Source of the DNA: Oculatellaceae cyanobacterium bins.114
GTDB taxonomy: Bacteria; Cyanobacteriota; Cyanobacteriia; Elainellales; Elainellaceae
NCBI GenBank assembly: GCA_033764315.1
Contig: JANRJA010000165.1
Location: 1-29,239 of the forward strand
Reading direction: 5' to 3'
Length of the DNA stretch: 29,239 nucleotides
Below, piece by piece: positions 1-29,239 of this stretch. The notes below the pieces were generated by a model. The model searched no databases. It was given only the letters and a program-made list of their open reading frames with translations, and was not told the DNA's origin. The translations under genes were made by a program, and so were the position numbers. Positions within the stretch are counted from its first letter, which is position 1, and each line of letters begins with the position of its first letter.

Positions 1-135
1 GAACACACTCATGGATGAACCGCTTTCGACGGTTATTAATTCGTTGGGAGAAGAAACCACAAAACTATCTAGCGATGATCCACCTTGCTTTTGCATGTAT
101 TGCTATAAGGGCAATTCAGGTTTTCGGATAGGCTC
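1..135 (+). mobile_element. 3' end of IS5-family insertion sequence (transposase C-terminus plus right end), truncated by window start
   Basis: Frame 3..131 reads THSWMNRFRRLLIRWEKKPQNYLAMIHLAFACIAIRAIQVFG*, matching the IS5-family DDE C-terminal motif (ERTxSWxxRFRRLxxRWEKK..NY). The stop lies inside the probable terminal repeat TTTTCGGATAGGCTC. Confidence 0.85.
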
Positions 136-141
136 TTAATA

Positions 142-280
142 AGAGACCTGTTGGGAAATAACGGGAGAAATTGCTGAAATGCTTGTACAGACTGGGTTTC
201 AAGAATTTTATCGGAAAATCGCTAAAATGCTTACTTGGCAAAGGTTTCAAGAATTTTTGAGCTTATTACCCAACAACTCT
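142..280. mobile_element. MITE-like element with terminal inverted repeats and two internal direct repeats
   Basis: TGTTGGGAAATAA (149-161) vs TTATTACCCAACA (263-275), a 12/13 inverted match. Internal ~37-nt repeats at 173-209 and 221-257 (GCTrAAATGCTT...GGTTTCAAGAATTTT), period 48. Confidence 0.7.
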
Positions 281-677
281 AAGGGTTGCTAGATAGGTTC
301 TTTACTGTCAAACTGTCTCAGCCAACAACATTACCTTAAAAGGTGTAAAACCTTTTGAATGTGTCTAAATCAATTTCTTAGTACACCTCACCCTAAATAA
401 GGGACGAAATGGAGGTTAACACTCTTTAGATGGGGATTGTACTCCTATATCCCTTCATCTCTGAACTCTACTTGTAAAAAGCAGTACTTAGAGTTTCAAG
501 TTTTTCTGCCTTGCATCTAAATTTAATTAAGCAACAAAATACTCGCCAATCCTGACGGTTCAGAACTCTCGCTTTTTAGTTAGCCATCCACAGGTAATTT
601 GTTGTAGATAGTCATTTCTCAAAAGAAGCTCCATAAACCTGCTAACCTTAGATACTGGTTAGCAGAGGCAAGTTGAC

Positions 678-1451
678 ATGGATGTAATTCCAGCGATCGA
701 CCTGTTAGAAGGACAGTGTGTTCGGCTATATCAGGGAGATTATGCTCAGTCGCAAGTGTTTAGTGAAAATCCGGCTGAGGTAGCGCAGCAGTGGGTTGCG
801 CAAGGGGCACCTCGACTGCACTTAGTCGATTTAGATGGGGCAAAGGCAGGGCATCCTATCAATACCCAGACGATTGCGGCGATCGCCAAAGCGGTTGATG
901 TGCCCGTGCAGGTTGGAGGTGGGTTGCGCGATCGTCAAAGTGTCGCCTCTCTGCTTGATCTAGGCGTACATCAGGTGATTTTAGGGACAGTTGCGGTCGA
1001 GCAACCCGACTTGGTGGCGCAATTGTGTCAGGAGTTTCCTGGAAAGATTGTCGTTGGCATTGACGCGCGTAATGGCAAGGTTGCTACCCGCGGCTGGCTA
1101 GAAACCTCAACCGTAGAGGCGATCGCCCTGGCTCAACAGATGGCTACTTTAGGAGCCGCCGCGATCATCTATACCGATATCCATCGAGATGGCACCTTGA
1201 GTGGTCCCAATCGGGACGCTCTGCGCGAACTGGCAACAGCGGTTACGATTCCGGTGATTGCCTCTGGGGGAATGAGTTCGGTCAGTGATCTGATGAGTCT
1301 GCTAGCACTCGAAGCTCTCGGTGTGACTGGGGCGATCGTTGGGCGTGCCCTATATACCGGAGATATATCCCTAAAAGAAGCCGTCCGGGCGGTTGGCTCC
1401 GGACGGTGGCAAGATATTCCTCCCAACTTAGGGAGTTCAGCATTTGCATAG
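678..1451 (+). CDS. hisA: ProFAR isomerase (histidine biosynthesis)
   Basis: [45 protein letters not shown] and VIASGG motifs. Confidence 0.97.
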
Positions 1452-1462
1452 GGTTGAACGCT

Positions 1463-1518
1463 AAAGGATGGAGGCTAAAAGCAGAGCCTAATGAACGACT
1501 TTTTATCCTTCATCCTTT
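1463..1518. terminator. imperfect inverted repeat between convergent genes
   Basis: AAAGGATGGAGGCTAAAA (1463-1480) pairs with TTTTATCCTTCATCCTTT (1501-1518). Confidence 0.45.
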
Positions 1519-1536
1519 CGTTTTCACTGTTTCCCA

Positions 1537-2817
1537 TTAGGCACTAATCGTAGATTGATACATCAGCTTGCGAGCTGAGACCATTCCTTCAACCAACAAA
1601 TCCATCTCCTCACGGGTATGCAGTGAATTGACCGTAATCCGCATACGAGGCTTGGCGATAAACCAGATTGGAGACAACCATAGCCCGTAGTCGTTCATCA
1701 ACACGCGAGCAAACACTTTAGGATTTAGATCGGGTGGCAAAATAACAGGGATAACGTTTGTTTCACCGATCGCCTCAAAGTCATTTTCAAGGAGTTGCGA
1801 TCGCAGGTAACGGGTGTTGTCCTGGAGTTGTTTGACTAACTCTGGATGCTGACGCACTTGACGAATGCTCTCTAAAGCCGCCGCTGTGGTTGGAGGTGGC
1901 AGTGAGATCGTACCAATCGAGGTTGGAGAGACATTTAACAAGGGCTTTAACTCAGCAACGTGGCTACTAATAGCCGCTCCAGCCGAGGCCGCAAATTTAG
2001 AGAAGGTGGTCATAATCAGTGGCACGACACCCCGCTCAATGGCATTTTGAGGCAATAGACCAAAGTGTTCATAGATACCTCTGCCGGTTGCACCCAACGC
2101 GCCGCTAGCATGAGCCTCATCCATCACCAAAACACTTCCTTCGTAGTTTTGCATGATGTCGATCATGGTCGGCAGCGGAGCAATGTCACCATCCATTGAG
2201 AAGACCGCATCTGACACCACCATAATGCGGTCGTCAGGGCGAGAATATCGTTGTAGTTTACGCGCCAAATCTTCCATATCGCAGTGGCGGTAGGCCCGCA
2301 CCCGCACCCGGGGGCTGTGCCCAAATAGCTTTCCAGAGCGAGTTCCCGCATTGGCGATCGCTGAGACGATACAACCATGATTTAACACATCTGTCAAAAT
2401 CAGGGTTTCGCGAGTGTGTTCAAATCCGGGCACCGGAATAGCTAGATGACAAAAAGCATCCATCAGAGCTTGCATCGCCATCCACGCATTTAAAAATAGC
2501 TGCGTATGTTGCAGGTGCTTAAACTCTGAAATTTCATTTTCGAGCTGGCGATGAATGTCAATCCGACCACTCAACACTGAGCACGAACTATTTGAAGTAC
2601 CATATTGCAGAATGGAGTCGATTGCCGCTTGTTGAACGGCTGGGTTTTGGGTCAACCCTAAAACGTCATTGGTACAAAATGTTAGTACCGTACGACGATT
2701 ACCGGTTTCAGATTCTTCAATCTCAACCAGGTTTCCTTGCTTGCGATGGCAGATATATTCATCGGGATCAAGCCCACTTTCGTACCAACGCTGAACGTAT
2801 TCTTTAACAACTTGCAC
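1537..2817 (-). CDS. PLP-dependent alpha-oxoamine synthase family protein (BioF/KBL/SPT-like), divergent
   Basis: NDVLGL, D.LNHGCI, YRHCDMEDL, DAVFSMDGD, DEAHASG and TFSK (PLP lysine) motifs. GTG start with GAGGGGAG upstream. Confidence 0.88.
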   Translation of the reverse strand: MQVVKEYVQRWYESGLDPDEYICHRKQGNLVEIEESETGNRRTVLTFCTNDVLGLTQNPAVQQAAIDSILQYGTSNSSCSVLSGRIDIHRQLENEISEFKHLQHTQLFLNAWMAMQALMDAFCHLAIPVPGFEHTRETLILTDVLNHGCIVSAIANAGTRSGKLFGHSPRVRVRAYRHCDMEDLARKLQRYSRPDDRIMVVSDAVFSMDGDIAPLPTMIDIMQNYEGSVLVMDEAHASGALGATGRGIYEHFGLLPQNAIERGVVPLIMTTFSKFAASAGAAISSHVAELKPLLNVSPTSIGTISLPPPTTAAALESIRQVRQHPELVKQLQDNTRYLRSQLLENDFEAIGETNVIPVILPPDLNPKVFARVLMNDYGLWLSPIWFIAKPRMRITVNSLHTREEMDLLVEGMVSARKLMYQSTISA

Positions 2818-3057
2818 AGTAAACTCCCCTCACCTTGTTTCGTAAGTCACTGATCGCCTCTATCCCAACACTTGATTCCAACCTGGTAGCCCTGGTTTTA
2901 AGCCAACGTTGAATGAGAGAGGTGCTCACAATTGTGATTGTGACATTGAACTCATTCCTTCGCGACCCCGGCTTTGCCTAAAATTTTTGCCATAGCTTGA
3001 TCAAGGTTGACCCGCGTAGACATCAGAACTTAGGCAGAATAATTTACAATCAGATAA

Positions 3058-4209
3058 TTACCCGACTGAACTTTCCGAGGTTTGCTCAACCTGACCTACC
3101 CCTGCTTTTGTGAAAGCAACGGTGCGTTGTGAATCTCCATTGCGATGACCTTGTAATTGACTTGATTGTTGCACAAATTGTTCATACTGCCGGACAACTA
3201 ACCGTTGAAGAGCGATAATTGCCGGATTAATTTCGACATAACGGCGATCGCGTCCAGCTTCATAGGTCTGCTGCTCGCTTTCAATCATTTCAACGTCTTG
3301 ATTGAGGAAGCGCATAAAAACAAACCGTCGAATAAAGGGGATCACAGCGGGTTTAACAAAATCTCTCAACCAATTTGGCAAGGGAATTTGAAGGAACAGC
3401 AGTGAAAATGACCGCGTCTCATTAGGACTCACTGGCAACCGCATCAGGTGTAACGAAGAAACCCCTTCAAGCGTGCTGTGATAGTGAGGATATTTGTAGT
3501 GAACGGTCACAGTCCGAGTGGTTACACCATCTCCCTCAGTGCTTAAGCCCAAGACTTTAGAAATCCAACCCTGATAACGCACCTGATATTGAGCACGAAC
3601 GGTTCCTTCACCCTCTCTCAAGCTTAACAGAACCGGGTCAAACCAGCCCTGGAGGTTGTTATGCAAAAACCCGTGAAACACATCCATTGTGTTTTCGTTG
3701 CAGATTGAAAAGTGTGCCTTGAAGCGACCCGTAATTGGCACCATCATCCAGTTTGGGTTATCGTATTCAGGCACTTCAGGAAAAGGAACAATCTCTGCCA
3801 GGGCAGGATCACCCGGAAAAACCCAAACTACTCCATATTTTTCGCGGATAGGATAGCTTCGAGCTTGGGCACAGGGCAATTTTTGTTCTTTAGGAAAGTA
3901 AGGGATGTTGACGCATTCTCCCTTCGTATTAAATTCCCAACCGTGATAAGGGCAAACGATGTTATCTCCCTGTAGTTGCCCCTTGTGAAGAACGACTCCT
4001 TTGTGAGGGCATGCATCTTCAATCGCTCGGGCGTGACCCTGACTATCACGATAGAGCGCGATCGCTTGTTGCCAGACCATCGTAGGCAAGATTGCTCCGG
4101 TCTTTAACTGGTCTGCCCAGGCAACTGGATACCAGTAGTTGGGGTTGATACCAACCTCCCGCACCGCATTTCGGACTGTTTGACCCTTAAGAGTTGTTGC
4201 CAATTCCAT
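3058..4209 (-). CDS. Rieske [2Fe-2S] non-heme iron oxygenase alpha subunit
   Basis: CPHKG...CPYHGW Rieske ligands, ENTMDVFHGFLH mononuclear-iron motif, NQD near the C-terminus. AGAGG RBS. Confidence 0.93.
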   Translation of the reverse strand: MELATTLKGQTVRNAVREVGINPNYWYPVAWADQLKTGAILPTMVWQQAIALYRDSQGHARAIEDACPHKGVVLHKGQLQGDNIVCPYHGWEFNTKGECVNIPYFPKEQKLPCAQARSYPIREKYGVVWVFPGDPALAEIVPFPEVPEYDNPNWMMVPITGRFKAHFSICNENTMDVFHGFLHNNLQGWFDPVLLSLREGEGTVRAQYQVRYQGWISKVLGLSTEGDGVTTRTVTVHYKYPHYHSTLEGVSSLHLMRLPVSPNETRSFSLLFLQIPLPNWLRDFVKPAVIPFIRRFVFMRFLNQDVEMIESEQQTYEAGRDRRYVEINPAIIALQRLVVRQYEQFVQQSSQLQGHRNGDSQRTVAFTKAGVGQVEQTSESSVG

Positions 4210-4394
4210 CGTTTCGCCTTACCTCTACTAGAACCTCAATCTTGGATAAATATTAAGTATGGAGTAATTAGAACTTAATGTTGGTTAATGGGAACATATT
4301 TATTTAGCCTTCGACACCTCATATAAGTCAATCCGCCAACCGTGCGATCGCAATATCACCCCATCAGACATTCTTCGTTCAACCCAGGCATTCA

Positions 4395-4442
4395 CCTAGA
4401 TGGCTTGTCATCTAAATGGTTTGTCATCTAGACGGTTTGTGA
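4395..4442. repeat. three tandem 16-nt direct repeats in a divergent promoter region
   Basis: CCTAGATGGCTTGTCA / TCTAAATGGTTTGTCA / TCTAGACGGTTTGTGA. Confidence 0.85.
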
Positions 4443-4822
4443 TGGTAATGTGAGCCATCATCCACCCCAATTACAAACATTGCCAATTACAAAAATTGTA
4501 TTTGGGGGTTATTACCCTACCACCCGCGATTGAGCAGATGGCTATCTCTCGCCGAAATGAGCAACTGTCGCATTTTACACAAGCCTGAGAAAACAGCGAC
4601 AGCCATTTGACACGTTTCAAGCAATTCTGTAGGGTAAGCAATACTGACTACTGAAGTAAGAATTGCATTACTTATCCTAGCGGTGTTCAAGGGTTCTAGA
4701 ATGAGATAAAGCTGAATCTTGCGGGATATGAGCTATTGAGCACCAATAGGTTTAATTGGAGCAAACCCATTAGCTGCTGGTGGTTGACTAATGCGGTTAA
4801 CGTTTAGGGTTCTTTGTAGAAT

Positions 4823-6037
4823 ATGTTGCCTGTTGGCGAAGCCTCTCAAAAGCAAACTTTCCCATTCAAGCTTCCAAAGCAGACTCCAAAATTTTTGGTG
4901 CTGTTAGCGGCAGGTTGTTTAACCACAATGACAGGTGGAGTTGTCTCGCCAGTGTTGCCAGAGATGGTGCAGCAACTTCATCTTGACCCTAAGTGGGCGG
5001 GCATGTTGGTGAGCATGCATGCTCTGACGATCGCCCTGTTTACCCCAGTTTTTGGGATTTTGGCAGATCGGGTCGGCAAACTTAAGGTGATGATCCCATC
5101 CCTCCTCTTGTACTCCCTCTTTGGCACTTTAGGAGCATTTATTCCCCATTTGGTGCCGTTGTTAGTGGTGCGAGGGCTGTTAGGGGCAGCTAGTGGTGGC
5201 GTCGCCGCTGCGAGTATTGGGTTACTTGGCACTATGTATGATGGCGAAGTGCGATCGCGCGTCTTGGGCTATGCCACCAGTGCCATGACTACAGCCGCCA
5301 TTATGGTGCCTATTATTGGTGGATGGATTGGCAGTGAGCACTGGCAACACGCCTTTTATCTCTATACCTTAGGGGTGCCGTTGGCGATCGTAGCCGCGTT
5401 TGTCTTAAACGATAAACCCTCTCAAAAAGCATCGGCGATCGCACCGAGTGCCCAGAGAGAACAACTCTTTCGATGCCTACGTCAGCCTCAAACCTTACAG
5501 CTTTACGCAATTTTGGCATTGGCCGCTACCGTTGTCTATGCTGTCGTTATCTACACCCCCCTCTATCTCAAAGCCACCATCGGCGCAGGACCAGAACTCA
5601 ACGGTATTGTGTTGGGCGTGAGAGCGATCGGGGCAGCCATTATTTCAGCCGTGGGGGCAAGCTGGCTGGCAAAACGGATTGGGGTCAAACAGACTATTGC
5701 ACTCGGGTTTTTCCTGATGTCGCTGACGCTGATCACCATTCCGTTTCTACACCAAATTGAGCTTATTTTGCCGACAGCCGTGCTTTTTGGCATTGGTTTT
5801 GGCATTATTACCCCCAATACCTACAACGCCTTAGCCAATCGTGCTCCCGCTGAGGTACGAGCCAGTGTCCTGGCAATTGGGACGGGGGCAAATTCCTTAG
5901 GTCAATTTATTTCTCCCTTGATCTTAGGGTCGGTGTGGAAATATATGGGGTTGCCCACCGTATTTTTTGTGACGGCTGGAATTGCCATCTCGATGAGCAT
6001 TGCCAGTTTGACTCAACGAGAGTCGGCTTTAGATTGA
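4823..6037 (+). CDS. MFS transporter (DHA1-like exporter)
   Basis: About 12 hydrophobic segments; motif A-like GILADRVGK; RGLLG in helix 4. Confidence 0.92.
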   Translation: MLPVGEASQKQTFPFKLPKQTPKFLVLLAAGCLTTMTGGVVSPVLPEMVQQLHLDPKWAGMLVSMHALTIALFTPVFGILADRVGKLKVMIPSLLLYSLFGTLGAFIPHLVPLLVVRGLLGAASGGVAAASIGLLGTMYDGEVRSRVLGYATSAMTTAAIMVPIIGGWIGSEHWQHAFYLYTLGVPLAIVAAFVLNDKPSQKASAIAPSAQREQLFRCLRQPQTLQLYAILALAATVVYAVVIYTPLYLKATIGAGPELNGIVLGVRAIGAAIISAVGASWLAKRIGVKQTIALGFFLMSLTLITIPFLHQIELILPTAVLFGIGFGIITPNTYNALANRAPAEVRASVLAIGTGANSLGQFISPLILGSVWKYMGLPTVFFVTAGIAISMSIASLTQRESALD

Positions 6038-6224
6038 GAGCCGGAGGGGTTTCAGGGTTTAATGACGATTGCCGTTGACCACTCGTTGACCCTTTCTCAT
6101 TGACCCTTTATTGTTGTCCCGTCATCTCATCAACCCATCACTCTCTTCAGATGCGATCGCATCGGTTACTTTACTCTGATAAGATCATTCCGATATCAAC
6201 AACATCATCCCAGAACCAGTTCGT

Positions 6225-6446
6225 GTGACCTGGATTACTCTTAAGACCACTGGCAACTTTTGGGAAGCAGAGCTCATGCAACAAATGCTGGCTGCTCACG
6301 AGATTCCTGCCCGTGTCATTCGTCAAGGAGTTCCAACCCATTTTGGTTGTGCCGCCCCCGCCTCTCTACAAGTTCGTCTACAAGATCAGTGGACTGCTCT
6401 GCTGTTGCTCAGCCCCCTCGAAGAACGAGACGAACACATCCCCTGA
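6225..6446 (+). CDS. small DUF2007-like (putative signal-transducing) protein
   Basis: W.TL......EAELMQQML.AHEIPARV pattern, 73 aa, GTG start, directly upstream of accD. Confidence 0.7.
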   Translation: MTWITLKTTGNFWEAELMQQMLAAHEIPARVIRQGVPTHFGCAAPASLQVRLQDQWTALLLLSPLEERDEHIP

Positions 6447-6515
6447 TATCCTGGCACTTCAAAACTTCTCTGACTCCATTCTCAAAACTCTTTTCAATTT
6501 CTGGTTTCCAAAAAA

Positions 6516-7442
6516 ATGTCTCTATTTGACTGGTTTGCAAATCGACGAAAATCAGGTCCGATTAGTAAAGAACGACAAGAACGTGAAATTGCTGACGGCC
6601 TCTGGAGCAAATGTAAAGCTTGCAGTGTTTTGACCTATGCCAAAGACTTGCGGGCAAATCAAATGGTCTGCCCCGAATGCGGATATCACAATCGCATTTA
6701 TGGAGATGAACGAATTGAGCAGTTGATCGATGCCAATACCTGGCGTCCTTTAGATGAATCGCTGCGCCCTCTTGATCCGCTCAAGTTTCGCGATCGCAAA
6801 GCTTATAGCGATCGCCTGCGAGAAACTCAGGAAAAAACAAAATTGTCAGATGCCGTGATGACTGGGCTGGGACAACTAGAAGGGCTACCCCTAGCATTGG
6901 GCATTATGGATTTTCGCTTTATGGGTGGCAGCATGGGGTCTGTCGTCGGAGAAAAACTAACTCGATTAATCGAGCAGGCAACGCGTGAGCGATTTCCAGT
7001 CGTGATTGTTTGCGCCTCTGGAGGAGCCAGAATGCAAGAAGGCATGTTGAGCCTGATGCAAATGGCAAAAATTTCGGCAGCCCTTGAACGGCATCGCGAA
7101 TCCCGATTGCTCTACATTCCTGTACTGACTCACCCCACTACGGGAGGAGTCACCGCAAGTTTTGCAATGTTGGGTGACATTATCGTGGCAGAACCACAAG
7201 CCACTATTGGTTTTGCCGGACGACGGGTGGTTGAGCAAACCCTCAGAGAAAAATTACCCGACGGATTTCAAACAGCGGAGTATTTGCTCAATCATGGTTT
7301 TGTCGATACCATCATCCCCCGCACCCGACTGAAGCAAACGCTTGCCCAACTGATTCGCCTGCATCAGTCTTATGCCCAAACCCCTACCTTTATGCACCAT
7401 GTCCCTGACACCTTGCATGTCAAAACCATGAGTGCTGATTAA
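6516..7442 (+). CDS. accD: acetyl-CoA carboxylase carboxyltransferase beta subunit
   Basis: GLWSKCKAC...VCPEC zinc finger, [37 protein letters not shown]. Confidence 0.98.
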
Positions 7443-7495
7443 CCAATTTAGCCACAGCAACTTGTGAGACGACCACGCAAAAAACTACTAAAAAG

Positions 7496-7517
7496 CCCTT
7501 CTCTTCAGAGAGAAGGG
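7496..7517. terminator. hairpin between convergent accD and psb29
   Basis: CCCTTCTCT-TCAG-AGAGAAGGG perfect 9-bp stem. The A-run on the left gives a U-tail on the minus strand. Confidence 0.7.
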
Positions 7518-7569
7518 TCAATGAGTTGTTCTCATTAATTGTTGAATAGCAATTAACGACTAACACCTC

Positions 7570-8262
7570 TTACGGATTTGGAGGAGTTGCCATCGCATCT
7601 CTAGCTGCCGCCCGCTCTTCTTTCTTTTTGCGGTCAGCTTTTAACATGTCTTCTAAAACAAGCTGAGCCTGAGCCAGCTTATCCAGATTGCTGCGATAAA
7701 GCTCTAGATCCTTTTGAACTTTGTCAACGTTTAATTTCAACGGTTCACAAAGTTTTTGCAACGCTTCATTGCGTTGCTTTTCATCTTTGACCAGGTCGCC
7801 GTCAAGCTGCTCTAGTAGGCTGTATAAGCCCACCGCAAACAAGCGGCTGTACTTGGCGTTAGGATGATTAGCGATCGCTCGAAACGGCTCTGCCCAAGAG
7901 ACTGTTTCTATCTCCTGGTTGAGCTGCGACAGAAAATCAGTAGCCGTCAGCCCAGAGAGAGAATTGAGCAGTTGCTCAGCATCGTGCCGATAGGTTTGGG
8001 CATCTTGCTTCATGGCCTGACAAAGCGCATTAAAAATGGAGGTCTTGTCAGAGTCTGGACGATATCCTTGCATGAAGCGATCGAAGGTTGTGACAACCCC
8101 CAGCGCATAAATTGGCTCGTAACGAAAATCGGCATTTACGGCTAATAAATGCATTTCCACCATCAACTCCTCTACAACTCGACGGTAGATAGAGTGGATA
8201 GGACGAGTGTGGATATTGTAAAAGTCTCGCTTTGTATCTGAAACGGTGCGAACGTCGTTCAC
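7570..8262 (-). CDS. psb29: photosystem II biogenesis protein Psb29 (THF1)
   Basis: RTVSDTKRDFY..HTRPI.SIYRRVVEELMVEMHLL, KYSRLFAVGL, KDLELYRSNL. Likely GTG start at 8262 (the ORF track extends to 8283). Confidence 0.95.
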   Translation of the reverse strand: MNDVRTVSDTKRDFYNIHTRPIHSIYRRVVEELMVEMHLLAVNADFRYEPIYALGVVTTFDRFMQGYRPDSDKTSIFNALCQAMKQDAQTYRHDAEQLLNSLSGLTATDFLSQLNQEIETVSWAEPFRAIANHPNAKYSRLFAVGLYSLLEQLDGDLVKDEKQRNEALQKLCEPLKLNVDKVQKDLELYRSNLDKLAQAQLVLEDMLKADRKKKEERAAARDAMATPPNP

Positions 8263-8313
8263 GGGCAGTTCTGAGAGCAACATACTCCCATTATTCCACA
8301 GTCTCGCCTATGA

Positions 8314-8706
8314 CTAGCTAGCGATTCCTCGTGGAACACCCTCAAGTGCTTCTGCTTCGGTCTCAAAAATCTCAAAAACAGAATCCATCATTGTCACTTC
8401 AAACACTAATTTCGCTTCAGGATGAACATTACAAAGCCGGAAACTGCCTTTTACCTTGTCTGCGTCACGCATTCCGGCAACCAACGAGGTTAACCCTGAA
8501 CTATCAATAAAATTAACCTGACCCAAGTTGACAATGACGTGGGGGCTTACTCGTGAGATGCACTCCTGTAATTTCAGGCGAAACTGCCAAGCTGTGGTGA
8601 TATCTAACCGCCCTGTAGGAGTTAGCACAATGACCGTTTTGCCATCCTGGGTTGTATGTATGGTCTGCTCCATGTAGATTATCCAGTCTCTCCCGGGAGG
8701 TATCAC
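8314..8706 (-). CDS. STAS-domain anti-sigma factor antagonist
   Basis: GRLDITTA...VNLGQVNFIDSSGL with the phosphorylatable Ser. Start uncertain (GTG 8706, ATA 8682 or ATG 8673). Confidence 0.92.
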   Translation of the reverse strand: MIPPGRDWIIYMEQTIHTTQDGKTVIVLTPTGRLDITTAWQFRLKLQECISRVSPHVIVNLGQVNFIDSSGLTSLVAGMRDADKVKGSFRLCNVHPEAKLVFEVTMMDSVFEIFETEAEALEGVPRGIAS

Positions 8707-8968
8707 AGGCGTTGAATACTCTGGATCGTGCTGCTATGAATGCAACACCCAAAGTAACTTTGCTGTAGCTTAACTCAATTTAAGATGGGTTGCCCACGAT
8801 GGTTTTGCCCACCATACTTCATCTTTCCCAGAAAACAGGGTGACTCCGTACAAATTCTGATTTAATTTGCAAATTGGGTCTAAAACAGCTTCCGTAGATA
8901 GTTCACCTCTCAGCCATGCTATCTTCCCAGGCTTCAAAACAATTTACGTGGCAGAGCAGTACCTCATA

Positions 8969-9016
8969 AGACTAGTGAGGATTGAGACTAGTGAGGATTG
9001 GGAGCAGTGAGGAGTG
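8969..9016. repeat. tandem 16-nt repeat x3
   Basis: AGACTAGTGAGGATTG x2, then GGAGCAGTGAGGAGTG. Confidence 0.85.
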
Positions 9017-9043
9017 TAGCAAAACTTTTTACCACGGGGAGAG

Positions 9044-9850
9044 TTAACTTTGCACCCCTGCCATCTCACTTAGTGCTTCACGGCTCAGGGGTTGATCGCT
9101 GAGGATATAAAGGGTGCCCTGCAAAGTAGAGAGCAGATTGAGATAATAAGACACCTCTCCCGCCTTGGACACCGCATAAACCCTAAGCCCTGTGTCGTCA
9201 GCCAGTTGTAATTGATCGATGTCATAGCCCCGATCTTGCAAATCTTGCTCAAAGGTTCTAGCGATCGCCCGCCATTGAGTATCAGCAATTTGCCAACATC
9301 CAGATTGCCCCCCACAGCTCGGTTGTGCCCCCGTCATATGAGGAAAATCAGCCGTGTCAGGTAGGGCTGAGGTTGGCTCAGGAAGAGGCTGAGCAGGGGT
9401 GGTGAGATCTTGTTCTGGATTAATCGGGGTTGGGCTGACACTTGCTTGTGGAGTAGGAGTTGGGTCAGGAGGTGACACTACTGGTTCTGACGCGACTGGT
9501 TCTGACACTGGAGGAGGAGCGGCAGGGCGAACCGGGAGTGGCGATGCAGAAGGGGTAATGGATGGAGTCGCAATCGCCACTGGGGTGGGAGCAATCGGCA
9601 AGCGGGGCACTGAGGAAGCCGGGGCAGGAGGCATCACCAATCTGACTCCATCTACATCATCTACTGGATCTACTGGGTTATCTAACTCCTCCGTGATCAC
9701 TGCGTCGTCCGACTCAGGCAGCGGCACCGCAAATAGCACCCCATGTAGAACCAGTGCCACCAGGAACCACGGCCTCAAGAAGCATTTAAGGGGGGACGGT
9801 AGATTTTTCCAGAACCGAGAGTGGGGCATGGGGTTAAACGCGATCGCCAA
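9044..9850 (-). CDS. membrane-anchored proline-rich protein, TonB-like architecture
   Basis: N-terminal hydrophobic helix with His (WFLVALVLHGVLFAV), long Pro-rich linker, ~100-aa globular C-terminus. Divergent from futA. Confidence 0.6.
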   Translation of the reverse strand: MAIAFNPMPHSRFWKNLPSPLKCFLRPWFLVALVLHGVLFAVPLPESDDAVITEELDNPVDPVDDVDGVRLVMPPAPASSVPRLPIAPTPVAIATPSITPSASPLPVRPAAPPPVSEPVASEPVVSPPDPTPTPQASVSPTPINPEQDLTTPAQPLPEPTSALPDTADFPHMTGAQPSCGGQSGCWQIADTQWRAIARTFEQDLQDRGYDIDQLQLADDTGLRVYAVSKAGEVSYYLNLLSTLQGTLYILSDQPLSREALSEMAGVQS

Positions 9851-9917
9851 ATAACGTCTTTAAAGCAAGTCTTGAAAAGCCGTTTGACAGTTTTTGTCAA
9901 AAGCTCCTTCTAAGTAT

Positions 9918-9935
9918 TGAAAAATATTTTTAGCT
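9918..9935. promoter_or_regulatory. Fur-box-like operator, copy 1
   Basis: TGAAAAA-T-ATTTTTA resembles the 7-1-7 consensus TGATAAT-N-ATTATCA. 15 nt are repeated in inverted orientation at 10059-10073. Confidence 0.45.
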
Positions 9936-10058
9936 CTAAAGCAAGAGCTTGTTTTTTGAGAACCTGCTTCATAAAACCTCGAAAGTCTTTAACAGAGGCA
10001 TCTCAAGTCCAGAAAAGATAGATTAAAGCTACTGACTAGGGTCGTTAGAAGTCATGAA

Positions 10059-10077
10059 AGCTAAAAATATTTTCCAT
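10059..10077. promoter_or_regulatory. Fur-box-like operator, copy 2, upstream of futA
   Basis: AGCTAAAAATATTTT is the exact reverse complement of 9921-9935. Confidence 0.45.
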
Positions 10078-10219
10078 CTAATTAGGAATTACTCGCATTA
10101 ATAGTACAATACATCGTGGCTCGACTCTGAGCTAGATGCCCTGTCTATGGTCTACAAGGTCAGTGTTCTCAGGGTTGACTCGTTAGCAACAAGGTTATTT
10201 TTTTAGGAGAAAGGAAAGC

Positions 10220-11305
10220 ATGAACATTTCGAGACGGACTTTTATGAGAGCTGGGCTAGGGGCAGGCAGTGCCCTAACAGCGATCGCCCTTGGTTCTCTA
10301 GGTCAGGCTCAATCAGGCTTGGCTCAAGGAACCACCCGTCGTCCTGCTCAGGGAGGGGTACTTAATCTCTACTCAGCGCGTCATTACGACACAGACGATT
10401 CCCTCTACAGCAGCTTTTCTGATCGCACTGGGGTGCAAATTAACCTGGTCGAAGCGGATGCTGATCAACTCATCGAACGGATCAAAAGCGAAGGAGCCAA
10501 TAGCCCTGCGGATGTTTTGATGACCGTTGATGCTGGGCGGCTGTGGCGTGCTCAACAGGATGGCTTGTTTCAACCGATTGCCTCAAGTGTTCTCGAACAG
10601 GCCATTCCTGCCAATTTAAGAGAGCCTCAAGGCAATTGGTTTGGCTTGTCTAAACGAGCACGGGTGATTGTTTACAACAAAGACCGGGTGAACCCAGCAG
10701 AACTCTCAACCTATGAGAATTTGGTTGATTCCAAATGGCGAGAACGCATTTTAGTGCGCTCATCAACAAACATCTACAACCAATCCTTGACCGGAGCAAT
10801 TTTGGCCGCTATTGGCTCTCAAGCCACAGAGCAATGGGCTAGAGGCTTAGCCGCTAACTTTGCTCGTCCACCAGAAGGCAATGACACGGCTCAAATTCAA
10901 GCGGTTGCCGCAGGTGTAGGAGATTTGGCGATCGTGAATACTTACTATGTAGCGCGGTTGGCAAAATCTCAGAACCCAGAAGAGCGGGCGATCGCAGAGC
11001 AAGTGGGTATTTTCTTCCCCAATCAGCGCGATCGTGGTACTCATGTCAACATCAGCGGCGCAGGAGTGCTTCGGACAGCCCGCAACAAAGATGCAGCCAT
11101 TCAGTTTCTCGAACACTTGGTTAGCCCTCAAGCGCAAGAAATCTTTGCGTTAGGCAATAACGAGTATCCAGTTGTAGCCGGAGCACCCATTGACTCCACC
11201 ATTCGTGGGTTTGGGCAATTCCGCGAAGACACGGTGAATGCGGCTGTGTTTGGGCGCAACAACGCTGAAGCACTGCGAATCATGGATCGCGCTGGTTGGC
11301 GGTAG
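10220..11305 (+). CDS. futA: Fe(III) ABC transporter periplasmic binding protein (FutA/IdiA), Tat-exported
   Basis: SRRTFM twin-arginine signal; [49 protein letters not shown]. Confidence 0.96.
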
Positions 11306-11403
11306 AGATGTTGGTCTAGAACACCTCTACCGTTGTAGCAAAGTGGGTTCATCATTGCAGGTGTGCCCACTTCATTCATACATTACTCAATTTGTTAGGA
11401 GAA

Positions 11404-11447
11404 AGGGTAAGGGTAGAGGGGTAAATGGGTGGATGGGTAGATGGGTA
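11404..11447. repeat. short tandem G-rich octamer repeats (STRR-like)
   Basis: GGGTAAAT GGGTGGAT GGGTAGAT GGGTAAAA; the same unit occurs at 14070-14170. Confidence 0.7.
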
Positions 11448-11540
11448 AAATGTGAACCCAGGTTTGGCTCATCTGCTCTCTGACTCCTCTCCTATTCCCT
11501 AGTGCATACTTAGAAGAGCTTTTGTGCAAGCAATCATTCA

Positions 11541-11627
11541 ACCCTCATCCCCAACCCTTCTCCCACAGGAGAAGGGAGCCGGACTGAAAGTCCCTCTCCT
11601 GCGGGAGAGGGATTTAGGGTGAGGGTA
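11541..11627. repeat. cyanobacterial multi-hairpin REP/MITE-like palindromic element
   Basis: ACCCTCATCCC...AGGGTGAGGGT outer stem enclosing CCCTTCTCC/GGAGAAGGG and CCCTCTCC/GGAGAGGG hairpins. Related copy at ~22583-22660. Confidence 0.8.
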
Positions 11628-11715
11628 GAGCAGATTGATGCAAAACAGGTTTCCTGAAACTGCACTAGCGTCTCCTCCCTCCTTGTTGCCACGTCTTTCA
11701 TCTCTAAATACTTTT

Positions 11716-12207
11716 ATGAAACATGCTATTTCCCCTGTGCTGTGCCTATTGTTACTGGGAGGGGCGATCGCCAGTTGCGCGAAGCCAGATCCTCAAACCC
11801 AACTCCTGCAAACGAAGGATTGTATTGAATGTGATTTGCAAGGGATGGATTTGAGTCAGGCTGACTTGAGTCAAGCCAAATTGAACCAGGCAAATCTCAG
11901 CAACGCCAACCTCAGTGGTACAGATTTGAGTCAGGCTTTGTTAGATAGTGTTAATTTAAGTAACGCCAATCTCAGCGGCGCGAACCTCAGTATGGCTGGG
12001 CTTGCCTCTGCCACCCTCACAGATGCCAACCTCACAGGTGCCAATTTAGAAGGGGGATTTTTGAGGACTGCCAACTTGAGCAACGCCAATCTTAGCGGTG
12101 CAAATCTGACTAACAGCGACTTGACCGGAGCCATTTTGACCAATACCAACCTGGAGGGTGCCAATTTGAAGGGGGCGATTATGCCTGATGGCAGCATTCA
12201 TGAATAG
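11716..12207 (+). CDS. pentapeptide repeat lipoprotein
   Basis: MKH..hydrophobic..IASC lipobox, LLQTKDCIECDL cap, then A(N/D)LS repeats and IMPDG end. ATG 11716 preferred over TTG 11635. Confidence 0.92.
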   Translation: MKHAISPVLCLLLLGGAIASCAKPDPQTQLLQTKDCIECDLQGMDLSQADLSQAKLNQANLSNANLSGTDLSQALLDSVNLSNANLSGANLSMAGLASATLTDANLTGANLEGGFLRTANLSNANLSGANLTNSDLTGAILTNTNLEGANLKGAIMPDGSIHE

Positions 12208-12223
12208 AATTGGCCCTAATCTA

Positions 12224-12385
12224 ACCTGAGTTCGGGATCAGGATCTTGGCGGTTGAAACCGCAGCTATACGAGCAAAACCGACCTACATTGGTTTAGTAA
12301 CCTTTGATTTTGGTAGTCCGCGAAGGCGGACTTCGCTCTGGTAGCCGCAAATTTATTCGCTGGGCTGCTTAAACCGAACTGACCC
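12224..12385. mobile_element. MITE flanked by TA
   Basis: TA-ACCTGAGTTCGG...CCGAACTGACCC-TA imperfect terminal repeats; internal hairpins GCGGTTGAAACCGC and AGTCCGCGAAGGCGGACT. Confidence 0.75.
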
Positions 12386-12398
12386 TAATCTATTGACC

Positions 12399-14048
12399 CT
12401 ACTCAGCACGCACCATTTGCCGACTTAATAAAATCACAGGGAGGACTCCAACAGCGACGATGGCTAAGGCCGGGGCAGCAGCTTCGGCGAGACGCTCATC
12501 CGCGGCAAGTTGATAAACCCGTACAGCCAATGTATCAAAGTTAAAGGGGCGAACGATCAAAGTGGCGGGTAGCTCTTTCATCACATCGACAAACACCAGG
12601 ATGGCTGCGGTCAGCAATCCCCCTCGAATTAAGGGAGCGTGAATACGCAAAAGGGTGCTGGTGGGGGAGTGCCCCAGAGAACGAGCCGCGTCATCCAGGT
12701 TGGGTTTGACTCGCCCTAAGCTGGACTCAACTGACCCCAGGGCGATCGCCAGAAAGCGTACGAGATAAGCAAAAACCAGGGCAATAATGGTGCCACTGAG
12801 CAACAATCCTGTAGAAATTCCAATCGTATTGCGCAAGACAGTATCGATGGCGTTATCAAGCCGACCCATCGGCACGAGCACCCCAACCGCGATGACTGAG
12901 CCGGGGACAGCATAGCCAATCGAGGCCAGCCGCACTGCCAGCACCGTACTCATAGCTGGATGTAAACGGATGCCGTATGCCAGCACCAGAGCGATCGCCA
13001 CCCCCAACACTGCTGTCAACACAGCTAGAGTAAAACTGTTGCGGGCAAAACTCCAAAAACGCTCATCTAGCAGTTGACTCGTATTCTTGAGAGTGAGATG
13101 CAATAACACCCCAGTTGGTACTACAAAGCCCAGACTGAGAGGCAAAAGGCAGATGAATTGGGCGATCGCGGCTCGCCAACCGCGCAGTTGATATTTGGGT
13201 GGAGTTTGATAGCGGGTGTGGTGATAGCGGGCTTGTCGTCGCAACCACCGTTCTACAAAGATCAGTCCGGAGACAAAGACGAGCAGTACCGCTGCTAATT
13301 GAGAGGCGGCCAACCGTTCGCCCATGCCAAACCAGGTGCGATAGATCCCGGTCGTAAAGGTATCTACGCCAAAAAATTCCACGGTGCCAAAGTCACTCAG
13401 AGTTTCCATCAAAGCCAGCGCAACCCCAGTAGCGATCGCCGGACGCGCCAGGGGCAATGCCACCCGGTAGAAGCTTTGCCAGGGAGTGCAACCTAAACTG
13501 CGACTCGCTTCTAAAGTGCAGGTGGATTGTTCTAGAAAAGTGGTTCGGGTCAACAGATAAACATAGGGATAGAGCACCAACGTCAACATCAGCACTGCCC
13601 CACCTAACGAACGAATATCTGGAAACCAGTAATCGCTGACTCGCTCCCAACCAAACACAGTCCGCAAAGCCCCCTGAACGGGACCATAAAACTCCAGTAA
13701 CTCAGTGTACACATATGCCAACAAGTAGGCAGGAGCCGCCAACGGCAGGAGCAATCCCCACTCTAGCCAGCGACTGCCTTTGAATTGGCAACACGTTACT
13801 AACCAAGCCGTGCTAACCCCAATTAAGATCACCCCTGTACCGACCCCCAGCATCAGCCCAACTGAGTTCAGCACATATCGCCCCAACACGGTTGAGACTA
13901 GGTGTAGCCAGACCTCACGAGTGGGCGCAAATAAGCTGCTCAACACAAATAAGATCGGGATCGCAGGCAAGAGGGCGATCGCACTTACCATGAGAGTCCA
14001 TTGATTAAGCCAATCAGCCGAATATGGACGGTCGAGTCTTTGAATCAT
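12399..14048 (-). CDS. futB: Fe(III) ABC transporter permease
   Basis: Two EAA-type loops (EASRSLG, DAARSLG); LPLAAPAYLLAY, METLSDFG, GYAVPGSV, FVDVMKELPATL. Confidence 0.96.
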   Translation of the reverse strand: MIQRLDRPYSADWLNQWTLMVSAIALLPAIPILFVLSSLFAPTREVWLHLVSTVLGRYVLNSVGLMLGVGTGVILIGVSTAWLVTCCQFKGSRWLEWGLLLPLAAPAYLLAYVYTELLEFYGPVQGALRTVFGWERVSDYWFPDIRSLGGAVLMLTLVLYPYVYLLTRTTFLEQSTCTLEASRSLGCTPWQSFYRVALPLARPAIATGVALALMETLSDFGTVEFFGVDTFTTGIYRTWFGMGERLAASQLAAVLLVFVSGLIFVERWLRRQARYHHTRYQTPPKYQLRGWRAAIAQFICLLPLSLGFVVPTGVLLHLTLKNTSQLLDERFWSFARNSFTLAVLTAVLGVAIALVLAYGIRLHPAMSTVLAVRLASIGYAVPGSVIAVGVLVPMGRLDNAIDTVLRNTIGISTGLLLSGTIIALVFAYLVRFLAIALGSVESSLGRVKPNLDDAARSLGHSPTSTLLRIHAPLIRGGLLTAAILVFVDVMKELPATLIVRPFNFDTLAVRVYQLAADERLAEAAAPALAIVAVGVLPVILLSRQMVRAE

Positions 14049-14064
14049 TGGGAGGCTCAGGAGT

Positions 14065-14172
14065 GGAGGAGTAGATGGGTGGATGAGCGAAGGAGCGAAT
14101 TAAGGAAATATGTAGGGTATGCATCTACCCATCGACCCGCTTACCCATTCACCCATCTACCCATCCACCCCT
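14065..14172. repeat. inverted blocks of octamer repeats in the futB leader
   Basis: GAGTAGATGGGTGGATG opposed to ACCCATTCACCCATCTACCCATCCACCC. Confidence 0.7.
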
Positions 14173-14184
14173 TTCTGAGATAAA

Positions 14185-14199
14185 TGAGAATTAATATCA
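14185..14199. promoter_or_regulatory. Fur box between divergent futB and futC
   Basis: TGAGAAT-T-AATATCA, a 12/14 match to TGATAAT-N-ATTATCA. Confidence 0.7.
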
Positions 14200-14274
14200 A
14201 AAACTACTTTACTATGAAGCCGGAATTGTTGATGATTTGAAGGCACTTTGATACTTACTAGTCCACTCCTTGAC

Positions 14275-15345
14275 ATGCCTGCTATCTTGCAACTCGATGG
14301 TATTTATCGACAATTTCCGCGATCGCCCCAGCCTGCCGTTCAAGGGGTGTCGCTGAGGTTGCAGCAGGGCGATCTGTTGAGTTTGTTGGGGCCATCGGGC
14401 TGTGGCAAAACAACGCTGTTGCGACTGATTGCAGGGTTTGAGCAACCCCAGGCAGGGGCGATCGCTCTGGCGGGACGAACCGTTGCGGGAGAGGGCGTTT
14501 GGGTTCCTCCAGAGCGGCGTGACGTGGGGATGGTGTTTCAAGACTATGCGTTGTTTCCCCATTTAACCGTTGCTGAAAATATCGCCTTTGGGTTACAGCA
14601 ACGGGGGGCATCCGCCAAAGAGTTGGTCAAGGAGCGAGTCACAGAGGCGATCGCCCTGATCGGCTTGAGTGGTAAAGAACAGCGATATCCCCACGAGTTA
14701 TCGGGCGGTCAACAACAGCGGATTGCCCTCGCTCGTGCGCTGGCTCCGCGTCCTAAATTGATCTTGCTCGACGAACCGTTAAGCAATCTGGATGTGCAGG
14801 TGCGCTGGCGATTGCGTCAGGAAGTGCGAGACATTCTCAAGGCGACCCATACCTCTGGGGTGTTTGTCACCCACGACCAGGAAGAAGCTCTGGCGATCGC
14901 CGATCAGGTGGCGGTGATGCGTCAGGGGAAACTGGAGCAGATCGGTACACCAGAGGAAATCTATCGTCAGCCCACTTCACGGTTTGTGGCAGAGTTTGTC
15001 ACCCAGGCTAATTTCATTCCCGCACAACGGTCTGAGCGAGGTTGGGAAACGGAGGTGGGGGTATTTCCGGCAACGGATGATGGAGATAGTTTTGGGGGAG
15101 CGGATAGTGGAATGAAACTGACGGGAGATGTGATGATCTGTCAGGAGGATCTGGTTGTAGAACCGGATGAAGCTGGAGTGGTGGTGGTGCGCGATCGCCA
15201 ATTTTTGGGACGAGAATACTGTTATTTTCTACAAACGCGATCGGGCAAGTTGCTCTATGCTCGAACTCCTGCCACCTCTGCGCTGTTAGTTGGCACCTCT
15301 GTGAAGGTATCCGCCACCCAGTTTAAGGTCTTTCCAGCGGTTTGA
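14275..15345 (+). CDS. futC: Fe(III) ABC transporter ATP-binding protein
   Basis: GPSGCGKTT, MVFQDYALFPHL, LSGGQQQR, LLDEP, TOBE-like tail. ATG 14275 (alternative TTG 14248). Confidence 0.94.
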   Translation: MPAILQLDGIYRQFPRSPQPAVQGVSLRLQQGDLLSLLGPSGCGKTTLLRLIAGFEQPQAGAIALAGRTVAGEGVWVPPERRDVGMVFQDYALFPHLTVAENIAFGLQQRGASAKELVKERVTEAIALIGLSGKEQRYPHELSGGQQQRIALARALAPRPKLILLDEPLSNLDVQVRWRLRQEVRDILKATHTSGVFVTHDQEEALAIADQVAVMRQGKLEQIGTPEEIYRQPTSRFVAEFVTQANFIPAQRSERGWETEVGVFPATDDGDSFGGADSGMKLTGDVMICQEDLVVEPDEAGVVVVRDRQFLGREYCYFLQTRSGKLLYARTPATSALLVGTSVKVSATQFKVFPAV

Positions 15346-15409
15346 TTCATCCCACATCCCACGTTCTCGATTTGGTAGACTGACTGCATTGATTGGGCTA
15401 AGTTGACCT

Positions 15410-16036
15410 ATGGCTATGGCGGTCGATCCAGTAATTCAACAGCAGCCACTGAGCTTTGACGAGTTTCTCACTCGTTATGGTGGCGATAACCGCTACGAAC
15501 TGATCGATGGAGAGGTGTTTGATTTGGAACCAGTCGGTTTACATGAGGAAGTTTCTGCCTTCATTACCGCAAAGCTCTGTGTTCAAATTGAAGCCATCGG
15601 TTTACCCTGGTTTGTGCTTCAACGGGGACTATTGCGCCCTTCTAACATGGGCATGACCGCGTTTCGACCCGATGTCGCCGTGGTTGATCGAGATGAATTG
15701 ATCAAAGAACCGCTTTGGTCTGAGCAATCGATTTTGACGCTGGGCAGTTCGATCAAGTTTGTTGCAGAAGTGGTGAGTCGCAATTGGCAAAATGACTATG
15801 CCCGAAAAGTTGAAGATTACGCCGTTTTGGGCATTTCTGAATATTGGATAGCAGACTACGCCGGATTGGGGGGGACTCGACACATTGGCAATCCCAAACA
15901 ACCCACTCTGTCTATTTGTACGTTAGTCGATGGGGAATATGAAATTCAGCCATTGCGAGGCGACCAAGCGATTGTCTCTCCCACCTTCCCAAATTTAACT
16001 CTCACGGCTGAGCAGGTGTTGCAGGCTGGTCGATAG
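15410..16036 (+). CDS. Uma2 family (DUF820) endonuclease
   Basis: RYELIDGE, H, RPDVAVV, VAEVVS, DY.RK..DYA.LGI.EYWI, SPTFP.L.L. Confidence 0.93.
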   Translation: MAMAVDPVIQQQPLSFDEFLTRYGGDNRYELIDGEVFDLEPVGLHEEVSAFITAKLCVQIEAIGLPWFVLQRGLLRPSNMGMTAFRPDVAVVDRDELIKEPLWSEQSILTLGSSIKFVAEVVSRNWQNDYARKVEDYAVLGISEYWIADYAGLGGTRHIGNPKQPTLSICTLVDGEYEIQPLRGDQAIVSPTFPNLTLTAEQVLQAGR

Positions 16037-16136
16037 TACCTGAGGGACTTCAGATCCCCGATTGCTGAAGAATGAAGGTATTTCAGATCTCCGGTTGCTT
16101 CAAGCAGCCGGGAATTTAATAGGAGACTATCCCTGA

Positions 16137-16730
16137 TTAACGGCTAGCTGAAAGCCCTTGCTGAAATGCTTGTACAGCTTCTGCCAAACTTGTCTCACCC
16201 AATAAAATGCAGCGTTTTAGCAAATCTAGATCGAGAGATGTCAGTCCTGGTAGTTCACTCTGACTGACTTCCTCATAAACCGCTTCTCGCAAATGATAGA
16301 GTCGCAGTGTACCGTCCTCCCAGAACCAGACTTCGGGTACTTTCAACGTCCGGTATTTTGGTAGTTTGCTCAACCCACCACTGGTGTAGACTACCTCAAT
16401 CGACAAGTCAGGAATCGGTTTCGCTTCTCCCAAGCAATAGGATTTATCCGCTTGGGTTGAAACTTCTCCCTCTTTTTCTTGAGTCATAGAACCAGATGGA
16501 TGAAACTGAATTCCCTGCATCAGCAGGAAAGTCGTCACTAAGTAGCCAATGATTTCTGAAAAGTTTTCGTGTTGAAATCCTGGCATGAGAATTTCGATGG
16601 TGCCTGCAAAAAAAGAAAGCTTAACCCCAGGCGAATCTTCCGAAGCCTTTTGAATCAACTTAAACTGCTCCCAAGTACCGTTGAGTACCACTCGCTGATC
16701 GAGGGTTTCCCTTAAGAGAGTCTGTGTCAT
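16137..16730 (-). CDS. Uma2 family endonuclease (second subtype)
   Basis: EILMPGFQHE, ADKSYC, PDLSIEVV.TSG, KY..L.VPEVWFW. True start likely ATG 16730; the ORF-track extension overlaps the next gene. Confidence 0.92.
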   Translation of the reverse strand: MTQTLLRETLDQRVVLNGTWEQFKLIQKASEDSPGVKLSFFAGTIEILMPGFQHENFSEIIGYLVTTFLLMQGIQFHPSGSMTQEKEGEVSTQADKSYCLGEAKPIPDLSIEVVYTSGGLSKLPKYRTLKVPEVWFWEDGTLRLYHLREAVYEEVSQSELPGLTSLDLDLLKRCILLGETSLAEAVQAFQQGLSASR

Positions 16731-16857
16731 GAAATCATGCTCTGGTGAATTGCCTATCCTCATCATATAGCGACAGATTCTCTCGTTTCCCAAGCTATAG
16801 TCAAAAACGCGAGTTTTGAACTCCCCGGCTGCTGGCAGCAACCGGAGAGTTAGCAAG

Positions 16858-18357
16858 CTAAAAGTCATTGGTGAGGATGGCTTCGCCGCGCCGATGCAAT
16901 TCACGGGCATAGTCTGTCCAGGTGCCCTGCCCCCAATAGCGGAAACAACTCGTTTGCAGCAAGAGATTGTGCAGCAATGCGTTGCGATAGCGAGTTTGCT
17001 GAGCCAGAGAGGGATCAGCGGCTAGTAAGGGATCGATCACTTGATGAAAGTGATTGCTGAGTTGAGCCATCGGGGTCAAAACATTTTCGTAGCCCTTAGT
17101 CCAACTGAGGTTGTTAGTCCAGGAGCTACCATCCATATGGAAGTTGGGAATCTCTTGTTTGAGAGCGTCAATGGTTTGGGCAACTGATTCGGTCGTGGTG
17201 GAATCGGGGTCAACTCGGCTCCAGATGTGGTGTTGTCCCACGGCTTGACAGGGGGGGTAATCATCAGGATTGCAGCCCGCCGCTTCGATCAGTTCCAAAT
17301 ATTCAGTGCCATTTAGCCCCACAACACCGCGATTGCCCTGCCCGCGCAGGTCATACCAGGCCGTCTTAAACGCACTGGGGAACTCATTCATCATCACTCC
17401 CCCATTTTCACCGTCCCCAATTTGGGACACCAGGGGCGGAATGGAGACACCGCTAATGGTTTGGCGAGTGAGCGTCTTGGCTTCGTAATAGGGCTGCATT
17501 TGCCCCACGAGTTTGGTGTCAGACCCTTGAGTTTTAATCAAAGCGGTGATGCTGATACTTTCTCCGTGAGAGTTGCGGGCGACGAGGCGATGGGGAAGGT
17601 GTTTGTAGCCCAGGGATTCCCCCGTTAAGGTTTCTACAGAGTGTTCCTGTACGAGAATCCAGCGGTAGCCACAATCTTTTAGGGCTTTGACAAATTCATA
17701 GAGCGTATCGGGATGGTTGGGCAAATGCATCTCTGGCGGTGAGAAGCCTTTGACTCGTGCCAGAGCATCCCAACCAAAAATCGCGGCGAAGTGGTGTTGC
17801 CATGCTTGGATGTGGAGCTTGATATCGGGAATGGGGGTCGAGGGCACAACGGCATGGCTCCACATGGTGCCGAGCCACTCGACATAGGGTTGATAGGTGC
17901 GATCGCAGGCAATCCGTTTGAGCGAGTCGAGCACATCATCCCGTCCCATTTGCCGCAAGCCCCACAGCAAATTGCCAGAGTAGTCGAGCATGACACGAGG
18001 GTTACAGCCCTGACTCACCAGCTTTGGAATCAAGTCGCCCATGCGGGAATAGCACCACGCAAATACCCCAGCGTTGTGATTATCACCCTCGCCCTGATGC
18101 TCAAACATATATTGCAGGTTGCTGATCAGTTCGCCGTTTGCCCCTGCCGGAATGGTGGGTTGGTGCATATGCAGGGCGATCGCACATCCAGCGGTAATAT
18201 TCTCTAATTGAAGATTGGTATCGAGTAGAAACACTGAACCCGATTGTTGCGTCACATTAGATACCTGAGATTCCCAACCACTGAGATTGGGCAACCCATC
18301 AATGAGTTCTGGAAACTCAGAAGCCGTCGCGGCACTGGATGAAGGGGCAGATAGCAT
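16858..18357 (-). CDS. glycoside hydrolase family 57-like protein
   Basis: ALHMHQP, GFSPPEM, GDGENGG, LQTSCFRYW motifs. AGGAGA RBS. Confidence 0.88.
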   Translation of the reverse strand: MLSAPSSSAATASEFPELIDGLPNLSGWESQVSNVTQQSGSVFLLDTNLQLENITAGCAIALHMHQPTIPAGANGELISNLQYMFEHQGEGDNHNAGVFAWCYSRMGDLIPKLVSQGCNPRVMLDYSGNLLWGLRQMGRDDVLDSLKRIACDRTYQPYVEWLGTMWSHAVVPSTPIPDIKLHIQAWQHHFAAIFGWDALARVKGFSPPEMHLPNHPDTLYEFVKALKDCGYRWILVQEHSVETLTGESLGYKHLPHRLVARNSHGESISITALIKTQGSDTKLVGQMQPYYEAKTLTRQTISGVSIPPLVSQIGDGENGGVMMNEFPSAFKTAWYDLRGQGNRGVVGLNGTEYLELIEAAGCNPDDYPPCQAVGQHHIWSRVDPDSTTTESVAQTIDALKQEIPNFHMDGSSWTNNLSWTKGYENVLTPMAQLSNHFHQVIDPLLAADPSLAQQTRYRNALLHNLLLQTSCFRYWGQGTWTDYARELHRRGEAILTNDF

Positions 18358-18442
18358 AAGTTCTTCTCCTGAGTGATGGGCACTGCTGTCAGTTTAGAAC
18401 ACTGAGGGAGTGGGGGAGTAAGGGAGTAGAGGAGCAAGGGGA

Positions 18443-18537
18443 AGAGACGCAATTAATCGCGTCTTTACGGGAATCGCGTCTTTGCAGGAATCGCGTCTTT
18501 ACAATTCACCAATGGTTCACCAATGGTTCACCAATCG
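18443..18537. repeat. palindrome with tandem 17-nt x3 and 11-nt x3 repeats in a divergent intergenic region
   Basis: AGAGACGC-AATTAATC-GCGTCTTT palindrome; AATCGCGTCTTT at 18455, 18472 and 18489; TTCACCAAT(G/C)G at 18505, 18516 and 18527. Confidence 0.85.
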
Positions 18538-18707
18538 CCCCTTGCCCTATCACCCTCCTAATTTCATCCGGGTGCTGGCGTAGTGCTGCTGTAAAGGAAT
18601 GAATGGGTCACGCGATCGCCCTATTCAAAACTTTTCTCTAGATACGAAAAAGCTCAGATTGCAGTGTTCCCGCTGGTATTACAGCTTATTTCAAAAGGGT
18701 TGTCATC

Positions 18708-21700
18708 ATGACGGCAAGAGTGCCGACTACGCTTGTAAATAGTTTGCAATTAGCCAAACAGGGCGATGCAGAAGCGATCGCGGCTTTGGTCAATCGAGCT
18801 TTGCAGCCACAAAACATTTGGGTAGCAGCCGTTTCGGTAGAAGGCGATCGCCTGCACTTGGTGTTGGAGTCAGCACAAGCTCCCGCCCAAGAAACCGTGG
18901 TGCCCTTTATCCGGCAGAGTCTTAATCAACTGGGATCAGAGGCATTTCGAGCGGTAGTGCTCTATGGCAAATCTCAGTCTCAGTCAACTCAACTGTGGGA
19001 ACAGGAGATTGTCCTAGAGGTTCTGGCTCGTTCAAGCACCAAAGACAATACCCACTTGGATGCTCTAAATTTGAGTGCAACAGAGCGATCGCAGACCGTG
19101 GGAGAGGCAGATTCTCCTGAGTCGAGTGGCATCGCGACCGTGGCAGAGATGCCTGCGACTTGGCTCGATCCAGATCTGGAAAATAGTGCCCAGATGGCGA
19201 TCGGGAACAAGGTAATGCATCAAACTTCGCGCGGAGGAGTCGTCAACCTGGTGTCAGGACAGGGGCGATTGGTCGTGCGATCGCGGCTAGTCTCGACTCC
19301 CTCGCAAGGCAGTCAACCGTTTCCAGATTTGCTCGATCGCCAACTTGAAACCGAAGAAGCGATCGCCGCCTTGCAAGCAGGCTCCTCAGTGGCATTTTTT
19401 GGTGAAACCGGATCAGGTAAAACGGCTCTGTTGCGATCGCTAGCCCATCATAGCGAGTTGGCAGGTGCCTTTCGCGACGGCATAGTGTATCAACGGGGAC
19501 GCTTCCACTCAGCCAGTGACGTCTTGCAGTCCTTATTTGACGCCTTTTTTGAATGCGACAGTCCAATCGCTATCCGCCCTACTAGCGATGAACTGCGTCA
19601 AGCCTTTCAAAGCCATCGAGCATTGGCAATTTTAGATGATTTAGATTTGCCAGAAACTGAGGTGGCTCACCTTCACAGCCTACCGGGATTGGTAATTCTC
19701 TCGGCCAGTCAAGAACGCCAATTGTGGAATCGTGTCAACGCTATGCCCATGTTGGGGTTGCCATTAAACGATGCCCTGACACTGGTTGAGCGAGGATTGG
19801 GGCGATCGCTCACACCAGACGAGCGACCTCATGCAGAAGAACTGTGTAATTTGGTACACGGACATCCGCTGCGAATCTTGCAACTGGCGGCACTGGTGCG
19901 CGAAGACAATCAGACATTGGCGATCGTGGTGCAGCGGTTGCGAATTGCCCCCATGATGGATGCTTTGCCCCTGAAATCGGCGGTGTCGTTGCCAGAGGCA
20001 GAGCGGCGAGTGTTAGCGGTGTTGGTGGTGCTAGATGGCATTTCAATTCGGGCGGAGCATCTGGCAGCCCTAACCGGATTGCCCAACATTCAAACCGTAC
20101 TGGCAACCCTAACACGACGCCATCTGGTACTGAGTGACCATGCCCGTTATTACCTGGCACAAACCATCGTCACAGCGTTACGCCAAGCCTGGGATTTAAG
20201 CCAGTGGACTCAGCGGGTCATCACCTATTTTTATCGTTGGTTAGAGCGGCAATCGCAACCCAAGGCATTGATGCCCGAACTAGAGGTGTTGTTACAAGTG
20301 TTGCGTCTGGCAGTGACAACACAACACCCCCCGGTCGTGTTGCGGTTGACTCAATACCTCGATCCGGTTTTGGTGGCTCAAGGTCGATGGAGTGCTTGGG
20401 AACAGGCATGGCAGTGGGCATTGCAAGCGGGGCGATCGCTCCAAGACCCGGCCGCGATGGCAACGGCACTGCACCAGTTGGGAACCCGTGCCTTGATTCT
20501 GGATGATCCCCTGACGGCTCACACCTATCTGACTGAAGCGTTGCAACTGCGAGACTCGTTGGGCGATCGCCCCGGAGCCGCCGCCACCCGTCATAATTTG
20601 GAATTGGTATTGACCCTACCCACCGAGGTTGATCCCGTTGCGGTAGCGGCTGTTCCACCTCGTCCTCTAACAGAGAAACGCTTTCCAACACAAGCCGCGA
20701 TTGTGATTGGCAGTTTGGGGATGGCGATCGCGGGGATGGTTTTACTCCTCAATCCGTTTCCTAGACCCGCCAGTTTTTCGCTGAGTGCGACCCGCTTGGG
20801 CTTTGGGGAACAAACCCTCAACACCACCAGTGCTGATCGGCAGACTGTGCGCCTTGTTAACACTGGCTCCAGACCCTTAGAGATCAGCAGTATCACGCCA
20901 TCGGGCAATAGCAAAGACGACTTTCAAGTCACCGAAGATTGCACCGCTGCCCCGATCGCCCCTAATGACGACTGCACCCTTGAGATCACCTTTACCCCTC
21001 AAGCCGAGGGCGATCGCTTAGCCACCGTGGTGATCCTCGATCGCGCCGGAGATAACCCTCAAGAACTGCTGCTCAGCGGCATTGGCACCCCTCCGACCAG
21101 TCCGTTTGTGCTCAGTTTTGCACCAGGTAATGTCGCCTTTGAGCCACAAGCGGTTAACACAGACAGCAAACCCCAATCCATCATGGTGACTAACACCGGG
21201 TCAGAGCCAGTGGCGATCGCCAGAGTCACCCTAACTGGAGAACAGGCCAGCGAATTTAAAAGCACGACCAACTGTGCCAATGCCACCCTTGAACCTAAGC
21301 AAACCTGCCGCATTCAAGTTGTCTTTACTCCCCAAGCCCTCAACAATCGTCGTGCCAGTGTCTTAATTACGGCCAAAGGAGAAACAGACGTGTTGGCATC
21401 ACGTGAGTTACCCGACCAACCGCCGCCCTTTTGGAATATTCCGCTCACAGGCACTGGAGCCACCACATCGACCCTGGCCAATCCCACAACGTCTACAACA
21501 ACACCGACAACAACGTCTACCTCTACCGCTGTCCCACGAGTCAGCCTCAGCCTCAGCGAACTCCACTTTGGCATTCAAGGGATCGAGACTCGCGCTGAAA
21601 AACCCCTGGTCATTGCCAATACCGGGACAGCCTCTCTCTATATTGATGACTTAAATATTGCTGGAGAAAATGCCAGAGACTTTGCTATTACAGACAATAC

Positions 21701-22493
21701 CTGTCTGGATGGCCCCATTCTGGCAGATGATGGCTGCATTGTGACAGTGCGCTTTAGTCCTCGTGGAGAGGGCGATCGCCAAGCCGATTTAGTGATTCGC
21801 GATAGTGCGGCAGGCAGTCCTCGTCGCATTGTGTTAAGCGGCACAGGGATGCGATCGCCCTCTGCCTCCCCATCTCCCAGTGCCTCATCGCCAACCATTC
21901 TCAGTTTTGCTGCCGCTGACTCCCAGATCAAAGCCGGGGAATCTACACAACTCTGCTATGGAGTCGCCAATGCAACCCAGGTTGTCATTGAAGGCATTGG
22001 CGAAGTTGCGCCTACCTCTGAAGACTGTGTAACCGTAGAACCGGGGCAAACTACCACCTATAACCTGACAGCGATCGGGGCAGGAGGTCAAGAAGTCACC
22101 GCTCAAACCACCGTCCGAGTGGGGCAACCAGAGACAGACCCGACCGAACCTATCCCCCCACTCACAACCCCTCAATCACTCTCGCCCGGTAGCTCCACTC
22201 GTGACGCCGCACCAGACTTGTTAACTTGCAAAAACAGTACTCCTCTGACCTGGCAATCGACCACGCGCAACGGAGCTGGAACAGACATGCTGACGCTGCA
22301 ACAGTTTTCAGCCGACTATCAGGATTGGATGACCGTCTTTGAGGAACCATTGCCAGCGGGCACCGATGTCACCCCCTGGCTCACCCAACATCAAGGCTAT
22401 GAGTGGCGTTGGATGGTGCGATCGCTGGATGCAGCAGGGCGTTCTAGCGAACCCTCTCCCTGGTATTACTTCACTTGTTATGACTTGCGGTAA
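18708..22493 (+). CDS. membrane-spanning STAND (NB-ARC-like) NTPase with TPR region and C-terminal ASH/choice-of-anchor-D Ig-like repeats
   Basis: Walker A GETGSGKT, Walker B LAILDD, GHPL (GxP), ALHQLG...AATRHNL TPR-like helices, one TM helix (~20694-20750), three L.FG...NTG..PL.I...DF....C...C...V.F.P...G.R...L.G.G repeats. Confidence 0.85.
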   Translation: MTARVPTTLVNSLQLAKQGDAEAIAALVNRALQPQNIWVAAVSVEGDRLHLVLESAQAPAQETVVPFIRQSLNQLGSEAFRAVVLYGKSQSQSTQLWEQEIVLEVLARSSTKDNTHLDALNLSATERSQTVGEADSPESSGIATVAEMPATWLDPDLENSAQMAIGNKVMHQTSRGGVVNLVSGQGRLVVRSRLVSTPSQGSQPFPDLLDRQLETEEAIAALQAGSSVAFFGETGSGKTALLRSLAHHSELAGAFRDGIVYQRGRFHSASDVLQSLFDAFFECDSPIAIRPTSDELRQAFQSHRALAILDDLDLPETEVAHLHSLPGLVILSASQERQLWNRVNAMPMLGLPLNDALTLVERGLGRSLTPDERPHAEELCNLVHGHPLRILQLAALVREDNQTLAIVVQRLRIAPMMDALPLKSAVSLPEAERRVLAVLVVLDGISIRAEHLAALTGLPNIQTVLATLTRRHLVLSDHARYYLAQTIVTALRQAWDLSQWTQRVITYFYRWLERQSQPKALMPELEVLLQVLRLAVTTQHPPVVLRLTQYLDPVLVAQGRWSAWEQAWQWALQAGRSLQDPAAMATALHQLGTRALILDDPLTAHTYLTEALQLRDSLGDRPGAAATRHNLELVLTLPTEVDPVAVAAVPPRPLTEKRFPTQAAIVIGSLGMAIAGMVLLLNPFPRPASFSLSATRLGFGEQTLNTTSADRQTVRLVNTGSRPLEISSITPSGNSKDDFQVTEDCTAAPIAPNDDCTLEITFTPQAEGDRLATVVILDRAGDNPQELLLSGIGTPPTSPFVLSFAPGNVAFEPQAVNTDSKPQSIMVTNTGSEPVAIARVTLTGEQASEFKSTTNCANATLEPKQTCRIQVVFTPQALNNRRASVLITAKGETDVLASRELPDQPPPFWNIPLTGTGATTSTLANPTTSTTTPTTTSTSTAVPRVSLSLSELHFGIQGIETRAEKPLVIANTGTASLYIDDLNIAGENARDFAITDNTCLDGPILADDGCIVTVRFSPRGEGDRQADLVIRDSAAGSPRRIVLSGTGMRSPSASPSPSASSPTILSFAAADSQIKAGESTQLCYGVANATQVVIEGIGEVAPTSEDCVTVEPGQTTTYNLTAIGAGGQEVTAQTTVRVGQPETDPTEPIPPLTTPQSLSPGSSTRDAAPDLLTCKNSTPLTWQSTTRNGAGTDMLTLQQFSADYQDWMTVFEEPLPAGTDVTPWLTQHQGYEWRWMVRSLDAAGRSSEPSPWYYFTCYDLR

Positions 22494-22582
22494 TCCTTAA
22501 ATCAGGATGACAGTAAAGGCCACTTCTCCAAGGCATCCTACGGTATATACATAAGGCTCCTAAGCTAGCCAATGCTAGGAGC

Positions 22583-22660
22583 GATCCTCTCTAACCCTCC
22601 TTAAAAATGAGGGGATCGGACTCAAAGTCCCTTTAACAGAGAGGGATTGAGGGGGATCGG
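22583..22660. repeat. degenerate copy of the REP/MITE-like palindromic element
   Basis: Shares the CGGACT(C/G)AAAGTCCCT core and the hairpin layout with 11541-11627. Confidence 0.65.
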
Positions 22661-22954
22661 GCAGAAAGCGGATATCTCAACTGAAATCTGTAACCTACAG
22701 CCATCCCTCTCCACGTCGGAGAGGAGCAAGGGGAGAGGTCGCTGACAATTAACGAAGAACGTATGATCCACGACCCATTCCAACATCCTCTTTTCCGGCT
22801 GTCATCCTCATGAATGCATAGATTGGTCACTCCTCCCAGAATGAAGGTATTATCGCAAACTTTCTTAACAAAGAATACCCCCCTCACGGCGATCGCATGG
22901 TAAGCTCAGATGAAATTTGAGCTATTAAATTTTTAGTGTGAGGCTAGGTGTTTA

Positions 22955-24532
22955 ATGCGAGTTTTACTGCTCTACCCTCTGTTCCCTCCAAGTTTTTGGT
23001 CATTTGAGAAAGCTTTGGAATTAGCAGGTCGTAAGGCATTCATGCCTCCACTGGGTATGATTACGGTCGCGGCTATTTTGCCCCAAGAGTGGGAATTTAA
23101 ACTAGTCGATCGCAATGTTCGCTCGGTGACTCAGGCCGAGTGGGAATGGGCAGATTTGGTCATTATTTCTGCCATGATTGTCCAAAAAGAGGACTTTTTG
23201 GCGCAAGTTCGGGAAGCCAAGCGACATGGCAAACCTGTTGCGGTAGGAGGCCCCTACGCCACTGCTCTACCTCACGAAGCCGAAGAAGCCGGGGCAAACT
23301 ATCTGATTTTAGATGAGGGTGAAATTACCCTGCCGATGTTTGTAGAGGCGATCGCCAGGGGTGAAACCAGTGGCACCTTTCGGTCAGGCGGCGAAAAGCC
23401 AGATGTCACCATTACTCCAGTCCCTCGCTACGACTTGTTAGAACTGGATGCCTATGACAGCATGTCAATTCAGTTTTCACGGGGTTGCCCATTTCAATGC
23501 GAGTTTTGTGACATCATCGTCCTCTATGGACGCAAACCCCGCACCAAAGCACCTGATCAACTGCTCAAAGAACTCGATTTTCTCTACGAATTGGGTTGGC
23601 GTGGCAGTATTTTTATGGTGGATGACAACTTCATCGGCAATAAGCGCAATGTAAAGTTGTTACTCCAAGAGCTGAAGGTCTGGCAACAGGAACACAACTA
23701 TCCTTTTGGGTTCACGACAGAAGCCTCCGTTGACCTGGCACAAGACCAGGAACTGATGGACTTAATGATGGATTGCAACTTTGGTAGTGTTTTCCTGGGC
23801 ATTGAAACTCCTGATGAAGACAGCCTCTCCGTCACCAAAAAATTTCAAAACACGCGTGATCCGCTCAACGAAGCCGTTGAAAAAATTGTGCGGACTGGAT
23901 TGCGGGTCTTTGCTGGCTTCATCATCGGGTTTGATGGTGAAAAACAAGGGGCGGGCGATCGCATCGTTCGGTTTGTTGAGCAAACAACCATTCCTACAGC
24001 GGTTTTTAGCATGTTGCAGGCACTTCCTGACACGGCTCTCTATCACCGTTTGCAAAAAGAAGGACGCTTGCGCGACAAGTTGACCAACATCAACCAGACC
24101 ACGTTGATGAACTTTGTGCCAACTCGTCCACTCGAAGATATTGCTCATGAATTTGTGGAAGCCTGGTGGGAGCTTTATGATCCTGAAAAATATCTCGATC
24201 GCACCTATCGCCATTTCATGATTATGGGTGCTCCTCGTTACCGTCCATCTTTGGGTATTCTCAAACCTGAACACATTCGCGCCTTGTTTGTGCTGGCATG
24301 GCGACAAGGGGTCGTGCGCAAGACTCGCTGGAAGTTCTGGACTTATTTGTTTAGCATCTTAAAGAACAACCCCGGTGTCTGGAACCGCTATTTAGCAACC
24401 TGCGCCTATGCTGAGCACTTCTTGTATTACCGTCAGTTAGTGCGCGACAACATCGACACGCAACTCAAGGAGTATTTAGAAGAAGAATCGCGACTCAAGG
24501 CTGAACCCAGTCCAGTCAAAGCCGTAGCTTAA
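22955..24532 (+). CDS. B12-binding radical SAM protein (DUF4070-type, HpnP-related class B methylase family)
   Basis: MPPLG, VAVGGPY cobalamin-binding domain, SRGCPFQCEFC, VDDNFIGNK, GFIIGFDGE. Confidence 0.92.
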   Translation: MRVLLLYPLFPPSFWSFEKALELAGRKAFMPPLGMITVAAILPQEWEFKLVDRNVRSVTQAEWEWADLVIISAMIVQKEDFLAQVREAKRHGKPVAVGGPYATALPHEAEEAGANYLILDEGEITLPMFVEAIARGETSGTFRSGGEKPDVTITPVPRYDLLELDAYDSMSIQFSRGCPFQCEFCDIIVLYGRKPRTKAPDQLLKELDFLYELGWRGSIFMVDDNFIGNKRNVKLLLQELKVWQQEHNYPFGFTTEASVDLAQDQELMDLMMDCNFGSVFLGIETPDEDSLSVTKKFQNTRDPLNEAVEKIVRTGLRVFAGFIIGFDGEKQGAGDRIVRFVEQTTIPTAVFSMLQALPDTALYHRLQKEGRLRDKLTNINQTTLMNFVPTRPLEDIAHEFVEAWWELYDPEKYLDRTYRHFMIMGAPRYRPSLGILKPEHIRALFVLAWRQGVVRKTRWKFWTYLFSILKNNPGVWNRYLATCAYAEHFLYYRQLVRDNIDTQLKEYLEEESRLKAEPSPVKAVA

Positions 24533-24545
24533 TCTCTGTTAAAAC

Positions 24546-24579
24546 AAATCCCCAGCTTCTGTCAGGAACTGGGGATTTA
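24546..24579. terminator. hairpin between the convergent radical SAM gene and petL
   Basis: AAATCCCAGCTTC...GAACTGGGGATTT imperfect stem. Confidence 0.55.
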
Positions 24580-24599
24580 GCTTTTTAAGGAGAATTTAA

Positions 24600-24698
24600 T
24601 TAGATCAGTTTGACAGCCCGCAACGTGAAATATAGCCCGATCGCCAAACTAAAGGCACCGCCAACTAAAACAACGTATGTAACTGCTCCAGCCACCAT
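24600..24698 (-). CDS. petL: cytochrome b6f subunit 6 (PetL), 32 aa; not in the ORF track
   Basis: MVAGAVTYVVLVGGAFSLAIGLYFTLRAVKLI*: single TM helix with the PetL LY..LR.VKLI tail. AGAGG RBS; divergent from aroB. Confidence 0.92.
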   Translation of the reverse strand: MVAGAVTYVVLVGGAFSLAIGLYFTLRAVKLI

Positions 24699-24826
24699 GT
24701 CTAAACCTCTGTTACGTCATCTCTTTTATTGAATCATGAGTCGTCCTTCAGCGATCGCCCCATGAGGAAACCGCCTCACAGAACAGCTTCCCCAATGCGA
24801 TAATTAGGGTCTGTTTCTGCCGTTGG

Positions 24827-25933
24827 TTGTCACCCATGAAGTCTGTTATCTCGGTTGAGTTACCCTCCCAGTCTTATAACATCGCGATCGCCCTTGGTGG
24901 GCTAGACCATTTAGGCAACTGGATGCAACCGTTGAATCTTGGCAAACGGGTGTTGGTGGTGTCCAATCCAGTAATCTTTAAGCAATATGGAGAACGGGCG
25001 ATCGCCGCTTTAGGGGGAACCGGGTTTCAGGTTGCGACCTGTTTACTACCTGCGGGAGAACGTTACAAAACCCTCGGCTCAATTCAAAAGGTCTATGACG
25101 TAGCTCTGGCAGAACGGCTGGAGCGATCATCGGCGATCGTCGCCTTGGGCGGTGGTGTGATTGGCGATATGACAGGTTTTGCGGCAGCAACCTGGCTACG
25201 GGGAATTTCGTTTGTGCAGGTGCCAACCACACTGTTGGCGATGGTAGATGCCTCGATTGGCGGCAAAACGGGGGTCAACCATCCTCAAGGCAAAAACTTG
25301 ATTGGCGCATTTCATCAGCCGCGACTGGTGTTGATTGATCCACAACTGTTACAAACCCTTCCGGCGCGAGAGTTTCGGGCAGGCATGGCGGAGGTAATCA
25401 AGTACGGGGTGATCTGGGATACCCAGTTGTTTGAGCAGTTAGAACAGGCCAAACGGCTGGATCAGCAACGTTATATCTCCTCCGAATTGATGCAAACGAT
25501 CCTCACCTGTTCTTGTCAGGCAAAAGCGCATGTGGTCAGCCAGGATGAAAAGGAAGCCGGACTACGCGCCATCCTCAACTATGGACATACCATTGGTCAT
25601 GCGGTGGAGAGTTTGACGGGCTATCGTGGTGTAAATCATGGCGAAGCAGTGGCGATCGGCATGGTGGCCGCAGGGCAGATTGCTGTAGAACTCAACCTGT
25701 GGAGCGACACCGAAACGCAACGCCAACTCGCCCTGATCGAAAAAGCCGGATTGCCCACCCGACTCCCAGCAGGAATAGATATTGAGGCGATTATCACCGC
25801 CTTACAAAGCGACAAAAAAGTGCAGTCGGGGCAGGTGCGGTTTGTGTTGCCCACTCGTATCGGGGAGGCGATCGTCACCGACAAAGCAACCCCTGATGTG
25901 ATTTGGCAGGTGTTGCAGCAGATGGAGTCCTGA
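24827..25933 (+). CDS. aroB: 3-dehydroquinate synthase
   Basis: [58 protein letters not shown] 24836 is a possible start. Confidence 0.98.
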
Positions 25934-26040
25934 GTTTCTGTTAGATGGCTGGGCGATCGCCCAATTCGATTATCTCCAAAACGGGATGTCTAAACTTCTA
26001 CCTGATTCTAGAATTGGGCGATTTGAATTAGTCATAACAG

Positions 26041-26496
26041 GTGAGTACTGCGGATTTTGATTTTGACACCGTAGAAATTGAACCCATTGAGCAACCCGTA
26101 CCACAAACAGTCATTGATGCATTTGATCGTCATGTTTGGTTTTTGCAATACTGTTCGACAGAAATATATGCCCTCAAACTACCCGTTGCAAATCAGGATA
26201 CCTACGCGATCGCCGTTTCATGACTAATGGGTGACAGTTGGGATAATGCCTGTAAGTTTTTGGAAGTCTTTGATACATCTGGTAAGTTTGTCGGTGCTGC
26301 GGATGTGCAGAGCGAGACAGTACGTTGGCGCGATCGCCCTTTTGACGGTGATGACTTTCTAACTCCTGCACCGTTGTGGGCAGACAGAGAGGGTGAAAAC
26401 AGCGATCGCCCACCCCTGTGGTCAGAAGCAACCGCCACTCAAATGGAACGAAATGGTGCTCTCACGCGATTGTTCTTTTTCTTTTCAGAGGAGTAA
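26041..26496 (+). pseudogene. hypothetical acidic protein gene split by one in-frame TGA
   Basis: ORFs 26041-26223 and 26227-26496 are in the same frame: ...YAIAVS*LMGDSWD...; HIP1 sites present. Confidence 0.65.
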
Positions 26497-26578
26497 CGCT
26501 TGAGTTGATCTCATTTCAATTAATGTCTGGGAACATTCACACGGGTAAACAACAAATTTAATTCTCATCGAGTAACTG

Positions 26579-26794
26579 ATGACTCCACAAGAACTGATTC
26601 AACGGTATGCTGAAGGTGAACGAGACTTTACAGGAATTCAGCTTCACTAACATAGCAGCTTGTAGGGTGTTGAGTTGCCAGGAAGTATTTTGAGAGAGGC
26701 AGTTTTGTCCTTCTGCAAGTGACAGGGCGTGAATTTAACCGGAGCCATTCTGGATGGCGCAAAACTCGATGTGGCAGATTTAGAGCGAGAAAAT
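26579..26794 (+). pseudogene. pentapeptide repeat protein pseudogene
   Basis: MTPQELIQRYAEGERDFTGIQLH*HSSL*GVELPGSILREAVLSFCK*QGVNLTGAILDGAKLDVADLER; in-frame stops at 26648, 26663 and 26720. Confidence 0.85.
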
Positions 26795-26979
26795 CCCACT
26801 GAAGTTAGCACCTGCCGAGTTTACGCCGCTGAAGTCAACATTCTGGAACTGACATCTTTGAAAGTTTATACCTTTCAAATCAGTTCCTGCGGGTACGCTT
26901 AACTGCTTGAGCATTCCAATTGATGAGAAGTCCCGCTCTCATCTGCGTATCGATCTAATAGTTCTTGGGCGTCTATCAT
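26795..26979 (-). pseudogene. second pentapeptide repeat protein pseudogene (frameshifted, truncated)
   Basis: MIDAQELLDRYAD/[shift]ERDFSSIG...TDLKGINFQRCQFQNVDFSGVKL/[shift]AGANFSG. Confidence 0.8.
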
Positions 26980-26988
26980 GGCTTGTCT

Positions 26989-27060
26989 ATGTCCCGGCAG
27001 GATTTGAACCTGCAACCCTCTGTTTGTAAGACAGATGCTCCACCCTTGAGCTACAGGACT
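26989..27060 (-). tRNA. trnV: tRNA-Val(TAC), 1:72 mismatch, possibly degenerate
   Basis: Anticodon arm TCTGT-CTTACAA-ACAGA; T arm GCAGG-TTCAAAT-CCTGC; acceptor AGTCCTG/CGGGACA; no CCA. Confidence 0.8.
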
Positions 27061-27065
27061 ACGAG

Positions 27066-27137
27066 AGCGGATGATGGGACTCGAACCCATGCGCTGAGTG
27101 TGGCGCACTCAGATGCTTGCCGCTACATCACACCCGC
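27066..27137 (-). tRNA. trnG: tRNA-Gly(GCC) with C33
   Basis: TGAGT-GCGCCAC-ACTCA; acceptor GCGGGTG/CATCCGC; U73; no CCA. Confidence 0.8.
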
Positions 27138-27143
27138 ATTTTT

Positions 27144-27218
27144 TGGAGCGAAAGACGAGATTCGAACTCGTGTCTCCTGGTTGGAAGCCAGGGATGCTTG
27201 CCGCTGCACCACATTCGC
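27144..27218 (-). tRNA. trnG: tRNA-Gly(TCC)
   Basis: CCTGG-CTTCCAA-CCAGG; U73-CCA. Confidence 0.9.
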
Positions 27219-27222
27219 ATTC

Positions 27223-27298
27223 TGGGGCTGGTGACAGGATTTGAACCTGCAACCTTTCGCTTACAAGGCGATTGCTCTTCCGACTGAGCTACACCAGC
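27223..27298 (-). tRNA. trnT: tRNA-Thr(TGT)
   Basis: TCGC-CTTGTAA-GCGA; acceptor GCTGGTG/CACCAGC; C73-CCA. Confidence 0.92.
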
Positions 27299-27301
27299 AT
27301 A

Positions 27302-27374
27302 AGCAGATGGCGAGGCTTGAACTCGCGTCCAGGACATACCAAATCCTGATGCTGACCGACTACACCACATCTGC
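27302..27374 (-). tRNA. trnT: tRNA-Thr(GGT)
   Basis: AGGAT-TTGGTAT-GTCCT; acceptor GCAGATG/CATCTGC; U73; no CCA. Confidence 0.82.
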
Positions 27375-27377
27375 ATT

Positions 27378-27452
27378 TGGAGCAGGTGACAGGAGTTGAA
27401 CCTGCATGAAGGCTGTACGAAAACCTCATGTTGCCCGTTACATCACACCTGC
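27378..27452 (-). tRNA. trnT: tRNA-Thr(CGT)
   Basis: AGGTT-TTCGTAC-AGCCT; acceptor GCAGGTG/CACCTGC; U73-CCA. Confidence 0.85.
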
Positions 27453-27458
27453 ATTGGT

Positions 27459-27556
27459 TGGACGCGGGGGTGAGAGTTGCACTCACCGTTGCGAAGCACT
27501 CCCGAAGGGAACCGCAGCTTATGAGACTGCTGAGCCGCTCTTGCTCTATCCCCGCT
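27459..27556 (-). tRNA. atypical tRNA with CAT anticodon (Met/fMet/Ile2 unresolved), 27-nt variable region
   Basis: AGCGGGG-ATA-GAGC-AAGAGCG-GCTC-A-GCAGT-CTCATAA-GCTGC-[27 nt]-GTGAG-TGCAACT-CTCAC-CCCCGCG-T-CCA. Confidence 0.75.
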
Positions 27557-27557
27557 A

Positions 27558-27631
27558 TACCCCCGGCGAGAGTCGAACTCGCAACAATCCGGGTTTAAGC
27601 CGGGTACGTCTGCCAATTGCGTCACAGGGGC
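27558..27631 (-). tRNA. trnL: tRNA-Leu(TAA), short variable loop
   Basis: CCGG-CTTAAAC-CCGG; variable TTGTT; G1.U72, A73; no CCA. Confidence 0.85.
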
Positions 27632-27634
27632 ATT

Positions 27635-27710
27635 TGGTGGGTTGTATAGGGTTTGAACCTATGCACTTCCGCTTAAGAGGCGGCTGCTCTACCAACTGAG
27701 CTAACAACCC
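27635..27710 (-). tRNA. trnK: tRNA-Lys(CTT)
   Basis: CCGC-CTCTTAA-GCGG; acceptor GGGTTGT/ACAACCC; A73-CCA. Confidence 0.93.
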
Positions 27711-27741
27711 GTTTTTCTGCTAGTCAACCGAAGGTTGAACT

Positions 27742-27817
27742 TGGTGGGTCGCCAGAGATTTGAACTCTGATCTGTCTGCTTAAAAGGCAGCCACTCTAAC
27801 CGTTGAGCTAACGACCC
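27742..27817 (-). tRNA. trnK: tRNA-Lys(TTT)
   Basis: CTGC-CTTTTAA-GCAG; acceptor GGGTCGT/GCGACCC; A73-CCA. Confidence 0.9.
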
Positions 27818-27820
27818 GAA

Positions 27821-27895
27821 TGGTCTGAGTGATAGGGATTGAACCTACGACCTCCGGTTCCCCGAACCGACGTGCTCCCACTGCACCACACTCAG
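27821..27895 (-). tRNA. trnP: tRNA-Pro(GGG) with C33
   Basis: TCGGT-TCGGGGA-ACCGG; C1-G72; A73-CCA. Confidence 0.82.
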
Positions 27896-27900
27896 ATATG

Positions 27901-27978
27901 TGGTACACCGAGCAGGAGTTGAACCTGCTAATAACACGCTTATCGGGCGTGCGCGTCCACCACTTCCGCCTTCGGTGC
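27901..27978 (-). tRNA. trnI: tRNA with GAT (Ile) anticodon, C33, Leu-like body
   Basis: CACGC-CCGATAA-GCGTG; D arm GCG-GAAGTGGTGGA-CGC; G1.U72; A73-CCA. Confidence 0.75.
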
Positions 27979-27979
27979 T

Positions 27980-28055
27980 TGGTACTCCCGGTGGGAATCG
28001 AACCCACAAAATCTAGATCCTCGGTCTAGAGCGTCTTCCCTTCCGCCACAGGAGC
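27980..28055 (-). tRNA. trnL: tRNA-Leu(GAG) with C33, short variable loop
   Basis: CTAGA-CCGAGGA-TCTAG; variable ATTTT; G1.U72; A73-CCA. Confidence 0.8.
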
Positions 28056-28060
28056 ATCAG

Positions 28061-28134
28061 TACCCTTGGTGGGAGTCGAACCCACAAAATCTGGTCTCTC
28101 AAGCCAGCACGTCTGCCAGTTGGGTCACAAGGGC
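28061..28134 (-). tRNA. trnL: tRNA-Leu(GAG) with U33, short variable loop
   Basis: CTGGC-TTGAGAG-ACCAG (C31.A39 mismatch); variable ATTTT; A73; no CCA. Confidence 0.78.
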
Positions 28135-28137
28135 AAA

Positions 28138-28213
28138 TGGTCGGGATGGTAGGATTTGAACCCACGACTCCTTGGTCCCAAACCAAGGCTTCTGACCACT
28201 GAATTACATCCCG
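28138..28213 (-). tRNA. trnP: tRNA-Pro(TGG)
   Basis: CTTGG-TTTGGGA-CCAAG; acceptor CGGGATG/CATCCCG; A73-CCA. Confidence 0.93.
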
Positions 28214-28218
28214 ATACT

Positions 28219-28298
<80 letters not shown>

Positions 28299-28300
28299 AT

Positions 28301-28377
28301 TGGTACTCCTGGCAGGAGTCGAACCCGCACATGACTGGTTTTGAGACAGCTGCCTCTTCCGATTGGGCTACAGGAGT
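28301..28377 (-). tRNA. trnL: tRNA-Leu(CAA), short variable loop
   Basis: GCTGT-CTCAAAA-CCAGT; variable CATGT; acceptor ACTCCTG/CAGGAGT; A73-CCA. Confidence 0.85.
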
Positions 28378-28383
28378 GAGACA

Positions 28384-28428
28384 TGGGAGGAATACAGGGG
28401 ACTGCCCCAGGCGACTGTTTACCTCCCA
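28384..28428 (-). ncRNA. non-tRNA structured element embedded in the array
   Basis: TGGGAGG...CCTCCCA 7-bp stem enclosing ACAG/CTGT and GGGG-CAGT-CCCC pairings; no T-loop or anticodon arm. Confidence 0.4.
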
Positions 28429-28429
28429 A

Positions 28430-28501
28430 CTGCCCCGCCAGGGTTTAAACCTGGAACTTCGCTTTCAAAGAGCGAGATGTTGCCAGTTACACCACAAGGC
28501 A
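28430..28501 (-). tRNA. trnQ: tRNA-Gln(TTG)
   Basis: TCGCT-CTTTGAA-AGCGA; U1-A72; G73; T loop TTTAAAC; no CCA. Confidence 0.85.
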
Positions 28502-28507
28502 TTGAAT

Positions 28508-28584
28508 TGGATGCCGAGGCTGGGGTCGAACCAGCATCTCCGTGATTCAGAGTCACAGCGACTTTCCATGTCGTCCACTCGGCA
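28508..28584 (-). tRNA. trnQ: tRNA-Gln(CTG)
   Basis: TGTGA-CTCTGAA-TCACG; acceptor TGCCGAG/CTCGGCA; U73-CCA. Confidence 0.85.
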
Positions 28585-28589
28585 ATGAA

Positions 28590-28664
28590 TGGCTGCCCCA
28601 GCAGGACTTGAACCTGCAACCTCGCGGTTAACAGCCGCTCGCTCTGCCATTGAGCTATAGGGCA
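28590..28664 (-). tRNA. trnN: tRNA-Asn(GTT)
   Basis: GCGG-CTGTTAA-CCGC; U1-A72; G73-CCA. Confidence 0.93.
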
Positions 28665-28669
28665 ATGAG

Positions 28670-28742
28670 TGGGAAGTGACGGGATCGAACCGCCATCTCG
28701 CCGTCTTCAGCGGCACGTGAGCACCAGCTTCACCAACTTCCC
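28670..28742 (-). tRNA. trnF: tRNA-Phe(GAA)
   Basis: TGCCG-CTGAAGA-CGGCG; acceptor GGGAAGT/ACTTCCC; A73; no CCA. Confidence 0.85.
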
Positions 28743-28747
28743 ACAAG

Positions 28748-28835
28748 CGGAGGCTAAGAGAATCGAACTCTTGACGGTATATTTCACCCGCAGGCGTTTT
28801 CAAGACGCTTTCCTCGTCCGTGCCGGACAACCTCC
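28748..28835 (-). tRNA. trnS: tRNA-Ser(TGA)
   Basis: GCGT-CTTGAAA-ACGC; long variable arm; acceptor GGAGGTT/AGCCTCC; G73; no CCA. Confidence 0.85.
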
Positions 28836-28840
28836 CTGTT

Positions 28841-28917
28841 TGGCGAGGACGGAGGGACTCAAACCCCCACTCTTCAGGTTCGTAATCTGAGATGTTGTTC
28901 AGTTACACCACGTCCTC
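28841..28917 (-). tRNA. trnR: tRNA-Arg(ACG)
   Basis: TCAGA-TTACGAA-CCTGA; acceptor GAGGACG/CGTCCTC; A20; G73-CCA. Confidence 0.85.
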
Positions 28918-28922
28918 AAAGG

Positions 28923-29003
28923 CGGAGAGTAGTGGAATCGAACCACAATTGTTCATCCATCTGTTTAGCAAACAGCGCCAACGTCCTAATTGGTTTACTC
29001 TCC
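28923..29003 (-). tRNA. trnS: tRNA-Ser(GCT)
   Basis: CTGT-TTGCTAA-ACAG; acceptor GGAGAGT/ACTCTCC; G73 followed by CCT; weakly paired 12-nt variable arm. Confidence 0.78.
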
Positions 29004-29008
29004 ATGAT

Positions 29009-29093
29009 TGGTAGGTCGGGCAGGAGTCGCACCTGCAACGCAAGAAGCGGCTGTTTTACAGACAGTTGCCCACGCTGATAGGCGAGCCGACCT
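29009..29093 (-). tRNA. trnY: tRNA-Tyr(GTA), non-canonical D/T loops
   Basis: CTGT-CTGTAAA-ACAG; 13-nt variable arm; T loop TGCGACT; acceptor AGGTCGG/CCGACCT; A73-CCA. Confidence 0.82.
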
Positions 29094-29103
29094 ATGTCGA
29101 ATT

Positions 29104-29180
29104 TGGCAGTGCCGACGGGAGTTGAACCCGCAAACGCAGCATTGAAAGTGCTGTGGCTTTACCGATTTGCCTACGGCACC
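29104..29180 (-). tRNA. trnE: tRNA-Glu(TTC)
   Basis: CAGCA-CTTTCAA-TGCTG; acceptor GGTGCCG/CGGCACT; G73-CCA. Confidence 0.88.
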
Positions 29181-29239
29181 AAACTTTGAGATTTCTACAG
29201 CGTGCAAGTTTGAGAAGCTGTTTTTTCAGCCTCCAGGGT

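What the first reader, a model, noticed from the sequence alone, without database searches (positions are those of the whole stretch)
27066..28055. Four G34 tRNAs replace the near-invariant U33 with C
Seen: anticodon loops Gly GC-GCC-AC, Pro TC-GGG-GA, Ile CC-GAT-AA and Leu CC-GAG-GA, three of them consecutive (27821-28055). Their anticodon stems are fully paired and three encode CCA. The other 22 genes keep U33, including all four G34 tRNAs of split two-codon boxes (Tyr, Phe, Asn, Ser-GCT). Known: U33 forms the anticodon U-turn. Inference: recurrence only before G34 in family or Ile boxes argues against random decay. It suggests C33-to-U editing as an activation switch, altered wobble or frame maintenance, or evasion of anticodon nucleases.
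Basis: partly seen in the sequence, partly recalled or inferred. Interest (0 to 1): 0.85.

Follow-up and report, generated by a model that had tools for sequence, protein, structure and literature searches.

The report
Conserved C33 tRNAs in cyanobacterial array
Four spare tRNA genes in a cyanobacterial back-up tRNA cluster really carry C instead of the almost universal U next to the anticodon, and related clusters keep this C, so it is an inherited, selected variant and neither decay nor a visible trace of RNA editing.

Summary
The window's end holds a long tRNA array (L-array) related to the Anabaena trn operon. Gly-GCC, Pro-GGG, Ile-GAU and Leu-GAG have C33. They are the only 4 non-U33 genes among 68 tRNAs found in this genome.

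The C is inherited. After removing known duplicates, 64 related array loci showed C33 in Ile-GAU 33/33, Pro-GGG 12/12 and Leu-GAG 30/33. Gly-GCC was mixed: 18 C, 16 U, 2 A. A metagenome scan with position 33 left open gave C in 15/15 Pro-GGG matches. These genes keep the cloverleaf through compensatory changes, and Ile-GAU is the best-conserved gene of the array. Housekeeping counterparts in a complete genome of the same family all have U33.

The G34 link holds only partly. Thr-GGU, Ala-GGC and Ser-GGA keep U33, and sporadic C33 also occurs before U34 or C34.

I found no support for C-to-U editing. RNA-library contigs show no listed change at the four sites, and no deaminase gene lies nearby.

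The function is untested. My best guess is altered recognition by enzymes that read the anticodon loop.

This scan has noted C33 in other mobile tRNA arrays before. I found no paper describing it.

The parts
26989..29180 (-). Window part of a long tRNA array (L-array): 24 ARAGORN genes plus 2 degenerate ones. The contig ends at 29239, so the 5' part of the array lies elsewhere.
   Evidence: Gene order and sequence match arrays in related genomes and on plasmids, including the Nostoc sp. PCC 7120 delta plasmid.
27065..27137 (-). tRNA-Gly(GCC), loop GC-GCC-AC. C33 is the + strand G at 27105. G32 and C38 could form a Watson-Crick pair. No encoded CCA.
   Evidence: RF00005 score 42.7 bits. Orthologues are mixed: 18 C, 16 U, 2 A over de-duplicated loci.
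27821..27895 (-). tRNA-Pro(GGG), loop TC-GGG-GA. C33 is the + strand G at 27864. Encodes CCA. C1-G72 and A73.
   Evidence: RF00005 57.6 bits. C33 in 12/12 loci and in 15/15 metagenome pattern matches.
27901..27978 (-). tRNA-Ile(GAU), loop CC-GAT-AA. C33 is the + strand G at 27945. Encodes CCA. It has a Leu-type D arm, A8, G1-U72 and A73. Its anticodon arm is that of an ordinary Ile-GAU tRNA except for C33.
   Evidence: RF00005 44.9 bits. C33 in 33/33 cyanobacterial array matches of a pattern with N at position 33. Mean identity to 20 other arrays is 98.8%, the highest of all array genes.
27980..28055 (-). tRNA-Leu(GAG), loop CC-GAG-GA. C33 is the + strand G at 28023. Encodes CCA. Class I shape (no long extra arm) with a housekeeping-Leu-type D arm.
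   Evidence: RF00005 52.2 bits. There are 21 unique C33 orthologues; 99.3% of stem cells pair and 5 pairs show changes on both sides.
28060..28134 (-). Second tRNA-Leu(GAG) with U33 (loop TT-GAG-AG). It is the orthologue of Leu-CAG in other arrays, with a private C34-to-G change and a broken D stem.
   Evidence: Environmental contigs carry the CAG and GG states at 28100 and 28122-28123.
29013..29092 (-). Degenerate tRNA-Tyr(GUA)-like gene with U33 and an altered T loop.
   Evidence: RF00005 28.1 bits, just under the cut-off. Sequence.
27453..27556 (-). Degenerate CAU-anticodon tRNA-like gene with a long extra arm and U33. It corresponds to Met(CAT) in other arrays.
   Evidence: Sequence. ARAGORN and Rfam do not call it here. 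It is called at this position in other arrays.

Best explanation
The four genes belong to a horizontally spreading cyanobacterial long tRNA array (L-array) of the same family as the stress-induced trn operon of Anabaena/Nostoc sp. PCC 7120. In this family, four gene lineages (Ile-GAU, Pro-GGG, Leu-GAG and one Gly-GCC lineage) carry C33 as an inherited state.

Shown here: the C is kept across many arrays, the genes evolve under cloverleaf constraint, and the housekeeping counterparts have U33.

Inferred:
- These are working spare tRNAs (my odds about 0.7).
- A cytidine, probably protonated at N3, still makes the sharp turn before the anticodon, so decoding remains possible.
- The C is kept because it changes how proteins that read the anticodon loop see these tRNAs (my odds about 0.3). 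One concrete predicted consequence is that Ile-GAU would lack t6A37, because the E. coli TsaBCDE enzymes reject a U33C tRNA. A second possible consequence is escape from, or different handling by, anticodon-loop nucleases that are induced together with the array.

I see no C-to-U editing switch.
For: The array belongs to the L-array family.
- 24 + 2 same-strand genes lie in 2.2 kb.
- The window matches named cyanobacterial plasmid arrays, including NC_003273.1, with the same gene order.
- Contig C117 carries the 5' genes of such an array. Upstream lies an HNH gene whose product is 84% identical to that of the gene upstream of the Nostoc 7120 array. Clustered TGTAGTAT boxes, the published TrcR site (PMC10272220, passages), are also there: 16 matches against 4.7 expected, reached by 0 of 200 shuffles.

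C33 is inherited.
- Unique sequences from 81 array loci: Ile-GAU 10/10 C, Pro-GGG 9/9 C, Leu-GAG 21/24 C, Gly-GCC 12 C / 14 U / 1 A.
- Per locus after removing known duplicates (64 loci): 33/33, 12/12, 30/33, and 18 C / 16 U / 2 A.
- Patterns with N at position 33: 33 C among cyanobacterial arrays in 185,579 species genomes. The 3 U matches were two non-cyanobacterial MAGs, only one with a readable tRNA 5' half, and an ordinary Ile tRNA on a viral contig. The metagenome scan for Pro-GGG gave 15/15 C.

There is constraint on the genes.
- In the Leu-GAG C33 clade, loop positions 32, 37 and 38 vary but 33 never does.
- In that clade 99.3% of stem cells pair and 5 pairs have changes on both sides. 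0 of 500 shuffles reach the observed covariation score.
- Ile-GAU and Pro-GGG are the two best-conserved genes of the array (98.8% and 94.5%).

Housekeeping counterparts have U33.
- 0 of 37 non-array tRNAs in this genome have a non-U33.
- 42 of 42 unique tRNAs in a complete genome of the same family have U33, including Gly-GCC, Pro-GGG, Ile-GAU and Leu-GAG.

Literature.
- E. coli TsaBCDE cannot modify a U33C tRNA (PMC8887486, passages).
- A protonated C can replace the U of a U-turn (PMC6061696, abstract and passages).
- 23 of 26 Anabaena operon tRNAs are charged in vivo and some are cleaved during stress (PMC8421152, sections 21 and 24).
Against: - No experiment shows that any C33 tRNA is matured, charged or used. 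The studied Anabaena array has no C33 gene that ARAGORN finds; its Leu-GAG has U33 and a damaged T arm. The published charging data therefore do not cover these genes.
- Gly-GCC switches between C, U and A, which fits a tolerated variant.
- Sporadic C33 appears in other genes: Val-UAC, Tyr-GUA, Glu, Leu-UAG, Ile-UAU and Phe.
- In Anabaena the operon tRNAs tested were cleaved while the housekeeping ones were not (PMC8421152, section 24). That is the opposite of simple nuclease evasion.
- One tested anticodon nuclease, yeast gamma-toxin, cuts a U33C stem-loop as well as the wild type (PMC2275089).
- The sequences are related, so the counts overstate the number of independent events.
Confidence: 0.55

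Rival explanations
1. Tolerated, nearly neutral variant. A protonated C33 is isosteric with U33. It arose a few times, was fixed by drift or hitch-hiking in a mobile array, and has no purpose of its own.
For: - Gly-GCC orthologues carry C, U or A.
- Isolated C33 occurs in at least six other gene types.
- C can replace U in U-turns (PMC6061696).
Against: - There are 75 locus-level copies of Ile-GAU, Pro-GGG and Leu-GAG with C33. Only 3 Leu-GAG copies have U33, and two of those three are a damaged gene or a copy derived from Leu-CAG.
- The neighbouring loop position 32 switches freely between C and U in the same Leu-GAG clade.
- 15/15 metagenome matches have C.
Confidence: 0.22
2. Decoding tuner. 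C33 weakens or reshapes the anticodon loop of G34 tRNAs. This would adjust G-U wobble reading, ribosome affinity or frame keeping, in the way the 32-38 pair tunes strong anticodons.
For: - The long-lived C33 lineages all have G34.
- U33 contacts bases 35 and 36 in the decoding site (PMC5041475, passages).
- Two of the four anticodons are all G+C.
- Positions 32 and 38 of Gly-GCC and Pro-GGG can form a Watson-Crick pair.
Against: - No simple strength rule fits. The weak Ile-GAU always has C33, while the strong Ala-GGC (4/4) and also Thr-GGU (12/12) and Ser-GGA (5/5) keep U33.
- Nothing here measures decoding.
Confidence: 0.12
3. C33-to-U33 editing as an activation switch. The gene encodes an inactive C33 form, and a deaminase converts it to U33 when needed.
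For: Only the analogy with C-to-U tRNA editing in other organisms, which I recall and did not look up. The array is stress-regulated in Anabaena (PMC8421152).
Against: - In contigs of three metatranscriptome libraries that cover the array, none of the 40 listed differences lies at 27105, 27864, 27945 or 28023, although nearby differences carried by the same contigs are listed. 79 rows were not shown, the samples are unmatched, and precursors or DNA may dominate.
- No deaminase domain appears in the ORFs I scanned on either side.
- No 'pre-edited' U33 orthologues exist for Ile-GAU or Pro-GGG.
Confidence: 0.04
4. Not ordinary translation. The C33 species act as decoys for tRNA-cutting toxins. 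Alternatively, Ile-GAU, which has a Leu-type body, accepts the wrong amino acid.
For: - The authors of PMC8421152 propose a sponge role and saw cleavage of operon tRNAs only (sections 24 and 29).
- Ile-GAU has the D arm of housekeeping Leu tRNAs plus A8, and it is unusually invariant.
- C33 should block t6A37. I recall that t6A37 helps IleRS recognition.
Against: - The identity marks I recall for GlyRS, ProRS, LeuRS and part of the IleRS set are present in the sequences.
- Three of the four encode CCA and all fold as cloverleaves.
- No data exist on which amino acid they carry.
Confidence: 0.07

Closest known systems
L-arrays of tRNA genes. The model is the trn operon on the delta plasmid of Anabaena/Nostoc sp. 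PCC 7120 (Santamaria-Gomez et al. 2021, PMC8421152; TrcR control, PMC10272220; tRNA array units, Tran et al. 2016, PMC4758250).
   Same: - Long same-strand run of supernumerary tRNA genes.
- Same gene order, with 77.7% identity over the shared parts.
- Many genes encode CCA.
- An HNH gene (84% identical product) and TGTAGTAT boxes lie upstream on C117.
- Patchy distribution, partly on plasmids.
   Different: - ARAGORN finds no C33 gene in the Nostoc 7120 array. Its Leu-GAG has U33, and Ile-GAU and Pro-GGG are not found at their expected place.
- The words U33, C33 and 'position 33' do not occur in the main text of these three papers. Their supplements could not be read.
Phage and mobile tRNAs with changed anticodon loops that escape tRNA-cutting defences (van den Berg et al. 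2023, eLife, PMC10264068; related papers seen only in the listing).
   Same: Spare tRNAs on a mobile element whose anticodon loops differ from those of the host's own isoacceptors.
   Different: - No nuclease, cleavage site or resistance is known for these four.
- Position 33 is not mentioned in that paper's main text.
- The array here sits next to ordinary chromosomal genes, not in a phage.
Natural non-U33 tRNAs: C33 in cytoplasmic initiator tRNA-Met of multicellular eukaryotes and G33 in Candida tRNA-Ser(CAG) (Grosjean and Westhof 2016, PMC5041475, passage; PMC8887486).
   Same: A conserved departure from U33 in a working tRNA. C33 affects t6A37 formation in systems used to U33.
   Different: Those are one initiator and one recoding tRNA in eukaryotes. 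Here there are four bacterial elongator-type tRNAs for Gly, Pro, Ile and Leu in a mobile array.

Membership tests
L-array / trn-operon family of cyanobacteria | Long run of same-strand tRNA genes with short spacers, far more than gene accretion would give | tested here: met
   24 ARAGORN genes plus 2 degenerate ones lie in 2.2 kb on the minus strand, with spacers mostly 2-10 nt.
L-array / trn-operon family of cyanobacteria | Supernumerary to a dispersed housekeeping tRNA set | tested here: met
   The genome holds dispersed copies of the same anticodons, for example Gly-GCC on C52 and Leu-GAG on C139. The draft is 90.7% complete.
L-array / trn-operon family of cyanobacteria | Sequence and gene-order homology with the Nostoc sp. 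PCC 7120 delta-plasmid array | tested here: met
   Hit H13 on NC_003273.1 covers 31% of the query at 77.7% identity. The shared gene order runs Asp-Glu...Gln-Gln-Leu-Pro-Leu...Lys-Leu-Met-Thr-Gly-Val.
L-array / trn-operon family of cyanobacteria | HNH endonuclease gene and TrcR-type boxes upstream of the first tRNA | tested here: inconclusive
   Both are present on contig C117, upstream of Asp-GUC. C117 overlaps the last roughly 210 bases of the window at only 83% identity. It may therefore be a second copy and not the continuation of this array.
L-array / trn-operon family of cyanobacteria | Patchy, horizontally spread distribution, often on plasmids | tested here: met
   11 of 401 sampled genomes of the phylum match the Leu-Ile-Pro block. 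Named plasmid records appear.
L-array / trn-operon family of cyanobacteria | Silent in normal growth, induced by translational stress, tRNAs charged in vivo | not testable with these tools
   Only RNA-library contigs from unrelated environmental samples cover the array. They cannot show induction or charging.
Nuclease-insensitive mobile tRNAs | Anticodon loop differs from the host's own isoacceptor | tested here: met
   Array versus housekeeping loops are GCGCCAC / TTGCCAA (Gly), TCGGGGA / TTGGGGT (Pro), CCGATAA / CTGATAA (Ile) and CCGAGGA / TTGAGGG (Leu).
Nuclease-insensitive mobile tRNAs | A host or competitor nuclease cuts the U33 form, and the variant resists it | not testable with these tools
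The literature is mixed. CdiA-CT EC536 cuts tRNA-Ile(GAU) between positions 32 and 33 (PMC11724271). Gamma-toxin is indifferent to U33C (PMC2275089).
tRNA C-to-U editing system | RNA shows U where the gene has C | tested here: inconclusive
   No listed G>A on the + strand at the four sites in three RNA libraries. These are contigs only, 79 rows were hidden, and there is no matched DNA.
tRNA C-to-U editing system | A dedicated deaminase linked to the substrate genes | tested here: not met
   Pfam scans covered 7 window ORFs within about 10 kb of the array and 4 ORFs upstream on C117. They find aroB, a radical SAM protein, an NB-ARC/Ig-like protein, GH57, HNH and a PAS/GAF histidine kinase, and no deaminase. 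The rest of the genome was not searched.

The most novel reading that the evidence does not exclude
C33 is a deliberate 'stealth' mark of back-up tRNAs. It would make selected array isodecoders invisible to enzymes that depend on U33, such as the t6A37 synthase and anticodon-loop tRNases induced in the same stress response. The array would then supply a set of decoders independent of modification and proof against those nucleases. In the extreme form, the invariant Ile-GAU, with its Leu-type body, its C33 and therefore no t6A37, would be charged partly with leucine. It would then cause programmed Ile-to-Leu mistranslation under translational stress.
Probability: 0.12. Interest if true: 0.85.

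Novelty: new variant of a known kind. Interest (0 to 1): 0.5.

Why it matters
U33 is treated as nearly invariant in elongator tRNAs. A review I read lists only eukaryotic initiators and one Candida tRNA as exceptions (PMC5041475). Here, three bacterial elongator-type tRNA lineages keep C33 across dozens of arrays, in the same array family that has an experimental model.

This offers natural, paired C33/U33 isodecoders. For Ile-GAU the loop differs from the housekeeping copy only at position 33. Such pairs can test what the U-turn uridine really contributes to modification, to attack by nucleases and to decoding. They can also test how mobile tRNA sets are insulated from host enzymes.

The finding also warns annotators not to call such genes pseudogenes.

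Tried and rejected
- RNA evidence. The single run search found no run holding half or more of the stretch's words, and all runs are kept as contigs. The laid contigs come from unrelated soil, litter and biofilm samples. The table of differences was cut (79 rows hidden) and DNA may be present in the RNA libraries. It gives no support for editing but is not proof against it, and parts without cover mean nothing.
- Using the Anabaena experiments directly. ARAGORN finds no C33 gene in the Nostoc 7120 array. I could not locate the 'operonic tRNA-Ile(GAU)' that PMC8421152 names (section 21). Its figures and supplements were not available.
- Codon-strength rule (a lead from note e1-3038327). It does not fit this array family: Ile-GAU has C33 and Ala-GGC has U33.
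- Uridine-free loops as armour against U-specific nucleases. This fits Gly (GCGCCAC) and one Leu type (CCGAGGA). It does not fit Pro (TCGGGGA) or the other Leu type (TCGAGAG).
- A shifted reading register, with C33 as the first anticodon base. This gives inconsistent amino acids and no turn nucleotide, so I rejected it by inspection.
- Phage origin. The Leu-GAG loop pattern has 0 matches in IMG/VR. Of the 2 IMG/VR matches to the Ile pattern, one is an ordinary U33 Ile gene in an unrelated array; ARAGORN calls no Ile gene on the other.
- Other L-arrays. Four named plasmid loci were looked at. Only a Mycobacterium plasmid array had a clear C33, in Tyr-GUA. The sample is too small for any rule.
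- Puerto-Galan and Vioque 2012 is not held, so I cannot say whether it mentions position 33.
Full report
WHAT IS THERE

The last 2.2 kb of the window (26989-29180, minus strand) is a dense run of tRNA genes. ARAGORN. Two more degenerate ones fill the gaps. One is Tyr-GUA-like at about 29013-29092, scoring 28.1 bits against RF00005, just under the 29-bit cut-off. The other is a CAU gene with a long extra arm at 27453-27556.

The window is contig C69 of a 6.6-Mb, 251-contig assembly, and it ends inside the array. Contig C117 begins with a near-copy of the window's last roughly 210 bases. It has identical flanks but a different Glu-UUC arm and a 26-base indel, 83% identity overall. C117 then runs through Trp, Met, Cys, Arg-CCG, Glu-CUC and Asp. 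It is either the continuation across an assembly bubble or a second copy.

The loops are GC-GCC-AC (Gly), TC-GGG-GA (Pro), CC-GAT-AA (Ile) and CC-GAG-GA (Leu). All four anticodon stems pair fully. Pro, Ile and Leu encode CCA.

These four are the only non-U33 genes among the 68 tRNAs ARAGORN finds in the genome. In the window, C33 occurs in 4 of 10 G34 genes and 0 of 16 others (Fisher p = 0.014).

That second Leu-GAG is the orthologue of Leu-CAG in every other array. It carries a private C34-to-G change and a broken D stem. Environmental contigs show the CAG state at those places.

WHAT KIND OF ARRAY

The stretch matches arrays in 40 of 40 related genomes at some level, and long syntenic arrays in about a dozen of them. 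It also matches named cyanobacterial plasmids. Kovacikia minuta pA matches at 82% over the whole query. The delta plasmid of Nostoc sp. PCC 7120 carries the studied trn operon (PMC8421152, abstract and sections 18, 21, 24, 29 read).

On C117, upstream of Asp-GUC, lies an HNH endonuclease gene. Its product is 84% identical to that of the gene upstream of the Nostoc 7120 array. Between that gene and the first tRNA are clustered copies of TGTAGTAT. This is the TrcR repressor site described for the trn promoter (PMC10272220, passages).

This is therefore a member of the L-array family. In this genome it sits next to ordinary genes: aroB, a radical SAM protein and others.

C33 IS INHERITED

I ran ARAGORN on 81 array loci. 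They came from relatives, a phylum sample, named plasmids and a pattern scan of 185,579 species genomes.

Among the 1008 unique tRNA sequences:
- Ile-GAU: 10/10 C33
- Pro-GGG: 9/9 C33
- Leu-GAG: 21/24 C33
- Gly-GCC: 12 C, 14 U, 1 A

Per locus, after dropping stretches fetched twice (64 loci, some duplicates may remain), the counts are 33/33, 12/12, 30/33, and 18 C / 16 U / 2 A.

The Ile pattern had N at position 33, so it was not biased towards C. It returned 33 C, all in cyanobacterial arrays. The 3 U matches were two non-cyanobacterial MAGs, only one with a readable tRNA 5' half, and an ordinary Ile tRNA on a viral contig. A like pattern for Pro-GGG in the metagenome collection gave 15/15 C.

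The three U33 Leu-GAG genes are the window's copy derived from Leu-CAG, the Nostoc 7120 gene (whose T stem is damaged) and its Nostoc HK-01 relative.

THE GENES ARE UNDER CONSTRAINT

- In 21 unique C33 Leu-GAG sequences, loop positions 32, 37 and 38 vary and position 33 never does.
- 99.3% of stem cells pair, and five pairs changed on both sides. No shuffle of 500 reaches the observed covariation.
- Pro-GGG and Ile-GAU also show compensatory changes.
- Ile-GAU is the best-conserved gene of the whole array, with 98.8% mean identity to 20 arrays. Pro-GGG is second at 94.5%.
- The housekeeping versions have U33. In a complete genome of the same family, 42 of 42 unique tRNAs have U33, including all four anticodons. 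For Ile-GAU the two loops differ only at position 33.

THE G34 LINK

C33 occurs in 56 of 288 unique G34 sequences and 8 of 720 others. These sequences are related, so the contrast is inflated. Grouping the rows into lineages myself gives about 7 of 13 origins before G34, where 29% would be expected (binomial p = 0.049).

The long-lived lineages are all G34. Yet Thr-GGU (12/12), Ala-GGC (4/4) and Ser-GGA (5/5) keep U33, an extra Tyr-GUA copy has C33, and sporadic C33 precedes U34 or C34. I regard G34 as a tendency, not a rule. Neither a codon-strength rule nor a uridine-free-loop rule fits these data.

EDITING

Contigs of three metatranscriptome libraries and one DNA run cover the array. One RNA-library contig of 612 bases spans Leu-UAA to the Leu pair.

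None of the 40 listed differences lies at 27105, 27864, 27945 or 28023, although differences at nearby places in the same contigs are listed. The table was cut, the samples are unmatched, and precursors or DNA may dominate. This is absence of support, not disproof.

No deaminase domain lies in the ORFs I scanned on either side.

HOW IT MAY WORK (INFERRED)

A protonated cytidine can take the place of the U in a U-turn (PMC6061696), so decoding may be retained.

What must change is recognition by proteins that read the loop. E. coli TsaBCDE fails on a U33C tRNA (PMC8887486), so Ile-GAU-C33 is predicted to lack t6A37.

Loop nucleases differ in their response. One CDI toxin cuts tRNA-Ile(GAU) between positions 32 and 33 (PMC11724271). 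Gamma-toxin ignores U33C (PMC2275089). In Anabaena the operon tRNAs that were tested were cleaved and the housekeeping ones were not (PMC8421152, section 24). That fits a decoy role better than evasion.

I therefore commit only to 'selected variant that alters loop recognition', at about 0.3. The fallback is a neutral variant, at about 0.2.

WHAT IS KNOWN

A review states that departures from U33 are exceptional and names eukaryotic initiators and Candida tRNA-Ser (PMC5041475).

My searches and word searches in the main text of four key papers found no description of C33 in bacterial tRNA arrays. The supplements and the 2012 paper by Puerto-Galan and Vioque could not be read.

This scan has noted C33 in phage, planctomycete, acidobacterial and actinobacterial arrays before. 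Those are unchecked AI notes. Within the scan, then, this is a repeat on new DNA. What it adds is the array family that has an experimental model, and three lineages in which C33 never reverts.

Noticed in passing
window 27557-27632, 27980-28055, 28060-28134, 28219-28377; also L031 and other arrays: All 'Leu' tRNAs of the array are about 75-78 nt long with a 4-5 nt variable loop. They are class I in shape and lack the long extra arm. They still keep the 3-bp D stem and 11-nt D loop of the genome's own 81-84-nt Leu tRNAs, and A73.
   Followed up: partly
window 27901-27978: Ile-GAU combines a Leu-type D arm, A8 in place of U8, G1-U72 and an ordinary Ile anticodon arm. It is almost invariant across arrays (98.8%), while its neighbours diverge to 70-85%. 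It may have a dual identity or some extra constraint.
   Followed up: partly
window 28060-28134: This is a private anticodon switch from CAG to GAG, with two D-stem changes. Other arrays, and the environmental DNA and RNA contigs, carry the CAG and GG states.
   Followed up: yes
G000:C117 (L066) 1209-1258, 1771-2340, 2603-2653: An HNH endonuclease gene lies upstream of the array's first tRNA; its product is 84% identical to the Nostoc 7120 one. Clusters of TGTAGTAT boxes lie both between it and the tRNAs and upstream of it. A Mycobacterium plasmid array also holds an HNH gene.
   Followed up: partly
G000:C117 (L066) 10809-11217: A lone tRNA-Ala(UGC) is preceded by a remnant of the Val-UAC 3' half and a third cluster of TGTAGTAT-like boxes. 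It looks like a detached tail of an array.
   Followed up: no
window 29031-29239 versus G000:C117 1-230: The two contig ends overlap with identical flanks but a different Glu-UUC anticodon arm and a 26-base indel. This points to two array copies or an assembly bubble.
   Followed up: partly
L149 1640-1716; L152 6785-6861: A stand-alone tRNA-Pro(GGG) with C33 and the same anticodon arm, but an ordinary body, lies beside an integrase gene. Many small ORFs and an HNH gene are nearby. It occurs in two metagenome contigs, outside any array.
   Followed up: partly
L075, L080, L097, L153; L108: An extra, short Tyr-GUA copy with C33 (loop TCGTAAA) recurs after Trp in four cyanobacterial arrays. A Mycobacterium plasmid array also has a C33 Tyr-GUA.
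   Followed up: no
Gly-GCC orthologues, e.g. L001 versus L053 and L076: The two main forms differ at positions 32, 33, 38 and 39 together: GCGCCAC followed by A39, versus CTGCCAG followed by T39. Positions 32 and 38 stay Watson-Crick complementary (G-C or C-G) in both forms, which is unusual for an anticodon loop.
   Followed up: no

Follow-up and report, generated by a model that had tools for sequence, protein, structure and literature searches.

A CAU tRNA gene within a long tRNA array

The window, meaning the whole stretch of 29,239 nucleotides analysed here, corresponds to contig C69 in the 6.6-Mb draft genome of Oculatellaceae cyanobacterium bins.114 (251 contigs, 90.7% complete). A long tRNA gene array lies at positions 26989..29180, with all of its genes on the minus strand, and was delimited by ARAGORN, Rfam and synteny. 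It comprises 24 tRNA genes called by ARAGORN and 2 uncalled genes. The called genes are packed into 2.2 kb of one strand, only a few bases apart from each other, and Rfam confirms 20/24 of them. One of the two uncalled genes (29009..29093, minus strand) is tRNA-Tyr(GUA)-like; ARAGORN reports it at a lowered threshold only, and its best match is a called tRNA-Tyr of another array, to which it is identical at 72/84 positions. The other is a CAU tRNA-like gene of 98 nt, encoded CCA included, at 27459..27556 on the minus strand, located by ARAGORN at a lowered threshold and by positional orthology.

The gene order around the CAU gene, Leu-UAA, CAU, Thr-CGU, Thr-GGU, Thr-UGU, Gly, Gly, Val, is the same in the arrays of relatives. 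The order Leu(UAA)-CAU-Thr is found also on the plasmids pA of Kovacikia minuta and pCC7120delta of Nostoc PCC 7120, and further in Tolypothrix PCC 7601 and 7712 and in Nostoc HK-01 plasmids. The window array is a cyanobacterial L-array of the trn-operon type. L-arrays and the trn operon are treated in PMC8421152 and in the TrcR paper PMC10272220, and the accessible text of the former shows the trn operon to be the array of pCC7120delta (PMC8421152). The same portion of that source states that most trn-operon tRNAs are expressed and charged under translational stress only, that 3/26 genes of the Anabaena array are pseudogenes, and that L-arrays are frequently affected by insertions, duplications and deletions (PMC8421152).

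The array appears to continue on contig C117, which starts with 7 more clustered tRNA genes, including a second CAU tRNA; the C117-C69 join is unassembled, and the two contig ends have a similar, not identical, segment in common. On C117 an ORF for an HNH endonuclease (Pfam E 4e-16) adjoins the array, and the operator motif of PMC8421152 is matched there by a TGTAGTA-type repeat (1 match vs 0.07 expected). Both features agree with the L-array description given in that paper. The CCA end is encoded in 19/31 array tRNAs and in 8/37 others. The genome encodes three further CAU tRNAs elsewhere, which are of the housekeeping kind and include a typical initiator.

Neither ARAGORN at default settings nor the Rfam tRNA model, even at E<=10, calls the window CAU gene, and its site is a 104-nt hole between called array tRNAs at 27453-27556. 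With the threshold lowered, ARAGORN returns a 98-base tRNA-Met(cat) that ends exactly at 27459 and 27556. In related arrays the positional orthologues are called by ARAGORN as tRNA-Met(cat), and the closest uninterrupted orthologue scores 31.9 bits against the Rfam cut-off of 29. The window gene is thus more than a chance match, because its positional orthologues are recognised as tRNAs by ARAGORN and, in the case of the closest uninterrupted one, by Rfam. The fold energy of its whole molecule is unexceptional by itself (z -1.39). Searches of the region for Rfam families other than tRNA gave sub-threshold noise matches only, and the intron mode of ARAGORN returned no group I or anticodon-loop intron within the gene.

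In the cloverleaf reading, the acceptor stem opens with an A1xG72 mismatch followed by six G-C/C-G pairs, and a connector of 3 nt (AUA) leads to the D stem GAGC/GCUC, with A11:U24 present. The anticodon stem GCAGU/GCUGC has A-U, G-C and U-G at 29:41, 30:40 and 31:39, that is, one of the three G-C pairs of initiators. The anticodon loop is CUCAUAA, and the anticodon CAU (27521..27523, minus strand) is supported both by this reading and by ARAGORN at a lowered threshold. A variable region of 27 nt, GGUUCCCUUCGGGAGUGCUUCGCAACG, precedes the T arm GUGAG-UGCAACU-CUCAC (27470..27486, minus strand), which was identified by comparison with orthologues and has an unusual T loop with G at position 55. 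The 3' end consists of U73 and the encoded CCA. A preliminary description of the locus had listed a CAU tRNA with a 27-nt variable region, an A1xG72 mismatch, U73, an encoded CCA and the absence of the initiator's three G-C anticodon-stem pairs; all of these were recovered at 27459-27556.

Initiator-like orthologues and a very recent insertion

Two sets of orthologues were compared, 12 aligned with the window and 23 distinct ones from a genome-contig scan, with species overlapping between the sets. Of the 23 distinct orthologues, 17 are mismatched at 1:72, 3 have a U:G wobble there and 3 a Watson-Crick pair, and 11:24 is A:U throughout (23/23). The three G-C anticodon-stem pairs occur in 0/23, and the discriminator base is A in 14 and U in 9. 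Common to the 23 are a 3-nt connector, the T loop UGCAACU and the absence of GG from the D loop; the PCC 7120 and Kovacikia versions retain the T loop UUCAAAU and the D-loop GG, and the window clade has the T loop UGCAACU and the D loop AAGAGCG. The T arm GUGAG-UGCAACU-CUCAC is identical in the 8 closest aligned sequences, and this 17-mer has exact matches in 114 stretches of the genome-contig collection. Since the initiator-like traits are kept in the 23 orthologues, the CAU tRNA family looks, as far as sequence can tell, like a derived initiator tRNA.

The taxonomic family has the CAU tRNA in 9/57 genomes, the window's own included, and the sole genome of the same genus is without it altogether. 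In all orthologues the variable loop measures 4-6 nt (12/12 aligned, 23/23 distinct), and the 22 nt that enlarge the loop of the window gene are absent from every one of them, as they are from the other CAU-tRNA genomes of the taxonomic family. Outside the insert, the window tRNA has one substitution relative to its closest orthologues. The initiator-like reading of the preliminary description therefore stands in part: its traits are conserved in the 23 orthologues, whereas the branched arm is not a feature of the family.

The insertion itself, GUUCCCUUCGGGAGUGCUUCGC, occupies 27491..27512 on the minus strand and RNA positions 45-66 in the variable loop, as delimited by public contigs of three runs (X1, X2 and X11) and by the orthologue alignments. 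Its first hairpin, (U)UCCC-UUC-GGGA(G), lies at 27499..27511 (minus strand) and is backed by the fold with enforced cloverleaf, by a compensatory change in a related copy in another genome (G007) and by the covariation of the family described below. The second, UGC-UUC-GCA, lies at 27490..27498 (minus strand) and is backed by the fold and by its alignment with the family hairpin CGC-NNN-GCG; its last base, A27490, comes from the pre-existing loop. Both hairpins thus fall within 27490-27511. They are the same two that had been noticed earlier (TCCC-TTC-GGGA and TGC-TTC-GCA), and the best fold with an enforced cloverleaf contains both.

Public contigs were compared with the window over 27300-27720 (421 nt). 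A contig of X2, a biofilm metagenome, and one of X11 each cover all 421 nt with 2 other letters and with exactly 22 nt missing at 27491, so that these empty alleles are 99.5% identical to the window over this length. A 143-nt contig of X1, a soil metagenome, spans 27388-27530 without a gap, insert included, and has a single other letter, at 27423; the filled allele therefore exists outside the window assembly. The insert is a real and very recent indel, because near-identical contigs are without the 22 nt and another run has them. Absence of the insert from homologues, one half of what the preliminary description had named as refuting its reading (the other half being an unprocessed and uncharged RNA), was found both in all orthologues and in the 99.5% identical contigs. 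The assembled contigs of an RNA run (X15), from a relative or from this organism, contain parts of the array, not including 27495-27524.

The empty site reads GCG/AACGG, the slash marking the insertion point. No target-site duplication was seen at the insert, although the flanks can be parsed in several ways. The octamer at the insertion site is GCGATCGG in several orthologues and GCGAACGG in the empty-site contigs, and the insert follows its GCG.

A family of two-hairpin inserts in array tRNA genes and elsewhere

All gaps of 60-400 nt in 43 array loci were aligned against 607 called tRNAs. The gaps at which ARAGORN had failed in other arrays are tRNA genes with extra sequence. Once duplicate species, and three loci of non-cyanobacterial origin or poor alignment, had been dropped, 34 loci with 631 called tRNAs remained, and beside these stand 27 genes with one insert of 15-30 nt, a few of which are possibly alignment artefacts. 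The insert-bearing share of array tRNA genes is accordingly 27/658, or ~4%. Most of the 27 inserts sit in the T arm or loop (21), and the remainder are divided evenly between the variable region, the anticodon arm and the acceptor/D junction (2 each). The two variable-region cases are the window gene and a tRNA-Thr of genome G017, whose insert is likewise of two hairpins.

The similar two-hairpin inserts in other array tRNA genes are 19-26 nt long. Their commonest type reads (U)UCUCC-NNN-GGAGA-CGC-NNN-GCG-AAC, and variants start with the hairpin ACCC-UUCG-GGA. The window insert has the same build, with UUCCC-UUC-GGGAG, UGC-UUC-GCA and AC. Insert-bearing tRNAs elsewhere have bodies identical to uninterrupted orthologues at 74/74 and 75/77 positions. 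Both orientations occur among the array tRNA inserts, which argues for insertion at the DNA level.

Two covariance models were built without the window insert or the G007 copy. The first (R1) was made from 14 copies, and in its MAFFT seed alignment 3/8 pairs change on both sides. The second (R2) was rebuilt from 82 copies at other loci. In these 82 copies (64 distinct), 97.2% of cells are paired, 7/8 pairs are changed on both sides and 0/500 shuffles equal this result, in an alignment that was fitted to the model and by which the structure is therefore favoured. The window insert scores 13.6 bits with R1 (E 0.038, rank 2 in the window) and 15.3 bits with R2 (E 0.009, rank 3 over both strands of the 29 kb). 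Higher-scoring sites at 1204-1230, within a hisA/hisF-like coding stretch, and at 4832-4856 look like chance matches. A rank of 3 among ~58,000 positions is strong for a site that was named beforehand and weak as a blind match. The score of the insert itself is modest, and its E is 0.59 when pooled over 457 kb. Taken together, the window insert likely belongs to the two-hairpin family, with moderate statistical support.

Matches to R1 at a per-genome E<=0.01 were found in 47/57 genomes of the taxonomic family, at 0 to 39 per genome. Among the 30 best-match loci, 10 are in tRNA arrays and most of the others are in non-tRNA DNA; two (L158 and L162) lie inside tandem heptamer repeats. The window's own genome has a single good family copy, at C141:18851-18876. 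A second copy of the window insert was not found in this genome (90.7% complete) by BLAST and fuzzy search.

The subtype to which the window insert belongs, with UGC/GCA as hairpin 2 and the ending GCAAC, was found in 2/401 genomes of the class, namely G007 and that of the window. With a single copy and in only these two genomes, it is not repeat-like in the window genome. The G007 copy is near-identical, 26 nt long and intergenic, near a terminator-like hairpin, and has the same flanks as the window insert, with GCG to its left and AACG to its right. Its hairpin 1 differs by one compensatory pair change, TCCC/GGGA in the window against TGCC/GGCA. The region around this copy gave Rfam noise only, and the equivalent intergenic stretch in the window genome contains nothing similar to it. 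An exact match to the subtype on a GC-rich metagenome contig (L155) was set aside, as ~1 match is expected by chance for 21 specified bases in a collection of that size; the ORF just downstream of it looks like glyS.

Origin, consequences and known counterparts of the insertion

To understand how the insert may affect the tRNA, folding was predicted from thermodynamics, with tertiary contacts and modifications ignored. In the predicted minimum free energy (MFE) fold of the filled allele, GGGAGUGC of the insert pairs with the 3' strand of the T stem, at -36.8 kcal/mol. The cloverleaf with two hairpins is placed at -35.3 kcal/mol, 1.5 kcal/mol above this misfold. The predicted probability of T-stem pairs falls from 0.93 in the empty allele to 0.14 in the filled one, so that competition between the insert and the T stem is predicted. 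Because a part of the insert imitates the T-stem 5' strand, folding of the tRNA is probably disturbed, and some functional damage to the filled tRNA would be expected from this model. The variable loop is the only place at which tRNAs are known to tolerate an extra arm. Since the insertion site is the natural place of the class II arm, the filled tRNA may tolerate the insert.

The branched arm is probably, though by no means surely, the result of a recent insertion that brought a mini-element akin to the small dispersed repeats (SDRs) of Nostoc into an array tRNA which is redundant, and not a purpose-built feature. Its likeness to inserts at other tRNA and non-tRNA sites points to an insertion event and away from a purpose-built arm. 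In the course of events that we envisage, an initiator-like CAU tRNA belonging to a horizontally spread L-array of the trn-operon type would very recently have gained 22 nt in its variable loop in the window lineage. The insert would be one copy of a ~19-26 nt two-hairpin repeat family, whose presumably mobile members would land in DNA in either orientation, in the loops of array tRNAs as well as in non-tRNA DNA. An insertion of this kind would be selfish or neutral rather than adaptive. The struck CAU tRNA is redundant, because the genome has three housekeeping CAU tRNAs and a second array CAU tRNA and because arrays such as this would normally be repressed; the insertion is probably harmful or neutral to it.

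A bolder, related reading is that the 22-26 nt elements may move by a mechanism which recognises tRNA-loop-like or HIP1-like sites. HIP1 is a marker of cyanobacteria, and its octamer GCGATCGC occurs 10,661 times in the genome, which is ~16 times, per megabase, above random sequence. As a general target of the family, HIP1 was set aside: a rough regular-expression count gave 2 exact reconstitutions and 4 with one mismatch in a set of 105 context-distinct matches, but some copies entered the count in several registers, and the figure is therefore too noisy to be relied on. At the window locus itself, the HIP1-like octamer is suggestive in its parallel to SDR5, which the accessible text of PMC4390886 has inserting between nucleotides 3 and 4 of GCGATCGC (PMC4390886).

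A local origin of the insert must also be considered, namely a partial duplication of the T-arm 5' half through slippage of replication or a template switch, with no dispersed mini-element taking part. The 3' half of the insert and its flank, which together read CGGGAGTGCTTCGCAAC, resemble the T-arm 5' half CGGTGAGTGCAAC, although this resemblance takes two indels and was noticed post hoc. A local source would also fit the absence of a donor copy from the searched genome and of a visible target-site duplication, as well as the moderate score of the insert with the family model. It leaves aside, however, that a near-identical 26-nt copy with a compensatory pair change lies at an unrelated intergenic place in G007, and that the two-hairpin build and the 3' end are the same as in inserts of other array tRNAs. 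For these reasons a local duplication is considered unlikely, while still deserving some weight.

Alternatively, the arm could be functional and make the RNA a special reader of AUG during array induction, in one of the three roles (alternative initiator, mischarged AUG reader, decoy) put forward in the preliminary description. The site is the position of the class II arm, the remainder of the tRNA is intact except for the one substitution, the two-hairpin cloverleaf lies merely 1.5 kcal/mol above the MFE, and the filled allele is found in a second data set (X1). Yet all 12 aligned and all 23 distinct orthologues are without the arm, and so are the near-identical arrays of the empty-allele contigs. 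Inserts of this sort are also seen in T loops and in anticodon arms, sites at which they should destroy function, and in both orientations, and the predicted competition with the T stem weighs against a functional arm as well. An arm built for such a role is accordingly very improbable. The milder view that the filled allele is a working initiator-like tRNA, with its two-hairpin arm processed, charged and used on array induction, is also improbable.

The insert might instead act as a mini-intron that is removed from the precursor and leaves a normal mature tRNA, with which the intact bodies of other insert-bearing array tRNAs (74/74 and 75/77 identities) would agree. Bacterial tRNA introns are group I introns located in the anticodon loop, and we know of no bacterial machinery that splices inserts of 20-26 nt from T or variable loops. 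As such inserts also occur in both orientations and outside tRNA genes, excision from the precursor is scarcely plausible. An assembly or sequencing artefact, to which a draft of 251 contigs with an array split at a repeat could be prone, is almost certainly not the explanation, for the independently assembled X1 contig spans 27388-27530 gap-free with one letter different elsewhere.

The locus offers a clean and very recent natural experiment on the movement of tiny elements, in which the same array, 99.5% identical, exists with and without exactly 22 nt. The features of this experiment are a HIP1-like octamer within a tRNA variable loop and an insertion at which no target-site duplication was seen. 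The locus also tests how much disruption a tRNA can take. Spare tRNA arrays would be eroded, or possibly remodelled, by mini-elements (~4% of the sampled array tRNA genes), and gene counts of arrays are underestimates, because tRNA finders miss the insert-bearing genes. Should the filled tRNA be functional, its shape would be unprecedented, and mobile hairpin elements would give rise to new tRNA architecture as well as to pseudogenes. Should the elements recognise tRNA-loop-like or HIP1-like sites, the filled and empty pair would represent the first precisely dated event of that mechanism.

Compared with bacterial initiator tRNAs, the window gene shares the anticodon CAU, the 1:72 mismatch, G2:C71, C3:G70 and A11:U24, and its 5' segment GCGGG..AUAGAGCA..GCUC is similar to that of the genome's own initiator (contig C239). 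It departs from them by the absence of three consecutive G-C pairs (0/23 orthologues), the 3-nt connector between acceptor and D stems, the G at T-loop position 55, the D loop without GG and, in the window gene, U73; the 27-nt variable region is a further difference limited to the window copy. With class II tRNAs (Ser, Leu, Tyr, Sec) it has in common extra paired sequence between the anticodon and T arms. Their arm, however, is a single helix conserved among orthologues, whereas the window gene has two short hairpins within its 27 nt, none of the examined orthologues has such an arm, and the anticodon is CAU.

The likeness of the array to L-arrays extends from its dense tRNA genes on one strand, in the same order around Leu(UAA)-CAU-Thr, to the HNH gene and TGTAGTA-type promoter repeats on C117 and the many encoded CCAs. 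Small two-hairpin inserts in tRNA loops do not feature in the accessible text of PMC8421152, and Figure S8 and Dataset S1H in its supplement may show them (PMC8421152). In the literature that could be searched, no description of mini-inserts in tRNA T loops or variable loops was found, and such landing sites distinguish the present inserts from the SDRs as so far described.

The closest counterparts of the insert are the SDRs themselves. Elhai et al. are said to have described SDR1-8 of Nostoc punctiforme and relatives in 2008 (Genome Res 18:1484) as repeats of 21-27 nt, reportedly with a shared hairpin structure, with compensatory changes and with copies inside tandem heptamer repeats. How repeats of ~20-27 nt move has reportedly been an open question since that description. 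Compared by description and not by sequence, the two-hairpin inserts resemble the SDRs in size, in a hairpin with compensatory changes and in copies within heptamer repeats (L158 and L162). A link to HIP1 is a further likeness, as the window insert stands after the GCG of a HIP1-like octamer. The mini-insert family differs in its distribution, with matches in 47/57 genomes of another cyanobacterial family, whereas SDRs were not found outside Nostocaceae according to the accessible part of PMC5861425 (PMC5861425). New at the present locus are a landing site in a variable loop, a subtype that diverges from the others, and a matched pair of alleles, one filled and one empty.

Probable continuation of the array, and its spacers

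The first 2,340 nt of another contig of the same genome (C117:1-2340, locus L156) appear to constitute the upstream part of the tRNA array. This region carries tRNA genes for Asp, Glu, Arg, Cys, Met-CAU, Trp and Glu. Repeats of the TGTAGTA type lie around 1190-1290, and positions 1771-2340 hold an HNH endonuclease ORF on the minus strand. Some 230 nt at the start of C117 duplicate window 29000-29239 in diverged form, and this duplication probably broke the assembly. Within the window, two spacer hairpins, each occupying one of 27711-27741 and 28378-28429 on the minus strand, are conserved and were found again in other arrays: ttcaaccttcggttga separates Lys(UUU) from Lys(CUU), and gggagg...cctccc separates Gln(UUG) from Leu(CAA).

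Other arrangements of mini-elements and repeats

The T-loop inserts at L108:4491-4540 and L090:3763-3833, in two of the compared loci, are 48 and 51 nt long, and seem to consist of one two-hairpin mini-element nested in or adjoining another. In Moorena bouillonii (L045:4082-4271), a unit is repeated four times in tandem, 54 nt apart, with the family member TACCCTACGGGAACGCCAAAGGCGAAC inside each. A distinct palindromic repeat, GGGGCGGTTCGCGAACCGCCCC, unlike the two-hairpin family, occurs in the genome of the window at C141:18260-18284 and C202:455-479. One of its copies adjoins a putative REP-associated (RAYT-like) transposase ORF, identified as such by eye from the translation.

T-arm hairpin and elbow of the CAU tRNA

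The T arm of the initiator-like CAU tRNA is a 17-mer hairpin (window 27470-27486, minus strand), GTGAGTGCAACTCTCAC, and this exact hairpin or a close variant lies within a ~100-nt insert of an uncalled tRNA-like gene in many arrays. Such inserts were found in L042, L050, L057 and about 25 further Nostocales loci, and in the gap following Ala(UGC) in L002, L005 and L037; the hairpin is flanked there as ...cagctttttcaacttgcacgaggt|hairpin|agggagggtatcggttcga. In archaea of the DPANN and Methanosarcinales groups (L044, L049, L068, L070, L078, L084 and other archaeal loci), there are tRNAs with the identical 17-mer as their T arm; the D loops of these tRNAs likewise have no GG, and some of the tRNAs contain introns.

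A non-standard elbow characterises the CAU tRNA family, both in the window and among the orthologues at L002-L120: the T loop reads UGCAACU, the D loop (AAGAGYG) has no GG, and the acceptor/D connector is 3 nt long. A second array gene missed at default settings, an 85-nt tRNA-Tyr(GUA)-like one (29009-29093, minus strand), has the T loop UGCGACU and, as in the CAU tRNA, G at position 55; the same slot is likewise uncalled in several other arrays. The elbow of the CAU family may reflect a co-varying change at 18:55. In contrast to this window-type family, the CAU tRNA versions of PCC 7120 and Kovacikia retain the standard UUCAAAU and GG.

Follow-up and report, generated by a model that had tools for sequence, protein, structure and literature searches.

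Genomic context of a tRNA-Ile(GAU) gene

The window, i.e., the whole stretch of 29,239 nucleotides that we analyzed, belongs to Oculatellaceae cyanobacterium bins.114 and carries a long series of tRNA genes near its end. One of these genes, at positions 27901-27978 on the reverse strand, is called as a tRNA-Ile(GAU) by ARAGORN. The Rfam model RF00005 also matches this gene (27904-27978; 44.9 bits, in comparison to a gathering score of 29; E 1.1e-7), and its score ranks 19th of the array's 21 RF00005 matches above the cut-off. The features that are discussed below are as follows.

26989..29180, - strand: long tRNA array; 24 tRNA genes are called, all on this strand (ARAGORN)
27901..27978, - strand: tRNA gene with anticodon GAU, 78 nt (ARAGORN, Rfam, 63 further copies)
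27901-27903, - strand: encoded CCA of tRNA-Ile(GAU)
27904, - strand: its discriminator base A73
27929..27934, - strand: its 6-nt variable loop UUAUUA, with A48 as the last base
27935..27951, - strand: its anticodon arm, with stem CACGC/GCGUG including C29-G41
27940-27946, - strand: its anticodon loop, C32 C33 G34 A35 U36 A37 A38, with C33 at 27945
27942..27944, - strand: its anticodon, G34 A35 U36
27953..27969, - strand: its D arm, of the Leu (class II) type, with a 3-bp stem and G13.A22
27971, - strand: A8, in place of the near-universal U8
27980..28055, - strand: neighboring short tRNA-Leu(GAG), located upstream as to transcription with a 1-nt spacer; its C33 is at 28022

The array belongs to the long tRNA arrays (L-arrays) of cyanobacteria and is of the type of the Anabaena trn operon. 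As L-arrays, we accepted sets of no fewer than 20 tRNA genes, with at least 2 genes per kb, on one strand and with a gene order in common with known arrays; here, the 24 genes lie within 2.2 kb, in an order common with that of PCC 7120. The array runs past the end of the window and continues with seven more tRNA genes on another contig (C117), and ARAGORN finds 68 tRNAs in the whole assembly. Its best match among plasmids is plasmid pA of Kovacikia minuta (82.4% identity over 96% of the query), which is the sole record with at least 80% coverage among 159 matching plasmid records. The gene order is also common to plasmid arrays of Nostoc, Tolypothrix and Calothrix.

The window's other genes are ordinary and look chromosomal, e.g., genes for a DHQ synthase-like protein, a B12 radical SAM protein, an ABC transporter and Uma2 nucleases. 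There are two genes of the Uma2 family, at 15410-16036 and 16137-16910. An ORF of 1261 amino acids (18708-22493, + strand) combines an NB-ARC/NACHT-type NTPase region with several Ig-like domains of the ASH/DUF1573 type.

The assembly contains no second tRNA-Ile(GAU) and no match to 16S rRNA, and is 90.7% complete. The proposal that the array gene is the genome's sole tRNA-Ile(GAU) therefore holds for this assembly only, which is incomplete and lacks 16S rRNA. Because of this incompleteness and the missing 16S rRNA, a housekeeping tRNA-Ile(GAU) is probably absent from the assembly together with the rRNA operons. The genome has one IleRS gene and one LeuRS gene; no extra paralogue of either was found in the genome, and no synthetase gene was found near the array. 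In the carrier genome G000, the IleRS and LeuRS enzymes lie at C41:84952-87483 and C41:610-3162.

Related arrays are represented among metatranscriptome contigs from four studies, and one contig of 612 nt corresponds to 27527-28138 of the window with 10 differences. Since such libraries may contain DNA, these contigs, which convey neither ends nor strand nor expression level, are a weak sign that related arrays are transcribed. No sequencing run contained half of the sampled words, the best reaching 0.45. In Anabaena sp. PCC 7120, the trn operon is silent in normal growth and is induced by antibiotics that target the ribosome, with chloramphenicol or tetracycline having been used for this, and induction by translational stress is known for Anabaena only (PMC8421152).

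Structure of the tRNA-Ile(GAU)

The acceptor stem consists of G1.U72, C2-G71, A3-U70, C4-G69, C5-G68, G6-C67 and A7-U66, and is followed by A8 and G9. The D stem is GCG/CGC and the D loop is AAGUGGUGG, with the residues A14 A15 G16 U17 G18 G19 U20 G20a G21, position 26 is G, and the T arm is GCAGG/CCUGC. Pair 12-23 is G-C, instead of U-A. A previous, sequence-only reading of this DNA had listed G1.U72, C2-G71, A73, C4-G69, A8, the GAU anticodon, A37, A38 and C29-G41, and had remarked that U12-A23 is missing; we found each of the former features to be present, and G12-C23 in the place of the latter.

The near-universal U8 and U33 are absent, and A8 and C33 occur in all copies of the gene. By comparison, U occupies position 8 in 1183 of 1337 array tRNAs and position 33 in 1227 of 1337. 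These two deviations breach near-universal rules for tRNAs, and could weaken folding or use by the ribosome. Thermodynamic folding yielded no cloverleaf (z -1.85), a kind of result that is uninformative for a tRNA.

Substitution of C33 for U33 is found in 99 of the 1337 array tRNAs, and 87 of these belong to four families with G34, i.e., Ile-GAU (30), Leu-GAG (29), Gly-GCC (17) and Pro-GGG (11).

Distribution and conservation

In genomes and metagenomes, we found 63 copies of the gene beyond that of the window, representing 18 distinct 78-mers. To these searches belongs a pattern that specifies the D arm and the anticodon stem and leaves the anticodon loop unconstrained. Applied to one genome per species (185,579 species), this free-loop pattern matched 49 loci, comprising 31 array copies, 17 tRNA-Leu genes and one site that is not a tRNA. 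In every one of the 31 array copies, the loop is CCGAUAA. Their hosts include Leptolyngbya, Kovacikia, Phormidesmis, Stenomitos, Oculatella, Elainella, Scytolyngbya and others. The 17 non-array tRNAs are ordinary tRNA-Leu genes with long arms (anticodons CAG, GAG and CAA) from other phyla, and include no other isotype. A stricter version of the pattern found 28 copies in metagenomes, all with GAU and all within arrays, so that the loop CCGAUAA is invariant in 59 of 59 matches (31 genomic and 28 metagenomic). A search of viral contigs with a pattern for the tRNA-Ile(GAU) body gave 0 matches, and thus no sign of a phage source.

The tRNA-Ile(GAU) is a real tRNA under constraint. When the 16 distinct intact sequences are aligned, the cloverleaf is obeyed in 99.7% of cells, with lower values in shuffled and slid controls. 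The pair A7-U66 is replaced by G7-C66, a compensatory change, in five of the 16 sequences, and all three one-sided changes within stems retain pairing. G12-C23 is kept in 15 of the 16 and is unpaired in one. A8 is found in 30 of 30 called copies. In one copy (L040), which ARAGORN does not call, a pair of the D stem is broken.

Over 29 arrays, copies are 95-100% identical, with a median identity to the window's gene of 0.987, a ranking that is biased upward because these arrays were found via this very gene. Of the 24 genes, only Pro(UGG) has a higher median (1.0), and the medians of the other 22 range from 0.66 to 0.96.

Most arrays do not contain the gene. It occurs in one of 10 plasmid arrays that we fetched, and full-length matches occur in three of 401 sampled cyanobacterial genomes (G000, G080 at two places, and G294). 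In a survey that is independent of tRNA-Ile(GAU), with Pro(UGG) as the query, 26 of the 401 genomes were matched, and the Ile gene is present only in G000 and G080 among these; this query missed G294, although G294 carries the Ile gene. None of the 11 inspected loci from the Pro(UGG) survey contains the gene, nor does any of 16 arrays from one genus (g4; L014-L029). From these counts, it follows that the arrays are generally without tRNA-Ile(GAU), and that one sub-lineage, which occurs mostly in Leptolyngbya-like and other thin filamentous cyanobacteria, acquired it.

Resemblance to tRNA-Leu

The sequence-only reading had drawn attention to the Leu(GAG) gene 1 nt away (27980-28055) and to features that the two genes have in common, and this comparison was borne out. 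Both genes have G1.U72, C2-G71, C4-G69, A73, C32 and C33, as well as a D arm of the form GCGGAAG..GACGC and a U-rich variable loop. Among 65 loci, a total that includes a few places in duplicate, tRNA-Ile(GAU) directly follows Leu(GAG) in 42, and the spacer is 1 nt in 41. The upstream Leu(GAG) occurs in two distinct forms, one having a GCGGAAGGGAAGACGC-type D arm (23 loci) and the other form being present at 19 loci; for this, arrays L012 and L013 were compared with those of the window, L001 and L040. The shared D arm and C32 occur in only one of these forms, while C33 occurs in both. Because both forms have C33, the loop sequence C33-G34-A35 of Leu(GAG) and tRNA-Ile(GAU) fits a common origin.

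As references for housekeeping tRNAs, we used a genome from the same family (42 tRNAs) together with the window's own genome. The D arm of tRNA-Ile(GAU) is closest to those of tRNA-Leu, with identities of 0.82-0.88. For the D arm, G26 and the anticodon stem taken together, the identity is 0.86 to housekeeping Leu(GAG) versus 0.72 to housekeeping tRNA-Ile, and the anticodon stem (CACGC/GCGUG) matches that of housekeeping Leu(GAG) (CACGU/GCGUG) at nine of 10 positions. The T arm is of a type generic to the arrays; the acceptor stem has no particular resemblance. When the anticodon loop is left out of the comparison, the array sequences that come closest (0.67-0.72 identity) are tRNA-Leu with five different anticodons and an atypical Glu(UUC).

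We also scored the gene with home-made profile HMMs for each isotype, built from array tRNAs minus the anticodon loop, which correctly classed 161 of 171 held-out sequences. The tRNA-Ile(GAU) scores 14.8 bits with the Leu model, followed by Met (13.7), Asn (13.0), Val (12.3) and Thr (11.9), while housekeeping tRNA-Leu sequences reach 21.8-28.5 bits with the Leu model, with clear margins. Scoring by isotype models, which had been suggested as a check, is thus ambiguous: Leu comes first, but by only 1.1 bits over Met. The related claim, that the gene derives from a Leu paralogue, holds up in part. A Leu-type ancestry of the D arm and anticodon stem appears supported by the identities of 0.86 versus 0.72, by the fact that all 17 non-array matches to these elements are tRNA-Leu, and by the gene's position 1 nt after a Leu(GAG) gene in 41 of 65 loci. 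The body as a whole, however, would not clearly be classed as Leu.

An atypical group of array tRNAs

We defined a tertiary core as positions 8-9, the D loop, the variable loop and the T loop. The array paralogue that is closest to tRNA-Ile(GAU) is the atypical Glu(UUC), with identities of 0.77-0.81 in this core and 0.90 in the anticodon stem; His(GUG) and Leu are the next closest in core and stem. Ile(GAU), Glu(UUC) and His(GUG) have A8 in common, as well as a variable loop of 6 nt whose last base is A. Of the unique array tRNAs of class I size, 29 have both features, 16 have A8 only, 14 have the loop only and 792 have neither. All 29 are Ile(GAU), His(GUG), Glu(UUC) or CAU tRNAs (arrays L001-L133). 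This pattern suggests that A8 and the 6-nt loop form part of an alternative tertiary core that is common to array tRNAs of different identities. Because the nearest relatives of its core have A8 and the 6-nt loop, tRNA-Ile(GAU) is, as judged by its sequence, a member of a group that is specific to the arrays and combines Leu-type D arms with an altered core. Synthetases for Glu, His and CAU tRNAs recognize the anticodon or the acceptor end.

Identity elements for IleRS and LeuRS

According to PMC9976931, bacterial IleRS relies on A73, C4-G69, U12-A23, G16, U20, U21, C29-G41, G34, A35, U36, A37 (modified to t6A) and A38. All of these are present in tRNA-Ile(GAU), except for U12-A23 and U21, although it should be considered that the rules are those of E. 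coli and not of cyanobacteria. Counted by E. coli determinants of IleRS, the tRNA has nine of 11. Position 21 is G, and G16 and U20 are present, where the numbering of the D loop, which has extra residues, is our own assignment. G16 is found in eight of nine distinct tRNA-Ile(GAU) sequences, versus one of 163 array tRNA-Leu and none of nine housekeeping tRNA-Leu sequences.

For E. coli LeuRS, the elements given are A73, A15-U48, G18G19, A20a and D-loop/T-loop contacts, with neither the anticodon nor the long variable arm being required, and an element of Aquifex LeuRS is U8:A14 (PMC9976931). In 163 unique array tRNA-Leu sequences, U8 is found in 162, A20a in 150 and U48 in 162, and adjacent positions of the D loop vary freely. 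All three residues are present in nine of nine housekeeping tRNA-Leu sequences, such that the combined counts are 171 of 172 for U8, 159 of 172 for A20a and 171 of 172 for U48. By these E. coli and Aquifex rules, which are not specific to cyanobacteria, tRNA-Ile(GAU) departs from tRNA-Leu at each position, with A8, G20a and A48 in all nine distinct sequences that ARAGORN parsed. The long variable arm of class II is absent as well, in favor of the 6-nt loop. Retained elements are A73, A14, A15 and the placement of G18G19; the alpha region has 4 nt, as it does in 127 of 163 array and eight of nine housekeeping tRNA-Leu sequences.

Read against these rules, the changes relative to tRNA-Leu point in one direction: U36, A37, A38 and G16 would be gained for IleRS, while U8, A20a and U48 would be lost for LeuRS. 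However, A8 and A48 are common to the array's Glu, His and CAU tRNAs, and may therefore be a property of the scaffold rather than the outcome of selection against LeuRS. Some recognition by LeuRS is conceivable, given A73, A14, A15 and the Leu-type placement of G18G19.

The array's own tRNA-Leu genes are unusual in their size. All five (27557-27632, 27980-28055, 28060-28134, 28219-28295 and 28301-28377, - strand) are 75-77 nt long, with variable loops of 5 nt and without the long variable arm. In 151 of the 163 unique array tRNA-Leu sequences (L001-L133), the variable loop measures 4-7 nt, while A73, U8, A14, A15, A20a and U48 are kept. tRNA-Leu is said to retain its long arm everywhere except in animal mitochondria (PMC9976931), a statement that is contradicted by the short-armed tRNA-Leu genes of these arrays.

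Comparison to known systems

The trn operon of PCC 7120 (PMC8421152, PMC10272220), which corresponds to positions 1935-4186 of plasmid delta (L002), resembles the window's array in its gene order (Asp-Glu-...-Gln-Leu-Pro-Leu-Lys-Leu-...-Thr-Gly-Val), in that it has many encoded CCA ends and short Leu genes, and in that some members have A8. Unlike the window's array, the PCC 7120 array and nine of the 10 fetched plasmid arrays are without a gene of the Ile(GAU) type. In the PCC 7120 array, no GAU tRNA was found among the 24 genes called by ARAGORN, with Rfam at E values up to 1, or in a scan for GAU hairpins with a 5-bp stem and a 7-nt loop. Two GAU hairpins exist there, both of which are in spacers.

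An operonic tRNA-Ile-GAU of Anabaena is reported to have an aberrant mobility in acid gels, with misacylation among the candidate causes (PMC8421152). We considered this tRNA as a possible orthologue, but it cannot be mapped, as no GAU tRNA was found in the PCC 7120 array.

Alloacceptor remoulding, described for metazoan mitochondria (PMC4783518) and eukaryotic nuclear genomes (PMC3923123), produces tRNAs that, like tRNA-Ile(GAU), are in part closer to another acceptor family. A further likeness to remoulded tRNAs is that tRNA-Ile(GAU) adjoins its likely source gene and has itself been kept as a gene that looks functional. In contrast to the cases in these two papers, tRNA-Ile(GAU) lies in a bacterial array that is spread horizontally, and its likely source is a class II tRNA-Leu that was already shortened to class I size. 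It is also unlike a single anticodon substitution, since it differs from tRNA-Leu at positions 36, 37, 38, 8, 16, 20a and 48.

The nev-tRNAs of nematodes (Hamashima et al. 2012, via PMC4033280) similarly combine an Ile or Gly anticodon with a Leu-type body, and nev-tRNA-Gly decodes GGG as Leu. They are a direct precedent for the idea of mistranslation put forward in the sequence-only reading; however, they keep the long variable arm and the recognition elements of tRNA-Leu, whereas tRNA-Ile(GAU) lacks the arm and three of the Leu elements. A bacterial example of a mismatch between anticodon and body is tRNA-ProX of Streptomyces and Kitasatospora, which has been linked to stress tolerance (PMC10404621). 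In contrast to tRNA-Ile(GAU), which has no synthetase paralogue and whose donor elements are eroded, tRNA-ProX usually lies beside a special ProRS isoform and keeps its proline identity. In primates, a conflict between anticodon and isotype model was flagged from genome sequence, as for tRNA-Ile(GAU), but that case consists of one recent base change, limited to a few species, whereas tRNA-Ile(GAU) is old, widely spread and much modified.

In the full-text literature that we searched, including PMC8421152, PMC4758250 and PMC10272220, we found no description of a Leu-derived tRNA-Ile in these arrays, or of tRNA-Leu genes without the long arm.

Possible explanations

We consider it probable, though by no means certain, that tRNA-Ile(GAU) was remoulded from a Leu-type ancestor and is now charged by IleRS. 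Under this hypothesis, it would be a working, extra tRNA of a cyanobacterial L-array that spreads horizontally. The remoulding would have taken place inside the array, where a D arm and anticodon stem of the Leu(GAG) type acquired an Ile-type anticodon loop. This step would have required U36, A37 and A38, with G34 and A35 in existence beforehand, and the ancestral gene would already have been of class I size, as are all tRNA-Leu genes of these arrays. In its present state, the gene would belong to the small, atypical array group with A8 and a 6-nt variable loop. The host's single IleRS is predicted to charge it with isoleucine, because of its anticodon loop, A73, C4-G69, C29-G41, G16 and U20, and it would decode AUC and AUU when the array is switched on. 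Rejection by LeuRS would be expected, since the tRNA has lost A20a and the pairs U8:A14 and A15:U48.

An alternative, which agrees with what the sequence-only reading had proposed, is that the tRNA has a dual identity and causes mistranslation: LeuRS would charge it by way of its Leu-type D arm and elbow together with A73, and a fraction of AUC and AUU codons would be read as Leu when translational stress induces the array. Such a role would be in keeping with the placement of G18G19 as in tRNA-Leu (alpha region of 4 nt), with A14, A15 and A73, with the fact that only tRNA-Leu genes match the free-loop pattern outside the arrays, and with the indifference of E. coli LeuRS to the anticodon and to the long variable arm (PMC9976931). 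Misacylation is one candidate cause of the aberrant gel mobility of the Anabaena operonic tRNA-Ile-GAU, and mistranslation in Anabaena is reported to have been assayed at UUC codons only (PMC8421152). Moreover, tRNA-ProX in Streptomyces (PMC10404621) and the nematode nev-tRNAs (PMC4033280) provide precedents. However, U8, A20a and U48, which are near-constant in 172 tRNA-Leu sequences, are replaced in every parsed copy, and the score of the whole body with the Leu model is weak in comparison to those of housekeeping tRNA-Leu. Further, Ile-type residues occupy each of the positions 36, 37 and 38. Such a combination fits a tRNA that reads ANN codons and is recognized by IleRS better than it fits a bare anticodon slip. 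There is also no dedicated synthetase paralogue like that which accompanies tRNA-ProX, and, given that no GAU gene was found in the PCC 7120 array, the gel result is not attributable to an orthologue. Mistranslation is thus unsupported by the identity elements, and we regard mischarging with Leu as possible, but rather unlikely. In its specific form, in which both IleRS and LeuRS charge the tRNA and a measurable share of AUC and AUU codons goes to leucine under translational stress, the idea is an unlikely one by our estimate; were it true, it would amount to a programmed, isobaric and hitherto invisible statistical mistranslation, encoded on a mobile element in many filamentous cyanobacteria.

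It is also imaginable, but quite unlikely in our judgment, that the RNA is made and perhaps charged, and has its main role outside of decoding, e.g., as a sponge or decoy for toxins that cleave tRNAs and are induced along with the array under stress, or in some other non-canonical function. A sponge role has been proposed for operonic tRNAs, some of which are cleaved while the matching housekeeping tRNAs are spared, and the array's anticodons do not match codon usage (PMC8421152). The combination of A8 and C33 is unusual for a substrate of the ribosome, as well. A decoy would not obviously need a complete set of IleRS determinants, however, and the anticodon loop is invariant and fully Ile-like, A73 and CCA are kept, changes in the acceptor stem are compensatory, and Anabaena operonic tRNAs are present in polysomes (PMC8421152). 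Some of these observations also speak against a decaying pseudogene, i.e., a functionless copy of a Leu gene with a mutated anticodon. This explanation could draw on the low Rfam score relative to the rest of the array, on A8, C33 and G1.U72, and on the damaged copies, i.e., two kinds with insertions in the T loop and one with a break in the D stem. Yet, it would need to account for 95-100% identity over 29 arrays whose other genes have medians as low as 0.66, for an anticodon loop that does not vary in 59 of 59 free-loop matches and for the compensatory exchange of A7-U66 and G7-C66, and we view it as highly implausible.

If tRNA-Ile(GAU) is indeed a remoulded tRNA charged by IleRS, bacteria would thereby offer a clear case of a tRNA that changed its amino-acid family, with steps that are still visible, namely a D arm and anticodon stem of the Leu type, a loop of the Ile type, the loss of Leu elements and the gain of an Ile element. 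The change of family would have occurred on a mobile element that supplies its host with a second, inducible set of tRNAs. Few positions distinguish the short tRNA-Leu genes, their Ile derivative and the A8 family from one another, and so these would form a compact natural test set for recognition by cyanobacterial LeuRS and IleRS. The gene also bears on the question, raised for Anabaena, of whether array tRNAs are misacylated.

Other unusual tRNAs in the arrays

Two kinds of tRNA-Ile(GAU) (L093/L141 and L130/L150) contain insertions of ~21-25 nt at an identical site in the T loop, which contain a small hairpin. In the window, a 104-nt gap (27453-27556, - strand) occupies the position of a CAU tRNA in other arrays. 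This gap contains a remnant resembling a CAU tRNA with a similar hairpin insertion, which neither ARAGORN nor Rfam calls. The hairpin insertions in the tRNA-Ile(GAU) copies and in the CAU remnant may be very small mobile repeats.

A degenerate tRNA resembling Tyr(GUA), in which the variable arm is long and the T loop altered, is located at 29013-29092 (- strand) of the window. Its score of 28.1 bits is slightly below the Rfam cut-off, and other arrays carry Tyr(GUA) at this place. In the PCC 7120 array, a tRNA-like gene at L002:2280-2363 has an anticodon loop of 22 nt, and is likely one of three pseudogenes. Finally, a few arrays contain tRNAs called as Ile(UAU) (L006:3320-3398, and also in L094, L113 and L133); the body of the L006 example appears to be of the Lys(CUU) type, and its anticodon arm to be disturbed.
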